NCBI GenBank assembly: GCA_044229845.1
Contig: JBGASG010000009.1
Span: 32,001-96,000 of the forward strand
Length of the DNA: 64,000 bases
Reading direction: 5' to 3'
Origin: Candidatus Obscuribacteraceae bacterium
GTDB lineage: Bacteria; Cyanobacteriota; Vampirovibrionia; Obscuribacterales; Obscuribacteraceae
In this document: piece by piece, positions 1-64,000 of the stretch
Layout: every line of letters starts with the position of its first letter
Position numbering within the stretch: the stretch's first letter is position 1
The notes under the pieces: generated by a model
The model's database searches: none
Told to the model about the DNA's origin: nothing
The model's input: the letters and a program-made list of their open reading frames with translations, nothing else
Translations under genes and position numbers: made by a program

Positions 1-126
1 CAGCATGTGGGCGCCCAGCTTTCTGTAGGAGGAACCTTGAATGTCGACAATCGAGAAAAGCAGCGCCGGTTCGCCTGCTTCTGCGAACTCTTGCTTGAGT
101 GTATGGAGATTTTGCCAGTCGCTCAT
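1..126 (-). CDS. XdhC/CoxI-family molybdenum cofactor insertion chaperone (PaoD-like), 5' part only; runs off the window
   Basis: Manual translation from ATG at 126 gives MSDWQNLHTLKQEFAEAGEPALLFSIVDIQGSSYRKLGAHML. The GSSYRxxGAxML motif is typical of XdhC, and the gene follows the Mo subunit. Confidence 0.8.
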   Translation of the reverse strand, partial: MSDWQNLHTLKQEFAEAGEPALLFSIVDIQGSSYRKLGAHML

Positions 127-143
127 CTTATGTAATAACCAGT

Positions 144-2381
144 TTAGCCCATCAACTTATCGAGGGAAATCGGTAGATCGCGGACACGCACTCCGGTGGC
201 GTTGTAGACGGCATTGGCGACAGCTGCTGCCGCGCCTGTGATGCCGATTTCGCCGATGCCGTGACCGCCCAGTGGGTTCGCTTTGTAATCGGGAATTTGC
301 ACGAACTCGACATGCAGATCTGGAATATCGGCATGCACCGGTACGTGATACTCGGCAAAGTCGGCATTCATGGTGCGTCCGTAGCGAGGATCCATGAGGC
401 TTTCTTCCATGAGGGCCATGCCGACTCCCATGATGATGCCACCATAGATCTGGCTGACCGCCGTTTTCATGTTGAATATTTTGCCGCCATCGATGACGGC
501 TACCCAGCGGCTGATGCGCACCGAACCAAAATCCGGATCGACTTTGACTTCGCAGAAGTGCGCTCCAAATGAGTGCATCGAGTATTTGCCGGCCTCCGGA
601 TTGAGGTTTTCGACCGACCGGGCATCCAGTTCGGTTTTGCCGCTGCGCTTCAAGATTTCTACGTAGCGGTCGGTTTTGGTGCTGTCGGTTTTGCTTTGCA
701 AGCCGCCGTTGTGTGCTTCTATATCTGCCGGCTTCATGCCGTGCAAAGGCGATTTGCCGTCGGCAACAGCCAGAGCGATCATTTTGTGCACCAGCTTGTC
801 GCAGGCGTCTTTGACCGCCGTGCCCACGCAGGTCGCCGAAGTGGACCCGCCTGATACTCCAGCCGGAGGCAGTCTGGTATCACCCAGCTCGAAGGTGATT
901 TTATCCATCGGCAGTGCCAGTTCGTCGGCGGCAATCTGCGTCATGATCGTGTAGGTGCCGGTACCGATATCCTGAGATCCGGACTGCACCGTGGCATGTC
1001 CGTTTTGCGCGATGACGGCGCGCGCGTGAGAGGGAAACGCCCAGACCGGATATGTGGCGGTAGCCATGCCCATGCCCACCAGGAGTCCGCTGTCATCATG
1101 CACGGAGCGCGGCTTGGGATTGCGTTTGTCCCAACCAATTTTTTGAGCGCCCAGTTCGTAGCACCGGCGCAGATTCTTATTCGAATACGGAAGATTGTTT
1201 TCTTCGTCCTTTTCCGAATAATTGATCAGGCGTACCTGAATCGGATCGATATCGGCTGCCGCCGCCAGTTCGTCCATAGCCGATTCCAGAGCGAATGTGC
1301 CTGGGGTCTCCCCTGGTGCGCGCATCCATGTAGGTTTGCCGATGCTCTGTTTCACCAGCCGATGGGTGGTTTGGACATTGGGGCAGGAATAGAGGAAACG
1401 GGTGACGATCGCGCAGTTCTCGACAAACTCGTCGAACTCCGAAACTTCCATGCGCGCATTATGTATGATCGCCGTCAGCTTGCCTGACTTGTCGGCGCCC
1501 ATGCGTATTTGCTGGGAAGTGTACGGACGAAACCCGACCGGACCGAAGGTCTGGGTACGTTTCATGTTGAGGCACACAGGCACCTTGGCTATTTTGGCTG
1601 CCAGTGCCGTCAGTGGCGTGTTCGACCAGACCGAACCCTTGCATCCGAAGCCGCCACCGGTGTAGGGGCAGATGACCCGCACGTTTTCCGGCGGTATATG
1701 GAAGATTGCCGCCAGTCGCGATTGAGCTCCGGATACACCCTGTGTGGCGTCCCAGACCGTCAACTTATCGCCTTCCCACATGGCGGTGGTGGCATGCGGT
1801 TCCATCGGGCAATGCACTTCGCGCGGGGTCGAATACGTATGGTGAAACTTGACCGGAGCGCCTTGCCAATTTTTCTGCGCGTCACCTCGGGAAGTGTCGG
1901 TTTTGATGCCCAGTCCGGCGTTGTCCGCCGGTGCATATTCAGGTGGTGAGCTGCTTGGGTCGTGGACGTTGACGATTGGCTTTTCTTCCTTATATGTGAC
2001 CTTGACGAGAGCAGCTGCCTGGCAGGCGATCTCGTATGTGTCGGCAACCACCACGCCGATATTCTGGCGGTCATGAAATATCTTGTTGCTTTGCAGCAAA
2101 TTGAGTTCGTTGTCGAACATTCCCGACTTGCCGACTTTGTTGTTGCCTGAATTTTTGTGAGTGACGACTGCGATCACCCCGGGCAGTTTGAGCGCCTGAC
2201 TATCGTCGATGGCTTCCATGGTGCCGCGAGCGATGGTGCTCTGCAGGAGCACTCCATATTTGACACCTTCGGGAAGATGCTCGGCGGCATACTTTGCCTG
2301 TCCGGTGACTTTCGCTCGTCCGTCGACTCTGTTCAGAGGTTTGCCGAGGACGGCAGCTTGAATCTTTTCGTCGGTCTTCAT
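144..2381 (-). CDS. Xanthine dehydrogenase-family molybdopterin-binding subunit (PaoC/YagR-like)
   Basis: 745 aa with motifs RVDGRAKVTGQAKY, GGGFGCK, MRAPGE, QDIGTG, SGGS, QIYGG and GIGEIG. Confidence 0.95.
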   Translation of the reverse strand: MKTDEKIQAAVLGKPLNRVDGRAKVTGQAKYAAEHLPEGVKYGVLLQSTIARGTMEAIDDSQALKLPGVIAVVTHKNSGNNKVGKSGMFDNELNLLQSNKIFHDRQNIGVVVADTYEIACQAAALVKVTYKEEKPIVNVHDPSSSPPEYAPADNAGLGIKTDTSRGDAQKNWQGAPVKFHHTYSTPREVHCPMEPHATTAMWEGDKLTVWDATQGVSGAQSRLAAIFHIPPENVRVICPYTGGGFGCKGSVWSNTPLTALAAKIAKVPVCLNMKRTQTFGPVGFRPYTSQQIRMGADKSGKLTAIIHNARMEVSEFDEFVENCAIVTRFLYSCPNVQTTHRLVKQSIGKPTWMRAPGETPGTFALESAMDELAAAADIDPIQVRLINYSEKDEENNLPYSNKNLRRCYELGAQKIGWDKRNPKPRSVHDDSGLLVGMGMATATYPVWAFPSHARAVIAQNGHATVQSGSQDIGTGTYTIMTQIAADELALPMDKITFELGDTRLPPAGVSGGSTSATCVGTAVKDACDKLVHKMIALAVADGKSPLHGMKPADIEAHNGGLQSKTDSTKTDRYVEILKRSGKTELDARSVENLNPEAGKYSMHSFGAHFCEVKVDPDFGSVRISRWVAVIDGGKIFNMKTAVSQIYGGIIMGVGMALMEESLMDPRYGRTMNADFAEYHVPVHADIPDLHVEFVQIPDYKANPLGGHGIGEIGITGAAAAVANAVYNATGVRVRDLPISLDKLMG

Positions 2382-3364
2382 GCTTTTTGCAGCTCCTGGT
2401 AAGCTCTAACAATGGTGCGCTTGGACAGCTCGATTTTGAACTTGTTGTGACTGCGCGGCACGGCATCGGACAGTGCCAGCTCTGCAGCCGCTCGATAGGA
2501 GGCTGTTTCGGCGGACTTGCCTTGCAAGTCGCTTTCTGATTTCTGGCATCTCCAGGGTTTAGTGCCGACGCCGCCCAACGCCAGGCGCGCTTCTTTGATT
2601 TTGCCGCCATCGGTAACCAGCGCCACCGCCGCTGATGTGAGAGCGAAGGAGAAGGAAGCCCGGTCGCGCACCTTGTGATAGTGAGAATGGCGTGCCAGAT
2701 CGCTCTTGGCGATCTCAACGGCGGTGATTATTTCGTGGGGTTTGAGAACGGTCTCGATCTCGGGGTTTTTGCCGGGCAATGTATGAAACTCGATCAGCGG
2801 AATTTCTCTGTGGCTGCTGCCGTCATGTACCCGCACCACGGCATCCAGTGCCGCCAGTGCCACGCACATATCGGAGGGGTGGGCGGCTATACATTCATCG
2901 CTGGTGCCCAGCACTGCGTGCATGCGGTTGAAACCATCGATGGCGGGGCAGCCGCTGCCTGGGCGGTTTTTATTGCAAGACATGACCGGATCGCGGAAGT
3001 AGCAGCAGCGAGTGCGCTGCATGAGATTTCCGGCTACTGTTGCCGCATTGCGTAGTTGCGGTGAAGCGCCGGACAAGATTGCCTGGCTCAAGACGGGAAA
3101 CTCGCTTTGAATCAACGCGTGATGCGCCACCGCCGAGTTGCTGGCACCGCCGCTGATGACCACGGTTTTTCCGCTGTCTTTCACCGCCGACGATTCGCCG
3201 CTGCTCTTGCGCACGTCAATCAGTTGCGGCGGCGCCATAACGTCCAGTTTCATCAAATCGACAAGACACGTGCCGCCACCGAGGAAGATACCGCCGCCCG
3301 AAGCTTTCTGTTTTGACGAAGCGTCGGACGGGTCGTTGGCTTTCACGTATGAAAATGGTTGCAT
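2378..3364 (-). CDS. Xanthine dehydrogenase-family FAD-binding subunit (PaoB/YagS-like)
   Basis: Start set at MQPFSY (ATG 3364, overlapping the upstream TGA). Motifs GGGTCLVDLMK, ASPQLRNAATVAGNL, Cys insert RCCYFRD..CNK..GSGC, HPSD and KVRDRASF. Confidence 0.93.
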   Translation of the reverse strand: MQPFSYVKANDPSDASSKQKASGGGIFLGGGTCLVDLMKLDVMAPPQLIDVRKSSGESSAVKDSGKTVVISGGASNSAVAHHALIQSEFPVLSQAILSGASPQLRNAATVAGNLMQRTRCCYFRDPVMSCNKNRPGSGCPAIDGFNRMHAVLGTSDECIAAHPSDMCVALAALDAVVRVHDGSSHREIPLIEFHTLPGKNPEIETVLKPHEIITAVEIAKSDLARHSHYHKVRDRASFSFALTSAAVALVTDGGKIKEARLALGGVGTKPWRCQKSESDLQGKSAETASYRAAAELALSDAVPRSHNKFKIELSKRTIVRAYQELQKA

Positions 3365-3954
3365 CAGGCATTCCCCCGCACTTGTTGAATGGCTGCGATG
3401 ATGTTGGGATAGGCGCCGCAACGGCAGATATTGCCGCTCATACATTCCCGCACTTCGTTGTCGGATTTGCCGCATGGCTCTTTGAGCAGGGCTACCGCCG
3501 ACATGATCTGTCCAGGGGTGCAGTATCCGCATTGAAATCCGTCATGCTCGATAAATGCGGTTTGCATGGCATGCAGATCTTCGCCGTCTGCCAGCCCCTC
3601 GATGGTAGTGATCTCGTCGCCGTCGTGCATGACTGTCAGGGTCAGGCACGACTTGATGCGCTCGCCGTTCACCAGTACTGTACATGCGCCGCATTGCCCA
3701 TGATCGCAGCCCCTCTTGGAGCCGGTCAGGCGCAGATCGTGCCGCAGAAAATCCAGCAGCGTCATGCGCGTGTCGACTGAGACTTTTTGCGAATTACCGT
3801 TGACCTTGAGTGTCACTTGTTGCATCGAAACACCTTTGACTTTGAATTCCTGCCCCGGCTGTGCCCAGCCTGCAGTGCGCGAAAAACCACTGCCCAGCAA
3901 GCCGACTGACAAGGCAAGACGATTGAACATACGTCTGCTGATTCTCTTGCGCAT
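3364..3954 (-). CDS. [2Fe-2S] subunit with twin-arginine signal (PaoA/YagT-like)
   Basis: GCDHGQCGACTV, QCGYCTPGQ and GNICRC motifs; N-terminal SRRMF Tat-like motif. Confidence 0.93.
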   Translation of the reverse strand: MRKRISRRMFNRLALSVGLLGSGFSRTAGWAQPGQEFKVKGVSMQQVTLKVNGNSQKVSVDTRMTLLDFLRHDLRLTGSKRGCDHGQCGACTVLVNGERIKSCLTLTVMHDGDEITTIEGLADGEDLHAMQTAFIEHDGFQCGYCTPGQIMSAVALLKEPCGKSDNEVRECMSGNICRCGAYPNIIAAIQQVRGNA

Positions 3955-4014
3955 TTCAGCTCCGGCCGCGATGAAAGCGCACGATCATAGCATGATCAGA
4001 GTGTTGTTAAGTAC

Positions 4015-4623
4015 TCAAGAAGCGACTCTGCCACTTGACTCCTGGGCGCAGTCAGGGCAGCGTTTGCCGCCTCTGCAGCGGGTGGCGATGCCGGCTTGCC
4101 AGACATGCTTGGGATTTTTTCGGCACTGCCACCAGACACTTTTGTGGGAGCGAGCCGAAATGTAATCGGGAGTCAACGATCCGTTGAGCATGTAGTGCCA
4201 CTCGAAAGACAGAGAAGGATTTGATTGCGCAAGTGAGACTTTGTCTTTGCGTTTGACTTTGCGATTGGTGTCACTGATGGTGGCGTCAGGTGTAATAGAG
4301 CTGGTGGTGGCAGAGGCAAGTTTTTGCCTGGGTTCGGGTTTCGTCGCCGGTGCTGGTTTTTTCAAAGCTGCGCAAGCTGGACAGCCCTTGTTTCCGAAGA
4401 CGCGGCTGGCGATCGGCAGGCGATAATCGTCATGTCCGCGACGGCAGCGCCACCAGGCTCGAACCAGCGACGCAACCGAGAAGTCGTCCGGCTGCCATCC
4501 GCAGTTGCGTGTGGGCGACCACTCTCCCGCCAGATAACCGTGTGACTGGGAGAATGATTTGCAGCTGGAAACCGGCGCTGGCTGCGCCACATCTTCGATA
4601 TCGATGAAACTGGAGAGAGCCAT
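4015..4623 (-). CDS. Protein with two treble-clef zinc-ribbon (DUF4379-like) repeats
   Basis: Two units of EW..N..P......S...WWxC..H.....R....CPxC. Confidence 0.8.
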   Translation of the reverse strand: MALSSFIDIEDVAQPAPVSSCKSFSQSHGYLAGEWSPTRNCGWQPDDFSVASLVRAWWRCRRGHDDYRLPIASRVFGNKGCPACAALKKPAPATKPEPRQKLASATTSSITPDATISDTNRKVKRKDKVSLAQSNPSLSFEWHYMLNGSLTPDYISARSHKSVWWQCRKNPKHVWQAGIATRCRGGKRCPDCAQESSGRVAS

Positions 4624-4849
4624 GGCGGAAATGACCCCCGAGCCGGAAAAGGCATATGTACTTCTATCCTACGCCTTAAATCTGAAATCCGTAAGAGCAG
4701 CACAAGTGCCGAAAACTTGGGGGTCTGCGCCCGGAAATGCCCTTTCTGATGCGGGTTCCAACAGGGCTGTTGGAAATCTGCGTGGTAGAACAAAGTTATA
4801 TAGACCTTTGGGGACATTTCTCTCTCGCCTGAAGGCAAACAGGAGACCT

Positions 4850-5077
4850 ATGGAAGGTAACAGAGCCAGCAATCAAAGTGACGGATGTGAGCTGACCATC
4901 AACGTCGATAAGGCTGCGGCGCCCAAGGTAAGACGGCTTACTTGCCAGAGTGCCAAGCCATCTCTGGACTCGCCCTGTTGGTGGAGTTGCAACGACAACG
5001 AGCAGCACGTCTGGTTTGCGGCGGTAAGCCCAAACCAAGAAGAGCTGCGTTGTCCGTTTTGCACCACTAAAAACTGA
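4850..5077 (+). CDS. Small protein with one zinc-ribbon (DUF4379-like) unit
   Basis: AGGAG RBS before ATG 4850; 75 aa containing WWSCNDNEQHVW...CPFC. Confidence 0.65.
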   Translation: MEGNRASNQSDGCELTINVDKAAAPKVRRLTCQSAKPSLDSPCWWSCNDNEQHVWFAAVSPNQEELRCPFCTTKN

Positions 5078-5079
5078 GG

Positions 5080-5568
5080 CTATCTGGGACGAGCGTTAGT
5101 AGTTGTAGTGAAGCGATAAGCGGTCACTTGACCGGTGCGTGTGTTGACCAGTGAGAAGACACCCTCGTCGTTCAGCTTGGCGCGGTAGGGCGAGCCATCC
5201 AGGTAGACGTCATTGAGAGCCATGGTGGCTTGGCGCATTGCCACCGGGTCGTTTGTGCGCCCGTTCATGACGACGCCTAACAAGTGCAGAATGCTCGGGT
5301 GATCGGGCGGCGCCCCGGCGATCAATTTATCGCCCAGGGCGCGGGCCTGGCGATTGACCTCGAAGAGCGGATCACAAAATGTGGTGGTAGCGGCGGCCGC
5401 CAGGATGCTCAGATCGGTGGACAGATTGGCCACTTGCACGGGATTGTCTCCCTGTGTCTGAGCGGCACCAGGGGCAGTGCCTACCACGGCTAGAAAATTC
5501 AGTCGGTCGGATGCGACCGGGGTGTATGTCGGAATCGCAGATGATTCACTCTGCTCGTAAGCAGTCAT
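5080..5568 (-). CDS. Hypothetical protein
   Basis: AGGAG RBS upstream of ATG 5568 (MTAYEQ); in tandem with neighbouring minus-strand genes. Confidence 0.65.
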   Translation of the reverse strand: MTAYEQSESSAIPTYTPVASDRLNFLAVVGTAPGAAQTQGDNPVQVANLSTDLSILAAAATTTFCDPLFEVNRQARALGDKLIAGAPPDHPSILHLLGVVMNGRTNDPVAMRQATMALNDVYLDGSPYRAKLNDEGVFSLVNTRTGQVTAYRFTTTTNARPR

Positions 5569-5581
5569 AGTATTTCTCCTT

Positions 5582-6040
5582 TTAGTATGGTTGGTTGCGT
5601 TCAAGTCGGCTACGCACGTGGTCACGGATCCGGCTTTGCAAGTGGCGTGGCGTGCTTTCGTTATTCAGTTGCGACATCAGGAATTGCAGGGGTTGAGCGC
5701 TTATGATGTGCTCGAGGGCCCCCTCGACTCGACGGCGTTGCTCCAGGGTTAGCGTGCCTGACTCCCGGGCGTTGGCCAGGTGCGCAGCCGCGGGCCAGCC
5801 CATTCTCTCGGCTGCTTGTGTGGCACGCTCACGTGTCGGCCAGTGTGAGCTGTCCATGCTGGCAATCAACTGGTAGACTCGCTGGGCATTGGCAAGGGAC
5901 GCAGCATTGCCGAGCGCCGCCTCGAACGTATTGGACGAGGTCATCAAGGACAGATACTCGTTGAGCAAAGGTACCGTTGCTCGCGATTCAGGCGGGCGAG
6001 GCGCTGCTTCGCGCTCTGGTTGTTGCATGTTGCCGTCCAT
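5582..6040 (-). CDS. Hypothetical protein
   Basis: 152 aa ORF with GAGAGGAG RBS; closely packed between neighbours. Confidence 0.65.
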   Translation of the reverse strand: MDGNMQQPEREAAPRPPESRATVPLLNEYLSLMTSSNTFEAALGNAASLANAQRVYQLIASMDSSHWPTRERATQAAERMGWPAAAHLANARESGTLTLEQRRRVEGALEHIISAQPLQFLMSQLNNESTPRHLQSRIRDHVRSRLERNQPY

Positions 6041-6056
6041 GTGCTGCGCTCCTCTC

Positions 6057-6698
6057 TTATCGTGGTGTCACTCGCTGGAATACCTGGTTGCGTGGACCGC
6101 CGGGATTATTGGCTGCCGGAGACACTATGTATTCGTTGCGTCCGTCGAAGAAACGTGTGACGCCCTGTGCGTCTGCGATCACCCACTGACCGCCGCGAAA
6201 ACTGTATTGCGTTTCGCCGCCGCCGCCCATGAACATTCGCGGCTTTTTGATCATCTGATCGTTGACCTGATTGACAGGCGTGACGCGCACTGCCTGATCC
6301 GTTTCGTAGCCGCCGTTGGGAAGCAGAGTCAGTGTCGGTCCGTTCGCCCCTAACTGAATCTGTTCTGCGCCCTGGAAGCGCGTCAGTCGAAATGCGTTGT
6401 CGCCGGCTGTGATTACCTGTGGAACCTCCGGCGTCTCGGCGGCATCATTCGGTCCGGCCACGGCACCACCGGGTCCGGGACCCATCGCGCGGGCCACGAC
6501 ATTCTCCGGTGCCGGTGCGTTGCCGGCACCACCTGGCGCTGCCGGTGCTTCCATCGGAGCCGCCGGCGGTGCCGGTTGCACGACCGCGACATCAAATCTG
6601 GTGGCAGTTACTTCCGTCAAGAGCGCGTTGTGCGCCTCGGCAGCTGCGGCTGCGGTTTGCTGGTAAACTAGCGATTCAAAATTCTCTACTTCGGCCAT
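6057..6698 (-). CDS. Hypothetical protein with Pro/Ala/Gly-rich linker and beta-rich C-terminus
   Basis: GAGG upstream of ATG 6698 (MAEVENF). Confidence 0.65.
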   Translation of the reverse strand: MAEVENFESLVYQQTAAAAAEAHNALLTEVTATRFDVAVVQPAPPAAPMEAPAAPGGAGNAPAPENVVARAMGPGPGGAVAGPNDAAETPEVPQVITAGDNAFRLTRFQGAEQIQLGANGPTLTLLPNGGYETDQAVRVTPVNQVNDQMIKKPRMFMGGGGETQYSFRGGQWVIADAQGVTRFFDGRNEYIVSPAANNPGGPRNQVFQRVTPR

Positions 6699-6843
6699 TG
6701 GTTTGTCCTCGAAAAACCCATGCCCGCAGCTTAGGCGAAGCGCTTGCCTGTAGCGATATTGCAAGCCGCACAGTTGCTGAGGCATGCCACGAAGCCGGAA
6801 TGCCGTAATGAGCAGGCGTCCACTGCACAAATGTGCAGACGCA

Positions 6844-8853
6844 CTATTTGCCTGATTTCAACGTCTGCTTGCGAGCTTCACGCGCTCGATTCAGATAGAT
6901 GTGTTGGGGAAAACTTTTGGGTGCATCCGACCAGTATTGCTGCGCCCGCGCGAGACATTGGTCTCCGTGGGTTATGTCATGCGCCGGATAAAAGCAGAGT
7001 GCTCGCTGCAACTCGATGTAGCCGAGATAGTGACGCCGGGTCAAATGGTCTACAATTTTCTCTGCGATCGGAAGCGAACTGGCGAAGGTGCGCTCAGCTG
7101 CGGCGTATTGGTGGCGGTCGTGTTCAATCTGTCCCTTCAGGTGCACGATGCGGCATAGAGCGGAGGGGCTTCGCTCTGCCGGCTTGAGTTTACTCTTCCC
7201 TTGTTGCAGGTCTTTCAGAAGAGTCTCTGCTGCTTTGAGTTTCTTCTCCATGCAGAGCACCTCCGCCAGAGCCAGCGTGCCGGCAAAGACCAAACCGGAG
7301 TTATCGCCGGGCGCCCGCCGCGCGTAGTCGAGAGCTTTTCGGCGCGACAGCTCGGCTTGCGACTGACGCTGCAGTGCTGACTGCGCTCTTGCTACGCGCG
7401 ACCAGCCGGCAAAGCATTGTTGGTATGCCGTGAACGGAGGTGGTCCGTCCAGGGCTTGAAATTCGTTCTCCCAGAGACTGGTAGCTTCCTGGGCACACAG
7501 CAGCGCCTTTTCCTCTTCGAAAATATTGGTCCACGCATCGGCTTGTTGGTAGGCCACGGTGGCACGATAGCCGGGATTGAAGCGGGCGCTCCGGGCTGAA
7601 ACCTCATCGAGAAGCTTGAGTGGAGTTTGGTAGTCTCCGGTTTCGCCCAGCGCTCGCGCCAGCGCTAACTTGATATCGCAGGAAAGCAATTGATCGACGG
7701 GCAGTCTATGGGCATCAGCTAGTTCGTTGGCTCGCTGAAGATGTTTGACGGCCTCGGCAGGCTGCGCCGTATCGAGCAATTGAACGCCGCGCAGATAGGC
7801 TTGTCGCGGTTCGCCAGCGGCTGGCGGGGGTGGCGTATTGTCACCCCAGTGCGTGCCATTGTAATAGTTGACCACCGCCAGCAGCATCACTGCACCACAA
7901 ATGGTACCAATCACCCCGGACCACCGCCGGCGAATTTTGGTGCCGCTGCCGGCATCCAGCCGGTCGCCGGAGAGTCTGGCTGGTGCACTGCGTGGTGGGG
8001 TACCAGCCAGCAGAGCTTCCAGATCCTCGCGCAGCTCGTTGGTGTTGCCGTAGCGGCGAGACGGTTGTTTGGCCAGACACTTAGCGATGATGTGTTGTTG
8101 GTCGCGACTGAGCGAATTCCATTTCGCAGAGCGGGAGATGGGGTCGTTCATGTGTTGGAACATGACGGCAACGCCATTGTCGGCGAGAAACGGGGCTTCG
8201 CCCGTGAAGCACTCGAAAAGCACGCAGCCCAGAGCGTAGATATCGGTACCTGCTCCTACCGGCAGACCCATGCACTGTTCAGGGCTCATGTAGAGGACAC
8301 TGCCGATAGCCATTCCGGTTTGCGTGAGCTTTTGCTGACCGTCTATGCCGGTGATTTTCGCGACTCCAAAGTCGATCAGTTTTATGTGCGGTTCAGAGCT
8401 GGTGCTGTCGGCGCACTCGATCAAGATGTTTGACGGTTTGATGTCGCGGTGAAAAATGTCTTGTGCGTGTGCATGGGCTAGCGCCAGGCAGACTTGAATG
8501 CAGATCTGCAGCGTCAGCTTCTGGTCGAGGATGCTGCCGTTTTCGGGAAGTAGTTCATGCAGGCTGCGCCCGGACAGCCTTTCCATTGCTATATACGGAT
8601 AGCTCTTCCATGAACCGTAAGCGTAAAACTGCACGATGTTTGAGTGGGATAGCCGGCTGAGAATCCGGGCCTCGCGCTCGAATCTGGCTTGTTCGCGGGG
8701 GTCTGCGCTGGGCGCGTAGGTGAGAAACTTGAGGGCGACCAGACGATCGACGCTCACTTGGCGGCATTCATAGACGACCCCCATGCCACCAGATCCGATG
8801 CTTCTCTGGATTTCGAATTTGTTATCAATGATGGCGCCGGCTGGTATGAACAT
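6844..8853 (-). CDS. Hanks-type Ser/Thr kinase with TM segment and TPR-like C-terminus
   Basis: GSGGMG, VALK, HRDIKPSN, DFG, YMSPEQ and DIYALG motifs; start ATG 8853 overlaps the upstream stop. Confidence 0.93.
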   Translation of the reverse strand: MFIPAGAIIDNKFEIQRSIGSGGMGVVYECRQVSVDRLVALKFLTYAPSADPREQARFEREARILSRLSHSNIVQFYAYGSWKSYPYIAMERLSGRSLHELLPENGSILDQKLTLQICIQVCLALAHAHAQDIFHRDIKPSNILIECADSTSSEPHIKLIDFGVAKITGIDGQQKLTQTGMAIGSVLYMSPEQCMGLPVGAGTDIYALGCVLFECFTGEAPFLADNGVAVMFQHMNDPISRSAKWNSLSRDQQHIIAKCLAKQPSRRYGNTNELREDLEALLAGTPPRSAPARLSGDRLDAGSGTKIRRRWSGVIGTICGAVMLLAVVNYYNGTHWGDNTPPPPAAGEPRQAYLRGVQLLDTAQPAEAVKHLQRANELADAHRLPVDQLLSCDIKLALARALGETGDYQTPLKLLDEVSARSARFNPGYRATVAYQQADAWTNIFEEEKALLCAQEATSLWENEFQALDGPPPFTAYQQCFAGWSRVARAQSALQRQSQAELSRRKALDYARRAPGDNSGLVFAGTLALAEVLCMEKKLKAAETLLKDLQQGKSKLKPAERSPSALCRIVHLKGQIEHDRHQYAAAERTFASSLPIAEKIVDHLTRRHYLGYIELQRALCFYPAHDITHGDQCLARAQQYWSDAPKSFPQHIYLNRAREARKQTLKSGK

Positions 8854-10827
8854 CACTTCGACAGAGCCTGCCCGGTTAGTTTTGCGCTTTCGATTCTTGG
8901 GGTGAAGGTTGCCAGTGCTGTGGAATCGTTGTCGGTGGACATGATCTGGCGGGCTTCGGACCATGTCTTGTCGGCAATCTCTGTTTTTCCGGTCTTATAA
9001 TAGTGCCCGGCTAAATGTGCAAGCGATACGGCCATCTGATGATTGCGGGCTTGACCCTGTACTTTTGACGCGGTGTCGAGCGCGTCTTTGTAGTACTTGA
9101 GCGCCAGGTCGGACTCGCCGTGCTTTTGTTCGAGCTCAGCGAACATACACAGCCCATCGATTTTGGTGCACAGATAATTGGTGTCAGTAGGCGGAACATC
9201 CACGCTTGCCGTCCAATCCAGCCAGTCCTGGATACGTTGCATGCCTTCCGGCTTGCGCTGCTGGTTGAGGTTTTTAGCCAGGTTGATCATGCTGGCGGAG
9301 ACAACGTCCGGGTGAGATTGAGTTCTTGTGAGAGCCAGTGCCTTGCGCCTCAGCGGTTCAGCTTTGTTCCAATCGTTGGTGCTTTCGTACGCCTCGGCCA
9401 GGCGAGCGAGCGCTTCGGAGTAGAGGCGATTGGTGTTGCTGTTTTCGCCGTACTCTTTTAGTGCGGCTTCGGCGGCGGTCACCGCTTTCTCTGCAACAGC
9501 GCGAGCTTCCGCGATCTTGTTCTGGCTGAACAATGTGTATGTCCAGTCTTTGTAAAAGTCACACTGGTCGGTGGGCGGAATTTTGGTAACCAGCGGAGCA
9601 CCTTGTTCGTAAACGCGACCGGCTTCCTCAATGCGATTGAGTCGATGCAGAGTCTGGGCAAGATGGTGCTTGATCTGGCATCTAGTAATCAAACTTGTCT
9701 TGTCCGGATACTCTTGCGCTAACTGATCGGCGCGAGCATAAGCCCTGGCTGCCTGTGCAAATTGCTCTCCATGGAAGAGAAGATCGGCGCGGCTGTGTGC
9801 AATCGATGCGCTGGTGATGCGTTGTAGATCGTCCCCCGGCGCGCTGCCACCCGTTTCGCTTTCGTGGTGGGGCTGCAACCAGATTTCGAGGGCAGTGGCG
9901 GCGATTAATAACAAACAAGCCATTGCCGGCACCAGAAGGCGCAGTCGTGCCGAGGAAGCCGCGCCGGCTGTGAGCGGCGAATTGCCTGGGACGCGATTTG
10001 GCGGCTTTCGCGTGGCGCTATCTTGATTTACGCAGGGCGCACCGGAGTTGAGCAGGTCCTCGAGATCGGCGCGCAGGTCTGCGGCGTTGGCATAGCGATC
10101 TTTCGGTTTCTTCGCCATGCAGCGCTGAATCAAAGCTTGCGCTTTCGGGGTCAGCCAGTTGAAGCGCTCACTTTTGCCGACTGGTTCATTGATGTGTTGA
10201 AACATCACCGCCACGCCATTGTCCGCGAGGAATGGCGGCTGTCCCGTCAGGCACTCATACAGCAAGCATCCGACCGCATAGATATCGGTACGAGCATTGA
10301 CTTCGCCTCCGACACACTGCTCGGGACTCATGTACATGACGCTGCCCATGGCTTACCTTCAAAGAAGGCTTATCGAGATTGTGCGGACTGGTGAGGATGA
10401 TGTTGGACGGTTTGATGTCTCGATGCAGAACTCCCACTTCGTGAGCATGTTCGAGCGCCAGGCAGACTTCGATGGCAATCTTGAGCGCCAGCCCAGCATC
10501 GATGCCGGTTTCGTAATCGGCAAGGAACTCATGAAGACTTATACCCGATAGTTTTTCCATCGCCAGGTAGGGGTAAATCCGCCACATCCCGTAAGCGTGG
10601 AACTGGACGATGTTGGGATGAGAGAGGCGGCTCAAGATTATCGCTTCGCGCTCGAACCGTTTCAATTCATTCTGGTCGTCGCTGGGTGCGTAGGTGAGGA
10701 GCTTCAGTGCCACCAGCCGATCCATGTCGGCTTGCAGTGCTTCGTAGACGATGCCCATGCCTCCCGATCCGATGGTGCCCCGGATCCGGTATTTGTCATC
10801 GAGGATGGTGTCATTGCTGAGAAACAT
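8853..10827 (-). pseudogene. Ser/Thr kinase-TM-TPR gene disrupted by an internal deletion with frameshift (DFG and activation loop missing)
   Basis: ORF 10255-10827 carries subdomains I-VIb up to KPSLKV. ORF 8853-10349 resumes in another frame at AMGSVMYMSPEQ. No DFG lies between them. Confidence 0.85.
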
Positions 10828-10834
10828 GACGAGC

Positions 10835-12679
10835 CTATTCGGGCAGGGGATCGTGGTCTTCTGATACCGGTATCCTGAACCAAAAATTGCTGCCTTGCCC
10901 CACTTCGCTTTCGACGCCGATGATGCCGCCGTGCGCCTCTACAATAGATTTGCAGATGGCCAGTCCAAGACCGGTGCCTCCTTTTTCCAGGCGATCGGAC
11001 AATTGCACTTGGTGAAACCTCTCGAAGATCAAAGCTTTCTGCGATGGCGGCACGCCGCGCCCTTCGTCGATGACATTGACGTGCAACCAGCCTCTGTCGT
11101 CTTCCTGGCAGCGAACGCTCACCTTGCCGTCGCGGGGTGAAAACTTGATGGCGTTCGAGAGCAGATTGATCATCACCTGCACGAGCTTGGCGCCGTCGGC
11201 CATGATTTCCAGTCCCGTTTCCGGTGCTTCCAGTGACACCTGTTGCATCTCGGCCGAGTGTGCCACCACCGATAGCGAGCGAGAAACAATCGAGTCGACC
11301 GAGACCGGACCGGCTTCCATCTGCAGTCTTCCAGACTGCATTTTCTCGATGTCCAGCAAGCTGTTGATCATTTCGACGAGCCGTTTGATTTCCGTCTCAG
11401 CCTGGCTGACCAGTGCTTCACCTCGTTCATCGAGATTGCCGACCGTGCTCGAGCCCAGTATATGCAAGGTGTTTTGAATCATAGTCAAAGGTGTGCGCAG
11501 GTCGTGGCTTACCATGCTCACCAGTTGTCTCTTAAGTTGTTCGACGGCGTGGCGTTCGCTGACATCGAGAATGGCTGCCAGCAACTTGCGCGCACCGCTC
11601 ATGGTGAATTCCGTCAGTGAAACTTGCACCGGCACCGGTGACCGATCTTTTTTGATGCCGGTCATGTCGACGATGCCGCCCAGACAGCGGTTGATGGTGT
11701 CACTCATGGCAGACGGATCTTTGCCGAACTCGTTGGTGAACAGCACAGAAAGGTGCTCGCCGAGAAGATCGTCCCATTTGTAGTTGAACAGGTTGTCAGT
11801 TTGATTGTTGGTCATCTCAATAAAGCCGCGCTCGTCCATGATCAAAAGACCGACCGGCATACTCTCCATAATCAAACGGATGCGCGATTCGCTCTCGCGC
11901 AGCAACTCTTCAGCCAGTTTGCGGTGCGTGATGTCGTGAGCGACGCAAAAGTACGCCTGTTCTTCCGACGACCAGTAGACCGACCACGACACACTGAGCG
12001 TGGTGCCTTCCTTGGTGACGATGGTGCTCTCGAACTTGCTCTGTTTCTCAGCCCGGGCTTGCAAGAGACCTTTGCTGGTTTCTTCCGCCTCGCCCGCGGC
12101 AACGAACTCCGTGAGCGTTCTGCCGATCAGTTCGCGCTGGGCGTATTTCCAGAGTTTCTCCACAGATGGGCTGACCGACACAAATTCGAAATTGCGATTG
12201 AGCGAGCAGATCACGTCCATGGCATTGTCGAGAATGGCCCGCTCGCGTTTGGCTGCGCCTTCGACTGCGCGAGCCATGTCGTGGAAAATCTGATCGAGGC
12301 GCGACAGTTCGTCGCTGCCCGTGAGCACCGGGTGCAGCGGTTCGTTACGGGCGAAACGGCGTGAGTTGTCCACGGCGCGCGCCAGACGCTTTTTGATGCT
12401 GGAGCCGAAGACCACCACCACAGCTACGCTGGCGGCTATATTGACCAGGCTGCCGAACAGGACAGTTTGTTCGATCAGTTGCCGATAGTGTTGCGATGAA
12501 TGGGCGGGCGGATGGCTGGCCGAGGACTGGGCTGCTTGTCCTGATTCGAATGTGGTCGCCAGTTCTTCTTCGTGCACCAGAAAGAGCAACGCCGCCATGA
12601 TGCAGATGCCCAATGCCACGGGCACCGCCACGAGAATGAGCCCTTTATGGGTTATCGACTGGTTGGAGAGAGTAAGCAT
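10835..12679 (-). CDS. Membrane sensor histidine kinase (2 TM, HAMP-like, 2 PAS, HisKA, HATPase)
   Basis: SHDLRTPL H-box, [14 protein letters not shown] and GTGLGL motifs; two PAS/PAC units. Confidence 0.95.
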
Positions 12680-12892
12680 GACGCCCTGTGGGCAATACGC
12701 CGAAAGTTTAGCCCCAGTGGCCCTTTACCCCATAGATAGACTAAGAAAACGTCTAGATCTAGATCTGGCAGTGACGGACTGCTTGCCAAGGGCTGGGTCG
12801 TGGGCGGTGGTTTATTATTATCAGTGCCTGAATACGGCGCGTCAGGACTGCGGCCGGGTAGCGGTATCAAATATGGTGCAAGGAGTAGAGCG

Positions 12893-13690
12893 ATGGGACT
12901 GGACACATACGGCGGCGGCGTACTGCTCGTGCTGGGCAGCGCGATTCTGGCTGTAATCGGACTTCTGATCACGCGCAAAGTTATCGATCTCGATCGCCTG
13001 CGCGCGTCGCACGATGTCGGCGGTTACTTGCTGTCCGTCGTCGGCACGCTCTATGCGGTATTGCTGGGGTTGGTTGTCGTTGACGCTATGTCCAAGTTTT
13101 CGCTGGCGCGAGAAGTGACTGAGCGCGAAGCCAACTGCCTGGCTGACGTGTATGTTCTGGCTGAATGCCTGCCTGAGAAGAAACGAGACGAGGTGCGAAC
13201 CATCTGCGTCAACTACGCCAGTGCAGTCATCGACACGGAGTGGGACGACATGGACGAGGGTGCTTACTGTCCGGTAGCTCACAAGACAGCAGTGGATCTC
13301 ATGCAATCGCTGATGAATTTCGAACCGGTTAGCGAGAATCAAAAGGCACTTTTCCCGCTCATAGTGGCGGATGCGGGAGATATGTGGAAGGCGCGTCGAC
13401 AGCGCATCAACATGGCTTTGAACGGAATTGATAATGCTGAATGGTTCACGCTCATTGTCGGTGGTGCGATCACGATCTTCTTCACCTTCTTCTTCGGCCT
13501 GGAAAATCTCAAGTTGCAGATCGCCATGACAGCAATGGTGGCAGTGCTGATCTCGCTGAACGTTTATCTGGTGGCACTGTTCGGATATCCCTTCTCCGGT
13601 GATCTGAAAATCGGCACGGATTCTTTTCGCATCGACCAGGGGATTTTCGATAATCGGGTCGGCTTGCGCACCGGGGCGGGTATTCATTAA
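12893..13690 (+). CDS. DUF4239-like (bestrophin-like) membrane protein
   Basis: AGGAG RBS; VGTLYAVLLGLVVV, EA..L, EW and YPFSG motifs; paralog at 37767-38561. Confidence 0.8.
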   Translation: MGLDTYGGGVLLVLGSAILAVIGLLITRKVIDLDRLRASHDVGGYLLSVVGTLYAVLLGLVVVDAMSKFSLAREVTEREANCLADVYVLAECLPEKKRDEVRTICVNYASAVIDTEWDDMDEGAYCPVAHKTAVDLMQSLMNFEPVSENQKALFPLIVADAGDMWKARRQRINMALNGIDNAEWFTLIVGGAITIFFTFFFGLENLKLQIAMTAMVAVLISLNVYLVALFGYPFSGDLKIGTDSFRIDQGIFDNRVGLRTGAGIH

Positions 13691-13854
13691 GACAGGTGGG
13701 TTGGGCTCAGTGTCTGAAAGTGGCCATGAGCAGCACGTTTAGAGCCGCATCCCATAGGCTTTTTGCTTTCCAATGCCCTTGTTGGAAAGCTTCGTGATAA
13801 TTATCTTGGCAGCGACGGATTTGCTGGGAGCCGGCGCGTGCACTGGGTGAAAAA

Positions 13855-14190
13855 ATGAAAAGCGAGATGGGAAACGACCTCCACCGTCGTGTCTGGTGGA
13901 TTTGTCCGGCCGGTCCGGGGCATGTTTGGCAAAGCGACAGTGCGGAGCCCACAGCTGAGGGCGCCGGTCCGGGATGTCCCTGCTGCGCAGGTGGGCATCC
14001 GAGTGTCGAGGATTGCCTGAAAGCTGTTCATCAGAAGCCCAATCAGTGGCGCGGCTCTGAGCCTTCCTTTCACAGGCGCGGATGGTGGCGCTGCACTATC
14101 AACGAACAACATTACTTTTTCATTCCACCAGAAATGGATACTGCTAGCGAGGGACCGCTGCCGGATTGCCCGTTTTGCTTTGGACACTGA
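13855..14190 (+). CDS. Small protein with two zinc-ribbon (DUF4379-like) units
   Basis: VWWICPAGPGHVW..GCPCC and WWRCTINEQHYF..CPFC. Confidence 0.7.
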   Translation: MKSEMGNDLHRRVWWICPAGPGHVWQSDSAEPTAEGAGPGCPCCAGGHPSVEDCLKAVHQKPNQWRGSEPSFHRRGWWRCTINEQHYFFIPPEMDTASEGPLPDCPFCFGH

Positions 14191-14381
14191 TTATGTCCAG
14201 TAATGCCCGGTTGGCGTGCCGGAAGCCGGGCAAACGAGCGTTCCTGAGCTAGCACTACATACAGTGGCAGTGAGCTCTGCCTGTTCAATGCCACCGTAGA
14301 CCGGATGACTCGATCTGACGATCGGGTCATTCTGTCGTCCAGCCCAGCCGGAATCGTGAGATTTCCGGGTATAGTGGCTCT

Positions 14382-16511
14382 ATGGAGCGCAAACCACCTG
14401 AAGTCAAGCAACAAGAGGAATTGCCCGAGCTGCGCGCGGTCGATGAAGAGAATTCCACGCGCACGAAATCGGCAGCTGACAGCAGCAGCGTCAATAAGGC
14501 GTACAAGCGTGCCCAAGCTCTCGTAGGCAAGCAGATCGGCGGGCACTACGAAATCATCACGCTGTTATCCAGCGGCGGCATGAGTGCGGTGTTCAAGGCT
14601 CGGCACGTGATCCTGGACCGCATAATGGCTATCAAGGTTGTGCTCAGCGATGATGCCATTGACGAGAGCAGCGTCCGGCGTTTTAAGCAGGAAGCGGCGG
14701 CCACTATTGCTTTGAACCATCCGCACATAGTGAAGGTCACCGAATTCGGGGTCGACGAAAGTGCCGGGCCGTTTCTCGTCATGGAATGGCTCGACGGACT
14801 ATCGCTGCGAGAAGTCTTCGAAAATACCGACAAGCTGGGCACCGAACGTAGTATCAAAATTGCGCGCCAGACGTGTGAGGCGCTCGAACACGCTCACCAG
14901 CACGGCATCGTTCATCGCGACATCAAGCCAGCCAACATTATGCTTCTCAAGGATGCAGACGGCAACGACGTAGTGAAGGTGGTCGACTTCGGGATCGCCA
15001 AAATTTTGAGCGGCGAAGAGTTGCAGCAGCATCTGACGCAGACGAGCGAGATGCTCGGCACACCGCAGTATATGTCGCCCGAGCAGTGCCTGGGTAATCC
15101 GCTCGATAAGCGCAGCGACATCTATTCTTTGGGATGCGTGGTGTACGAGATGCTGAGCGGTCACCCACCGCATCGCGGCGAGAACATCCTGCAGACCTTG
15201 CATAAGCATGTAAGTGATGCGGCGGACCCGATTGCCGGCGTTTCGTCGCAGCTGAATCAAGTAGTTGCGAAGTCGATGGCGAAGGATGCGCAGGATCGAT
15301 TTCAGTCCGCGTCTGAGTTTTCATCCGCTCTGGCAAATCCCAGTATGGTGCCGGTGCGCAAGCCACCGGCGCCGGGGCGCCGAACGTCGGGATGGGTTTG
15401 GGGCGCCGTTGGCGCGCTGATGTTGATGCTGCTTACCGCAGCTGCGGTCTTTACCTATTCACTGATTCCGTCCGACTGGAATCCGGCAAAACCTGGACCC
15501 GACGGCTGGACCTGGCACTATGAAGATCCGGGCGTATTTCTCAATTACGAGGAGTACGAGAAACGGCAGGACCAGCTGGACAAGTCGGCAAAGTACATCA
15601 ATAGTTTCTTGCGCAGTCCCAAGTCGCTAAATCGAGATGAGATGGCTCGCCATCTGGGTTTCTTTGAAGAATTTCTTGTGGATGATGAAGGCACCACGTA
15701 CGAGCCTGGACATTCTTATCCATATTACGAGCGCTGTGTTGAAGCTGATGGGATGATGAAGAAGTTGATTGCCATCCCGGCAATTGCGAAGGATCCGCAT
15801 CTGGCCGCTCGCGTGCACGAAATTGCTTCGCTGGGTGCCTATGGCAGGAGAGACTTTCCGCGATGCGTGACTGAGGGGCAGAAGGCCCTGGAACCATGGA
15901 AACAGCTCAAAGAGATTTACACCAAACCTTACTACCGCACTCAACTGCGAGTGGCGAATGCACTCTTCTGGCAGAAGAAGTATGAGGATGCGAACAGCGA
16001 GTATCTGAAAACGGACATGGTCGCATTTCCGCGCGTGGTGAAAAGTCTGTACGATCCGCGTTTGGGCTTCATCCACGCGCGCCGAGGCGACTGCAGTCTG
16101 CGGGCGGGCATTCCAGTGCATGCCGCTTCCAGCTATATGCTGGCGGAGTCCCACTGGTTGAGCACGAAGTATTGGAAGCAAGACGCGGCGATCGGAGTGT
16201 TGTATTTGAATTACATTGGTGCCACCACGGGAGATTGGCCTTCGCCCAACACGATTTCCGTGCCGGACAATGTGAAGGGGGTCCGCTATGACGAGCGTTG
16301 TTTACCTGAATTGCGGGAAGCCTTCAAAGACTCACAGTACTATCCGGTAGTGCTTCGCCAGTATGCGTCGGTTCTCTGGAAGGAGAAACGCTACGCGGAA
16401 GCACTGCAACTAAGTTTTGAAGCGCGTTTCATGGATGTGTCCAGGAAAGAGAAACTGAGGGCTTATCCGCTTGTGAAAAACGAACTGCAGAAGCAGACGA
16501 CTGATCCTTAG
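14382..16511 (+). CDS. Hanks-type Ser/Thr kinase with TM segment and TPR-like C-terminus
   Basis: SSGGMS, AIK, HRDIKPAN, DFG and GTPQYMSPEQ motifs; hydrophobic TM segment. Confidence 0.93.
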   Translation: MERKPPEVKQQEELPELRAVDEENSTRTKSAADSSSVNKAYKRAQALVGKQIGGHYEIITLLSSGGMSAVFKARHVILDRIMAIKVVLSDDAIDESSVRRFKQEAAATIALNHPHIVKVTEFGVDESAGPFLVMEWLDGLSLREVFENTDKLGTERSIKIARQTCEALEHAHQHGIVHRDIKPANIMLLKDADGNDVVKVVDFGIAKILSGEELQQHLTQTSEMLGTPQYMSPEQCLGNPLDKRSDIYSLGCVVYEMLSGHPPHRGENILQTLHKHVSDAADPIAGVSSQLNQVVAKSMAKDAQDRFQSASEFSSALANPSMVPVRKPPAPGRRTSGWVWGAVGALMLMLLTAAAVFTYSLIPSDWNPAKPGPDGWTWHYEDPGVFLNYEEYEKRQDQLDKSAKYINSFLRSPKSLNRDEMARHLGFFEEFLVDDEGTTYEPGHSYPYYERCVEADGMMKKLIAIPAIAKDPHLAARVHEIASLGAYGRRDFPRCVTEGQKALEPWKQLKEIYTKPYYRTQLRVANALFWQKKYEDANSEYLKTDMVAFPRVVKSLYDPRLGFIHARRGDCSLRAGIPVHAASSYMLAESHWLSTKYWKQDAAIGVLYLNYIGATTGDWPSPNTISVPDNVKGVRYDERCLPELREAFKDSQYYPVVLRQYASVLWKEKRYAEALQLSFEARFMDVSRKEKLRAYPLVKNELQKQTTDP

Positions 16512-16514
16512 ATT

Positions 16515-16549
16515 GGCGACTGGTCTGCGGTGGGCGACTGGTCTGCGGT
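16515..16549. repeat. Tandem duplication with 18-bp period
   Basis: GGCGACTGGTCTGCGGT at 16515-16531 and 16533-16549. Confidence 0.85.
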
Positions 16550-16619
16550 AGGCGGCGCTGATACAATAGGTCGACGCGGCGGAGGTCGGGTACTGTTGCG
16601 CCGCCAGGGAGAAATTGTC

Positions 16620-17054
16620 ATGAGTGGCTGGAAACTGGACTACGTTCCGAGCGATAGCGACGAAGTGCTCGGATTTTTGCAGATGTGCATTGAGCGGCGT
16701 TTTCATCGCGCCGTGCAGCTGGAATTTGAAAAACTGACCCGCATCGACCACTCGCGCATATGGGTTGAGACGGATGTCGGGGGCAGTCCCATGATGATGG
16801 ATCAATCCAGAGCCAGCAATTATTGCTACGGTAAAGGTGTACGCACTATGGGCTGGTCGGCGCATGGCGCTACCTGCGGTGGCTTCGGACCTGGTGTGGA
16901 TGATGAGACGATTCAGAAAGCGCTCGCTGAGACCCTGGAAGAGAAGGTGAGCATCTTTCCGGATGCGCAGCATTATGCGCTGTTTGCGACCGTGTCAGGC
17001 GATCCGCCGCAAATGTTGATCTGGCACAAGGGTCCGCTCAAGCAGACTCCATAA
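16620..17054 (+). CDS. Hypothetical protein with divergent beta-carbonic-anhydrase-like Cys/His/Cys motifs
   Basis: GGGAG RBS before ATG 16620; CIERRF and AHGATCGG motifs. Confidence 0.6.
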   Translation: MSGWKLDYVPSDSDEVLGFLQMCIERRFHRAVQLEFEKLTRIDHSRIWVETDVGGSPMMMDQSRASNYCYGKGVRTMGWSAHGATCGGFGPGVDDETIQKALAETLEEKVSIFPDAQHYALFATVSGDPPQMLIWHKGPLKQTP

Positions 17055-17076
17055 GCATGACGCTCACGGAGGCGGA

Positions 17077-18402
17077 ATGCGCTACCTTCACCTTATAAAG
17101 AGCAGCATTGTCGGAGCGCTCGGCGGGCTGCTCTTTGGATTTGACACGGCTGTAATTTCCGGGACCACGCACTCGCTGGTGGAAACGTTCAGGCTGGATC
17201 CGGCAGCACTGGGAATTACCGTGTCCAGTGCATTGTGGGGCACTGTTATCAGTGCGATGCTGGCTGGCATTCCCGGTGAGAAACTGGGCGCTCGCGAGTC
17301 GTTGCGCATCACTGCCGCACTGTATGTGGTATCGGCACTTGGCTGTGCGCTGGCCTGGAACTGGTGGTCGCTTTTGATTTTCCGCTTCATCGGTGGATTG
17401 GGCATTGGTGCTTCCTCTGTGCTGGGACCCGTCTATATCGCCGAACTGGCGCCGGCTGCCTGGCGCGGACGACTGGTGGGGATGTTTCAGGTCAATATCG
17501 TGATCGGCATTCTGCTGGCATACTTCTCTAACTATGTGATCGGATTGCAGCATCTGGGCATGGACGAATGGCGATGGCAGCTGGGTGTTTCGGCACTGCC
17601 GGCGGTGCTATTTCTTCTAATGTTGTTTTTTATTCCTCGCAGCCCTCGCTGGTTGGTGAGCAGAGGCTTGCGGGATGAGGCGCGTGCCGTATTGCAGTTA
17701 ACCGGCGTTGGCGATCCGGATGCCGAGTTGCAGGAGATCGTCGCGTCGCTGGGTGAGGAGGTGTCACGGCAGAAAGAGCGTCTTTTCTCTCGCAAGTATT
17801 TGAAGCCGATCTTCTTGGCGTTGACGATTGGCATGTTCAATCAGTTGTCCGGTATCAATGCGATTCTCTATTATCTAAACGACATTTTCGCTAAGGCGGG
17901 CTTCAGCAGCTTGTCGGGGAACATCCAGGCGGTGATCGTCGGTGGTACCAATCTCGTTTTTACTCTGTTCGCCATGGCGTCGATCGATAAATTCGGGCGT
18001 AAGCCATTGCTACTGATCGGAGCGGTGGGTACGGCGCTCTGTCTCTTCGGAGTGGCGGCGATATTCTACATGCACGCTAACGAGAATGCCTTGATCTGGT
18101 TATTGATGGCCTACATTGGATTTTTCGCGTTTTCGCAAGGGTCGGTGATCTGGGTTTATATCAGCGAGATTTTTCCCACCCCGGTGCGCGCGCGTGGGCA
18201 GAGTCTGGGCAGTTCCTCGCATTGGGTCATGAATGCGATAATTTCGGCGGCATTTCCGGTGGTTGCCCAATCTTCGGGTGGGCTGCCATTTGCCGTATTT
18301 GGTGTGATGATGATTGTGCAGTTGATTGTGGTGCTGCTCTACTATCCCGAAACCAAGGGGGTGTCTCTCGAGGAGTTGCAGCACAAGCTGGGGGTCGGCT
18401 GA
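17077..18402 (+). CDS. Sugar porter family MFS transporter
   Basis: GGLLFGFDTAVISG, YIAELAP..RG, QLSGINAILYY, DKFGRK and PETKG motifs. Confidence 0.95.
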   Translation: MRYLHLIKSSIVGALGGLLFGFDTAVISGTTHSLVETFRLDPAALGITVSSALWGTVISAMLAGIPGEKLGARESLRITAALYVVSALGCALAWNWWSLLIFRFIGGLGIGASSVLGPVYIAELAPAAWRGRLVGMFQVNIVIGILLAYFSNYVIGLQHLGMDEWRWQLGVSALPAVLFLLMLFFIPRSPRWLVSRGLRDEARAVLQLTGVGDPDAELQEIVASLGEEVSRQKERLFSRKYLKPIFLALTIGMFNQLSGINAILYYLNDIFAKAGFSSLSGNIQAVIVGGTNLVFTLFAMASIDKFGRKPLLLIGAVGTALCLFGVAAIFYMHANENALIWLLMAYIGFFAFSQGSVIWVYISEIFPTPVRARGQSLGSSSHWVMNAIISAAFPVVAQSSGGLPFAVFGVMMIVQLIVVLLYYPETKGVSLEELQHKLGVG

Positions 18403-18441
18403 TCCGGCTCTGCGCCCATAGCCACGCGCGCCCGAAGGGTG

Positions 18442-18467
18442 GAAAGAAATTTCGACAAATTTCTTTC
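18442..18467. repeat. 26-bp palindrome, copy 1
   Basis: GAAAGAAATTT-CGAC-AAATTTCTTTC, perfect 11-bp arms. Confidence 0.85.
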
Positions 18468-18611
18468 GGGGCTTCAGTCTGTGAAAAATGGGCTCCGATT
18501 CCGCACGAATAAACGCTTGAGGGGTGATTCAAATTTCGCCCAAACTCTGCGCGTGCAGGATTGCTCATATTGGGGGGCGGCAGTGATCGAAAAAACATTA
18601 AATCCCGGGTC

Positions 18612-18663
18612 CGTGAGCAGAATTGCTCATTTAGACCCCTCGAAATGAGCAATCCTGCTCACG
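18612..18663. repeat. 21-bp inverted repeat whose arms are themselves TGAGCA-N4-TGCTCA palindromes
   Basis: CGTGAGCAGAATTGCTCATTT-10 nt-AAATGAGCAATCCTGCTCACG, 20/21 complementary. Confidence 0.85.
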
Positions 18664-18700
18664 ACGCCAACGCTCCCTCCTTTCGACTGAGCAGAGGTTG

Positions 18701-18726
18701 GAAAGAAATTTCGAGATAATTCTTTC
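18701..18726. repeat. 26-bp palindrome, copy 2
   Basis: GAAAGAAATTT-CGAG-ATAATTCTTTC, 9/11 paired. Confidence 0.8.
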
Positions 18727-18730
18727 AGCC

Positions 18731-19372
18731 TTAGCGGGGTGCGCGAAGCGCGTTGTCCAGGTATCCGGCAATCGCCAGCTTGTACTCCGCCTTGATGGCG
18801 GCGCGCGAAAAATTACTGAACTGCGCAAGACAAGTCCGTTGAAAGGAATTCATAAGCGAAATGCACGTAAGTGCCATAAGCATGCGACGTTTTGGTGGAA
18901 TATCGCGCACGCGCATGCCGAATATCTCCGCCAACACGCGTGCTGTGTTCTCGCGCATGAGTTTCTCCTCTTCTGCGATCTCGGGTGACGCATCGGCCAA
19001 AACGATGATCGCCTCAAAACTGGGATTTTGCACGAAAAACTCGTCGAGCATGTCGAAGATTTGTTCGACGATTTCTGGAACATCGAGCTTGAGAAATTCG
19101 GGAGTCACCTTTTTGCGAAAGAGGTCGAGAATCTGCCCCGAGTAGCGTTCGGACAGTGCTGTGAACAGAGCTTTCTTATCCGGAAAGAACCTATATAAGG
19201 ATCCAATCGAGGTGCCCGCCTCTCTGGCTATGGCGTTGGTGGTCGCGTTGTCGTAGCCGACATCGGTGAACACCCGTTCGGCGGCATCCAGGATCACACT
19301 AATACGCGCCGCCGAGCGATCCTGCTGGGGAAGTCGGCGCATGTTTGATTCTGGTATTCCTGGACCTTTCAT
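18731..19372 (-). CDS. TetR/AcrR family transcriptional regulator
   Basis: PQQDRS..ILDAAERVF...GY..TTNAIAREAGTSIGSLYRFFPDK helix-turn-helix. Confidence 0.95.
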   Translation of the reverse strand: MKGPGIPESNMRRLPQQDRSAARISVILDAAERVFTDVGYDNATTNAIAREAGTSIGSLYRFFPDKKALFTALSERYSGQILDLFRKKVTPEFLKLDVPEIVEQIFDMLDEFFVQNPSFEAIIVLADASPEIAEEEKLMRENTARVLAEIFGMRVRDIPPKRRMLMALTCISLMNSFQRTCLAQFSNFSRAAIKAEYKLAIAGYLDNALRAPR

Positions 19373-19390
19373 ATAAGCGTATCGCTACCC

Positions 19391-19446
19391 TTGACAAAAG
19401 CGAGCATTTGCTCGTATTATAGCAAACGTGAGCAAAGACTCGCGTT
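19391..19446 (+). promoter_or_regulatory. Sigma70-like promoter of devBCA with putative TetR operators
   Basis: TTGACA (19391) with an 18-nt spacer to TATTAT (19415). The spacer holds the perfect palindrome CGAGCA-TT-TGCTCG, and a second imperfect copy AACGTGAGCAAAGACTCGCGTT lies downstream. Confidence 0.75.
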
Positions 19447-19513
19447 GTAAAAAAGGTCCTCAAAATCCAAACCCCACTCCCCTCAAAGCAAGGTTCTTTT
19501 CCGGTGCAAGCCA

Positions 19514-20608
19514 ATGAACGTCAAATGGAGCATTCCTGTATTTATGCTAGCCAGCGGCTTCGTCGTCCAGGGCGCCGTGAGCAATTTCCAGCGAGATGCC
19601 GACAACTCGCAGGTCAACTTGTCGCAGGTCAACTTGTCGCAGATCAACGCGTCGCAGATCAACAGTGTCACGCGGTCGCGACCTGAGTATCCGGCAGTTC
19701 CCGCGAGGGTAATGGCGCTGGGCAGATTGGCGCCCGCCAGTGAGATGACGGTTATCTATCCTCCGACCAGCAGCGGCACACGGGTCGGACGTGTGTGCGT
19801 CAGTGAGGGACAGTGGGTCCGTCCCGGCGAAGTGGTGGCATACATGGATACCCGGGCATTGCACGAGGCCGAGTTGCAGGAGGCGCTTGCCGACCTTGAC
19901 CGCAGTCGCTGCCACCTCGAGCAGGTACGCGCCGACGCCAAGCCTGCCGATCTGTCCGCCCAGGCGGCCGTCATCGAACGGGCGCGCTCTGAGATGGACA
20001 CCGCTAAAACCGAATACGGGCGCTACCAAATGTTGTACGAGCAAGGCGCTGTTTCAGCGTCGCTGCGCGACAGTAAAAAGCAATCCTTCGACACCGCGTC
20101 ACAGCAATGGCAGCAGCAGCAGTTTCTTCTCCAAGGCATGTGTCAGGTGCGCCCCTGCGACGAGAATACTGCCCTGGCGGAAGTCAAACAGGCGATATCC
20201 AGAGTCCAGATTGCCCGGCAAAAGCTGGCTCTGGACAAAGTCACGTCACCATTATCCGGGAAGGTGATCAAGATCCACACACGCGCCGGGGAAGTCGTCG
20301 GCAATGAAGGCATCCTGCAAATCTGCGATACGAGGCATTTGATTGTCATAGCTGAGGTGTTCGAGAGCGATATCGGCACAGTGCGCCCTGGGCAAGGTGC
20401 CACCATAACCGGTGCTAGCCTGGGGGGACCGTTGCATGGCGTTGTAGAGTCGATCTGTCTTTCGGTGGGACGGCAGACCAATCTAGATGCCGACAGCGCC
20501 GCCGACACGGAAGCACGGATTGTCGAGGTGCGCATCCGGGTCAGGGACGGCGCGACAGCGACAGCCGCCAATGCGCGTGTCGACGTCGAAATCGCGAGGA
20601 GCAAGTGA
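19514..20608 (+). CDS. devB: HlyD/DevB-family membrane fusion protein of an ABC exporter
   Basis: ALGRLAP, lipoyl-like halves, coiled coil, AEVFESDI and ARIVEVRI motifs. Confidence 0.85.
   Translation: MNVKWSIPVFMLASGFVVQGAVSNFQRDADNSQVNLSQVNLSQINASQINSVTRSRPEYPAVPARVMALGRLAPASEMTVIYPPTSSGTRVGRVCVSEGQWVRPGEVVAYMDTRALHEAELQEALADLDRSRCHLEQVRADAKPADLSAQAAVIERARSEMDTAKTEYGRYQMLYEQGAVSASLRDSKKQSFDTASQQWQQQQFLLQGMCQVRPCDENTALAEVKQAISRVQIARQKLALDKVTSPLSGKVIKIHTRAGEVVGNEGILQICDTRHLIVIAEVFESDIGTVRPGQGATITGASLGGPLHGVVESICLSVGRQTNLDADSAADTEARIVEVRIRVRDGATATAANARVDVEIARSK
19607..19666 (+). repeat. Four 15-bp tandem units in devB (SQVNL-SQVNL-SQINA-SQINS)
   Basis: TCGCAGGTCAACTTG twice, then TCGCAGATCAACGCG and TCGCAGATCAACAGT. 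Confidence 0.9.
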
Positions 20609-21768
20609 TGATTCCTCTCGCTATCCCGTTGAGCTGGTATCAACTCGTGCACGAGAGGGCTCGATTTGCTGTTGCCATCGCCGCGGTTTCATTTGCCGTA
20701 ATTTTGATGTTCATGGAGTTCGGCTTTCAATCCGCGCTCTTCAGCAGTGCCACCCTGCTGCACGAACATCTCACCGGCGAACTTTTCATCGTCGACGCCA
20801 GGTCCACCGCCCTGGCAAATATGAAGCAGTACTCCCGGCGTATTCTCTATCAAGCCAGAGCGCAAGACGAGGTTCAGGCGGTCGGTGCACTATATATCGG
20901 ATTCGCGTCTTCGATTACGCCGCACCAGGAAAACAGCTCCAGGCGCATTCTCGTAGTGGGCACATCACCTGCCGACGATCTAATCGGGCTGCCCGAGGTG
21001 TCTGCCCAGAGAAGTGCCCTGAGCCGGCGCGATAATGTTTTGTTCGACCGCGCCTCCAGGCAGGAGATCGGCCCGATCTCCGATGACTGGAGACTAGGAC
21101 GCCACCCCAGCCTGGACATGGGCAAGGCGACTTTGCGCGTGAGCGGTCTCTTCAAAATGGGCGCCTCGTTCTCTGCTGATGGTAATGCCATCGTCAGCGA
21201 TGATACGTTCCGCCACATATTTCCTGGACGAAACGTCGGTTCTGTTGATATAGGCGTAGTGCGATTGCGTGCCAAGGCGCCACTGCAGACGGTGCAGAAA
21301 CTGTTGCAATCACAGCTGGGACCTGATGTGCGAGTCCTGACGAAAAAACAGTTCGTGCAGGCTGAACAAAACTACTGGCGCCAGACTACTGCCATCGGAT
21401 TTATCTTTTCGATCGGCGTGGCGCTGGGGCTGGTGGTGGGGGCCGCGGTCGTGTACCAGATTCTTTACGCCAACGTCAATGAGCACTTGTCCGAGTATGC
21501 CACACTTAAGGCGATCGGATATCAGCACGCGGCTCTGTCCGAGATGGTGCTGGAGCAGGCGATTATTTTGTCGTGCGCCGGTTTCTTGCCGGGACTGGCA
21601 GTTTCTCTCAAGCTGTACGAAATGACTCGCGATGTCACCGGTCTGCCCATGAATATGTCGGTTTCGACTGCGGCATTTGTGGTGGCACTGGTGACGGTCA
21701 TGTGCTGCGTGTCGGCAATGCTTGCGGCCGAGAGACTGCGTAAGGCTGACCCGGCGTCGGTATTTTGA
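20605..21768 (+). CDS. devC: DevC-family ABC exporter permease
   Basis: IPLSWYQL, FAVILMFME.GF, VYQILY..V..HL.EYATLKAIGY and LRKADPA motifs. Confidence 0.9.
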   Translation: MMIPLAIPLSWYQLVHERARFAVAIAAVSFAVILMFMEFGFQSALFSSATLLHEHLTGELFIVDARSTALANMKQYSRRILYQARAQDEVQAVGALYIGFASSITPHQENSSRRILVVGTSPADDLIGLPEVSAQRSALSRRDNVLFDRASRQEIGPISDDWRLGRHPSLDMGKATLRVSGLFKMGASFSADGNAIVSDDTFRHIFPGRNVGSVDIGVVRLRAKAPLQTVQKLLQSQLGPDVRVLTKKQFVQAEQNYWRQTTAIGFIFSIGVALGLVVGAAVVYQILYANVNEHLSEYATLKAIGYQHAALSEMVLEQAIILSCAGFLPGLAVSLKLYEMTRDVTGLPMNMSVSTAAFVVALVTVMCCVSAMLAAERLRKADPASVF

Positions 21769-21770
21769 GG

Positions 21771-22472
21771 ATGAATACTTTGTTTAGCGGTATGCCGGTG
21801 GTGGCGCGAAAAGTTGAATACAGCTACGGCAGCGGAAATCAGAAGCAGCAAGTTCTGGCGGACGTAAACTTCGAGCTAGACGCAGGAGAGTTGTGCGTGG
21901 TGACGGGACCCTCCGGCTCCGGCAAGACGACGTTTCTCTCGCTATGCGGTGCGCTGCGTCAGTCACAGCACGGCAGTCTGCAAGTGCTCGGTGAAGAACT
22001 CTCCGGAGCCGGGGAGTTCACCAGAACTCAAACTCGACGACGCATAGGCTTCATATTTCAGCACCACAATTTGCTCAGCTTTCTGACCGCCCGCCAAAAT
22101 GTTTTTGTCGCCGCGGAGCTGGCGGGATTGCAGGGTGCGGACGCAGCGCGGCAGGCGGAGATGTTGCTCGGTCGTGTGGGACTGGCAGACCACCGACACA
22201 AATTTCCTGCGCAGCTTTCAGGAGGGCAAAAGCAACGGGTTGCGATCGCCAGGTCGCTGGCGGGCAACCCACGTTTGATTCTGGCCGATGAGCCGACTGC
22301 CTCGCTGGATGCTGCTTCGGCGCAGGATGTGATTCAATTGCTGCAGGACATCACCGCTAATCAAGGCGTCTCTGTGTTGTTGGTCACGCACGATCAACGT
22401 GTCATGCAGGTAGCGACGCGCATCGTGCGGATGACTGACGGTCGCCTGGCAAGTGATTCCGCCCCTCGATGA
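21771..22472 (+). CDS. devA: DevA-family ABC ATP-binding protein
   Basis: GPSGSGKT, LSGGQKQRVAIAR, LADEPT and VTHD motifs. Confidence 0.92.
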   Translation: MNTLFSGMPVVARKVEYSYGSGNQKQQVLADVNFELDAGELCVVTGPSGSGKTTFLSLCGALRQSQHGSLQVLGEELSGAGEFTRTQTRRRIGFIFQHHNLLSFLTARQNVFVAAELAGLQGADAARQAEMLLGRVGLADHRHKFPAQLSGGQKQRVAIARSLAGNPRLILADEPTASLDAASAQDVIQLLQDITANQGVSVLLVTHDQRVMQVATRIVRMTDGRLASDSAPR

Positions 22473-22482
22473 TCCAGGCAGG

Positions 22483-22782
22483 TCATGCACCGGACTGAAT
22501 CTCTTGCCCGATGCGGGCGAGAGTTCTCTGCGCGCGATGCGCCACGTATGGATTGCAGTCCTCGATGAGCCGCCGCAGCAAGGCTTCGTCGACGTTGTGG
22601 TTTTCGGCGATTGCGTAGCGCACATCGGGATGTTCATCTTCGATGAGAACCAGCAGTACTTCCAGCGGCGTGTCCGTACGATCCGCCAGCGCGATGCGAA
22701 ACTCGTGATCGACGCAGGCTGACAGCTTGTCCATTAATTCTTGAACTGTGAAGGATTCCTCGCCCAGATCCTCGTTCCCCAT
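22483..22782 (-). CDS. Small helical-repeat (LRV/HEAT-like) protein
   Basis: Repeating L..D....VR.A.A.N units. Confidence 0.7.
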   Translation of the reverse strand: MGNEDLGEESFTVQELMDKLSACVDHEFRIALADRTDTPLEVLLVLIEDEHPDVRYAIAENHNVDEALLRRLIEDCNPYVAHRAQRTLARIGQEIQSGA

Positions 22783-23021
22783 CAGAGATTAACCCCATGG
22801 TGTAGTGGTGGAGGTTTCCTACGCCCGGTGTCACAAGGGAGACCGACGATGTGACAGAGTCCGGAGCACTGCGTCCATTGTACGCCTGATGACGCCGATA
22901 GGCAATAGTTGCACCGGGGCTGCCGCTTGCCCGTCACATCGGGCTTTACGGTATACTGCGATGCTGTTGCTGCCACGGGTGAAACAGATCGCAGGCACGC
23001 AGTCCTCACGGAGAGGTTAGG

Positions 23022-23618
23022 ATGAAACTTTCAGGTCGCCGAATTCGACAGATCTTCGTACCGCTGGCTGTTGCGCTGCTGGGGCTGCTGGCACCACCGC
23101 CCTCACAGTCCGCGCCAGCCGAGTCGATAGAGGCATTCCTGTCTCGCTATTATCAAGCCATTCCAAAGGCGAAAACGTTGCTTGATCTGGAGAGCTGGTA
23201 CACGCCGATGCCTCCTGACCCAAAGCTCAAATCAATGCTTGAAGAGCCTGGACTGATGGCATTCTTCATGGATGCTCTCAAGGGTGAGCCGACAGCTGTG
23301 AAGATTGTTTCCAAGACCGTGAAAGGCGATCGCATCTATTTGGACCTGGCACCACAGGCGATACCGCAGCGTTTTCTGGAAGCTTCCAAGCATCCTGGTT
23401 TTTCGATGACAGGCTTAGCCGTACTCGTAGCCGACGGCGATAAGTGGAAGGTTCACAAAGACTTCTGGACTGTCAAATCGACCTCCAAAGACGGGTCGGA
23501 GACGACGACATTCGGGCGCAATCCGCCTGAGGGTGCGCCGACCGAAAAAGGCAAGACCGAAGCCGGAGGCACAGCGGGCAGTTCAAGCAGCTCCGCTGAC
23601 CCGAATCAGAAAAACTAG
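23022..23618 (+). CDS. Secreted hypothetical protein
   Basis: GGAGG RBS; Sec-like signal peptide (basic N-region, hydrophobic core). Confidence 0.7.
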   Translation: MKLSGRRIRQIFVPLAVALLGLLAPPPSQSAPAESIEAFLSRYYQAIPKAKTLLDLESWYTPMPPDPKLKSMLEEPGLMAFFMDALKGEPTAVKIVSKTVKGDRIYLDLAPQAIPQRFLEASKHPGFSMTGLAVLVADGDKWKVHKDFWTVKSTSKDGSETTTFGRNPPEGAPTEKGKTEAGGTAGSSSSSADPNQKN

Positions 23619-23633
23619 AACCGGAGGTGCATC

Positions 23634-24842
23634 ATGCCGGGCACGACGACTGCCGACCAGTTTGGAGTGACTCGGGAACTCACCATATCTGGTGCCGCCG
23701 AGGGACCGCTGGCCGGCACCAGCTTTGTCGCCAAGGATCTGTTTGATGTCGAAGGATACGTGACCGGTTGCGGAAATCCCGATTGGGAGCGCACGCATGA
23801 ACCGGCATCGCAGACCGCACCGGCGGTGGCCAGAATGCTGGCAGCCGGCTGCACGCTACGCGGCAAGACGAACATGGACGAACTTGCCTACGGCATGGAC
23901 GGCGTCAACGTTCATTATGGAACGCCACTGAACGCGCAGTTCCCAGACCGGGAGCCGGGCGGTTCGTCGAGCGGTTCGGCCGCGGCGGTCGCCGGTGGCG
24001 TCGTCGACTATGCGCTGGGCTCCGATACCGCCGGGTCGGTGCGCGTGCCCGCTTGTTATTGCGGTGTCTTCGGGTTTCGTCCCACACACGGGCGGGTGCC
24101 GATTGACGGGGTGGTGCCGCTGGCACCCAGCCTGGATACCGTCGGCTGGTTCTCGCGTACTGCATCAGGATTGAGGCAGTGTGGTTCAGTTCTTCTCGGG
24201 CAAAGTTTTGTCGACTCCGGCTTTCGCTCGGGCGTGGGCACGATTTTGTTGGCGCAGGACGCTTTCGATGCCTGCAGCGAGGAGATCAAACCGGCTCTCA
24301 CCGGCGCTTTACGAGCCCTGGATCAATGCGGCTACAAGGTGCTCGAAATCTCGTTTGCTGCGTTGGGCTGGGATAACTTTGTCAACACGTTTCGCCGCGT
24401 GCAGGGCTATGAATGCTGGCAGGTGCACGGTCAATGGATCACTGACGCGAAGCCTCGATTCGGGGATGCCGTCAGGAAACGCTTCGAGATTGCCAGCAGC
24501 GTCACAGAAAAGCAGTTTGCGGAAGCCTCAGCATTTCGCACGCAGATGCAGGAGCAGTTCGGCAAGTTCCTGCGTGCTCCTCGCACGATGCTCTGTTTAC
24601 CAACGGTGCCTGCGTTGCCGCCGCTACTGGATGCTACCGCCGAAGAGATAGATCAAAATCGCATCAATACTATGAAGATGTCGGTTCTGGCACCACTACT
24701 GGGTACACCTCAAGTTGCCGTGCCGGTCAAGCTGAGTGAAACAACGTTCACCGGACTGTCCTTTATGGCAGCTGCGGGTGGTGACGAGATGTTGCTGGAC
24801 TGCGCGGTCGAGACGGCAAAGCTGAAGCGATTCGCCAGATAG
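23634..24842 (+). CDS. Amidase signature family protein
   Basis: VAKD, GKTNMDELAY, PGGSSSGSA and GSDTAGSVRVPA motifs. Confidence 0.93.
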   Translation: MPGTTTADQFGVTRELTISGAAEGPLAGTSFVAKDLFDVEGYVTGCGNPDWERTHEPASQTAPAVARMLAAGCTLRGKTNMDELAYGMDGVNVHYGTPLNAQFPDREPGGSSSGSAAAVAGGVVDYALGSDTAGSVRVPACYCGVFGFRPTHGRVPIDGVVPLAPSLDTVGWFSRTASGLRQCGSVLLGQSFVDSGFRSGVGTILLAQDAFDACSEEIKPALTGALRALDQCGYKVLEISFAALGWDNFVNTFRRVQGYECWQVHGQWITDAKPRFGDAVRKRFEIASSVTEKQFAEASAFRTQMQEQFGKFLRAPRTMLCLPTVPALPPLLDATAEEIDQNRINTMKMSVLAPLLGTPQVAVPVKLSETTFTGLSFMAAAGGDEMLLDCAVETAKLKRFAR

Positions 24843-24870
24843 CAGCCACTCAGATCGAGGGAGGTTTAAA

Positions 24871-26613
24871 TCAGAGAACGGGGCTGAGGAACTCAGGCTG
24901 ACGGTACCAGTTGCGCTTGAGAGCTTGTCGCAGAAGGACCTGCCCTTTCTCCGCATAATGACTCGCTGTAGAATTTGGTGACGTCGGCTGCGCAGTTGCT
25001 TCCTGCAACTTTTTGATGCCGGTTTCGTAGTGCTTGTTTGCATCGGGCGCTCCGCGGTCCAAAAGCCGCGCGGCGAGTTTGATGTGGGTGGATCCTGATT
25101 CGATCAGCCCATTGATGTAGAGCTCGAGGTACAGCTCACTTGTGCGAGCGTTCGGCGTCGAAATAGACAGCGACTCGTCGAAGAGCGGCAGCGCTTTGTC
25201 GTACTCACCGCAGCGTTCGTAGGCAACTGCGGTTTGCAGTATCGACCCGCACTTGATTGTCGGCTCGATCTGCGACCGCATCTGCCTCGCCAGCTTTAAG
25301 CTCTCGATGCGCAGCGGCAGGGCTTGCTTGAATTGTCTGGTCTCGGTGTTCAGGTCGGCTTTTAAAGTCAGCACTGTAAATCGTTCGCTCAGGGAGAGCG
25401 GCCTTTTCTCAAGGTCCTGCAGCACTGCTTGAGCGCGGGTGAAGTGCTTCGCTTGCAGATTGCAATAGGCAAGCCGCAACTGCATGCCGTTTTTTTCTTG
25501 CGGTGCGAACGAATCGGCGTTGTCGACCAGGATGGTCAGGTGCGGGATGGCTTTGTCCCATTCATGGGCGGCGAGGAAGTGTTGAGCCTGCTGCTTGTTT
25601 AGCAGCACTGTCGGCGTTACTGCATGTGGATAAGGGCTTGCCGGCGGAGCCAGGGATTGTTCCAACTGCTTGACCGCACGGGTTTGGTCTTCGATGCGCT
25701 TGACGAGGATGGTCAGCACCACACCCGATACCATTAATAGAGCCGCAAAAGCGATCAGGGCTTGTCGGCGATTGAGCCGGCGTCCTACCGGCAAGATAAA
25801 CTTGGATTGTGCGGCGCGTGGATTGGCGAGCATCGACTTGAGTTCGGCGGCTGACTGTGGACGATGGTCCGGTGATTTTGACAGGCAGGCATGGATAATC
25901 CCCTGCAGTTCCGCCAGATGTGTCCCGCGCGGTGGCGCGTCATTTAAGTGGGCGGCCGCAATTTCGAATGAAGTCTCTCCGACGAACGGCGGCTGCCCCT
26001 CCAGAGTTTCGTACATCAGACAACCGAGAGAATAGATGTCCGAGCGTGCGTCTACTTCTCGAGCGGCCAGTTGTTCTGGACTCATATAACTGACTGAACC
26101 GACCAGGTCGCCGCTGCGCGTGAGAGCTTGCATCTCGGTGCTGGATTCGGGGAGTATTTTGGCGATGCCGAAGTCGACTAATTTGATCTGATCCTGATCC
26201 TGATCCCGATTTGTTGCTCCGATCAACATGACGTTGCTTGGCTTGAGGTCTCGGTGAACAACGCCCTGTCCGTGCGCGTGCACCAGCGCGTCGCAAATTT
26301 GCGCGAACAGGTGCTGAACTCTCTGCATGGGCAGTCGTTCTTCGGTCGCGAGCAAGTGGGCGAGGCTTTTGCCGTCTAAAAGCGCGGCAATTGCCACGGC
26401 TTCACGCTGAAACCGTTTGACTGCCTCCGGATTGCCGGTCAGGTGTGCGCGCAAGAACTTGAGTGCCACCACGCGTTCCATGTTGAGTTCGAGCGCGCGA
26501 TAGACCGTGCACATCCCGCCCTGTCCGAGGGGGGAAAGGAGTTGGTACCGTTCGTCAATGATCGTCCCGTGCGAAAACGTTTCGTCTCCGCTCGGGGATG
26601 ACGACGCAGTCAA
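24871..26613 (-). CDS. Ser/Thr kinase-TM-TPR protein lacking subdomains IV-V (possible pseudogene)
   Basis: GQGG, VALK, HRDLKPSN, DFG and YMSPEQ are present, but EAVAIAAL joins directly to LDGKSL. Confidence 0.8.
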   Translation of the reverse strand: MTASSSPSGDETFSHGTIIDERYQLLSPLGQGGMCTVYRALELNMERVVALKFLRAHLTGNPEAVKRFQREAVAIAALLDGKSLAHLLATEERLPMQRVQHLFAQICDALVHAHGQGVVHRDLKPSNVMLIGATNRDQDQDQIKLVDFGIAKILPESSTEMQALTRSGDLVGSVSYMSPEQLAAREVDARSDIYSLGCLMYETLEGQPPFVGETSFEIAAAHLNDAPPRGTHLAELQGIIHACLSKSPDHRPQSAAELKSMLANPRAAQSKFILPVGRRLNRRQALIAFAALLMVSGVVLTILVKRIEDQTRAVKQLEQSLAPPASPYPHAVTPTVLLNKQQAQHFLAAHEWDKAIPHLTILVDNADSFAPQEKNGMQLRLAYCNLQAKHFTRAQAVLQDLEKRPLSLSERFTVLTLKADLNTETRQFKQALPLRIESLKLARQMRSQIEPTIKCGSILQTAVAYERCGEYDKALPLFDESLSISTPNARTSELYLELYINGLIESGSTHIKLAARLLDRGAPDANKHYETGIKKLQEATAQPTSPNSTASHYAEKGQVLLRQALKRNWYRQPEFLSPVL

Positions 26614-26614
26614 A

Positions 26615-27307
26615 TTAGTCGCTGGCTTCGGTCTTCGGCGCAGCGGAGGCTTCGGTCTTAGCGACTTGAGCTACTTCGACCGAATCGGCCATGGCTTTGA
26701 AGACCTTTTCAAAGATCGGATACCAGGAATCGATGGTGGTGCATGTCATGCCATAACCGGTGCCGTTGGAAACGAAGAGCACCATGTATTGCTTGAACTT
26801 GATCGGGTCCTTGCCTTCGTCCTTCATTTCTTGACCCATCACCAGCAACCGACCGGTGGTGTTTTTCAATTTGATCGGCTCATTGGTGCTGATGGTCAGC
26901 TTGTCGCCGAAGGCTTCTTTGAGACCGTTCACATTCGTATCGGCAAACTTGTCGATCGATTCGGCGTTCGGGCTCTTGTCGGCAACCACGATCAAGTTGA
27001 CTGCGCCCATGATTGTTTTGGCTCTCAAAATCTGGGAGGGCGGCAAGCCGTCGGTCTCCTTATCCCAGCTGGTCGGAAACTTCATGGAGAAGTTCGGATC
27101 TTTGAAGTCGGTCATCGCTTCCAGCGATTTGCTGGCATTGGCTGTCAGTTGTTCGGCGGTCGGCGGTTCCGCATGCGCGGCCGGCATTCCCAAGCCCTGG
27201 CAGACCATGGTCAGGAGGGCGAGTCCCACGGCGAAGCGGGTGGCTTGTTTCCGAAATCCGGTACCCTTGAAATCCGAGGTGGTGGTCTGGTGGCGCATTT
27301 CGCTCAA
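26615..27307 (-). CDS. Secreted PsbP/DcrB-like protein
   Basis: Signal peptide ending AHA; FSMKFPTSW and GAVNLIV motifs; similar to 38561-39298. Confidence 0.65.
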   Translation of the reverse strand: MSEMRHQTTTSDFKGTGFRKQATRFAVGLALLTMVCQGLGMPAAHAEPPTAEQLTANASKSLEAMTDFKDPNFSMKFPTSWDKETDGLPPSQILRAKTIMGAVNLIVVADKSPNAESIDKFADTNVNGLKEAFGDKLTISTNEPIKLKNTTGRLLVMGQEMKDEGKDPIKFKQYMVLFVSNGTGYGMTCTTIDSWYPIFEKVFKAMADSVEVAQVAKTEASAAPKTEASD

Positions 27308-27605
27308 CTCCGTTGACTAGACAGCTCCATATGATCTTACCTAACGGCTTTTATTTCAACTAATGGGCAGGCTTGCCTTAAGCAACTGGACACTTGTGCC
27401 GTATGACAACCGGTCCGGCTTATGCAGGCGAGTGACGCGCCCGCCGACCATTGCACCGTCGGTGGTGGCATCCTTGCAGCCTCGGACGCGCACGCGGACG
27501 CTGCTGCAACGTGCAGATTAAATATTGGGGGGCGGGTGCTCTGGTATCGCTGGACACGAGTGCGGCATCCGAGAGTAGAATAGAGAAAGGATCTGGAGCG
27601 TGCAA

Positions 27606-28619
27606 ATGGAAACACCCGGAGAGTACGATGCCTTCCTTCTGGTGTCATTTGGCGGTCCGGAAGGGAAAGACGACGTCATGCCTTTCCTGCGCAATGTCAC
27701 TCGCGGTCGAAACATTCCCGACAGCCGCCTGGAAGCGGTGGCGCATCACTATTACATGTTTGGCGGTGTGTCGCCTATCAACGACCTGAACAGAGCGTTG
27801 CTCGCCGACTTAAAGGATGAGTTCGAAGATTCCGGCATCAGCTTGCCTATTTACTGGGGCAACCGCAACTGGCATCCGATGTTGGAAGACACGGTGGCGC
27901 GCATGCGCGATGACGGCATCACCCGGGCGATTGCTCTGGCGACGTCGGCCTATAGCTCATATTCGAGCTGTCGCCAGTACCTCGACGACATCGAGCGGGC
28001 TCGGCAGGCCGTTGGTCCCGGTGCGCCTGTGATCGACAAAATTCCGCCCTTCTACAGTCATCCGTATTTTATTGAGGCCAATGAAGAACATCTGCGCGAT
28101 GCCATTTTTCGTTTTCCGGCTGAACAGCGGCGGTCCGTGCATGTGGCCTTTACGGCTCACAGTATTCCGCAGACGATGGCCGGCGGCTGCGACTATGCAG
28201 TGCAACTGGAAGAAACCGCGCGGCTCCTGGCTTCTCGCGTCGATTGCTTGGACTTCGCCATGGTTTATCAAAGTCGCAGCGGTCCTCCTCAGCAACCGTG
28301 GTTGGAACCCGACATCTGCGACCACATTCGCACGCTGCATGGACAAGACAAGAAACTGATCGTGATTGCACCGATTGGTTTTGTCAGCGACCACATGGAA
28401 ATCTTGTATGACCTCGATACCGAAGCCAAGGCGCTTTGCGAGGAGCTGGGCGTCACTATGCACCGTGCCTCCACGGCCGGTGCCCATCCGATTTTTATCG
28501 AGATGATTCGTGAGCTGGTCGAGGATCATCAGTCGGCGCTGGCCGACAACGGGGATCAGTCCGCCGACGCAGCCAATCGTTTGTGCCGCGAACAGTGCTG
28601 CCCCCGGCAAGTGAGCTAA
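27606..28619 (+). CDS. hemH: Ferrochelatase
   Basis: LLVSFGGPE, GGVSPI, FTAHSIP, YQSRSGP..WLEP and GFVSDHMEILYDLD motifs. Confidence 0.93.
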   Translation: METPGEYDAFLLVSFGGPEGKDDVMPFLRNVTRGRNIPDSRLEAVAHHYYMFGGVSPINDLNRALLADLKDEFEDSGISLPIYWGNRNWHPMLEDTVARMRDDGITRAIALATSAYSSYSSCRQYLDDIERARQAVGPGAPVIDKIPPFYSHPYFIEANEEHLRDAIFRFPAEQRRSVHVAFTAHSIPQTMAGGCDYAVQLEETARLLASRVDCLDFAMVYQSRSGPPQQPWLEPDICDHIRTLHGQDKKLIVIAPIGFVSDHMEILYDLDTEAKALCEELGVTMHRASTAGAHPIFIEMIRELVEDHQSALADNGDQSADAANRLCREQCCPRQVS

Positions 28620-29344
28620 GCGCTGAACACCGAGTGTGGTGCGTGCCAGTTGCCGGATACGTCGAAGCGGTCTTGATAGAAGTCGTGCCACCACATGGCG
28701 CTTTGCCAGATGGTTTCCGGGCAGGCGACGCGAGCATTGACGGAAGGCGAAAGCTCGACGCCGACCGCGCGCATGACGTTTTCTATGAAACAGGCGGATG
28801 GTTCGCCCGCTTCTTCAAGCAGCGGACTGGCAGCTTTTACTCCCCAGCAATAAGATATCCACTCAATCGTCAGCCGCACCGTATCGCAGACGGCTCGCTG
28901 GTATTTAAACTGCTCAATGCCTTGCAAAATGTCGTCTACTGAGCCCGGCACCGGAATCGAGCTGATGTTAGGAAACTGTGCCTGATCGTCGAACATGTCG
29001 AAGTTGTGCGAGAAAATTGCGTTGGTTGCCGGTGGATAGTTGAGCGGCATCGTCTCCACTAGCGGGAATGCCTGGAAGCAGGTGAATACATCCTGCTTTT
29101 GATCGTAAATCAAAAGCCCGACATGCGACCAGAGACTGGGTGTGAAGTCGTGGCGCGAGTGTGACTGGGCGATGCGAATGCGTTGAGCGGTCGGCGAAAT
29201 GCCGCCCACCAGCACCACTTGCGAAGTGTCGTTTGGATCCCAGTGCCGGCGCAACCACTCTTTGTTAGTCTCGCCCTTTTTGCGCACGGACTCGACGAAG
29301 TTTTCATTCGGCGCTGTCGATTGCGATTTCATGAGTGGGAGCAT
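28616..29344 (-). CDS. Hypothetical protein, possibly a permuted papain-like (NlpC/P60) fold
   Basis: SLWSHVGL His motif with downstream Cys in PSACF and ACPETIW. Confidence 0.6.
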   Translation of the reverse strand: MLPLMKSQSTAPNENFVESVRKKGETNKEWLRRHWDPNDTSQVVLVGGISPTAQRIRIAQSHSRHDFTPSLWSHVGLLIYDQKQDVFTCFQAFPLVETMPLNYPPATNAIFSHNFDMFDDQAQFPNISSIPVPGSVDDILQGIEQFKYQRAVCDTVRLTIEWISYCWGVKAASPLLEEAGEPSACFIENVMRAVGVELSPSVNARVACPETIWQSAMWWHDFYQDRFDVSGNWHAPHSVFSA

Positions 29345-29366
29345 TGTGTAGATCCTCAGGCTGATA

Positions 29367-30749
29367 CTAATAGAAGAGTGTTCTCTTGATCATTTTGTTG
29401 TGGACTTCATCGTGGTGCAAAGGTTGATAGATGACATCTACCTGGTTGCGATAAGGGTACAGGGACACTACCGCGAAATGATTGCCCTTCTGACGCCAAT
29501 CAACATCGCAAATAAACTGTCTGGTCAGTGGACCCTCGCAATCCGACGGTTCCGGATGCCGCGGCCAGGCGCGCCACCACTCGACGGGCACAATCGGTTG
29601 ATTCTCTTTGGGGGGGACGACGCCTTGCACCAGCGAGACCGGCGAAGAGATAATTTCTGCACCGCAGATGACACCGGTTTTTCGAGAGCGCATGGTGGTG
29701 ATGCGTCCGAAGTGGACATCGCCTGTCAAAAGAAGAAACTTGCGCCCGGCCTCTTCGAATTTCTCCAGCATCTTCTGGAAGATCCAGAAATCTGAGTAGT
29801 TAGGCAGCTCGCTGTCTCTGATCTGCGCGTTTACGACGTTGGCTTTGCGGCGCAGAAGCGACTGTCCGGTTGCTATGACTGCCATGCGATAAGGATTGGC
29901 AATGGCGCGCTCGGTCCAATCCATCAGCATCTCCCACTGGCGGCGGTCCATGATGTTGCGTTCCAGTCTGGTGCTGCGCGTGTTGATGCAGGCGAACGTA
30001 AAAGGGTCGATGTCTATGAACACCGGGTCGCGAAAGTCTTCCTGGGAGCTGCTCTGGAAGGCTTGATACATGAGTTCGGCGGCGCGTGTCCAGCGCGCGC
30101 GGCTGGCTGCCGTATAGGTATTGTGAATGTGCACTTGGGCGTGAGGGTAGTTGTTCCAGTACTCGTGATCGTCGGGAATCGACAGGGACGGCGCTAACCG
30201 CAGCGCCTTGCCGTATGTGGAGCTGTCGCCGAAGTTGTTCATGTACTGCCTTTCAAACTCTTTGGCCAGCCATGATTCATCATCGAGAAACGCGAAGCGC
30301 ACCGGCACATCCAGATAGACCTGGTCGCCGAGCAAGAGGGTGAGATTCGGCTTGTTCACGCCGGGAAGTTGCGAAACCTTGGTGTCCAAATTTCTGGCCA
30401 CGTCGGTTTGATAATCGTAGCAAGACAGCAGGAGAATATTGAACCTGTCGTTCATCACATGTTTGACACCACTGACGGTGCGCAGCGCCGCTGTGTCTCC
30501 CTTAGCCAACGTTGCCGAGACGGAATACACCCGGCCGTCGTCCAATCCGACGAATTCGAAAATGCCGGTGAAGCACCCGGTCGGGTCCGGCGGATAGGTG
30601 GACTGCATTGATTTTATGACGTGCGGTTTGGCCGGTTCCTGGTCGATAGTCCAGGAGATAGCCGGTTGCGATTTCTGATGAGTGGCGGCTACCCAGCAGC
30701 GAATGCGCCCTGCGCCGGCAATTCTTGGTGCGATGGTGATGTCGCTCAT
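29367..30749 (-). CDS. PhoD-like metallophosphoesterase
   Basis: LSC, LGDQVYLD, DDHEYWNN, NTRS and LTGDVH motifs. Confidence 0.8.
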   Translation of the reverse strand: MSDITIAPRIAGAGRIRCWVAATHQKSQPAISWTIDQEPAKPHVIKSMQSTYPPDPTGCFTGIFEFVGLDDGRVYSVSATLAKGDTAALRTVSGVKHVMNDRFNILLLSCYDYQTDVARNLDTKVSQLPGVNKPNLTLLLGDQVYLDVPVRFAFLDDESWLAKEFERQYMNNFGDSSTYGKALRLAPSLSIPDDHEYWNNYPHAQVHIHNTYTAASRARWTRAAELMYQAFQSSSQEDFRDPVFIDIDPFTFACINTRSTRLERNIMDRRQWEMLMDWTERAIANPYRMAVIATGQSLLRRKANVVNAQIRDSELPNYSDFWIFQKMLEKFEEAGRKFLLLTGDVHFGRITTMRSRKTGVICGAEIISSPVSLVQGVVPPKENQPIVPVEWWRAWPRHPEPSDCEGPLTRQFICDVDWRQKGNHFAVVSLYPYRNQVDVIYQPLHHDEVHNKMIKRTLFY

Positions 30750-30902
30750 AGCCGCATCTGATCAGACTGAGGGTGCCTTGCAGGCTTTCAAGTGCGTACT
30801 TGAACTGGCCGGTGCCGTCTGCTCCAGAATCATACACGCTGCAGTCGCCGCTTGATAACCGCGCCGGCATGCGTGCTAAACTGCCGGTGGAGGTGCACAG
30901 AC

Positions 30903-31724
30903 ATGCCGGATGAGCGCGCCGAGCTGGACCTGGAAGCTCAGCAAATTTTGCGTCAGTGCAATACGATTCTGGACAACGATCACTTCGTGTACATCTCAGG
31001 TGATCACGGTGCGGGTTGGATCTCCAAAGATGCGCTTATTCCTTATACAGATAAGGTGGCACGTCTGGCGCAGTTACTGTCCCAGGCTGTTCGGTCCTCA
31101 ATGCCCGAAGCTGCTGCTGAAATCGTTTGCGGTCCGGCGATGGGCGGATTGATTATGTCGCAATGGGTCGGCCACTTTCTCAATTTACCGGCTGTCTTTG
31201 CCGAGCATGAGGAACCGGGCGGAGCCAGTCTGGGAGTCCGTCCACCATTTGTGCTCAGGCGTGGTTTTGAAAAACTGGTGAGAGGCAAAAGAGTTTTGAT
31301 CGTCGACGACATTGTCAACACGGGCCATTCGATTCGGCAGACTGCTCAAGCCGTCAAGTCCGCCGGTGGCGAAGTGGTGGCAGCCGCCGCTTACTGCTCG
31401 CGAGGAAACTGTGATGCCAAAGCCATGGGTGTGCCGCGCTTTATCTATCTGGTAGAGTTCGAGATACCCTTTTGGAGCGCCGACTCATGTCGCCTCTGCC
31501 AAGAAAATGTGCCGATCAACACCCAATTTGCACACGGGTTGGAGTTTTTGTCGGTGCCGCCATCAGTCCATGCATCTGTTGATACTGAACGGTCTGCTTC
31601 ATTCCGTCGATGGCCAGGACGGTGGCCGATTGCGCCCACGCCAGTGGCTCGTTGGCATCCGAGACCCAGCGTCCAGTCTGGGGATCGACGATATAAGCTT
31701 CGGGTATTTTCCAGCGCTCGTTGA
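30903..31724 (+). CDS. pyrE: Orotate phosphoribosyltransferase-like type I PRTase; 3' end overlaps the convergent gene
   Basis: GGAGG RBS; HFVYISG.H, CGPAMGG, F.LRRGF and VLIVDDIVNTG PRPP-binding motif. Confidence 0.7.
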   Translation: MPDERAELDLEAQQILRQCNTILDNDHFVYISGDHGAGWISKDALIPYTDKVARLAQLLSQAVRSSMPEAAAEIVCGPAMGGLIMSQWVGHFLNLPAVFAEHEEPGGASLGVRPPFVLRRGFEKLVRGKRVLIVDDIVNTGHSIRQTAQAVKSAGGEVVAAAAYCSRGNCDAKAMGVPRFIYLVEFEIPFWSADSCRLCQENVPINTQFAHGLEFLSVPPSVHASVDTERSASFRRWPGRWPIAPTPVARWHPRPSVQSGDRRYKLRVFSSAR

Positions 31725-34251
31725 CGGTGCCCAGCGATCGGTTGAAGTGCTCGGTCTGCCGCTGCAAGTATTCGGGATTGCCGGTGCGCCGATACATCTC
31801 TCCGAAGATCACGGAAATCATCGGCGACACGTGTGACCACTGCGCCTCCTGACGAGGTCCGAGATCGGTGCGATTGACGCGTCCGTCCCAGACATCTTTT
31901 GGATAACGAGCAATTCCGATCGGTCCCATCAGATCGCGCTCGATGGTGTTGATGATTTGCACCGTCATGGCATCGCTCACCAGCGGTTTGCCGGAGACGG
32001 CGCCCAAGAAAAGTGCATTGACGAGAGCGGCGTCTGTGTGTCGAGTCTCACCGCCTTCGCCTCGGATGAATTCGTTTGGAAGCACTTCGTTGAGTTTTGC
32101 CTCTGCTTTGGCGAGCGTCTCGGCGACGTCGGCTTCGGTGACTTTGTAGGTGTTGCCGTCGTTTGCCTTGTATTCGACCGGACCATGTTCTTGAAGAAAC
32201 TGTCGTTGCTCGCGCAGCGCGGCGACGACTGTGCCGAGCGAGGAGGCGTGTTCTCCTCGACGGTCTTCCCAGGCTCCCAGATCCCAGTCTTCCCACGCAT
32301 GGATCTTTTTGAAGTACGTAGGCAGCAGAGCTGCATATGCTTCTGCATAAGGTTGAATGGCTGGATCATTCCATTTCAATTCGCCCTTATTGAGCTGATG
32401 GAAAAGCATGAAGTCAACGAATGCCAGCGAATCATTTTGCGCATGTCCCCACGGATCGCCGACTTCGGCCAGCGAAATCGGGTTGTATCTAATGTTTGGT
32501 CGTTTGCCCAGCTCCAGTCCGGTCACCTTGTCGTTGATGATGTCGGTGAAACGGAACTGATTGAGGAAATGGTGCTTCAGCGAAGCAGTCAAACCGGCTT
32601 TGGCTGCATCCGGCGAAATTTCCAGGGACTTGCCTAGCACCGGATCATTTTTTGCGGCCCGTTCTGCCAGAGCCTGGAAAATGTTGTCGCGGTCCCATTG
32701 GAAAATCAACAGACCGTCCACCGCTGATTGCAACGTCGGCTTGCTGTCGACCGTGACTGCCGAATGTCCGCCGCTGTCGTAGCGCACCAGGCGCAAAGTC
32801 TTGTTGCCGGCCAGTGTTCGTGTAATGTTGTCGAGGCTGATTTCATCGTGTGCGGCCTTGTAATAAGGGCGCATGTCCTGATTTTGATATGCCGCGGTGC
32901 CATCGGCGCCGACGTATTGCACGGGCGGACGATACTCTCCGCCGGTGGCAACGAAGTGTTGCCATTCATTGCTCCAGACATCGCCGTAGGTCAGATCGCC
33001 GGCTAGCTTTTGGGCGGGCAGGTCGCGCATAGCCGCTGCTGCATCGAAAGTTTCAAGTGCGCTTGTGCTGCCTGTTTCTCTCGACATTATATGATTGGCT
33101 TGCCGCACGCCAAGTTCTTGAGCCAGGCGCACGTTGTCGAAGACCTCGCGTGCTTCCGCAGTTTTGCCTTGCCTCAAAAGATCCGCCGCCAGTGAGTATT
33201 GCCCTTCTGCTGCGGTACCGGGCTTGCTCTGTGAATGTTGATAGAGCATGAGACCCAGATTTTCCTTAGGCATCGTTGCAGATATTTCTATGCGGCCGCT
33301 GCCCGGGACATATTGTGGAAGTTCTGCGCCAGGCTGAATGCGCACCCACGGATTCTGTTCGATCATCTTGCGGACATAAGGCGTGATCAATTCAGGATGT
33401 TCTTTTGCATAACTGGAGCGCAAGAACTGGTCGCCGTACATTCCTCTTCCGAGAGCGATATTGTTCTCGTTGACGACTCTCTCTAAACCGCGTTGAGTGC
33501 CGGGCAACACCAGATTGAGTGCGCCGCCTTGCATGGCGACTTGCCCGAGCATCTCAGTGTTGACCGAGCCTTTCGATATCAGTTCGGACGTGACAAATTG
33601 CGATGAAGCTCCGACTGCACCGATCGTCAGCATGCCCAGCCCTTTAGCCGGGATGCCCGGCAATCTCTTGATCAGAGGATTCATAGTTTCGAATACGGTG
33701 AATCCGGCTACACCACCCATGGCATTGCCGAAGCGCGTCTGCCCGGCGTCCGGTACGCGGAAAAAGTCGTATGTACCGGCACCGAGAATCATGGCTGTCT
33801 TCTGGCTCTTGAGCACGCTGGCCAGAGCACCTTCGGCGGCAAGCTTGCTGCCGGTGGCACGCAACAGCGATCCGGCGAATTTGCCCGATATCGCATACGG
33901 TACTATGCTGCCGAGACCGCCGAAAAATCCTTGCGTCAGTCCGGTACCGCTGGTTGGAGATGCCATCGGTACAGCCAGCTTGTCCGGCTCAGGAAGGATC
34001 TCGACTGTTGCCACCGTTTTGGTGACGGCATTTACTGAATGAGTGATCGCTCTCAGTGGATCGATCAGACCGGCGTTGATAGCCGGATTCAGCATGTTGT
34101 CTTGCGCCCAGTCGGCCACGCCGGGTTTTCTTTTCGGCACCGCCGGCACGTTGGCATACACGGATGCAGCTAACTCTTCCGGAGAAGAGTGCACGAAACC
34201 AGCTTCCGGCCCCCGCTGCTGCAGGCCGAAAAACGCGTTTTCGGATGACAT
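31516..34251 (-). CDS. Large protein: Gly/Ala-rich hydrophobic N-terminal region plus C-terminal GH15/phosphorylase-kinase-like (alpha/alpha)6 domain
   Basis: C-terminal WGHAQNDSL, DLGAWED, HASSLG, GIARYPKD, EAQW, PEAY and PLAWAQS motifs. Confidence 0.7.
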   Translation of the reverse strand: MSSENAFFGLQQRGPEAGFVHSSPEELAASVYANVPAVPKRKPGVADWAQDNMLNPAINAGLIDPLRAITHSVNAVTKTVATVEILPEPDKLAVPMASPTSGTGLTQGFFGGLGSIVPYAISGKFAGSLLRATGSKLAAEGALASVLKSQKTAMILGAGTYDFFRVPDAGQTRFGNAMGGVAGFTVFETMNPLIKRLPGIPAKGLGMLTIGAVGASSQFVTSELISKGSVNTEMLGQVAMQGGALNLVLPGTQRGLERVVNENNIALGRGMYGDQFLRSSYAKEHPELITPYVRKMIEQNPWVRIQPGAELPQYVPGSGRIEISATMPKENLGLMLYQHSQSKPGTAAEGQYSLAADLLRQGKTAEAREVFDNVRLAQELGVRQANHIMSRETGSTSALETFDAAAAMRDLPAQKLAGDLTYGDVWSNEWQHFVATGGEYRPPVQYVGADGTAAYQNQDMRPYYKAAHDEISLDNITRTLAGNKTLRLVRYDSGGHSAVTVDSKPTLQSAVDGLLIFQWDRDNIFQALAERAAKNDPVLGKSLEISPDAAKAGLTASLKHHFLNQFRFTDIINDKVTGLELGKRPNIRYNPISLAEVGDPWGHAQNDSLAFVDFMLFHQLNKGELKWNDPAIQPYAEAYAALLPTYFKKIHAWEDWDLGAWEDRRGEHASSLGTVVAALREQRQFLQEHGPVEYKANDGNTYKVTEADVAETLAKAEAKLNEVLPNEFIRGEGGETRHTDAALVNALFLGAVSGKPLVSDAMTVQIINTIERDLMGPIGIARYPKDVWDGRVNRTDLGPRQEAQWSHVSPMISVIFGEMYRRTGNPEYLQRQTEHFNRSLGTVNERWKIPEAYIVDPQTGRWVSDANEPLAWAQSATVLAIDGMKQTVQYQQMHGLMAAPTKTPTRVQIGC

Positions 34252-34474
34252 ATTTGTGAGTACCGCCTAACCCCTGACAAGATAGTATGATTTCGCTCTA
34301 AAAAAGCCATGGTGGTTTCCCCACTGAAAGCGGCACTTTCTGAAATGCATCAAATTGTGAAAGCCCGCTCATATTGGGCGTTTCAGACTTTGATTATGAG
34401 CGCCGTCTCATGTTGTCGGCGGCATCGAATGTGGTGTCACGTTCGATCTTTAATGGGGTGGGCGGCCAGAGAGC

Positions 34475-35413
34475 TCAGAGCAAATCGCCGTGCGGATCTT
34501 TCTTGATCACATAGCTCGATGTGAATCTGAGGTTCTGCTCGATGGGAAGTATTTGTCCGACCGTGGTCTGGATGGTGGCGCAGATATTGTCCAGCGGCAG
34601 ATCATCACCATCGTAGCCGAATGGATCTTCGATGTCTTCGGCGATCAGCTCGATGCCGATCAGGAAATATGCGCTGATCAAAATCACGGGCAGATACCAG
34701 AGCAGCGGAAAATCCGGTGCCATGTACCAGGGCATGGCGAGCAGGGTGAGAGCGATACCCTGGCGCATGAAGGCACGGTACGAAATGGCGATCGGGCTGT
34801 TTTTAATACGCTCGCAACTGCCGCAAATGTCCATCAAAGCGCGGGCGTGCGGATCGAGTTGCCAGAGCATCATGCCGTCGATGGCGTGTTTACGATGCCA
34901 CTGCAAAATGCGCTGGTAGAGAACGCCGGCTATGTAGAGCGGCAGGTGCTTACCTTCTACTTCTGAATCTTTCTGGTCGATGCCCGGCAGTGGCTCGGTG
35001 GGAGTGGTGCCGCGCAGATGGTGCTTGAGCGCGAAGGCAAACGAGATCAAAAGTTGCGCCACCAGTATTCTGTCTGCTTGAGAGATCGTGTCGATAGCGC
35101 TGACTTTGAGACTGAGGTTGCGCGAGTCATTGACCAGTTGTCCCCACAACTTGCGCCCTTCCCACCATCGTTCGTAAGCCGAGTTGGTGCGAAACACAAG
35201 CAGCAAGCCGAGGATAATCCCAACTGCGGACAGACTCTGTAAGTCTCGGAAGGAGGGGAAGTGATAGACGTCGGTTATGATGTCCGCGCCAACGGAATAC
35301 ACAGCGATTAGGAAGATGTAAATCCATACGCGCTTAAATACTGGAACTCTGTGCACCAGAACTATGGGACGCAGCCACTTGCGCAGTGCAGGGTCGCCGA
35401 CCTTCTTTGACAA
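34475..35413 (-). CDS. Bacterial bestrophin (YneE/UPF0187) channel
   Basis: LLVFRTNSAYERWWEGRKLWG, CERI and IEDPFG...DDLPL motifs. Confidence 0.92.
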   Translation of the reverse strand: MSKKVGDPALRKWLRPIVLVHRVPVFKRVWIYIFLIAVYSVGADIITDVYHFPSFRDLQSLSAVGIILGLLLVFRTNSAYERWWEGRKLWGQLVNDSRNLSLKVSAIDTISQADRILVAQLLISFAFALKHHLRGTTPTEPLPGIDQKDSEVEGKHLPLYIAGVLYQRILQWHRKHAIDGMMLWQLDPHARALMDICGSCERIKNSPIAISYRAFMRQGIALTLLAMPWYMAPDFPLLWYLPVILISAYFLIGIELIAEDIEDPFGYDGDDLPLDNICATIQTTVGQILPIEQNLRFTSSYVIKKDPHGDLL

Positions 35414-35464
35414 AACAAGTCTCCCGTCTTCGGATCCGAGTGAATATCTGACTTTCTTCCTCGA

Positions 35465-35941
35465 TTATGCCCGCCCGAAGCAATTCATTAAGATGCGACC
35501 GAATAAATTTGTCCCGACGAAGAATCTTCCCGACTCCGGCAGAATGCAGCAAAGTATGTGAAACCGTCGGGGACTGCCGTCAAAGTGGCGGTGCAGACGA
35601 AAAGCCAACAACTCAAGACGGGCGTTGTCAGACAGATGATGACCGTGGACTATCAGCCACGTGCCGAACTGAAAGCCATCCAGCGCCGGATTCTCGACGA
35701 TCAGCGGTGCTGCGTTCTGGGTGTAATGGGCAAATTGCAGATTGAATGTGCTGCCCAGGCTGGACGACAGATGGGGATAGCAACGGGACACGGTGTGGCA
35801 GCGTTTCGTCCAGAGTGAACCGGCTGCTACAGCCAGCGCCTCCTTGGAGAATCCGGGCGGCGGCCCTGAGAGCTTGAGCAGAGCTTGCAGGAGTTGCTCC
35901 TGTTCTGCTTCCATCGCATCTCTGATGTCTTTTGTCACCAT
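35465..35941 (-). CDS. Putative DUF692 partner protein
   Basis: Q..LL.AL....PP.GF.......L..KR...V....P.L...LG..F...F..Y pattern; overlaps the DUF692 stop. Confidence 0.7.
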   Translation of the reverse strand: MVTKDIRDAMEAEQEQLLQALLKLSGPPPGFSKEALAVAAGSLWTKRCHTVSRCYPHLSSSLGSTFNLQFAHYTQNAAPLIVENPALDGFQFGTWLIVHGHHLSDNARLELLAFRLHRHFDGSPRRFHILCCILPESGRFFVGTNLFGRILMNCFGRA

Positions 35942-36750
35942 ATCGCTGGTGCCCTCAAAGCCTGCCCAATCAAGTCGAGCTCGCTGCGCACCGATGCTAT
36001 CGACTGATAATTATCATCCTGCTCAAGGAGCACTGCCGGCAAGGTGATTCTTTGCGCCAGGTCGGATAGCACGGACAGCGGTCCTTGCTGCAATGGGTGC
36101 GCGTGCGTGTCGTGCTGGAACTTCCCGATTATGCAGCCCCCGGCAATGTGCACATACGCAATGGCAGAAAGAGGTATGGTGTCCAGATAATCAGTGTACG
36201 ACCAGCCGAGGTTGATATGGTTGGTGTACAGATTGGAGACATCCAGCAGAAGTCCGATGCTGGTTTCTTCAATGATTGTTTTGATAAACTGCGGTTCCGA
36301 GATCTCATGGTCCGGCCAGTCGAAAAAGGTGGCGATATTTTCCAGGCAGAGCGGCACCGGCAGGCGCTCCTGTGCATACCGGATGTTCTCGATCACCACC
36401 TCGAGGGTCTGCTGAGTGCGCTTGAAAGGCAGAAGATGCCCCGACTCCAGTCCCGCTGCTCGTGTGAATGCGAAGTGTTCGCTGACATAAGGTGCTTGCA
36501 ATTTCTCAGCAAGAGCGCCGAGGCGGTGGAGCTTTATGTCGTCGGGCTGGCGGGCGCCTCCTAAAGACAGTGACACCGCATGTGGAATCACCGGCACGCC
36601 GCTGTCGCGCAGATTCAGCAGAGCCGCGGGCAAGTGCCGGTGTTCCCAGAAATTCTCCGCCAGCACTTCGCTGATTGCGATCTCGTTTTCGCCTTGAGCA
36701 ATGAAGTGACTTAGTTCTGCGCGCCACGCAACTCCAACTTGAGTGTTCAT
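35935..36750 (-). CDS. DUF692 family multinuclear non-heme iron oxidase (MNIO)
   Basis: EVLAENF, HAVSLSLG, SEH, LENI, LLLDVSNLY, YVHIAGG, DTH and LLEQD motifs; ATG at 36750. Confidence 0.92.
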   Translation of the reverse strand: MNTQVGVAWRAELSHFIAQGENEIAISEVLAENFWEHRHLPAALLNLRDSGVPVIPHAVSLSLGGARQPDDIKLHRLGALAEKLQAPYVSEHFAFTRAAGLESGHLLPFKRTQQTLEVVIENIRYAQERLPVPLCLENIATFFDWPDHEISEPQFIKTIIEETSIGLLLDVSNLYTNHINLGWSYTDYLDTIPLSAIAYVHIAGGCIIGKFQHDTHAHPLQQGPLSVLSDLAQRITLPAVLLEQDDNYQSIASVRSELDLIGQALRAPAIW

Positions 36751-36751
36751 A

Positions 36752-37645
36752 TCAGCTGCCTCCGCAGCCGCCGCAACCGCCACCGCATCCGCCACCACCG
36801 CAGCTGCCGCCGCCGCAACTGCCGCTTCCGCAACTGCCGCCTGACGAGGGTGGCGCGGTGGCTTTGCGCAAGTCATACAGCGGGCCCAAGCCGAAGGCGG
36901 TCGTTGAGAAAAGCGCTACTGCCAGGGCTGCCTGGTGGTTGGTGAGCAAATGCGAGTCGGCGGAAGCTGTATCAAGCAGCGCCGCTTCCTGTCTCTTTGT
37001 TCGGTTGAGGACGTCATCACCGCCGGCGGTGCGCAGCGGCTTGCGCAGCAAAAACAGAGCCGCCATGGTAGAAACAGCGATCATGCCCATGATCAAGAAT
37101 CCGACGGGCTTATGATGCTCGGTTCCAATCACCAATTTGGGAATGGACAGGATCACCGGCAGAGCAGCAATTGTTGCCGTGGCTAGGGCGATTTCAGCGG
37201 CTCTGCGTTCGGTGAATATCAAGTCGTGCTGTTCGAGCCGTTTGCGAATCAATTGCAGGGCAGCCAAGTGCCGTTCCTTGAGTCGACTCATCACAGAAGG
37301 TAAGTTATCTTCAGCCATGGACGGAATCGCGTTGAGAACGTCTCTGATTAGAGGCTCTCTCTCTGCTGTTTGCCCGGAGCGCACCTTGACGTACCTGCCG
37401 CCGGCGACGGTATCTATTCTGATCGCCTCCGACTGGATCAAGCTAGCTAGTGCCGCCAGCAGAGCAGTCTCGGTTCCACCCGACAGATAAGCCATTTCGT
37501 AGGGGCCCAACTTGGGCGGCGGTTGGGTACTCTTTATTGCTTCGATGTGGATGGTTCGATAGACGAACGCGCCGGCAATGGACAGAGCGCTGGCAATACC
37601 GTACAGACCAAGAAAACTCGGTCCGGTCAAATCATAGGGGGTCAT
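36752..37645 (-). CDS. TIGR04222-type membrane protein with Gly/Cys-rich C-terminal tail
   Basis: PYDLTGPSFL.LY, YEMAYL.GG, KPVGFL and RT..G motifs; tail GSCGSGSCGGGSCGGGGCGGGCGGCGGS. Confidence 0.85.
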   Translation of the reverse strand: MTPYDLTGPSFLGLYGIASALSIAGAFVYRTIHIEAIKSTQPPPKLGPYEMAYLSGGTETALLAALASLIQSEAIRIDTVAGGRYVKVRSGQTAEREPLIRDVLNAIPSMAEDNLPSVMSRLKERHLAALQLIRKRLEQHDLIFTERRAAEIALATATIAALPVILSIPKLVIGTEHHKPVGFLIMGMIAVSTMAALFLLRKPLRTAGGDDVLNRTKRQEAALLDTASADSHLLTNHQAALAVALFSTTAFGLGPLYDLRKATAPPSSGGSCGSGSCGGGSCGGGGCGGGCGGCGGS

Positions 37646-37766
37646 CTTTCACCTCAGCGACACCGTCGCTGCTTCACTGCATTTCTTTTACGCTTCTATT
37701 GTCCGGCTCAGGTGGTTAAGAAGTTGCCAAGAGATCGTGAAGATTGGATGAAACCCGACTGCTCAG

Positions 37767-38561
37767 TCAGTCGTGGTATTCCATCTCCAGCTCTTGCATG
37801 ACCTTGAGGTCGTAGAAGAATGGACGCGAGGTGATGCGCATGTATCCCTTATAGGGATTGTTGAACAGCGCCACCAGAAGCAGGTTCAGTGACAGAGCCA
37901 GAGTGACCAGAGCGGTCATGAAGACCTGCGCCTTGGCATCTTCGACTTCGAACAAGTAAGTGAATAGAACGGTCAATGCGCCGCCGGCGATCAAGACTCC
38001 CCACATAACCGAGGGCAATCCTTGTTGGCTGACAATCAAGCGATACCGGCGCCCGTCAGCGAAGTCGTCCATTTCATCCAGAAGGTTTTGATAGGCATTC
38101 TGTTCGCGGCCGGTTTGTGGTTCGTACTGGGTGAGTGTCCACCAGATATCGCGAAACGGTCTCTTAGCGTTTTCATTGAATGCACCGGTTTTTAAAATCG
38201 ACGGCCATTCATCGTCGATCACCGTTCGCATGTAGGAGCGCAGCTGAGTATGGAGTCTTGTCCTCACGTCTCTTGGGGCTGTATAGGCCAGATGAAAGAG
38301 ATCGAGCGCGCTGTCTGCTTCCCTTTGCGTCATCGCTCTGGCTTCCTGATATTTTGACTGGGTGTCGACGACCACCAGTCCCAGCAGGACTGAGTAAAGA
38401 GTGCCGACGATGGAGAGCATGTAACCGGCTACTTCGTGGTGGCGTTTTAGCCGGCCGTCCTTCGAGAAGCGCCGAGCCAGCCAGACTCCGAGCGCGGAAA
38501 ATCCGACGGCTCCGCCGACAATACTTGCTCCGAAAATCCAGATGTCTATGTTGTTGTCCAT
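37767..38561 (-). CDS. DUF4239-like membrane protein
   Basis: VGTLYSVLLGLVVV, DEWP and NPYKG motifs; paralog of 12893-13690. Confidence 0.8.
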   Translation of the reverse strand: MDNNIDIWIFGASIVGGAVGFSALGVWLARRFSKDGRLKRHHEVAGYMLSIVGTLYSVLLGLVVVDTQSKYQEARAMTQREADSALDLFHLAYTAPRDVRTRLHTQLRSYMRTVIDDEWPSILKTGAFNENAKRPFRDIWWTLTQYEPQTGREQNAYQNLLDEMDDFADGRRYRLIVSQQGLPSVMWGVLIAGGALTVLFTYLFEVEDAKAQVFMTALVTLALSLNLLLVALFNNPYKGYMRITSRPFFYDLKVMQELEMEYHD

Positions 38562-39298
38562 TAATTCGTGTTGCCCGCATCAATGCTGTCGATCATCTTT
38601 TTGAAGACGGGCTGAAACTCTCGAGCCCAGCGATCCCAGGACGTAAACGCGATGCAGTACGCCTTTTTCTTGGTGACGAAGAGAACGATGTCCTGTTGGC
38701 ACCGGATTGACTGCGCCTTAGGTGGATTGATGTTGCCTTTGATGACCAGTTTCACACCCTTGAACGCTTTGAGTTGAATAGGTGAGCGCGACACCAGTTC
38801 AAAGTTGGTGAGGACTTTCTGAGTGGTTGCCACCACCGAATCAGCGCATACGTCGGCAGTGGTTGTTGGCGGCACAGGCTCGGTTGTAATCAGCGCATTG
38901 ACGGCACCGTTCAAAGTTCTGATGTCGAGGATTTTTCCCGCTGTCGTCACCGGCAGTGGTATCTTCTGCCAGGCGCTCGGATAGTTCATCGAGAAGTCTG
39001 CGTTGGAGAAGGTTGCATCAGTGACCGCGGTCGCAGCAACCTTATTGGCGGTGCCATCGAATTTTTGCGCGGCGACAGGTCCTGTCGGGTTGGCGGCACC
39101 CCCGCCTGTGGCGGTTGTGGTCGTGGGGGACGAATGTTGGCTGGCGTCGAGGAGCTCTTTACCGCCTTGCATGGTCATGCAGACGCCTTGCCATACACAA
39201 ACCAGCCCGATGATCAGAGCGAACACGACAAAACCCGCGCTGGACTTTGGCGGTTCGGAGTTGGGCTTGTTTTGCTGGTTCGGATTCGGATTTTGCAC
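38561..39298 (-). CDS. Membrane-anchored PsbP/DcrB-like protein
   Basis: N-terminal TM segment; FSMNYPSAW and GAVNALI motifs. Confidence 0.65.
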   Translation of the reverse strand: MQNPNPNQQNKPNSEPPKSSAGFVVFALIIGLVCVWQGVCMTMQGGKELLDASQHSSPTTTTATGGGAANPTGPVAAQKFDGTANKVAATAVTDATFSNADFSMNYPSAWQKIPLPVTTAGKILDIRTLNGAVNALITTEPVPPTTTADVCADSVVATTQKVLTNFELVSRSPIQLKAFKGVKLVIKGNINPPKAQSIRCQQDIVLFVTKKKAYCIAFTSWDRWAREFQPVFKKMIDSIDAGNTN

Positions 39299-39482
39299 GG
39301 TGAAGCCTCGCCGCTTGAGAACCGGGTGGGCTGATTAAATTTGCACGTCGCTGATTGTAACTGGTACGTGAGCCGCACACGCTGGTAGGCTTGGGTCTTC
39401 ATCAATGACGCGACAAATCGAAGTTTTTCGCGTGTGTCGGGGAATAGAGAAACTGATGGCTCTGGAGTCGACGAATCGCACC

Positions 39483-40712
39483 ATGACTAATTTTTCCAAC
39501 AAAACGAATGGCAGACCGGGAGACGGTCGTCAAGGGAATGATCCAATGTCTCCGCCAGATGATGAGCCGGGCAATGGCGTCAAAACTCGGGCGGATGTGC
39601 CGGACTCTAGCAAGCACGAAGCTGACCAACTCGACCCCGCCACCAGAGCGCAGGCTATGGCGGCCGCTGCTGCTGCTGAGATTGCCGTACAGGGCGCAGC
39701 CATCGCCGACAATAAGAAACAGAAGGGCGGCGACCGCAAAAGTGCGACCAGAGATCCTGGTGATGCCAGGCTCAGTGATGGTGCCAGGCTTGCCGACAAC
39801 AATCGCGCCATCGCTGATAGTGACGATTCGTCAGCCAACAAGAAAGTTTCGATCAAGCGCTCTCTGCATAAACTGACAGAGGGAGACCTGCACCTGCTCA
39901 ACAGTTCACGCGGGTTGAAGGAGATGCTGCGCGAGAGAAACATCAAAGTCAAAGATGTCCTCGATGCCCTCAGGTATGAAGATGAGCTGGTGCTGCTGCA
40001 AATCGAACTGGTGAAGTTGCAACGCTGGCTCCAGCAACAGAACAAGCGTGTGATCATCTTATTTGAGGGACGCGACGCGGCGGGCAAGGGTGGAACGATT
40101 CGTCGCTTTACCGAGCACCTCAATCCCCGTTCGTTGCGAGTGGTGGCATTGCCGAAACCGACAGAAGAAGAGAGAGGTCAATGGTACTTCCAGCGATACT
40201 CTAAACAGTTGCCCAATGCTGGTGAAATCGTCTTTTTCGACCGCAGCTGGTACAACCGGGCGGTGGTTGAGCCGGTGATGAATTTCTCTACCAAGGTGGA
40301 ATACGATCGCTTCATGCAACAGGTGCCCGAATACGAGCACATGTTATATGAGGATGGTATCACGATCATCAAATTCTGGTTCTCCATTTCCAAAGATGAG
40401 CAGCAGCGTCGCTTCGAATCGCGAGCGCAAAATCCTTTGAAGCAGTGGAAGCTGAGCCCGATTGACAAAGAGGCGCAGCAACTCTGGGACAGGTACACGC
40501 AATTCAAGGAACAGATGTTCAGTCGCACGCACACATCTTTTGCGCCATGGATCATCGTGCGCGCCAACAATAAAAAGCGCGCCCGGCTGGAAAGCATCCG
40601 CTACGTGCTCAGCCTTTTCGATTATGCCGAAAAGGACAAGGGTAAAGTCAATCTTTTCCCGGACCCGAACGTTGTAGAAAGATTCAATCGTAACATCATC
40701 AAGCTCGACTGA
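39483..40712 (+). CDS. ppk2: Polyphosphate kinase 2 with low-complexity N-terminal extension (start uncertain, 39405-39546)
   Basis: FEGRDAAGKGG, QWYFQRY, FDRSWYNR and WKLSP.D motifs. Confidence 0.93.
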   Translation: MTNFSNKTNGRPGDGRQGNDPMSPPDDEPGNGVKTRADVPDSSKHEADQLDPATRAQAMAAAAAAEIAVQGAAIADNKKQKGGDRKSATRDPGDARLSDGARLADNNRAIADSDDSSANKKVSIKRSLHKLTEGDLHLLNSSRGLKEMLRERNIKVKDVLDALRYEDELVLLQIELVKLQRWLQQQNKRVIILFEGRDAAGKGGTIRRFTEHLNPRSLRVVALPKPTEEERGQWYFQRYSKQLPNAGEIVFFDRSWYNRAVVEPVMNFSTKVEYDRFMQQVPEYEHMLYEDGITIIKFWFSISKDEQQRRFESRAQNPLKQWKLSPIDKEAQQLWDRYTQFKEQMFSRTHTSFAPWIIVRANNKKRARLESIRYVLSLFDYAEKDKGKVNLFPDPNVVERFNRNIIKLD

Positions 40713-40728
40713 CGAATAACCCGCGCCG

Positions 40729-43700
40729 TTACTCCTCAATAGGTGCCAGCAGATATTTCAGATCGCGCTCTGTAAAGTGATTGGTCAGGGCACCAGTAGT
40801 AGTGCCCTTGTCATAAATGCCATCGGCAATCAGGCGTTTCTCTTCCTGGCGCTTAAGCATCTTTTCTTCGACAGTACCGGTGGTGATTAACCGATAGACG
40901 AACACCGGCTTATTCTGTCCGATGCGATGAGCGCGGTCGGTTGCCTGTTCTTCGACCGCCGGATTCCACCAGGGATCGTAGTGGATGACGGTATCGGCAG
41001 CAGTCAAGTTAAGACCTGTGCCACCGGCTTTGAGGCTGATCAAGAAAACGGGCGCTTTGCCGGCTTGAAACTGTTTCACTGGTGTTTTGCGGTCGGCAGT
41101 GCTGCCTCGCAGTTCCAGATATTTGATCTCCCTTGTTATCAGCTCCTCGGCAATCAAGTCGAGCATGCTGGTGAACTGAGAAAAGACGAGTACTCGTCGC
41201 CCTTCATCAACCAGTTGGGTGAGCATCTCCATCAGAACGGATAACTTTGCAGATTCGCCGACAGCTCGCGCTTCTTCGAGCTTTAACAGCCGCGGATCAC
41301 AGCACACCTGACGCAGCCGCATGAGTGCTTTCAGGATGACAATCTGACTGCGATTGATGCCTTTCTCTTCGACAACTTCGAGGACCCGTTTGTGCATGGC
41401 CAGTCGCACGGTTTCATACAGATCGCGCTGTCCGCCCTCCAGGGTAATGTTGCGGTGGATAACCGTCTTTGTGGGCAATTCTTCGCCGACTTCTGATTTG
41501 GTGCGGCGCAACAGGAACGGACGAATGCGAGCGGCGAGAAACGCCCGCATGTACGGGTCATTGAATTTTTCGATCGGCGTGCGAAAGACTCTGGTGAAGA
41601 TTTCGTGTGTGCTCAACAGCCCAGGCATCAGAAATGCGAATTGCGACCAGAGCTCGCCCAGATGATTCTGAACCGGAGTGCCGGTCATGCAGATGCGATG
41701 ATTCGCTTTCAGGCGCCGGCAGACGTCGGCAACTTGTGTCTGCCTGTTTTTGATCATCTGCGCTTCGTCCAGAATCACCATATGCCACTCGCGCAAAGTG
41801 AGCAGTGATGCATCGCGTTGCAATAATGGATAAGAGGTGAGAACAATATCTACGTCGTCGAGTTTGCTCTGGCGAGTAAATCGATCGTAATCTCGCAAAC
41901 ACACAACTCGCAGGTGCGGCACCATGCGTTGGGCTTCCTCAATCCAGTTGGGCAAAACACTGGTCGGGCAAACAACCAGGCAGGGGCGCTGCAGATGGTT
42001 GCTCTCATACTCCATCTGGATGTGCGCCAGTGCTTCGACAGTCTTGCCCAGCCCCATGTCGTCTGCAAGTATCCCGCCGATGTTATGCGAAGCGATAAAT
42101 TGCAGCCAGGCGACACCTTGTTTCTGGTAATCGCGAAGGGTGACGCCGAACTCATTCGGTGCGGCATGTGTTGGCCAATCGCTTCCTGCCTTCAACAATG
42201 AAGCGGCCAGAGCACGCAGGCGGTCACCGCCCTGGAAGGCGATCGGTTGTTCAGCTCCGAGCAACTGCACCAGTTGTCCGGCGCTAATCGGCATGCGTCC
42301 TTGGCGATTTACAGAACTTTCATCGAAAACTTCGATCAAAGTTTTGATCAGCGATTTGACGCGTGGAAACGGCAAAGAAAGTTTGGCGCCATCAGCCATG
42401 GTGACATAGAATCTGCCGCCCTGATTCATCGCCTCCAGAAAATTGTCGTCGATGACATCCATCGGTTCAAATCCGGCGCGGGCGTCGGACATATTATACG
42501 GAATGCTGCGCACCGCCTGCATAAGCAGCGGCAGCAACGAAACTTTTTCACCCCGGACATTGATGCCCAGGTCGACGCTGAACCATCCTTCTTCCTCGAC
42601 AATATCTCCTTGCCAGTCGTCATCATCTGGCATAACGACACGATCGTGAAAGGACTTGTCATAAATAATGTCCCAACCAAGCTTTTCGAGCCGCGGAATT
42701 TCCAGGGCAACAAAATCAGTCAGTTGACGCAACTGCGGCAGTATCAAGCAGAGCCCGTCATTTACGCGCGGGAAGTTGGCCATGGGCAGCTGCAATTCTT
42801 CGGTGAGCATCGAACTGAGCTCTCGCTCTGCTTTCAGGTTGCGGCGGTAAACGACGGTGCGCGAGGCACCGTTGATGGTGACATGGTTGCCGCTGTCTGT
42901 GGGATTGCAGCGCTTGTTGCCGTACTTCACCCAGTGAAAGGCGTAAGCTGCATCTTTCTGCACGCCGTTGTCGAATTTTGTGAGAAACAATACCGGCGTC
43001 GGCACCGCTTCTCTATGTTCGATGACGACCTGTTCTGACGGCAGCGGAATTTCCAGATCGGGCAATCGCTTTTGCAACAAATCGCGGGTGTATTTGGCTT
43101 GTTCTACATCCAGGCGCGGTCCAAACAAGATAGGTTCAACTAGATCTGCAGGGAAAGGCAATGTCAATCGCCCGGCGCAGCCGGTTTTTTCATCCACATA
43201 CCAGGGGCTGGGCGCCAGCAAGACTTGCGCTTCGTGCGTGGTGACGGTGGTGCGCTGGCGACCTTGCTCGTCGACTGCCCACACCAGTTCGCCCGGGCGG
43301 GCGTCACCCAGTGTGAGCGGCAACCCGTCTTTGGTGCGCCAGAAACAGCGCCCGGTCTTAATGACCGAGTTCAGCAAGAGGTCGATTAGTTCGGGTTCAG
43401 CTGTTTCAAATGAATAGTCCAGCCAGTATCCGGAGCGCATGCTGCCCAGAAGTGCGCCAATCATGCGGTCGGCGGCATCGAGAAAGCCGGCGCGACCGGT
43501 GGTCAAATCGTAGCGTTCTTCGCGTCCATATCCGCCGGCTTTCAGCTTGCTGGCGGCGATGGTTTCCAGTCTTAGATACGGTTTTTCGGCGGAGCCGGTG
43601 GTCACCAGATAGAGCAAAGTCTTGCTGTCTTTGAGCTTCTCTTTGCGGGTTACCGTCTCGTTGATCTTACAGAGGTCGGAAACCCATCCATCTATAAGAG

Positions 43701-44160
43701 GATGCACTTTGGCGGGTTGCTCTTGATCCGGAGGCGCGATTTCGCTGGGGGCAATTTCCTCGATGTCATCTTCGTCTTCGCCGGTGCGCTCGCGCAGCAC
43801 GTGATACAGCAGTGCTGCGCCGTGTTTGCAGGTGGTGCCGACCGGGCATTCGCAGCGGCAGTCGACGATGGAATTGGGGCGCCCGCCAGGCTTAATTTGC
43901 ACATAGGTGTCGTACTTGGTCGTGCCCTGCACGAGCCCGGATATGGCGCTCCAGTCGTCATTTATCGCGTATTCGAGAACTCTGAAGCCACGCGCGTAAT
44001 CAAAACCACGCTTCGCTGAGGCGACGCCGAAAAAATCTTCAATCTGCCAATCGGCGAAGGGGGAGCACTTCCGACACTGGCAACGACCATCCGGACACTC
44101 CAGATTGCGGGAGCGATTCTTCGGGGAATGGCTATTTCTTGGAGGTTTTATCTTTGCCAT
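40729..44160 (-). CDS. SWIM zinc finger SNF2-family helicase/ATPase
   Basis: CECPVGTTCKH, LADDMGLGKT, DEAQ, TGTP, FSQF and QATDRAHRIGQ motifs. Confidence 0.95.
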   Translation of the reverse strand: MAKIKPPRNSHSPKNRSRNLECPDGRCQCRKCSPFADWQIEDFFGVASAKRGFDYARGFRVLEYAINDDWSAISGLVQGTTKYDTYVQIKPGGRPNSIVDCRCECPVGTTCKHGAALLYHVLRERTGEDEDDIEEIAPSEIAPPDQEQPAKVHPLIDGWVSDLCKINETVTRKEKLKDSKTLLYLVTTGSAEKPYLRLETIAASKLKAGGYGREERYDLTTGRAGFLDAADRMIGALLGSMRSGYWLDYSFETAEPELIDLLLNSVIKTGRCFWRTKDGLPLTLGDARPGELVWAVDEQGRQRTTVTTHEAQVLLAPSPWYVDEKTGCAGRLTLPFPADLVEPILFGPRLDVEQAKYTRDLLQKRLPDLEIPLPSEQVVIEHREAVPTPVLFLTKFDNGVQKDAAYAFHWVKYGNKRCNPTDSGNHVTINGASRTVVYRRNLKAERELSSMLTEELQLPMANFPRVNDGLCLILPQLRQLTDFVALEIPRLEKLGWDIIYDKSFHDRVVMPDDDDWQGDIVEEEGWFSVDLGINVRGEKVSLLPLLMQAVRSIPYNMSDARAGFEPMDVIDDNFLEAMNQGGRFYVTMADGAKLSLPFPRVKSLIKTLIEVFDESSVNRQGRMPISAGQLVQLLGAEQPIAFQGGDRLRALAASLLKAGSDWPTHAAPNEFGVTLRDYQKQGVAWLQFIASHNIGGILADDMGLGKTVEALAHIQMEYESNHLQRPCLVVCPTSVLPNWIEEAQRMVPHLRVVCLRDYDRFTRQSKLDDVDIVLTSYPLLQRDASLLTLREWHMVILDEAQMIKNRQTQVADVCRRLKANHRICMTGTPVQNHLGELWSQFAFLMPGLLSTHEIFTRVFRTPIEKFNDPYMRAFLAARIRPFLLRRTKSEVGEELPTKTVIHRNITLEGGQRDLYETVRLAMHKRVLEVVEEKGINRSQIVILKALMRLRQVCCDPRLLKLEEARAVGESAKLSVLMEMLTQLVDEGRRVLVFSQFTSMLDLIAEELITREIKYLELRGSTADRKTPVKQFQAGKAPVFLISLKAGGTGLNLTAADTVIHYDPWWNPAVEEQATDRAHRIGQNKPVFVYRLITTGTVEEKMLKRQEEKRLIADGIYDKGTTTGALTNHFTERDLKYLLAPIEE

Positions 44161-44274
44161 GGGCGATACACAGCGGGGCTGGTTGTAGATTGTACCGTCG
44201 ACATGCTGCTAAGTGCCAAGAAACGAAACTTATACTTGACTTGCCATCAGCCCAACCTCCGTGCTACTTTTCGC

Positions 44275-44370
44275 ATGTCAGAGAAAAAACGCGTGGAGTC
44301 GCGCCTGTCAGTGATCGTTGGATTTAATCATCATCACCACCATCACCTGGTCCTCAACGGAGCGGACTGA
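44275..44370 (+). CDS. hisL: Histidine operon leader peptide (start ATG 44275 or GTG 44311)
   Basis: Six consecutive His codons at 44329-44346 (..VIVGFNHHHHHHLVLNGAD*), directly upstream of hisG. Confidence 0.88.
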   Translation: MSEKKRVESRLSVIVGFNHHHHHHLVLNGAD

Positions 44371-44435
44371 CAGACAGCCACGTATTCATTTTCTTGCTAA
44401 CTGTCTTCAAGCCCGCCCATAAAGCGGGTCTTTTT
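44360..44435 (+). promoter_or_regulatory. Transcription attenuator (antiterminator and terminator)
   Basis: Terminator GCCCGC-CCATAAA-GCGGGT-CTTTTT at 44411-44435. GAGCGGACTGACAGACAG can pair imperfectly with CTGTCTTCAAGCCCGC as an antiterminator. Confidence 0.8.
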
Positions 44436-44457
44436 GTGTTTCCACAGGAATTTATCC

Positions 44458-45387
44458 ATGTCTAGCAATCAGAAATTGACGAATTCGCCTTCCGCACAAG
44501 AGCAGGCATCAGCCGACAACGGCGCCGCGGCGCTGCGACTGACCATTCCCACCGGACGCATTCAGGAGAAAGTGCTCGGGTTGCTGGATGCAATCGGCGT
44601 CAAAATGGCCAAGGACGGCAGATCTTACAAGCCGACGTGTTCTGAGAACGGCATTGAAATAAAGATGCTGAAAGCTCAGAACATCCCCAATCTGGTGGCG
44701 CTCGGACGACATGATTGCGGGTTTTCCGGCTACGACTGGATCACTGAGCAGCGCGCCGATGTGGTCGAACTTCTCGACCTGGAATTCGACCCCGTGCGCA
44801 TAGTTGCTGCTGTGCCCGAATATCTGGCGGAGAACGACCTGTATAAAACGATCGATCGCCAACTGGTTGTGGCCTCGGAATATCGGCAGCTTTCCACCGA
44901 TTTCATCGCTCGCAATAAACTGAACGCCGTGTTCTTGCAGACTTTCGGTGCCACCGAAGCGTTGCCGCCGGAAGATGCGGATATCATCGTCGACAATACC
45001 GCCACCGGTACCACGCTGCGTCACAACCGCCTGGTAGAAATCGAAGTGTTGATGCGGTCGACCACCAGGTTCATTTGCAATCGCGAGGCTTACGAGAACA
45101 AAGAAAAACGCCGCAAGCTCGATGAGCTGACGATGCTCATGCAGGCTTCTTTGCGCGCGCGCGACAAGGTCTTGCTGGAAATGAACGTCGCTCGTGAAGA
45201 CTTCGAGCGTCTGGTGGGAGACTTGCCCTGTATGCGGGCACCGACAATTTCCGAACTGTACAACGGTGACGGCTACGCCGTCAAAATCGCCGTTTCGTCC
45301 AGAGATGTTCCGACTCTGATACCAAAACTGGTGGCACTGGGGGCGCGGGACATTCTCGAATACAAACTGCAGAAGATTGTGATTTAA
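44458..45387 (+). CDS. hisG: ATP phosphoribosyltransferase, long form
   Basis: IP.GRI, D.GFSG.DW..E, GATEA.PP..AD.IVD...TG.TL..N.L motifs and C-terminal regulatory domain ending GARDIL. Confidence 0.93.
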   Translation: MSSNQKLTNSPSAQEQASADNGAAALRLTIPTGRIQEKVLGLLDAIGVKMAKDGRSYKPTCSENGIEIKMLKAQNIPNLVALGRHDCGFSGYDWITEQRADVVELLDLEFDPVRIVAAVPEYLAENDLYKTIDRQLVVASEYRQLSTDFIARNKLNAVFLQTFGATEALPPEDADIIVDNTATGTTLRHNRLVEIEVLMRSTTRFICNREAYENKEKRRKLDELTMLMQASLRARDKVLLEMNVAREDFERLVGDLPCMRAPTISELYNGDGYAVKIAVSSRDVPTLIPKLVALGARDILEYKLQKIVI

Positions 45388-45408
45388 CTGAAGGCACCCG
45401 GGAAGTCG

Positions 45409-46047
45409 ATGAATATTTCGCCCGCGATACCATCCAGAGCACAAGCTGCCGCTTGCGAAGTCGACCTGGTCGATGTAGGCGGTGGCAACATCGGCAGCGT
45501 GCGCCGCTGCCTGCACAGGCTGGGTATCACCTATCGCGATGTCGGTGCCGATAATCTACCGGGCGGCTCGCGTCCATTGATCTTGCCTGGGGTCGGTGCA
45601 TTCGGCACCGTTATGGACAGCTTGCGAAGAAACGGTTTGGACGAAAGCATAAAAAATTTGGTGGCCAAGGGTACACCACTGCTGGGTGTTTGCGTCGGAA
45701 TGCAGGTTCTGTTCGACAGCAGCGAAGAAGCACCGGGCGTGCCGGGACTGTCGCTGGTGCCAGGGAAAGTGGTGCGCTTCGTGGCTGACAAAGTGCCGCA
45801 GATCGGGTGGAATCATATCGATGCGAAGCAGTCAGGCTGGGAAGGCGGCTATGTCTATTTTGTCAACTCTTTCTATGCACAACCCGAAAACGATAACGTG
45901 GTGCTATACCAGGCGCAGTATGGCGACACGGAATTCTGTGCCGCGCTGCGGACTGGAAACATAACCGCCTTTCAGTTTCATCCTGAAAAAAGTAGTGCCT
46001 TTGGTGCCAGTTTGCTTGCGAGGTGGATAGCCAGTGTCACTCTGTAA
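45409..46047 (+). CDS. hisH: IGP synthase glutaminase subunit
   Basis: [24 protein letters not shown] and QFHPEKS motifs. Confidence 0.95.
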
Positions 46048-46798
46048 GCGCATCATTCCCTGCCTTGACGTAGCCAACGGCATGACCGTGAAAGGTGTGA
46101 AGTTCACCAATCTGCGAACCATCGGCGACCCCGTCGAACTGGGCTTGATCTACGAAGAACAAGGCGCCGACGAACTGACGTTTCTCGACATATCTGCATC
46201 GTCCGAAGAGCGAGCGACCGTCGTCGAGCTGGTCGAGCGCGTCGCCGACAATCTCTCGATTCCATTTACAGTCGGCGGCGGCATCACCACAGCCGCTGAT
46301 GCGAAAAAACTTTTGAGCAGTGGTGCCGACAAGGTTTCGATCAACACTGCGGCGGTGCAGCGGCCGGAACTGATCGGCGAGATTTCCTCTGCCTGGGGCT
46401 CGCAGTGCTGCGTGGTGGCAATCGATGCACGGGCTGCGGCGTCTCCCGGCACGTGGGAAGTACTGATCAAGGGCGGTCGCGTGGCGACCGGACGTGATGC
46501 TTTCCAGTGGGCTCAGGAATGTGTTGAGCGCGGCGCCGGCGAGATACTTCTGACGTCGTGGGATCGTGACGGCACCTTATCTGGTTTCGACCTGGAGATG
46601 GTGCGCACCTTCGCGCGCAATCTGCCGGTGCCGGTGATTGCGTCGGGCGGTGCTCGCGACCCGGAGAGTTTCGTCGACGTGTTCAAGGAAGCCAGCGCTG
46701 ATGCCGCCCTGGCAGCAAGTATTTTTCACGATGGCACCTACACCATCGCTCAGGTCAAAGAGCGTTTGCGCGCAGCAGGAGTACCAGCAAGGCTATGA
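46034..46798 (+). CDS. hisF: IGP synthase cyclase subunit
   Basis: [45 protein letters not shown] and ASGG motifs. Confidence 0.97.
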
Positions 46799-48036
46799 TT
46801 GTTCCCAGCATCGATATTATCGGCGGAAAAGCGGTGCAACTTCGCCAGGGCAAGGAGTTTGTCCTGGAGAGCGAGCGCGATCCGGTAGACCTGGCCCGTG
46901 AATTCAATCGATACGGTGAAGTGGCGGTGATCGATCTTGATTCCGCCATGGGCAAAGGCAACAATCGCGAATTGATTGAGCGCATTTGCAAAGTTGCCGA
47001 TGTCCGAGTCGGTGGCGGCATCCGCGATGTAGAAACGGGACGCGCATTGCTGCGTGCCGGGGCCAAGTCACTGATTGTCGGAACCAAAGCTACTCCCGAG
47101 TTTCTCAGCCAGTTTCCTGCAGACCGCATTATTGTGGCGCTCGATCATGTCAACGAAGAAGTTGTCGATAAGGGATGGACCAATTCTACCGGTGAATCGA
47201 TTTGGGATCGGGCCGGCAGGCTGGAACCATATTGCAGTGGGTTTCTGGTCACGTTTGTGGAAGCAGAGGGTGGATTGGGTGGACTGCCCGCCTCAGCAGC
47301 AGCAAGCCTCCTGGAGAAACTGAAAAGGCATGTCACCGTTGCCGGTGGCATCGCTTCCACGACGGAAGTAGCCGATATCTCGGCGCTGGGTGCAGACGTG
47401 CAGGTGGGCATGGCCCTATATAAAGGATTAGTCGATCCGGTCGAGGCGGTCGTGCAGAGTGTCAACTTCGACACCAACGGCACCGGTGTCGTGCCCACGG
47501 TCGTTCAGGACATGAACGGACAGGTTTTGATGCTGGCATATAGCTCACCGGAGTCGTTGCGGCGAGCACTTAAAGAGGGCAAGGGCATCTATTACAGCCG
47601 TTCTCGCCAGGAGATATGGGAGAAGGGATTGACTTCGGGTGCGACGCAGCAGCTGGTTTCTTGCCGGGTAGATTGCGATCGCGACAGTCTCCTGTTCCGC
47701 ATCGAGCAAACCGAGGGCGCCTGCCACCGGGGTTCCTACAGCTGCTTCGGGCAAGCAACGGCTGCCAGGCAGTTCTCCGTCGGACAGTTGTTCAGCATTC
47801 TGCAGCAGCGGAAGCAGGAGATGCCGGAAGGTTCTTATTCGGCAACGCTATTTAAAGACCGGCGTAAGTTGCTGAAGAAACTGATGGAAGAAGCGCACGA
47901 GGTCTGCACCTTCGAGTCTACCGAAAATTTGCGCTGGGAGATTGCCGATTTGATCTACTTCGCCAGTTTGCTGGCAGTGGATGAAGGTGTGTCGTGGGCT
48001 GACATCGAATGCGAACTGGGAGGTCGTGCCAAGTGA
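46795..48036 (+). CDS. hisAIE: Trifunctional HisA-HisI-HisE fusion
   Basis: HisA (PSID..GGKAVQL.QG, IDLD.A, VGGGIR), HisI (YSRSR..W.KG.TSG, DCDRD, ACH.G..SCF) and HisE (GSY, KK..EEA.E, EIADL.Y) in one 413-aa ORF. Confidence 0.92.
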
Positions 48037-49307
48037 CGCAAATGAGCAGATCTGTATTCGAACGAGTCGAGGGCGAGTCGGATGTCTCCGATATCGCCAA
48101 GCGAGTGGCTCAGATTTCCGTCTCTGCCATCAAGCAAATGCCGGTGCTGGCCGCCAGGGTCGGCGGGTGCGTATCGCTGGGGCAGGGCATCCCGTCTTTG
48201 AATACGCCGGAGTTTATTCGCCGCGCCGTCATCGAAGAGCTGCAAAATCCGTCGACAGCGATCGGCAAGTATTCTATTCAGCCAGGTTTGCCGGAGTTGA
48301 AACAAGAAATCGCCCGCGACTTGAAGCGAACTCGCGGTGTGGCGAATGTGGACCACGAGAAGGAGATATTTGTCAGTTGTGGTGGCATGGAGGCGCTCGC
48401 CGCCGGCATCGCTACCATTGTGGAACGTGACGATGAGGTGATTTTGCCGTCGCCCACCTACGCTTCCCATATTGAACAAGTGCTCTTTGCTGAAGGCGTA
48501 CCGCGATTCGTACCTCTGGTTGAAGATCAGGGATGGAAACTGGACATTGAGGCAATCAGAAAAGCAGTCTCGAAGAAAACCAAAGCGATCATTCTCTGCA
48601 ATCCGGTCAACCCGACAGGCACCGTATTCAGTGAGAGCGAATTGAACGAAGTCGCCAAGATCGTGTTGGAGAACGATTTGTTTCTTATCCTCGATGAAGC
48701 CTACGATTTCCTGGTCTACGACGGTCTGCCGTTCTACAGTTTGATGTCGCGCGTCGATCTGAAGGAGAATGTCATCGCTGTCTGCAGTTTCTCCAAGCGG
48801 TATTGCATGACCGGCTGGCGAGTCGGTTTCATGTACGCTCCAGAGCGCATTATTCGTCAGGTCTTGAAAGTGCATGATGCGTTTGCCATCTGTGCTCCGA
48901 CGATATCGCAGTTCGCTGCTCTGGCGGCGCTACGTGCCACCAATGGCGTCGACGGCGAAGGAGACCGCAGCGTTCAGCAACTTGTCGATGCGCTCGGGCG
49001 CAGACGAGACCTGGTGTGTTCGCGACTGGAACGGCTGACCGAAATCTTTTCCTATGTCAAACCGGTGGGCGGATACTACGTCTTCCCCCGGTTCAATGCG
49101 GCGGTGAAGGCAGCTTCCTCCGATTTAGAGTCTTCCATTGATTTCACGCTGCGCATATTGAATGAAGCAAAAGTGATCACCATTCCGGGGAGTGCATTTG
49201 GACCCACCGGCGAGAATCATATACGAATGTCTTTCGGTGCCGACGAAGCCGAGCTGACTGAAGCCTTTGACCGACTCGATACTTACTTTGCAGGGAGAAA
49301 ATCATGA
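48033..49307 (+). CDS. PLP-dependent class I/II aminotransferase, AspC-like, in the position of hisC
   Basis: SLGQGIP, NPVNPTG, DEAY and SFSKRYCMTGWRVG motifs; GTG start overlaps the hisAIE stop. Confidence 0.9.
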   Translation: MTQMSRSVFERVEGESDVSDIAKRVAQISVSAIKQMPVLAARVGGCVSLGQGIPSLNTPEFIRRAVIEELQNPSTAIGKYSIQPGLPELKQEIARDLKRTRGVANVDHEKEIFVSCGGMEALAAGIATIVERDDEVILPSPTYASHIEQVLFAEGVPRFVPLVEDQGWKLDIEAIRKAVSKKTKAIILCNPVNPTGTVFSESELNEVAKIVLENDLFLILDEAYDFLVYDGLPFYSLMSRVDLKENVIAVCSFSKRYCMTGWRVGFMYAPERIIRQVLKVHDAFAICAPTISQFAALAALRATNGVDGEGDRSVQQLVDALGRRRDLVCSRLERLTEIFSYVKPVGGYYVFPRFNAAVKAASSDLESSIDFTLRILNEAKVITIPGSAFGPTGENHIRMSFGADEAELTEAFDRLDTYFAGRKS

Positions 49308-50626
49308 TTCGCACGTTCCAACTGAATTCCATGTCGAAACAGGACCGGGATAAGGTCATGAAACGCGCACATGAGGATATCGACAGCGTCAAGCCGAAGG
49401 TCGAGCAGATTATTCAAGCCGTGCGCAGCGAAGGCGATGCGGCGCTGGTGCGTTTCACGAAAGAATGGGATGACCCTGAGTACACCGCAGACCGCCTGGT
49501 GGTGACCGAAGCCGATATTGACGAAGCCTATAAGAACACCAGCAAAGAAACGCTGGAACGCATCCGCGAACAAATCTCCCTGTCGAAGCGATTTCATGAA
49601 CTGCAGCGACAGCAAGTCCCGGAATGGGAAAACGAGATGGAGAATGGCATCGTTGTCGGCGAGAAGTGGACTCCACTGTCCGATGTCGGGCTGTATGTGC
49701 CTGGTGGAAAAAATCCGTTTCCGACTGTGCAGCAAATTCTGGCGGTGGCAGCCAAGGCTGCGGGCTGCCCGCGCATAGTTTCGTGCATCTCGCCGCGAGG
49801 CAAGGGCTATGAGGTGTTGATTGCGGCGCGGGAGTGCGGCGTCACGGAGATATATCGGGTTGGTGGAGCACAAGCGATTGCCGCTCTTGCCTATGGAACA
49901 GAGACTATCAAGCCGGTATTGCTGATTGCCGGACCGGGAAATCCGTTTGTCACCGCTGCCAAGATTCTTTGTCAGTCGAAGGTGTCCATCGATATGCCGG
50001 CTGGACCAAGTGAGGCGATTGTGCTCGCCGATGGCACCACGCCGGAAGGACTGGATTTGCCGACCAAGGCGACTTATTGTGCGGCCGACTTGCTGGCGCG
50101 TGCGGAGCACGGACCGGATTCCGCCGGTGTGCTGCTCACTGATTCCGCGGAGCTTGCCGAGCTGACCGAGAAGGAAATCGAGAAGCAGTACAAAACTCTG
50201 TCGAGGCAAGACTATATTAAGAAGGCACTGGAGACCTACAGCGCAATTATTGTGGTGCCCTCCATGAAGGAGGCGGTTGACTTCACCAACGAGTACGCGC
50301 CTGAACACCTCGAAATACTAACGGAGGATCCCGATGCCACATTGAAGGGCATTGAGAATGCCGGGTCGGCTTTCCTTGGCTATTACAATCCGGTTGCTAC
50401 CGGTGACTACGCTACCGGCATCAACCACGTGCTGCCGTCGTGCGGATGGGCGAGGCAGACATCTCCGGTTGGTGTGTGGACCTTCATGAAGCGTGTGCAA
50501 TACTCAACCGTCAGCAAGAGTGGACTGGACAGGCTGCGACCGATTGTTCAGACAATTGCCACCGTGGAAGGATTGGATGCGCACCGTCGCAGCGTTGAAG
50601 TGCGCTTTGAGAAACAGAATGTCTGA
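49304..50626 (+). CDS. hisD: Histidinol dehydrogenase, divergent
   Basis: GLYVPGG, GGAQAIAALAYG, GPGN, IDMPAGPSE, APEHL, GDY..G.NHVLP and EGL.AH motifs. Confidence 0.9.
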   Translation: MIRTFQLNSMSKQDRDKVMKRAHEDIDSVKPKVEQIIQAVRSEGDAALVRFTKEWDDPEYTADRLVVTEADIDEAYKNTSKETLERIREQISLSKRFHELQRQQVPEWENEMENGIVVGEKWTPLSDVGLYVPGGKNPFPTVQQILAVAAKAAGCPRIVSCISPRGKGYEVLIAARECGVTEIYRVGGAQAIAALAYGTETIKPVLLIAGPGNPFVTAAKILCQSKVSIDMPAGPSEAIVLADGTTPEGLDLPTKATYCAADLLARAEHGPDSAGVLLTDSAELAELTEKEIEKQYKTLSRQDYIKKALETYSAIIVVPSMKEAVDFTNEYAPEHLEILTEDPDATLKGIENAGSAFLGYYNPVATGDYATGINHVLPSCGWARQTSPVGVWTFMKRVQYSTVSKSGLDRLRPIVQTIATVEGLDAHRRSVEVRFEKQNV

Positions 50627-51923
50627 GACTGATGTGGATGATGCGGCTCAGCTGCGTTTGATCGATATTCAGAAACTGCAGTTTGCCGATCGTGTCGGCG
50701 CGGAGCAGGCTTTGCTGGCATTCTTGAAAAAGAGTGAGGATGCCGCAATCACTAGGGTTGAGTTGCGTCCAAAACCGGAATCGCTCAATTCGATCAATGG
50801 CTTTGTCACCTTCGGCGAGAGCGAGCGTTATTTCTTCAAGATGCACGTCGAGGAAAACGAGCGTCTCAGTGAATATTACAACGCAAAGACGCTGGCTGAT
50901 GCCGGGTATCCCGTGGTGACGGCGAAGCAAATCTCGCATCGCCCTGGCAAGCAACTTGTGCTTTACGAGATCATTGAGTTCGCTACTTTGTTTGATGTGG
51001 CGAAGGAGGCGGAGGACGAGTTGCTGCAGGCGCGTGACGTGTCGAACTTTGATGCCATCGTTGCCGCACAAAATCAGTTGGACGCGATTACAAGCTCGAT
51101 ATACGCAAAGACTCTCGCGCAGACTCCGGAAACCGAAGATCTGCCCGCGCCGATTCATCAATTGTTTTCACATCGTCTGGCAGAAGATGGACGGCTGCGA
51201 TTGTTTTATCGTGGTAAGACCATGAAGACAGAATCTGGCACCCCGATCGCTTTTGATGAACTGGCAAACATGCATTGGGTGATCAATGGGGTTCGCCACG
51301 GAGAGACTTTGAACGAGATCATCGAGCGGGCGCAAATTCAGCTGGCACCATCGGCGGGACCATCGGTGATCGGACACGGCGATGCACACAATGGAAATGT
51401 ATTCTTCGATCCCGTCGAAAATAGTTTGTTGATGTTTGATCCAGCGTTCGCAGGCCGACATCACCCGCTGTTGGATCTCACCAAACCGCTCTTCCATAAC
51501 GTCTTCGCTCGCTGGATGTATTACCCGTCCGAGGTTGACAAAGAATTTAGCCTCGCTATGGTGATGGACAAGGGTGTAATCGAGATTACTCACAATTTCG
51601 AGATCTCAGGACTGCGCAAGGCATTCCTGGAATCAAAGCTGAAATACGTCCTGCGTCCGACGCTCAAGCTGCTGCACGAGCAGGGGATGCTGCGCGGCGA
51701 CTGGCAAACTTATTTGAGATCATCGCTGTTTTGCTGTCCGTTTTTGACGGTCAACCATTTCGCTCCTTATAAGGCTGACGGAACTCTGTCCGAGCGCTAC
51801 TCCTTCTGGGTGCGCATGCTCGGGTTGTCCATGTCGGTGGAGTTGGGTTCGGGATACCGTGAGGGTAGCAACGGCATGACCGACCTGCTTGACCGTATCC
51901 TCGATTTTCCGTTTGCTGGATAA
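50619..51923 (+). CDS. APH/choline-kinase-fold phosphotransferase-like protein
   Basis: YFFKMH lysine, Brenner-type HGDAHNGN and MFDP motifs; ATG overlaps the end of hisD by 8 nt. Confidence 0.75.
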   Translation: MSETDVDDAAQLRLIDIQKLQFADRVGAEQALLAFLKKSEDAAITRVELRPKPESLNSINGFVTFGESERYFFKMHVEENERLSEYYNAKTLADAGYPVVTAKQISHRPGKQLVLYEIIEFATLFDVAKEAEDELLQARDVSNFDAIVAAQNQLDAITSSIYAKTLAQTPETEDLPAPIHQLFSHRLAEDGRLRLFYRGKTMKTESGTPIAFDELANMHWVINGVRHGETLNEIIERAQIQLAPSAGPSVIGHGDAHNGNVFFDPVENSLLMFDPAFAGRHHPLLDLTKPLFHNVFARWMYYPSEVDKEFSLAMVMDKGVIEITHNFEISGLRKAFLESKLKYVLRPTLKLLHEQGMLRGDWQTYLRSSLFCCPFLTVNHFAPYKADGTLSERYSFWVRMLGLSMSVELGSGYREGSNGMTDLLDRILDFPFAG

Positions 51924-52012
51924 GGTTTGTCCCTGCATGTCTGGACAACCGGCAGTCGCTGGTCGAAAATGTGCGTCTGACGCATTAGGCGTTGTCAAGC
52001 TTTGATTGCCAA

Positions 52013-53290
52013 ATGGAACATCGCCCAACCCTAAATCTGCTATTGCTCGATGTGGACGGAGTCCTTGTGGAACCGCTCGCTTATCGCCAGTGCATCGTCA
52101 AGACGCTGGAGATTTTAGGCAGGCAAGTGGGGCTCCGCAATCTCGAAGATGTGATGCCGACGGAATCCGACATCGCGCATATGGAAGCCTGTGGCATTCA
52201 TGATGTCTGGGATATGACCAATATCCTGTTCAGCGCGATTTTGGAGCGGATCACATTCCATCTGACCGGCACTGAGGCTCACGAGAAGAGCTTGAGCGAC
52301 CGCCTGGAGGGACTGGAGACTATCAACCAGCGCCTGACTGTTTTTCAAAAAACGCCGCTGGTTATCCAGAAACCCGGCTACACAGAAATAGCCACCGAGT
52401 TAATGAAGCGATTGCCGGCACACCCGCCTGATATCGCGTTGCAGATGGTCGAGGCGCAGATTCGCAAACAGTTTGCTGCCAGAGCCTTGATTTATTCCCT
52501 GTTGGAAATTCACAAAGCTTTCCTGATGGGAACGCGTTCTGTGTATGAGAGCTATGGCACAGGGCTTTTTCAAAACATTCTCCTTGGCAAGGATGAGTTT
52601 GAGAAGACCTACAATCTGCACAGCGAGTACAACGAGGAGCCACTGCTTCGCGTTGCTGACAAAGCGCTGATTTCTCAGCAGTCGGTTGCCATGCTGCAAC
52701 TTTTGAATGAACGCCCTGATTGCCGCGCGGCGATCTATACGGCACGTCCGAGTTTGCCCCCACCGTCGGAAGAAGCGACCGAAGGCTTCTCTCCGGAAGC
52801 GGAGATTGCGCTGGATCTGTGTGGTATGAAGGGCTTTCCCCTGGTGGGGATGGGCATGATGCAATGGCTTGCTGCCAGAACTAATTGCCGGACGGAAGAC
52901 CTGACGAAACCAAATACCACGCAAGCGCTGGCGGCATTGGCGGCGGCGATCTATCAGCAAAACGATATCGATTTATTGGAGGCGGCGTACAGAGTCGACC
53001 GCGAGGGCGAAAATCCGCACGAGCACCTGCTTGCGAATCTGGCTGAGACACCGATTCGGATCTATGTATTCGAGGACACAGTGTCAGGGATCAATCCGAT
53101 GCTGAAGGTTGCCCAGAAACTGCAGGGCGATGGATTTTCTGTGAGTGTTACCCCGATGGGTATCGCACAGCAGAAGAGCAAGCACCAGGCACTATCCATG
53201 GTGACCAAGCATGTGTTTGGCAATGTGGATTTTGCATTGCGGTTTGCCTCTCACGATATGAATACTGCAGCGAGCAGCGGGGCTCTCTAG
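52013..53290 (+). CDS. HAD-superfamily hydrolase with a large cap insertion
   Basis: LLDVDGVL (motif I), YTARP (II), KP (III) and FEDTVSGI (IV). Confidence 0.8.
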
Positions 53291-54027
53291 GATAGGGACT
53301 GCCCGGTTTTGGGCTTGGGCTTAGGCATTTCGTCCCAAGTGCGACCTTCGAGCAGTCGACCGGCGGCTTTCTTATTGCGACCGCCCCACTGTTTGAAGAA
53401 GAAAGCGACGTTTTGTTCTTTGCACTGATCGCGAATGGTGGTTACCCAATCCTTATCTATGGGGCGGGAACGATGGCCGGATTCGCCACCGACAATCACC
53501 CAGTCGATGCCGGTGAGATCGAGGTTGTCTCCGAGCGGACCAATTAATGGCTCGATGGAGAGAAACTTGGTGTGAGCCCGCGTACGTCGCAAATGATCGA
53601 TGCGGTATTTGTAGTCGGCGTTTTCTACGCTTACCCCCTGCCAGATATGGGGGCACCAGGGCAGGATGGGATCAATCTCTTCGAGACGTTCCGCGCGTTT
53701 CGTGAGGATTTGGAACGTGTGCCATTTTGCTTGCTTCATCACCTGGAAGATTTTCAGAATAAATTCTTGCGGCACATCCTTGTGGTAGAGGTCGCTCATC
53801 GAGTTCACGAAGATGCGCTTGGGCTTCCGCCAGGAAAGTGGTAGCTCCAGGCGATTGGGCCACATTTTTAGATCGAATCCTTGTTCATAAGGATGGTCTG
53901 GAACTCCACGAAAGCGTTCCGCGAAAGTCTCCGCATAGCAGTTTGCGCAACCCGGACTGATCTTGTGGCACCCGGTGATTGGGTTCCACGTGGCGTCGGT
54001 CCATTCAATGCTGGAGTTATCACTCAT
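53287..54027 (-). CDS. DUF5131 (phage Gp37/Gp68) family protein
   Basis: [50 protein letters not shown] and FFFKQWGG motifs. Confidence 0.92.
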
Positions 54028-54163
54028 GCCCGATGTTCTCCTCGGAATACTTTAGCGTGCTAGAGGCAAGGTTGCCAGGGAATGTGTTAAAACTCGAGCA
54101 TACTCACGTGTACACGCTCGCATTTTTCTCGCTGGTGCCTCGCGCCGTGCGCCCTGATGAGTC

Positions 54164-54189
54164 GAAAGAAATTCCGCGAAAATTCTTGC
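54164..54189. repeat. 26-bp palindrome, copy 3
   Basis: GAAAGAAATTC-CGCG-AAAATTCTTGC, 8/11 paired. Confidence 0.75.
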
Positions 54190-54419
54190 CAGGCACCGCG
54201 GGCGGTACGAAGGTTCTCAAGATTTCCAGTGAGCCTGGGCCCATAGTGCCCTAGCTCATCGAGGCGTTTCAGCGGAATTCTCCGTGCAAAAAATCACGCA
54301 ATCTCTTGCGGAGGTAAAGTCCTCGTGCATTTTTTCTTTGGCTTGCGATTGAACTTTTTGCCACCATCCGACGTTTAAAAAGAAGTACTTCACCCCACTC
54401 CGAAATGGAGGATTTGCAT

Positions 54420-55019
54420 ATGGCAATTAAACAAATCAGGGAGCATTTCAAAAACCTTGGTCCGCTAGAGATATTTTGCACGCGGGATTTGCTGCAATAC
54501 GGAAAGCGTACGGCAGTTGATACCGCCACCTTCAGACTAGTGAAGCAAAAGGAGATAAAGAGACTCGCTAGTGGAGTGTTTATAAAATACAACGATTCTG
54601 GACTACGCCCGTCGGATGAGGAGATCGCGATGGCAAAAGCGAAAGCATTTGATCGTCAGATAGTGGAGATTAGCCGAGCTCTAGCATTGGAGCTGGGAGT
54701 ACCTATCAATGAAAATGCTGATGCGTATTTTGCTACGAATGGGCGGACAACGCAGTTCATGATTGAAAAAAAAAGACTCGTTCAATTCGTTGGGGTCGCA
54801 CCAAGAAAGGTGGAACTCGGAAGAACCAGAGTTGGAACGGAATTGAGGACGTTCTGGAAGATTGGGAAACGCTCTCTCCCCTCCGTAAGAGTTCGGCTCC
54901 TCGCAAATAACTGGTCTTGGCGCGATGCGAACGAATGCGCGGGGAGGATCAGGCAATTGCCTCAGTGGCTCTCTGAGATGCTGGGTCTTCCTCGCGCCGC
55001 GCTGCACGGCGCGGCGTAG
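54420..55019 (+). CDS. DUF6088-like (AbiEi-like wHTH) protein
   Basis: GGAGG RBS; IF..RDLL..G.R.AVD....RLV....I.RLA.GVF and C-terminal LPQWL motifs; visibly more AT-rich than its flanks. Confidence 0.8.
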   Translation: MAIKQIREHFKNLGPLEIFCTRDLLQYGKRTAVDTATFRLVKQKEIKRLASGVFIKYNDSGLRPSDEEIAMAKAKAFDRQIVEISRALALELGVPINENADAYFATNGRTTQFMIEKKRLVQFVGVAPRKVELGRTRVGTELRTFWKIGKRSLPSVRVRLLANNWSWRDANECAGRIRQLPQWLSEMLGLPRAALHGAA

Positions 55020-55065
55020 TCACGCGCCGCCCGCCCGCCGGCGCGCTCTGGCTCATAGCGTGACC

Positions 55066-55091
55066 GCAAGAATTTTCTCGAAAATTCTTGC
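55066..55091. repeat. 26-bp palindrome, copy 4
   Basis: GCAAGAATTTT-CTCG-AAAATTCTTGC, perfect 11-bp arms. Confidence 0.85.
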
Positions 55092-55111
55092 CGCGCCAGC
55101 GGGATGAGAAA

Positions 55112-55786
55112 TCAGGCAGCAGGCAAAACAATGGCAAAAGTAAGCCCGTCGTAGCCCTTGCATCCAACTGTCTGAATTGCGGTGGCACTAACGCGTGATT
55201 CGGCACCGACTCTCTCATGAAACAACCGCATTCCCCTGACGTTGGGATCCTCGCTGGCACCATCTATGATGGCGCCCTGGCGAATCACGTTGTCGGCCAC
55301 GATTAAAGTCCCCGGTCGTGACAACTTCAGCGCCCAATCAAAGTACTCAGGGTAAGCAGGCTTGTCCGCATCAATGAAGATCATATCGAAGGGACCGATG
55401 TTATCTTGAGCGAGCTGAGGCAGGCTGTCCAGCGCCCTACCAACTCGCACTTCGACTGCCTTAGCCAGACCGGCGCGCTCGATGTTTGTGCGCGCCACTT
55501 CAGCGTGTTTCGGTTCATACTCAAGGGTAATCAACTTCCCATCGGCCGACAAACCGCGGGCTAACCAGATGGTGCTGTACCCACCCAAGGTGCCGATTTC
55601 TAGGATGCGCCGAGCGTTCATCGCCCGCGCCAGGATCATCAGCAGCTTGCCTTGATTAGGGGCAACTTGAATGGCGGGCAACCCAGACTCTGTACTCAGT
55701 TGTAGCGCCGCATCCAGAATCACATCTGGGGGCATCATCAGATCGCTGATGTATGTGTCGACTGCGGACCATTGTTCCTGGGTCAT
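55112..55786 (-). CDS. SAM-dependent O-methyltransferase (caffeoyl-CoA/catechol type)
   Basis: ILEIGTLGGYSTIWLA, FIDADK, DNV and KGYDG motifs. Confidence 0.93.
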   Translation of the reverse strand: MTQEQWSAVDTYISDLMMPPDVILDAALQLSTESGLPAIQVAPNQGKLLMILARAMNARRILEIGTLGGYSTIWLARGLSADGKLITLEYEPKHAEVARTNIERAGLAKAVEVRVGRALDSLPQLAQDNIGPFDMIFIDADKPAYPEYFDWALKLSRPGTLIVADNVIRQGAIIDGASEDPNVRGMRLFHERVGAESRVSATAIQTVGCKGYDGLTFAIVLPAA

Positions 55787-55838
55787 CTGTTCGTTTCCTT
55801 CCTGTATCCAGTGCGCCGTGATTCAGCATGCCGGGCGG

Positions 55839-56609
55839 TTATTTCATCTCAACCTCGACGATCCCTCGCTGCTCCTGCTCCGCTTTTGTTGCCTTCTCGA
55901 GAAATGCCCATTTTGTTGCCGACAGCCTGTGATTTGGGTTGAACGTGTACCAGACATAACATGGGAACGGTGTACCCCCCAGTGTGATGTTCCAAGCTTC
56001 CATGCGACAGTTGACCGCGCGGTATGCCACCCATCGCCAGTAGCTTCTGTCCTTGTTCTTTGTTGTTGCATAAACAAGCTCTTGATGCAGAAGTACGGGA
56101 GTTGTGCCACCACCGCGAAGGCGCACCAGATCCTCGATTGTATTTTTCTTCTCGTCGCTATTGAAGTATCCCGCTAATCTGAATCCACGCGGAGTTCCGT
56201 TCTTGTCGAAAAGCAGAATTGTCACTTCCCTCGGTGGCGCAATGCCGCATGCTGCGGTGTTGGTAATCAGCAACAAGTCCGGATGACCATTTCTGTCCAG
56301 ATCCGCCTGGTAGAGCGTGCCGCCGAAACCAATGGGATCCCGTTCAAAAGACCACGGCTTACCAGATTTACTCGTTCCTTTTAGCGAGAAAACATCGCCT
56401 TGATTGGACAATTTGACGTTTCCTAACTGAAGAGTTTGAGCCGGCTTGACCTCCGCCAGCTGCTTCAGAGAAATCGGTTTCATTTTGCCTAGAACACCCG
56501 CTGGCAGGTAGTCTTCGATGTATGCGAGGACCGGAGTGCACATTCCAATGACCAGCAATATTGCTAGAGTCGGCGGCAGTAGTAGCGACCGTGATTTCAT
56601 GGGACTCAT
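55839..56609 (-). CDS. Secreted hypothetical protein (start 56609 or 56600)
   Basis: Signal peptide ending VLA; single DLDRNGHPDL FG-GAP/EF-like motif. Confidence 0.65.
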   Translation of the reverse strand: MSPMKSRSLLLPPTLAILLVIGMCTPVLAYIEDYLPAGVLGKMKPISLKQLAEVKPAQTLQLGNVKLSNQGDVFSLKGTSKSGKPWSFERDPIGFGGTLYQADLDRNGHPDLLLITNTAACGIAPPREVTILLFDKNGTPRGFRLAGYFNSDEKKNTIEDLVRLRGGGTTPVLLHQELVYATTKNKDRSYWRWVAYRAVNCRMEAWNITLGGTPFPCYVWYTFNPNHRLSATKWAFLEKATKAEQEQRGIVEVEMK

Positions 56610-56663
56610 TGTCTCATGAGCTGAGTCTCTATGGTATAAAGAGACAGTTCGGCAGGAAGCACC

Positions 56664-59600
56664 TTGAATCCGCTCAACGTAATTGCCACACTTCGCAAGT
56701 TTGGAAACTTCCTGGTTGGGTTGTTCCCCTTTCTGGCAGTTGTCGGTGCGAAACTCTCCAAGTTGACTGGAACAGTCTGGCTCGAGAAGGTGATCGCCTG
56801 GCTGAAAGCGCACAAACGCCTTGCTCCCGTCGGCAATGCCATCGAACGTTTCTTCTGGAAAGACTACGCTCGTGATCGGCTGGTGGCGGACACTTTTCCG
56901 GCCGGCACACTAACACTGCTGCGCGTGTCTTCGCTTGTCACCCTGGCGCTGACTCTTTGCACGCCGCTGGCATTTGTTTTGACGAAAGCAGCTGTGCCGG
57001 TGGAACTTAATTCCGGTACCATCAGCAGTGCACCGCTCTGGGTCGTTTACCTCTGGATCATCGGTGCGTCCCTCGGTTGGGGCGCTATCCTGGCTGGCGC
57101 CGCCCAGTGTCATCGCGTCATTTTCGCGGTGCTGGCAGTCGCCTGCGTCTGGTTTGTCGGCTCTTGCGCACTATTTTCGCCGCGGTCTTACTTCAACTGG
57201 TTGTTGCCTGCAGCTATCTACCTGGCGATTCACTACAGTGGCTACAAATCGGTGCGCGCCGAAGGAGCTCGCAATTTTCCGGCGGTGCTGAGTGCGCTGG
57301 TCGCCGGCAGTGCTGCCGGAATGTTCCTTGTCGTACTGTGTCCGCTCGGTGCCCTGGCCAAACCTTACGGACTTCAGTGGGGCGCAGCCGTCGGCAGCGT
57401 ACTTGGTTTGATTGCTTTGCTGACTGCCAATCAAAAGGAGGAGCCAGCCGCTGCAATTGAGAGTGAAGAACTTGCTGCGCCGGTTGTCACCATGACGTTC
57501 ACACTGATGCCTTTGATTCTCGCGTTTAGCTTTAGCGTTGTGATTCGTGGTGGCGTCAGTCCATTTGCAGGGCAGATGATCGCCTCTCTACAGCAGTGGA
57601 ATGGATTCTTATGGCCGCTCTGGTATTTCGTCGGCGTCGGGATCGTTTACAAGTTGCTGAAGAACGCCAAGATCATGACTTATACGGTGCGCGACCTTTT
57701 GTCGGCCCGCATATTCAATCCGCTGGCGGTTTTGATCATTATCGTGGCCGCGCTGGTTGTCTGCAGCGGCGAACTGCGTGGTGAACTGAGTAGGGTTGAT
57801 GCGTTGTTGCCTGTGGCTGTTTTCTTCAATAATGTGCATCACGCCAATGGCTGGTTCTGGAGTCAGCAGTTGAATCAGCTGGCGGCGCCGTGGATGTCTT
57901 ATATCCTGCTGTTTGACCTGACAGCAATCTTGTGGATGGCGATCAGAAAGCAGCTGAACGAAGAGCGGCTGGTGACCATGCTCTACTTCACGACTCTTTG
58001 CTGGCTGCTCATCTACGAATACCAATTCCAGTTTTCGTCATTTGCCCAGAGTCCCGGTCATAACGTGATGGTGGTCGTCACCTTTGCTGTCTGGCTCTTG
58101 TGGCTGTTTCATACATCGGTGTTTGCCATGTGCTCGCAGTCCACGCGCAGCTGGCCAAAGGGCGGCCGAATAGGACTATATTGCGGATTGATCAGCCTGT
58201 GTCTGTTGATGATCGCGGCTCGTACCGTCGTCAAAGACTTCAAAGTGACCAACGAAATTTTTCTTGTCATGTTCAGAGGCATCATTGATATCGGGTTGCC
58301 GTACTTTCTTTATGTACTTTCGGTTAGACGGTTTGAGCGGCTTCCGATCAGGGTTTTGCGGGTGTTCCAGTGCTTCTGCGCCGGGGCGCTTGTTACTTTT
58401 CCCTTCAATCTGCTGGACAAACTAGCACTCTCTGATTGGTCACTCTATCGGTTTTTCGAATTGCTCAAACATGAAGTCGCCAATCTGAGCACGCACGGCT
58501 ACCTGGAGGGGTTCACAGTCATTTTGCCCGGGGCATGGGTCTTGATCCGCTCGCTTCTATACTCAGCACTTCTGGTGGCACTCTTCCTGGTTGGACGAAA
58601 ACGTCTCGTCAAGGACGATGCGCAATTTCCAGCCGCTATCATTTTTGCTTTGCTATCGTTTGCCAGCGGATTTGGATCATTCTGCAAGACCAATGTTGAT
58701 CTGCCTTTGCCACCACTGCTGACAGCACTGGTCATGCCGTTCAACGTCTCTTATTCAATCGACTGGAACTGGATCTTCTCGTACCTGGCAGTACTGTTGC
58801 CCTGTTTGTTCTTTGCGTTGCTGACCACCGCCGGCAAGGCTCTGTCAAATGTGAAACTGGTTGGCGTGGGGCTGATGACTTCCGTCATTACCTTCTGCTT
58901 TTGGACGGCTTATCCTCGATATGAAAGCTACCTGCAATCGACAAACTTGATGAACACGTTGCTTGCCGCATGCAGCATGTTGTTTCTCTACATGATCTTC
59001 CACATCGTCTGGAAACTAGAGAGTACTGCGGACATTCTGAAAAAAAGCAAACCGGAGACGACTGAGTCGGTGCTTCTCGAAGAGGAAGATTCGATGGATT
59101 CAGAGCTGCAGTTTGTAACCATGGGAGAAGAGGAGGAAACACCAGCGCCTGACGCTGACGGCACTGCAGCACCGGAAGTTAAACCACTAGTCGGTGTACG
59201 CGGACTGACGGCTTTGACGGCCGCTGCGTGCATTTGTTTTATCGCCTTTGGATTCTATAGAGGAAACGCCAAGCGTCTGATTCCGCAATCTGTGCCACCA
59301 CTGAATGCCACCATGAAGCTGCCCGCGGATTGGCAGCCCGGGAAATCTGGCGGAGGACCGTCCGCTATATTTATCTCACCGGGACAAGGACTGAATTCAA
59401 CTCTGGAGATCGGTACGCTTCCTTCTAATCCTGAGGGTGTGGAAGCTCTGGCCATCGCCTTGGCGAAGACCTGCGAGAGCAAACAGGTGCTGCCGAAGTT
59501 CGCCACGCAAAACATATTGCGCTGGCGCGAGATTCCGGGTAAGCCAGCCGCAATATACTTTCGGTTTACGATTAAAGTCGGCGAGATCGAGATGCCTCGC

Positions 59601-59753
59601 TTTGGTGTCACGGCCCTCGTCCCTCGCGATGATGGAAAGACTGAATACTTGACGATATGCTGCTTCGCCGATGAATCGGACGAGCGTATCGGCGATCTCA
59701 AACGTATTCTGCAAGCGCAGGCAAGCAGCGCAAATCCGTTGCTGGGCAAATAG
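56664..59753 (+). CDS. Very large polytopic membrane protein of unknown function
   Basis: 1029-aa ORF with many hydrophobic segments, an acidic linker and a soluble C-terminal domain. Confidence 0.8.
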   Translation: MNPLNVIATLRKFGNFLVGLFPFLAVVGAKLSKLTGTVWLEKVIAWLKAHKRLAPVGNAIERFFWKDYARDRLVADTFPAGTLTLLRVSSLVTLALTLCTPLAFVLTKAAVPVELNSGTISSAPLWVVYLWIIGASLGWGAILAGAAQCHRVIFAVLAVACVWFVGSCALFSPRSYFNWLLPAAIYLAIHYSGYKSVRAEGARNFPAVLSALVAGSAAGMFLVVLCPLGALAKPYGLQWGAAVGSVLGLIALLTANQKEEPAAAIESEELAAPVVTMTFTLMPLILAFSFSVVIRGGVSPFAGQMIASLQQWNGFLWPLWYFVGVGIVYKLLKNAKIMTYTVRDLLSARIFNPLAVLIIIVAALVVCSGELRGELSRVDALLPVAVFFNNVHHANGWFWSQQLNQLAAPWMSYILLFDLTAILWMAIRKQLNEERLVTMLYFTTLCWLLIYEYQFQFSSFAQSPGHNVMVVVTFAVWLLWLFHTSVFAMCSQSTRSWPKGGRIGLYCGLISLCLLMIAARTVVKDFKVTNEIFLVMFRGIIDIGLPYFLYVLSVRRFERLPIRVLRVFQCFCAGALVTFPFNLLDKLALSDWSLYRFFELLKHEVANLSTHGYLEGFTVILPGAWVLIRSLLYSALLVALFLVGRKRLVKDDAQFPAAIIFALLSFASGFGSFCKTNVDLPLPPLLTALVMPFNVSYSIDWNWIFSYLAVLLPCLFFALLTTAGKALSNVKLVGVGLMTSVITFCFWTAYPRYESYLQSTNLMNTLLAACSMLFLYMIFHIVWKLESTADILKKSKPETTESVLLEEEDSMDSELQFVTMGEEEETPAPDADGTAAPEVKPLVGVRGLTALTAAACICFIAFGFYRGNAKRLIPQSVPPLNATMKLPADWQPGKSGGGPSAIFISPGQGLNSTLEIGTLPSNPEGVEALAIALAKTCESKQVLPKFATQNILRWREIPGKPAAIYFRFTIKVGEIEMPRFGVTALVPRDDGKTEYLTICCFADESDERIGDLKRILQAQASSANPLLGK

Positions 59754-59789
59754 AAAAACACGGCGCAAGTAAAAGCAACTTGCGCCGTG
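59754..59789 (-). terminator. Intrinsic terminator
   Basis: 12-bp perfect stem CACGGCGCAAGT/ACTTGCGCCGTG; T-run follows on the minus strand. Confidence 0.8.
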
Positions 59790-59973
59790 AGAGCTGATAC
59801 CGCACACGCCAATGCGCGGTGTTCAGAGGTGCCGCCAACGTCCTCACCAGAGACTGTTACGTGGGGTGATGGGTATTGCAGGGAACATTTCGCCCTTAAG
59901 CATGAATGATGGATAGGCTGGAGTCAGTACGTAATTGCGTACGCGGACAGTCGGGGTCGCACACACAGACCGG

Positions 59974-61272
59974 CTAAGTCTCACGGGTTACGAAACAGTT
60001 GCGGCCTTTTTGTTTGCCTTTGTACAGCCTGGAATCAGCAAGGTTGACCAGTTCCTCTGCGGTCTGCACTTCGTCGGGCAGCGAAGCCAGCCCGATTGTA
60101 ATCGTGATTTTCCGTTTCTCGACTCCTCCTTGCACGATGGTGCAGCTCTTCGGCACCTCCGCAACCAGACGCTCAGCCAGATCGTCGGCATGATCGAGAT
60201 CGGCATCGGGAAGGATCACGGAGAACTCCTCGCCACCATAGCGGCACAGGAAATCGGACTTGCGGATGATCGCTTGCATGGTGTGTGCCACCAGCGACAA
60301 GACGCGGTCGCCTTCCGCATGTCCGTATGTGTCGTTGATGCTCTTGAAATGATCGATGTCGATCATCAGGAGCGCGAGCGGACGGCCGGCGCGATGCGAA
60401 AGTGCCACCTCGGAATGCAGGATGTCGTCGAAGAATGCCCTGTTGTACACACTGGTGAGTGCGTCACGAGTTGCTTGAATACGCATGGCTTCGTACTTCT
60501 GTCGGTAGGTGAGCACCTGGAACAGGTCTCCCAATGCGCGTCTCTCACCGGGTGCCAAAGGTTGTGTGACGTCGAAGCGGCGCAGATAAATGGTCAACAC
60601 CACAGCGTAAAGCAGCGCCGCAACCGACTTGCCTAGCAAGCCTGAAAGCAGCAAGTGAACATAGTTAGGGAGTTCGACAAAACTGCCGGTGACGAAGAAC
60701 ACCGTGTCAAAAGCCAGCACTAGAGTCATCGAAAAGAAAATCGGCAGGAAAAGAGAACGGGGAAAGCGACGTGCGAAAAACTCGTACACAAGAATAATCA
60801 GGATGGCGTCAAAGAAGAGAGCAAACGAGCCGACCAGATCAATGCGCGGCTTGTGCACGAAGAGCTCTGCCGACAGATGGTATGGATTGAAAACGCTTGC
60901 GCCGCGCAGGTGCAGCACCACGAGCAGATTCAAGAGAGAAGCCACCAGGTTGGTGGCAACCAGAGCGTAAATCAGTTTGCGGGCTTCGGCGGCATCTTCG
61001 CGAATGTAGATAAACAGCACTGCGAAAATTGACGCCGGGAAGAGAACGACCGATCCCGGACTGACGAGAATGTCCGGAGTGATCATCACGTATATAGTCG
61101 CGGCGAGCAAGTTGGACAGTTGGAAAAAGACACCGAGCGTGGTGTAAATCGGTGCCAATCCAAAAGTGGCACGCAGGCGGAAGAAAAGTAGCAATATCGA
61201 AGAAACGAGCACCGTTTCCACGAGCATCAAAAGTATCTGCTGTCCAACCTGGAATGGCATAGGAGCCATCAT
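59974..61272 (-). CDS. Diguanylate cyclase with N-terminal VUT/YhhQ-like membrane domain (start 61272 or 61260)
   Basis: D.LT.VYNR, DIDHFK.INDTYGH, RKSD I-site and RYGGEEF motifs; about 7 TM segments at the N-terminus. Confidence 0.88.
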   Translation of the reverse strand: MMAPMPFQVGQQILLMLVETVLVSSILLLFFRLRATFGLAPIYTTLGVFFQLSNLLAATIYVMITPDILVSPGSVVLFPASIFAVLFIYIREDAAEARKLIYALVATNLVASLLNLLVVLHLRGASVFNPYHLSAELFVHKPRIDLVGSFALFFDAILIILVYEFFARRFPRSLFLPIFFSMTLVLAFDTVFFVTGSFVELPNYVHLLLSGLLGKSVAALLYAVVLTIYLRRFDVTQPLAPGERRALGDLFQVLTYRQKYEAMRIQATRDALTSVYNRAFFDDILHSEVALSHRAGRPLALLMIDIDHFKSINDTYGHAEGDRVLSLVAHTMQAIIRKSDFLCRYGGEEFSVILPDADLDHADDLAERLVAEVPKSCTIVQGGVEKRKITITIGLASLPDEVQTAEELVNLADSRLYKGKQKGRNCFVTRET

Positions 61273-61335
61273 ACACCCGGGGGTTGTCTGTAGTAGGATC
61301 AACCTGTCACGGAATGTGGGTTTGAGGGCTTGCGG

Positions 61336-62559
61336 ATGAAGCGCTTTCTGGCATGGAGTTTGGTCGCGCTGGCGTGTCTGTGCGACATAACCGGCACCGC
61401 TGCCTTTGCTCAAGAAACCGCTGCTGGAACGTTTCCTGTTGATCTGTTCAGAGAAACAGCCAAAGGCAGGTCCGACAAGAATGTCCTGGTTTCGCCCTTT
61501 AGCGCCGCTACCGCCCTGACCATGGCCTATGCAGGCTCGGAAGGCGGTACGCGGGAAGCGATGGCGCGCGTGCTGGGACTGCCCGCCGAAGACGAGAAAG
61601 CGTACGCGGCGCAGAAAGCACTTCTTGATAGCCTCAGCAAGCCTGGCGACGCAACCATTCTGGAGATTGCTAATGCTCTGTTCGGCAACCAGAGTGTGAA
61701 ATTCAAAGAGGCATTCCTGTCCGTTAATAGAAAGTACTTTGACTGTGAAGTCAACTCGCTCGACTTCTCCGCAACCGCTTCGCTCGCGAAGATTAACTCC
61801 TGGGTTTCAGAGAAGACGCACGCGAAAATTCCCACCATTATCCAGAGTGTTGATCCTAAGAGCGTTCTCTTTCTTATCAATGCTGTCTACTTCAAAGGAA
61901 CATGGGCACAAAAATTCGAGAAGGCGCTGACCAAGCAGGCACCATTCAAGATGGCTGACGGTTCAGTCAAGAACGTGTCCATGATGAGTACGGTCCGCAA
62001 AGATTTTCGGTACCTGCAGACCGATGATTTTCAGGCGGTGGCACTACCTTATTCGGACGGGCGCTTGAGTCTGTATGTGATCCTGCCGATCAATATAAAG
62101 CCACTCAATATCTTCGAAGCTGAGATGACGCAGGAGAAATGGAACGAGTGGCTTGGGAAGTTTGCGAATAATCCCGGCACGCTCGCGATGCCACGCTTCA
62201 AAATCGATGATGACATGCTGCTCAACGATCCCCTATCTCAAATGGGTATGGGCGTAGCATTCCAGCCGAAGAGCGCGAATTTTGTCGAGATGGTGGAGCA
62301 AGGCGACGATCAAGAAATCTTCATTAGCAAAGTGATTCAGAAGACTTTCATGGACGTGACTGAAGACGGCACGGAGGCTGCTGCGACCACAGTTGTCGCC
62401 ATGCCGCGCGGTCTTTCCATTCCTGATAAAAAGCGGCCCTTCTATATGACGGTCGATCATCCATTCATCGTGGCGATCGTGGATGAAACCACCAGAGCTA
62501 CGTTGTTCATAGGACATGTGGCAGATCCGGTGGGCGGGTCTGCTCCGGGAACCAAGTAA
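61336..62559 (+). CDS. Secreted serpin
   Basis: Signal peptide; NVLVSPFS, INSWV..KT, NAVYFKG.W, EDGTEAAA hinge and DHPF motifs. Confidence 0.95.
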   Translation: MKRFLAWSLVALACLCDITGTAAFAQETAAGTFPVDLFRETAKGRSDKNVLVSPFSAATALTMAYAGSEGGTREAMARVLGLPAEDEKAYAAQKALLDSLSKPGDATILEIANALFGNQSVKFKEAFLSVNRKYFDCEVNSLDFSATASLAKINSWVSEKTHAKIPTIIQSVDPKSVLFLINAVYFKGTWAQKFEKALTKQAPFKMADGSVKNVSMMSTVRKDFRYLQTDDFQAVALPYSDGRLSLYVILPINIKPLNIFEAEMTQEKWNEWLGKFANNPGTLAMPRFKIDDDMLLNDPLSQMGMGVAFQPKSANFVEMVEQGDDQEIFISKVIQKTFMDVTEDGTEAAATTVVAMPRGLSIPDKKRPFYMTVDHPFIVAIVDETTRATLFIGHVADPVGGSAPGTK

Positions 62560-62599
62560 AGCGGTTACCATTGTTTTTACAGAGTGAGGAACTGCATTT

Positions 62600-63805
62600 A
62601 TGAAAGGCATGCTGGCGCTGTGTCTTACATTCGTCCTGGGCGCGGGTGCGATGCCGCCAGCCTGTGCGGACGAGGAGGGACCGGTGATGTCTGGTTTTCC
62701 GTTACAGTTGTTTCAAGAGGTTGCGAAGGAGCATCCGGACGCCAACGTGCTTGTGTCGCCGTTCAGTGTAAAGACTGCTTTGACGATGACCTACAATGGC
62801 GCCGCCGGCGATACCAGGAAGGACATGGGAAAAGTGCTCGGATTCGCTGAACTGGGATCGGTAGAGGCGGTCGCGGCCCGTGAACAGTTAGTGTTGAATA
62901 GCCTCAGGCAGCCAGGACTGAGCACCCAGCTCGAGATTGCCAACGCGCTCTTCGGCGAGAAGTCTATCGCATTCAAGCCGGACTTCGTCTCACTGAACAA
63001 GCAATACTTCGGAGCCGAAATCAACTCGCTTGATTTCAAGTCACCCGATGCGGTGAACACGATTAACCAGTGGGTATCCGACAAGACACACGAAAAGATT
63101 CCAACCATTCTCGAGCAGGTCAGTGAAGACGCGATTCTCTATTTGATCAACGCTATCTACTTCAAGGGGGCATGGCAGCACAAGTTCGACAAGGCGCTCA
63201 CCAAACCGGGCGACTTCCATCTGCCGAACGGGTCCACGAAGAAGGTGCCCATGATGCATCTCAGTCGTGACGATTTTCGCTACTACGAAACTGGCGACTT
63301 CAAAATCATCAGTCTCCCTTATGCAGATGGACGCCTCAGCATGTATGTGATACTGCCTGGCAAAGCAACATCGTTGTCCGCATTCGAAGCCAGTCTCACA
63401 CCGCAGATGTGGGTCGACCTGGTTAATCGCGTACACAAAAGCGATGGACGTCTTGTGCTGCCGCGCTTCAAGCTGGAAGACAAAATGACGCTCAAAGAAG
63501 TTCTCTGTCGAATGGGGTTGGAGGTAGCCTTCGATCAAAACAAAGCCGATTTCAGCGAGATGTCGGATTTGAAACAGCGTGTCTATATCAGCCAGGTCTT
63601 CCACAAGACTTTTATGGACGTGAACGAGGAGGGCACCGAAGCCGCCGCTGCCACTGCGGTGGAGATGGCTCCTACGATGGCCATGGCAAATCCGCCACCG
63701 CCCTTTGAAATGATCGTCGACAGACCATTTGTTATCGCGCTGCGGGACAACAAGACGGACAGTCTGCTGTTTATGGGGCACGTAGTGGAGCCGCCCGGAC
63801 AGTAA
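62600..63805 (+). CDS. Secreted serpin
   Basis: Signal peptide; NVLVSPFS, NAIYFKGAW, EEGTEAAAAT hinge and DRPF motifs. Confidence 0.95.
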   Translation: MKGMLALCLTFVLGAGAMPPACADEEGPVMSGFPLQLFQEVAKEHPDANVLVSPFSVKTALTMTYNGAAGDTRKDMGKVLGFAELGSVEAVAAREQLVLNSLRQPGLSTQLEIANALFGEKSIAFKPDFVSLNKQYFGAEINSLDFKSPDAVNTINQWVSDKTHEKIPTILEQVSEDAILYLINAIYFKGAWQHKFDKALTKPGDFHLPNGSTKKVPMMHLSRDDFRYYETGDFKIISLPYADGRLSMYVILPGKATSLSAFEASLTPQMWVDLVNRVHKSDGRLVLPRFKLEDKMTLKEVLCRMGLEVAFDQNKADFSEMSDLKQRVYISQVFHKTFMDVNEEGTEAAAATAVEMAPTMAMANPPPPFEMIVDRPFVIALRDNKTDSLLFMGHVVEPPGQ

Positions 63806-63850
63806 GCTTTCTGGTAGACTTCTCTCAGTTTCAGCCGGAGGTCTTCCGAG

Positions 63851-64000
63851 ATGAACACCCGTGCCAGTCAAGTCTCCTGGTGTGTCAACCGGGCGGCATC
63901 GGCATGGATTGTAATCGGCTGCGTCGGCGCTTTCAGTACCCTCACTCTCTCGTTAACAAGCTGCACACCGCCGCCCGCACCGCCTGCGCGCACCGGACCG
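63851..64000 (+). CDS. Probable lipoprotein, 5' part only
   Basis: GGAGG RBS; MNTRASQ...LSLTSC lipobox followed by a Pro-rich linker; open at the window end. Confidence 0.55.
   Translation, partial: MNTRASQVSWCVNRAASAWIVIGCVGAFSTLTLSLTSCTPPPAPPARTGP

Follow-up and report, generated by a model that had tools for sequence, protein, structure and literature searches.

The histidine operon of a Candidatus Obscuribacteraceae bacterium encodes a protein of the APH/choline-kinase fold which, together with the adjacent variant histidinol dehydrogenase (HisD*), very probably forms a module standing in for HisB in histidine synthesis, as judged from the distribution of its homologs. Histidine synthesis is taught as a single conserved route, with IGP dehydratase (IGPD) as its supposedly universal sixth enzyme, and for this reason IGPD is a herbicide and antimicrobial target. 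Coordinates below refer to the window, the whole 64,000-nucleotide stretch of contig JBGASG010000009.1 that was analyzed.

44434..45387, + strand: hisG, long-form ATP phosphoribosyltransferase (TIGR00070 and TIGR03455 over cut-off); the true start may be ATG 44458.
45409..46047, + strand: hisH, IGP synthase glutaminase (TIGR01855 over cut-off).
46034..46798, + strand: hisF, IGP synthase cyclase (TIGR00735 over cut-off).
46795..48036, + strand: hisA-hisI-hisE fusion (PF00977, PF01502, PF01503); the identical fusion occurs in hisB-bearing relatives.
48009..49307, + strand: class I aminotransferase of the aspartate/aromatic type, not HisC (best NCBIfam match AspAT/PatA-like); likely start GTG 48033.
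49304..50626, + strand: variant histidinol dehydrogenase, HisD* (TIGR00069 over cut-off; alignment to solved HisD).
50099..50101, + strand: codon of HisD* Arg266, equivalent to the axial Zn-ligand Gln of canonical HisD and HpsN (alignment, residue table).
50619..51923, + strand: APH/choline-kinase-fold protein, 434 aa, putative HisB stand-in (motifs, Pfam, model, fold matches, IGPD exclusion).
50838..50840, + strand: Lys74, predicted from the fold to be the ATP-binding lysine, in strand 69–76.
51375..51398, + strand: catalytic loop His253–Asn260, including Asp255; His, Asp, His and Asn invariant in 62 homologs.
51438..51440, + strand: Asp274, predicted Mg-binding aspartate.
51992..53290, + strand: large-cap HAD-family phosphatase (DxD motif, profile match); likely start ATG 52013.

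The initial annotation had described a kinase-fold protein coupled to hisD. The open reading frame proved real, with its ATG at 50619 overlapping the end of hisD by 8 nt, and the motifs assigned to it are present, namely Lys74 (on the FFK strand), the HxDxxxxN loop (residues 253–260), and Asp274. By itself, HxDxxxxN is weak, as it appears in 597 of 20,000 shuffles of the kinase protein. Pfam APH (PF01636) matches residues 229–291 (E 2.3e-7; 31.3 bits against a cut-off of 23.2), and structure prediction gave a model with pLDDT 90.2 and pTM 0.89, for which every match listed in the fold search has a protein-kinase-like fold, nearly all being small-molecule kinases (best Z 16.9). Lys74 and Asp274 are invariant among 43 close homologs and nearly invariant (at least 90%) in 62 distant ones, a phmmer-chosen set with identities to its first row as low as 22%, converted to kinase numbering; His253, Asp255, His257, Asn260, Arg186, Arg192, and Lys289 are invariant throughout these 62. 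The kinase profile had no matches at E 1 among the sequences of solved structures, no NCBIfam family matched the protein, and ESM Atlas matches comprised only unnamed or APH-labeled clusters. Neither PF00475 nor NCBIfam HisB matched it, and it thus lacks a recognizable IGPD domain with its Mn-binding His/Glu motifs. By its fold and its conserved Lys, HxDxxxxN, and Asp, the protein is APH/choline-kinase-like, and phosphoryl transfer from ATP to a hydroxyl is predicted. A role as an antibiotic-resistance APH was ruled out, as resistance context is absent from 160 loci.

The kinase was compared with known systems. It shares the fold, Lys, HxDxxxxN loop, and second Asp of APH, choline kinase, and methylthioribose (MTR) kinase (PF01636; MTR kinase at Z 16.9, rmsd 6.6 over 322 residues), but is only 9–16% identical to these proteins and has its own invariant motifs and a housekeeping biosynthetic context. 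The second-best fold match is the class V lanthipeptide dehydratase LxmK/LxmY (PDB 9dk1; Z 16.7, rmsd 4.4 over 301), in which a kinase and its partner dehydrate by phosphorylation–elimination. That system differs in acting on a peptide, and no lanthipeptide-type lyase or precursor peptide was found among the conserved neighbors of 80 loci (ORFs of at least 90 aa, one member per cluster). The fold is also that of 25-hydroxysteroid kinase from Sterolibacterium denitrificans (PDB 9fsg; Z 13.9, 9% identity), which phosphorylates a hydroxyl for subsequent phosphate elimination by a separate lyase (PMC8449060); this enzyme differs in its tertiary steroid alcohol substrate, its catabolic role, and a lyase that is not known. 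As for HisB itself, the kinase corresponds to it in the pathway gap and, in several operons, also in gene position, with a HAD protein fused or adjacent as in HisNB, whereas its fold is unrelated, it carries kinase motifs, and it needs a variant HisD. IGPD is not known to use ATP. It is a Mn-dependent 24-mer (PMC10978614).

The case for replacement rests on distribution and gene order. PF00475 was not found in the source genome (88% complete) by a search in which 14 of 14 controls matched. Three samples of genomes, mostly incomplete MAGs whose kin are not independent, gave no overlap: kinase in 4 and IGPD in 90 of 151, in 9 and 109 of 121, and in 35 and 36 of 81, with both in none. The 11 host-family members with neither kinase nor IGPD are missing HisD too. 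Homologs in the biosynthetic clades are not concentrated in hisB genomes, and such a concentration is what would have spoken against the initial annotation; hisB is retained in just 1 of 60 kinase carriers and occurs in 1 of 80 metagenome loci (counted within the loci only). Pseudanabaena lw0831 has both the kinase system and hisB, and at locus L235 hisB adjoins the kinase/HisD* pair. Across several families of phototrophic cyanobacteria, hisB is lost only where the kinase occurs. Motif counts over the loci were set aside as circular, the loci having been found by those motifs.

Within operons, hisB-bearing relatives have the order hisG-[hisC-HAD]-hisB-hisH-hisF-hisA/IE-hisD; in carriers all four late genes are swapped, while hisG, H, F, A, I, and E are kept in the kinase operon. 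The gene immediately upstream of the kinase is hisD in 72 of 80 genome loci, and four loci (L172, L173, L179, and L184) have the order hisG-hisD-HAD-kinase-hisH, with the kinase in the slot of hisB. No other family accompanies the module across lineages, judging by the conserved neighbors of the loci. A promoter and terminator scan returned chance-level counts (5 vs 5.3; 15 vs 10.1, sd 3.3), and Rfam gave no matches over 43500–54500. Distribution and gene order thus strongly support a stand-in for HisB acting by phosphorylation–elimination, as first proposed, but not a lone drop-in: the kinase travels with HisD*, usually also with a HAD protein and a changed aminotransferase.

Turning to these partners, HisD* had been overlooked in the earlier reading of the kinase. 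It keeps the catalytic pair Glu334/His335 and the ligands His269, Asp368, and His427, with the Zn-ligand Gln replaced by Arg266 (ligand roles as given in PMC11382572 and PMC5585171). Among 128 kinase-neighbor HisD rows, which include duplicates and kin, all keep the catalytic Glu-His pair and all lack the Zn-ligand Gln (25 have Arg; 103 have Glu, with Asp changed to Asn). The paralog HpsN, a DHPS 3-dehydrogenase, takes a primary alcohol with a 2-hydroxy group to the corresponding acid (PMC11382572), which is the reaction that we propose for HisD*. The two share the HisD fold, although HpsN has the axial Gln and a His126 motif (G-R-Y-A/S-H; PMC11382572) that HisD* lacks, and HisD* scores 290 bits to HisD versus 192 bits to HpsN.

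Of 20 cyanobacterial carriers without hisB, 19 have a native HisD that lost key residues, against 27 of 30 hisB-bearing counterparts with an intact one; decay is seen also in three carriers (G176, G182, and G675) in which HisD* no longer lies beside the kinase. Another carrier, G812, has lost the adjacent HisD* by deletion, and the sole full-length HisD found there is a HisD* of the Arg type that belongs to the other clade, while in G813 the kinase is present and no HisD was found. Genome G621 has hisB, no kinase, and a decayed native HisD; a HisD*-clade protein is its only intact HisD, so such an enzyme can apparently oxidize histidinol. In G628 the native HisD is decayed and a second canonical copy is present. 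Decay may therefore partly reflect redundancy, and G621 and G628 rule out the idea that it proves a new substrate. These partner data bear on the drop-in reading of the initial annotation, in which the kinase would by itself dehydrate IGP at the expense of ATP, with the HisD variant a merely co-inherited histidinol dehydrogenase. Such an enzyme would fit the exclusion with hisB and the location in its slot, His76, Glu78, His257, and His293 of the kinase, all invariant, could serve as bases, and NAD(P)H hydrates are known to be dehydrated by one ATP-dependent enzyme (PMC8449060). We consider it quite improbable: the kinase is paired with a Gln-type HisD in none of the 128 rows, HisD* was the copy kept although a native HisD was available (19/20), and another HisD* took over in G812.

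The operon aminotransferase, which occupies the place of the hisC-HAD fusion of hisB-bearing relatives, scores 122 bits to the HisC model TIGR01141 (cut-off 277) and is not HisC by that measure; AspAT-like aminotransferases occur in the source operon and in four of five metagenome operons scanned. HisC-like aminotransferases of cyanobacterial modules have lost the equivalent of Arg337, which binds phosphate in HisC (PMC4703992), in 10 of 10 cases, where canonical enzymes keep it in 6 of 6. Actinobacterial modules have HisC with this Arg kept (5/5). That carriers have no HisC was ruled out, since four of five host-family carriers encode, elsewhere in the genome, a protein that exceeds the HisC cut-off. 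We propose that the operon aminotransferase converts imidazole-pyruvate to histidine. The HAD protein, which has a DxD motif invariant in 10 relatives and matches the profile of the HAD in cyanobacterial modules (probability 95.9), is a proposed IGP phosphatase. In P0122 it forms a fusion with the kinase; in P0128, P0134, P0137, P0151, P0184, and P0209 other HADs do. A HAD of the cyanobacterial type was not found in five of five Anaerolineae carriers, a search without a positive control, nor in G190 and G162, ruling out the HAD as an obligatory part.

The initial annotation took IGP as the substrate. Because the kinase travels with HisD*, the HAD, and a changed aminotransferase, a dephosphorylated and/or oxidized derivative may be the substrate instead, and we favor, by a little over even chances, a route with a new order of the four final steps. 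First, either the HAD or a general phosphatase would remove the C1 phosphate of IGP to give imidazole-glycerol; HisD*, its Zn site lacking Gln, would bind the 2-hydroxy substrate in the way HpsN accommodates a diol, and oxidize C1 with two NAD+; and the kinase would transfer a phosphate from ATP to the C3 hydroxyl beside the ring, the last two reactions occurring in either order. A C1 aldehyde or acid would make the C2 hydrogen acidic, permitting phosphate elimination in the kinase or HisD* to yield imidazole-pyruvate, which an alpha-keto-acid aminotransferase would convert to histidine. Such a route would spend one ATP and avoid imidazole-acetol phosphate, histidinol phosphate, and histidinol.

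Against this route, the two invariant Arg residues and the Lys of the kinase would fit a substrate that carries phosphate, as IGP does, and it is possible, if on the unlikely side, that the kinase acts on IGP itself. Further points against it are G621, the redundancy that may partly underlie native HisD decay (as in G628), the Arg-retaining actinobacterial HisC, the HisC-scoring genes elsewhere in host-family carriers, the HAD-less Anaerolineae, lw0831, L235, and G813. One distinctly doubtful version retains the canonical order: the kinase would phosphorylate the C3 hydroxyl of IGP and HisD* would eliminate the phosphate to give imidazole-acetol phosphate, its opened Zn site binding the imidazole, before later oxidizing histidinol, with the aminotransferase acting as HisC and the HAD as HisN, the histidinol phosphatase. 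The same hisB exclusion data fit such a two-protein dehydratase; the order in L172, L173, L179, and L184 mirrors the hisN/hisB slot, and the HAD-kinase fusions mirror HisNB. It would explain the need for HisD*, G621, the intact actinobacterial HisC, and the invariant basic residues, and follows the pattern of kinase plus separate lyase known from LxmKY and from 25-hydroxysteroid kinase (PMC8449060). It leaves unexplained the switch to an AspAT-like aminotransferase, the loss of the Arg337 equivalent in cyanobacterial modules, and catabolic clusters without hisG and HAD.

Those clusters lie on rhizobial and enterobacterial plasmids. The three regions read each encode an importer, HisD*, the kinase, an SDR, and a Zn-dehydrogenase, with no hisG and no HAD; two of the three add HutC and an aminotransferase, and an FMN hydroxy-acid oxidase is present in the clusters of Shinella and L242. 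The Sinorhizobium meliloti pSymA cluster SMa0387 (hisC3)–SMa0402, with hisD2, pairs HisD* with a kinase homolog (31% identical) like the source operon, but belongs to the catabolic clade, with an importer and regulator and without hisG or HAD. According to PMC2912261, this cluster is down-regulated with hutU/G/H in a tolC mutant, and S. meliloti has the canonical his genes, hisB among them; no published function for the cluster was found in the literature searched. Here the kinase/HisD* pair would act on an imported unphosphorylated imidazole polyol, feeding histidine utilization. The salvage role entertained in the initial annotation thus suits this clade and only this separate clade. As a general account, in which the kinase either phosphorylates an imidazole compound that was imported or has leaked, or produces another metabolite, while carriers are auxotrophs or have an unseen dehydratase, it is highly improbable: it fits the importer and HutC links and those kinases found in hut clusters or without hisD nearby (seven of the metagenome loci that extend 1.5 kb or more to each side), but not the retention of hisG, H, F, A, I, and E beside the kinase, the loss of hisB in several cyanobacterial families only where the kinase is present, or the absence of any other family traveling with the module.

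The literature searched, in which subscription papers were largely missing and supplements lay outside the scope, held no report of this kinase family or of an IGPD replacement; the GapMind 2026 passages naming hisB likewise mention none, and its S1 Text on proposed alternate enzymes may bear on novelty. Returning to the re-ordered route, the module would, with somewhat better than even likelihood, constitute a second way from IGP to histidine, free of a Mn-dependent dehydratase and of histidinol, which would have displaced hisB repeatedly in at least four phyla, with a sister clade that would use the same pair for catabolism of an environmental imidazole polyol in rhizobia. If true, the kinase substitute, with at least 416 relatives in one scan, would complete the pathway in hundreds of genomes otherwise scored as histidine auxotrophs and bring phosphorylation–elimination on a small molecule into primary metabolism. 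It would also assign a role to HisD proteins of a subfamily whose current annotation is simply histidinol dehydrogenase, and account for the orphan hisD2 cluster in S. meliloti.

The window encodes a single-strand operon (44434–53290) comprising hisG, hisH, hisF, a hisA-I-E fusion, an aminotransferase gene, hisD, a kinase gene and a HAD-like phosphatase gene, with overlapping or short junctions. The kinase ORF and other features around the operon are:

50619–51923, + strand: kinase ORF, 434 aa
53287–54027, − strand: DUF5131 gene (phage Gp37/Gp68-like, radical-SAM-type), convergent with the operon, whose end it overlaps by 4 nt
61330–62559 and 62600–63805, + strand: two tandem secreted proteins that appear serpin-like from their sequence

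In the organism's own genome (88% complete), no imidazole glycerol phosphate (IGP) dehydratase (IGPD, the HisB step; controls detected 14/14), second hisD or gene above the HisC cut-off was found. Three hisB-bearing relatives carry hisG, a hisC-HAD fusion, hisB, hisH, hisF, hisA-I-E and a canonical hisD; identity to the window is 56–68% for the early his genes versus just 34–35% for HisD: the entire late half of the operon has been exchanged. A second hisH/hisF-like pair in the own genome (G000:C5:38377–39776; 32% and 46% identity) is possibly a glycan amidation pair.

The initial annotation had reported an 8-nt overlap between the kinase ATG and the hisD stop, which the ORF coordinates bear out, and three kinase signatures, present as Lys74, an HxDxxxxN loop (His253–Asn260) and Asp274; the HxDxxxxN pattern by itself occurs in 597 of 20,000 shuffles. 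The Pfam APH match exceeds its cut-off, and the structure prediction and fold search proposed there yielded a confident AlphaFold model (pLDDT 90.2) whose matches among known structures are kinase-like folds at 9–16% identity, including methylthioribose kinase (best, Z 16.9), lexapeptide LxmK (Z 16.7) and 25-hydroxysteroid kinase (Z 13.9). The family is large: of 8000 candidates scored, 1202 proteins belong to it, with 405 representatives at the 50% identity level, annotated as nothing beyond 'hypothetical' or 'phosphotransferase'; for the nearest relatives, source names point to Obscuribacterales. Three distant homologues (P0232, P0235, P0250) bear an unannotated N-terminal extension of ~300–600 aa, and kinase–HAD fusions occur in either order, with more than one HAD type.

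Kinase and IGPD exclude one another: the window's class (151 genomes) has 4 with kinase, 90 with IGPD and none with both; the order of a Symploca carrier (121 genomes) has 9, 109 and none, with 3 having neither; and an Anaerolineae order (81 genomes) has 35, 36 and none, with 10 having neither, although these samples are mostly incomplete genomes and Fisher values overstate the exclusion because related genomes are not independent. A blind test of eight IGPD-negative genomes from the Symploca carrier's order recovered the kinase in five, and the 11 genomes of the window's own family with neither protein also lack HisD (0/11). The initial annotation had named homologues mostly in hisB-retaining genomes as evidence against its proposal; IGPD was found in 1 of 60 carriers tested directly (60 of the 80 genome loci), the exception being Pseudanabaena lw0831, the only other carrier among 301 well-assembled genomes of the phylum. 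A role in salvage only, also raised initially, is the least probable reading. Against the exclusion, hisB adjoins the pair of kinase and partner HisD at one locus (L235).

Gene order points the same way. hisD lies directly upstream of the kinase gene in 72 of 80 genome loci (a contig end cuts two of the other eight), and three distant metagenome loci (L172, L173, L184) hold whole operons, hisG-hisD-HAD-kinase-hisH-hisA/F-hisIE, in which the kinase occupies the place of hisB. Among the 80 distant metagenome loci (33–60% identity to another query), 59 contain hisD and one hisB; seven, with at least 1.5 kb on either side, are without hisD. At L172–L175 and L179 a Trp-repressor-like gene lies ahead of the operon, hisG is short, and hisA and hisF are fused (~490 aa). 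Anaerolineae loci L114, L116, L117, L119 and L121 encode HpsN-like HisD paralogues with the Asp-Lys pair retained and Met at the His126 place; in many kinase loci of these genomes a UDP-sulfoquinovose-synthase-like gene lies upstream of hisD.

Turning to the partner, HisD and HpsN bind Zn through Gln, two His and Asp, and use a Glu-His pair, according to two studies (PMC11382572, PMC5585171). The variant partner, HisD*, lacks this Gln in 128/128 rows (85 + 43, duplicates and close kin included, fragments dropped), having Arg in 25 and Glu with Asp replaced by Asn in 103, and keeps the Glu-His pair in all 128; both types cluster together in a quick tree (97; long-branch warning). The exclusion upholds the initial idea that the kinase stands in for HisB, but the altered partner speaks against its doing so unaided: a kinase that is itself the dehydratase is improbable, though NAD(P)H-hydrate enzyme is a precedent for a single ATP-dependent dehydratase (PMC8449060). 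Taken together, the comparative data make it very probable that kinase and HisD* jointly replace the HisB step.

In 19 of 20 hisB-less cyanobacterial carriers the native HisD has decayed, one or more of six key residues being lost, with losses differing in kind between lineages; best-scoring copies are intact in 27 of 30 hisB-bearing genomes, the others being G621, G628 (alongside a second canonical copy) and G639 (a split gene). Decayed copies remain full-length ORFs despite losing catalytic and Zn residues (L103–L113, L118, L120, L150, L158–L161, L165–L167), a graded pseudo-enzyme series that may be retained for another role. HisD* is the kept copy, though distant from the kinase, in G176, G182 and G675; in the Anaerolineae genome G812 the copy beside the kinase is deleted and the only full-length HisD found is a stand-alone Arg-type HisD* (L263/L267; G812:C5:7781–9064), 75% identical to that of L182. 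Some genomes speak against a new role for HisD*: in G813, which has the kinase, no HisD was found, and the decay in G628 arose beside a second canonical copy. The cyanobacterium G621 (L153:7120–8427, L154:1557–2768) carries hisB and no kinase, and its native HisD has decayed; its sole intact HisD, with Glu in place of Gln and Thr in place of Asp, is a member of the HisD* clade, so that histidinol oxidation by an enzyme of this kind is probable.

The aminotransferase is AspAT-like in the window's operon and in 4/5 scanned metagenome operons, and HisC-like (above the TIGR01141 cut-off) in 2/2 scanned cyanobacterial modules. M. tuberculosis HisC binds phosphate through three residues, among them Arg337 (PMC4703992). 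This Arg has no equivalent in 10/10 cyanobacterial module aminotransferases mapped to that enzyme, and is kept in canonical HisC (6/6) and actinobacterial modules (5/5); a HisC-scoring gene lies elsewhere in 4/5 carriers of the window's family. The module HADs of one main clade are related to those of the other, and no HAD of that type was found in five Anaerolineae carriers.

We somewhat favor a re-ordered route in which HAD would remove the C1 phosphate, HisD* would oxidise C1, as HpsN does with its diol, and the kinase would phosphorylate the C3 hydroxyl, these last two in either order; elimination of phosphate, in the kinase or in HisD*, would give imidazole-pyruvate, to be transaminated to histidine. 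Lanthipeptide dehydration is a further parallel for kinase-driven phosphorylation–elimination. A kinase acting on IGP, with HisD* serving as lyase and later as dehydrogenase, is unlikely. 25-Hydroxysteroid kinase is a precedent for a kinase with a separate lyase (PMC8449060).

The kinase also has a catabolic sister clade. Homologues (~32–37% identity) occur on 106 plasmids, the majority from Sinorhizobium and Rhizobium; three of three regions read carry an ABC importer, HisD*, kinase, SDR and Zn dehydrogenase, with HutC and an aminotransferase in two and an FMN hydroxy-acid oxidase in one, and hisG and HAD were absent from all three. Locus L242 combines all the components present in these regions. 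Clusters L257–L260 share the core that the three regions have in common, often with HutC and FMN oxidase; hosts of this type are Rhizobium, Sinorhizobium, Shinella, Pantoea and Klebsiella. The catabolic kinases fall into a single 15-row clade (99), which includes hut-cluster kinases. In L206, L208 and L232 the kinase is flanked by genes for urocanase and histidine ammonia-lyase, and the locus lacks hisD; in L223, L229 and L237 it adjoins SDR and class III aminotransferase genes with no hisD near, and L223 and L229 also encode enzymes of the enolase-superfamily and AMP-binding types. The pair is present as well in the pSymA region of S. meliloti 1021, whose genes SMa0387–0402 drop ~tenfold in a tolC mutant along with hutU, G and H (PMC2912261); passages on the cluster in PMC12542648 and PMC8844928 name it only as regulated genes. 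Given the importer, the substrate would be unphosphorylated, and the oxidase and aminotransferase suggest imidazole-pyruvate as the node.

The literature searched contained no description of the kinase family or of any HisB replacement, and the passages on hisB and histidine in GapMind 2026 (PMC13759103) list gaps at hisN and hisI without naming an alternative dehydratase. Each IGPD subunit binds two Mn (PMC10978614); speculatively, the advantage of the kinase route is independence from Mn. Kinase and re-tooled HisD very probably constitute a real and widespread, seemingly undescribed, replacement of the HisB step, and the end of the histidine pathway is probably re-ordered in carriers.
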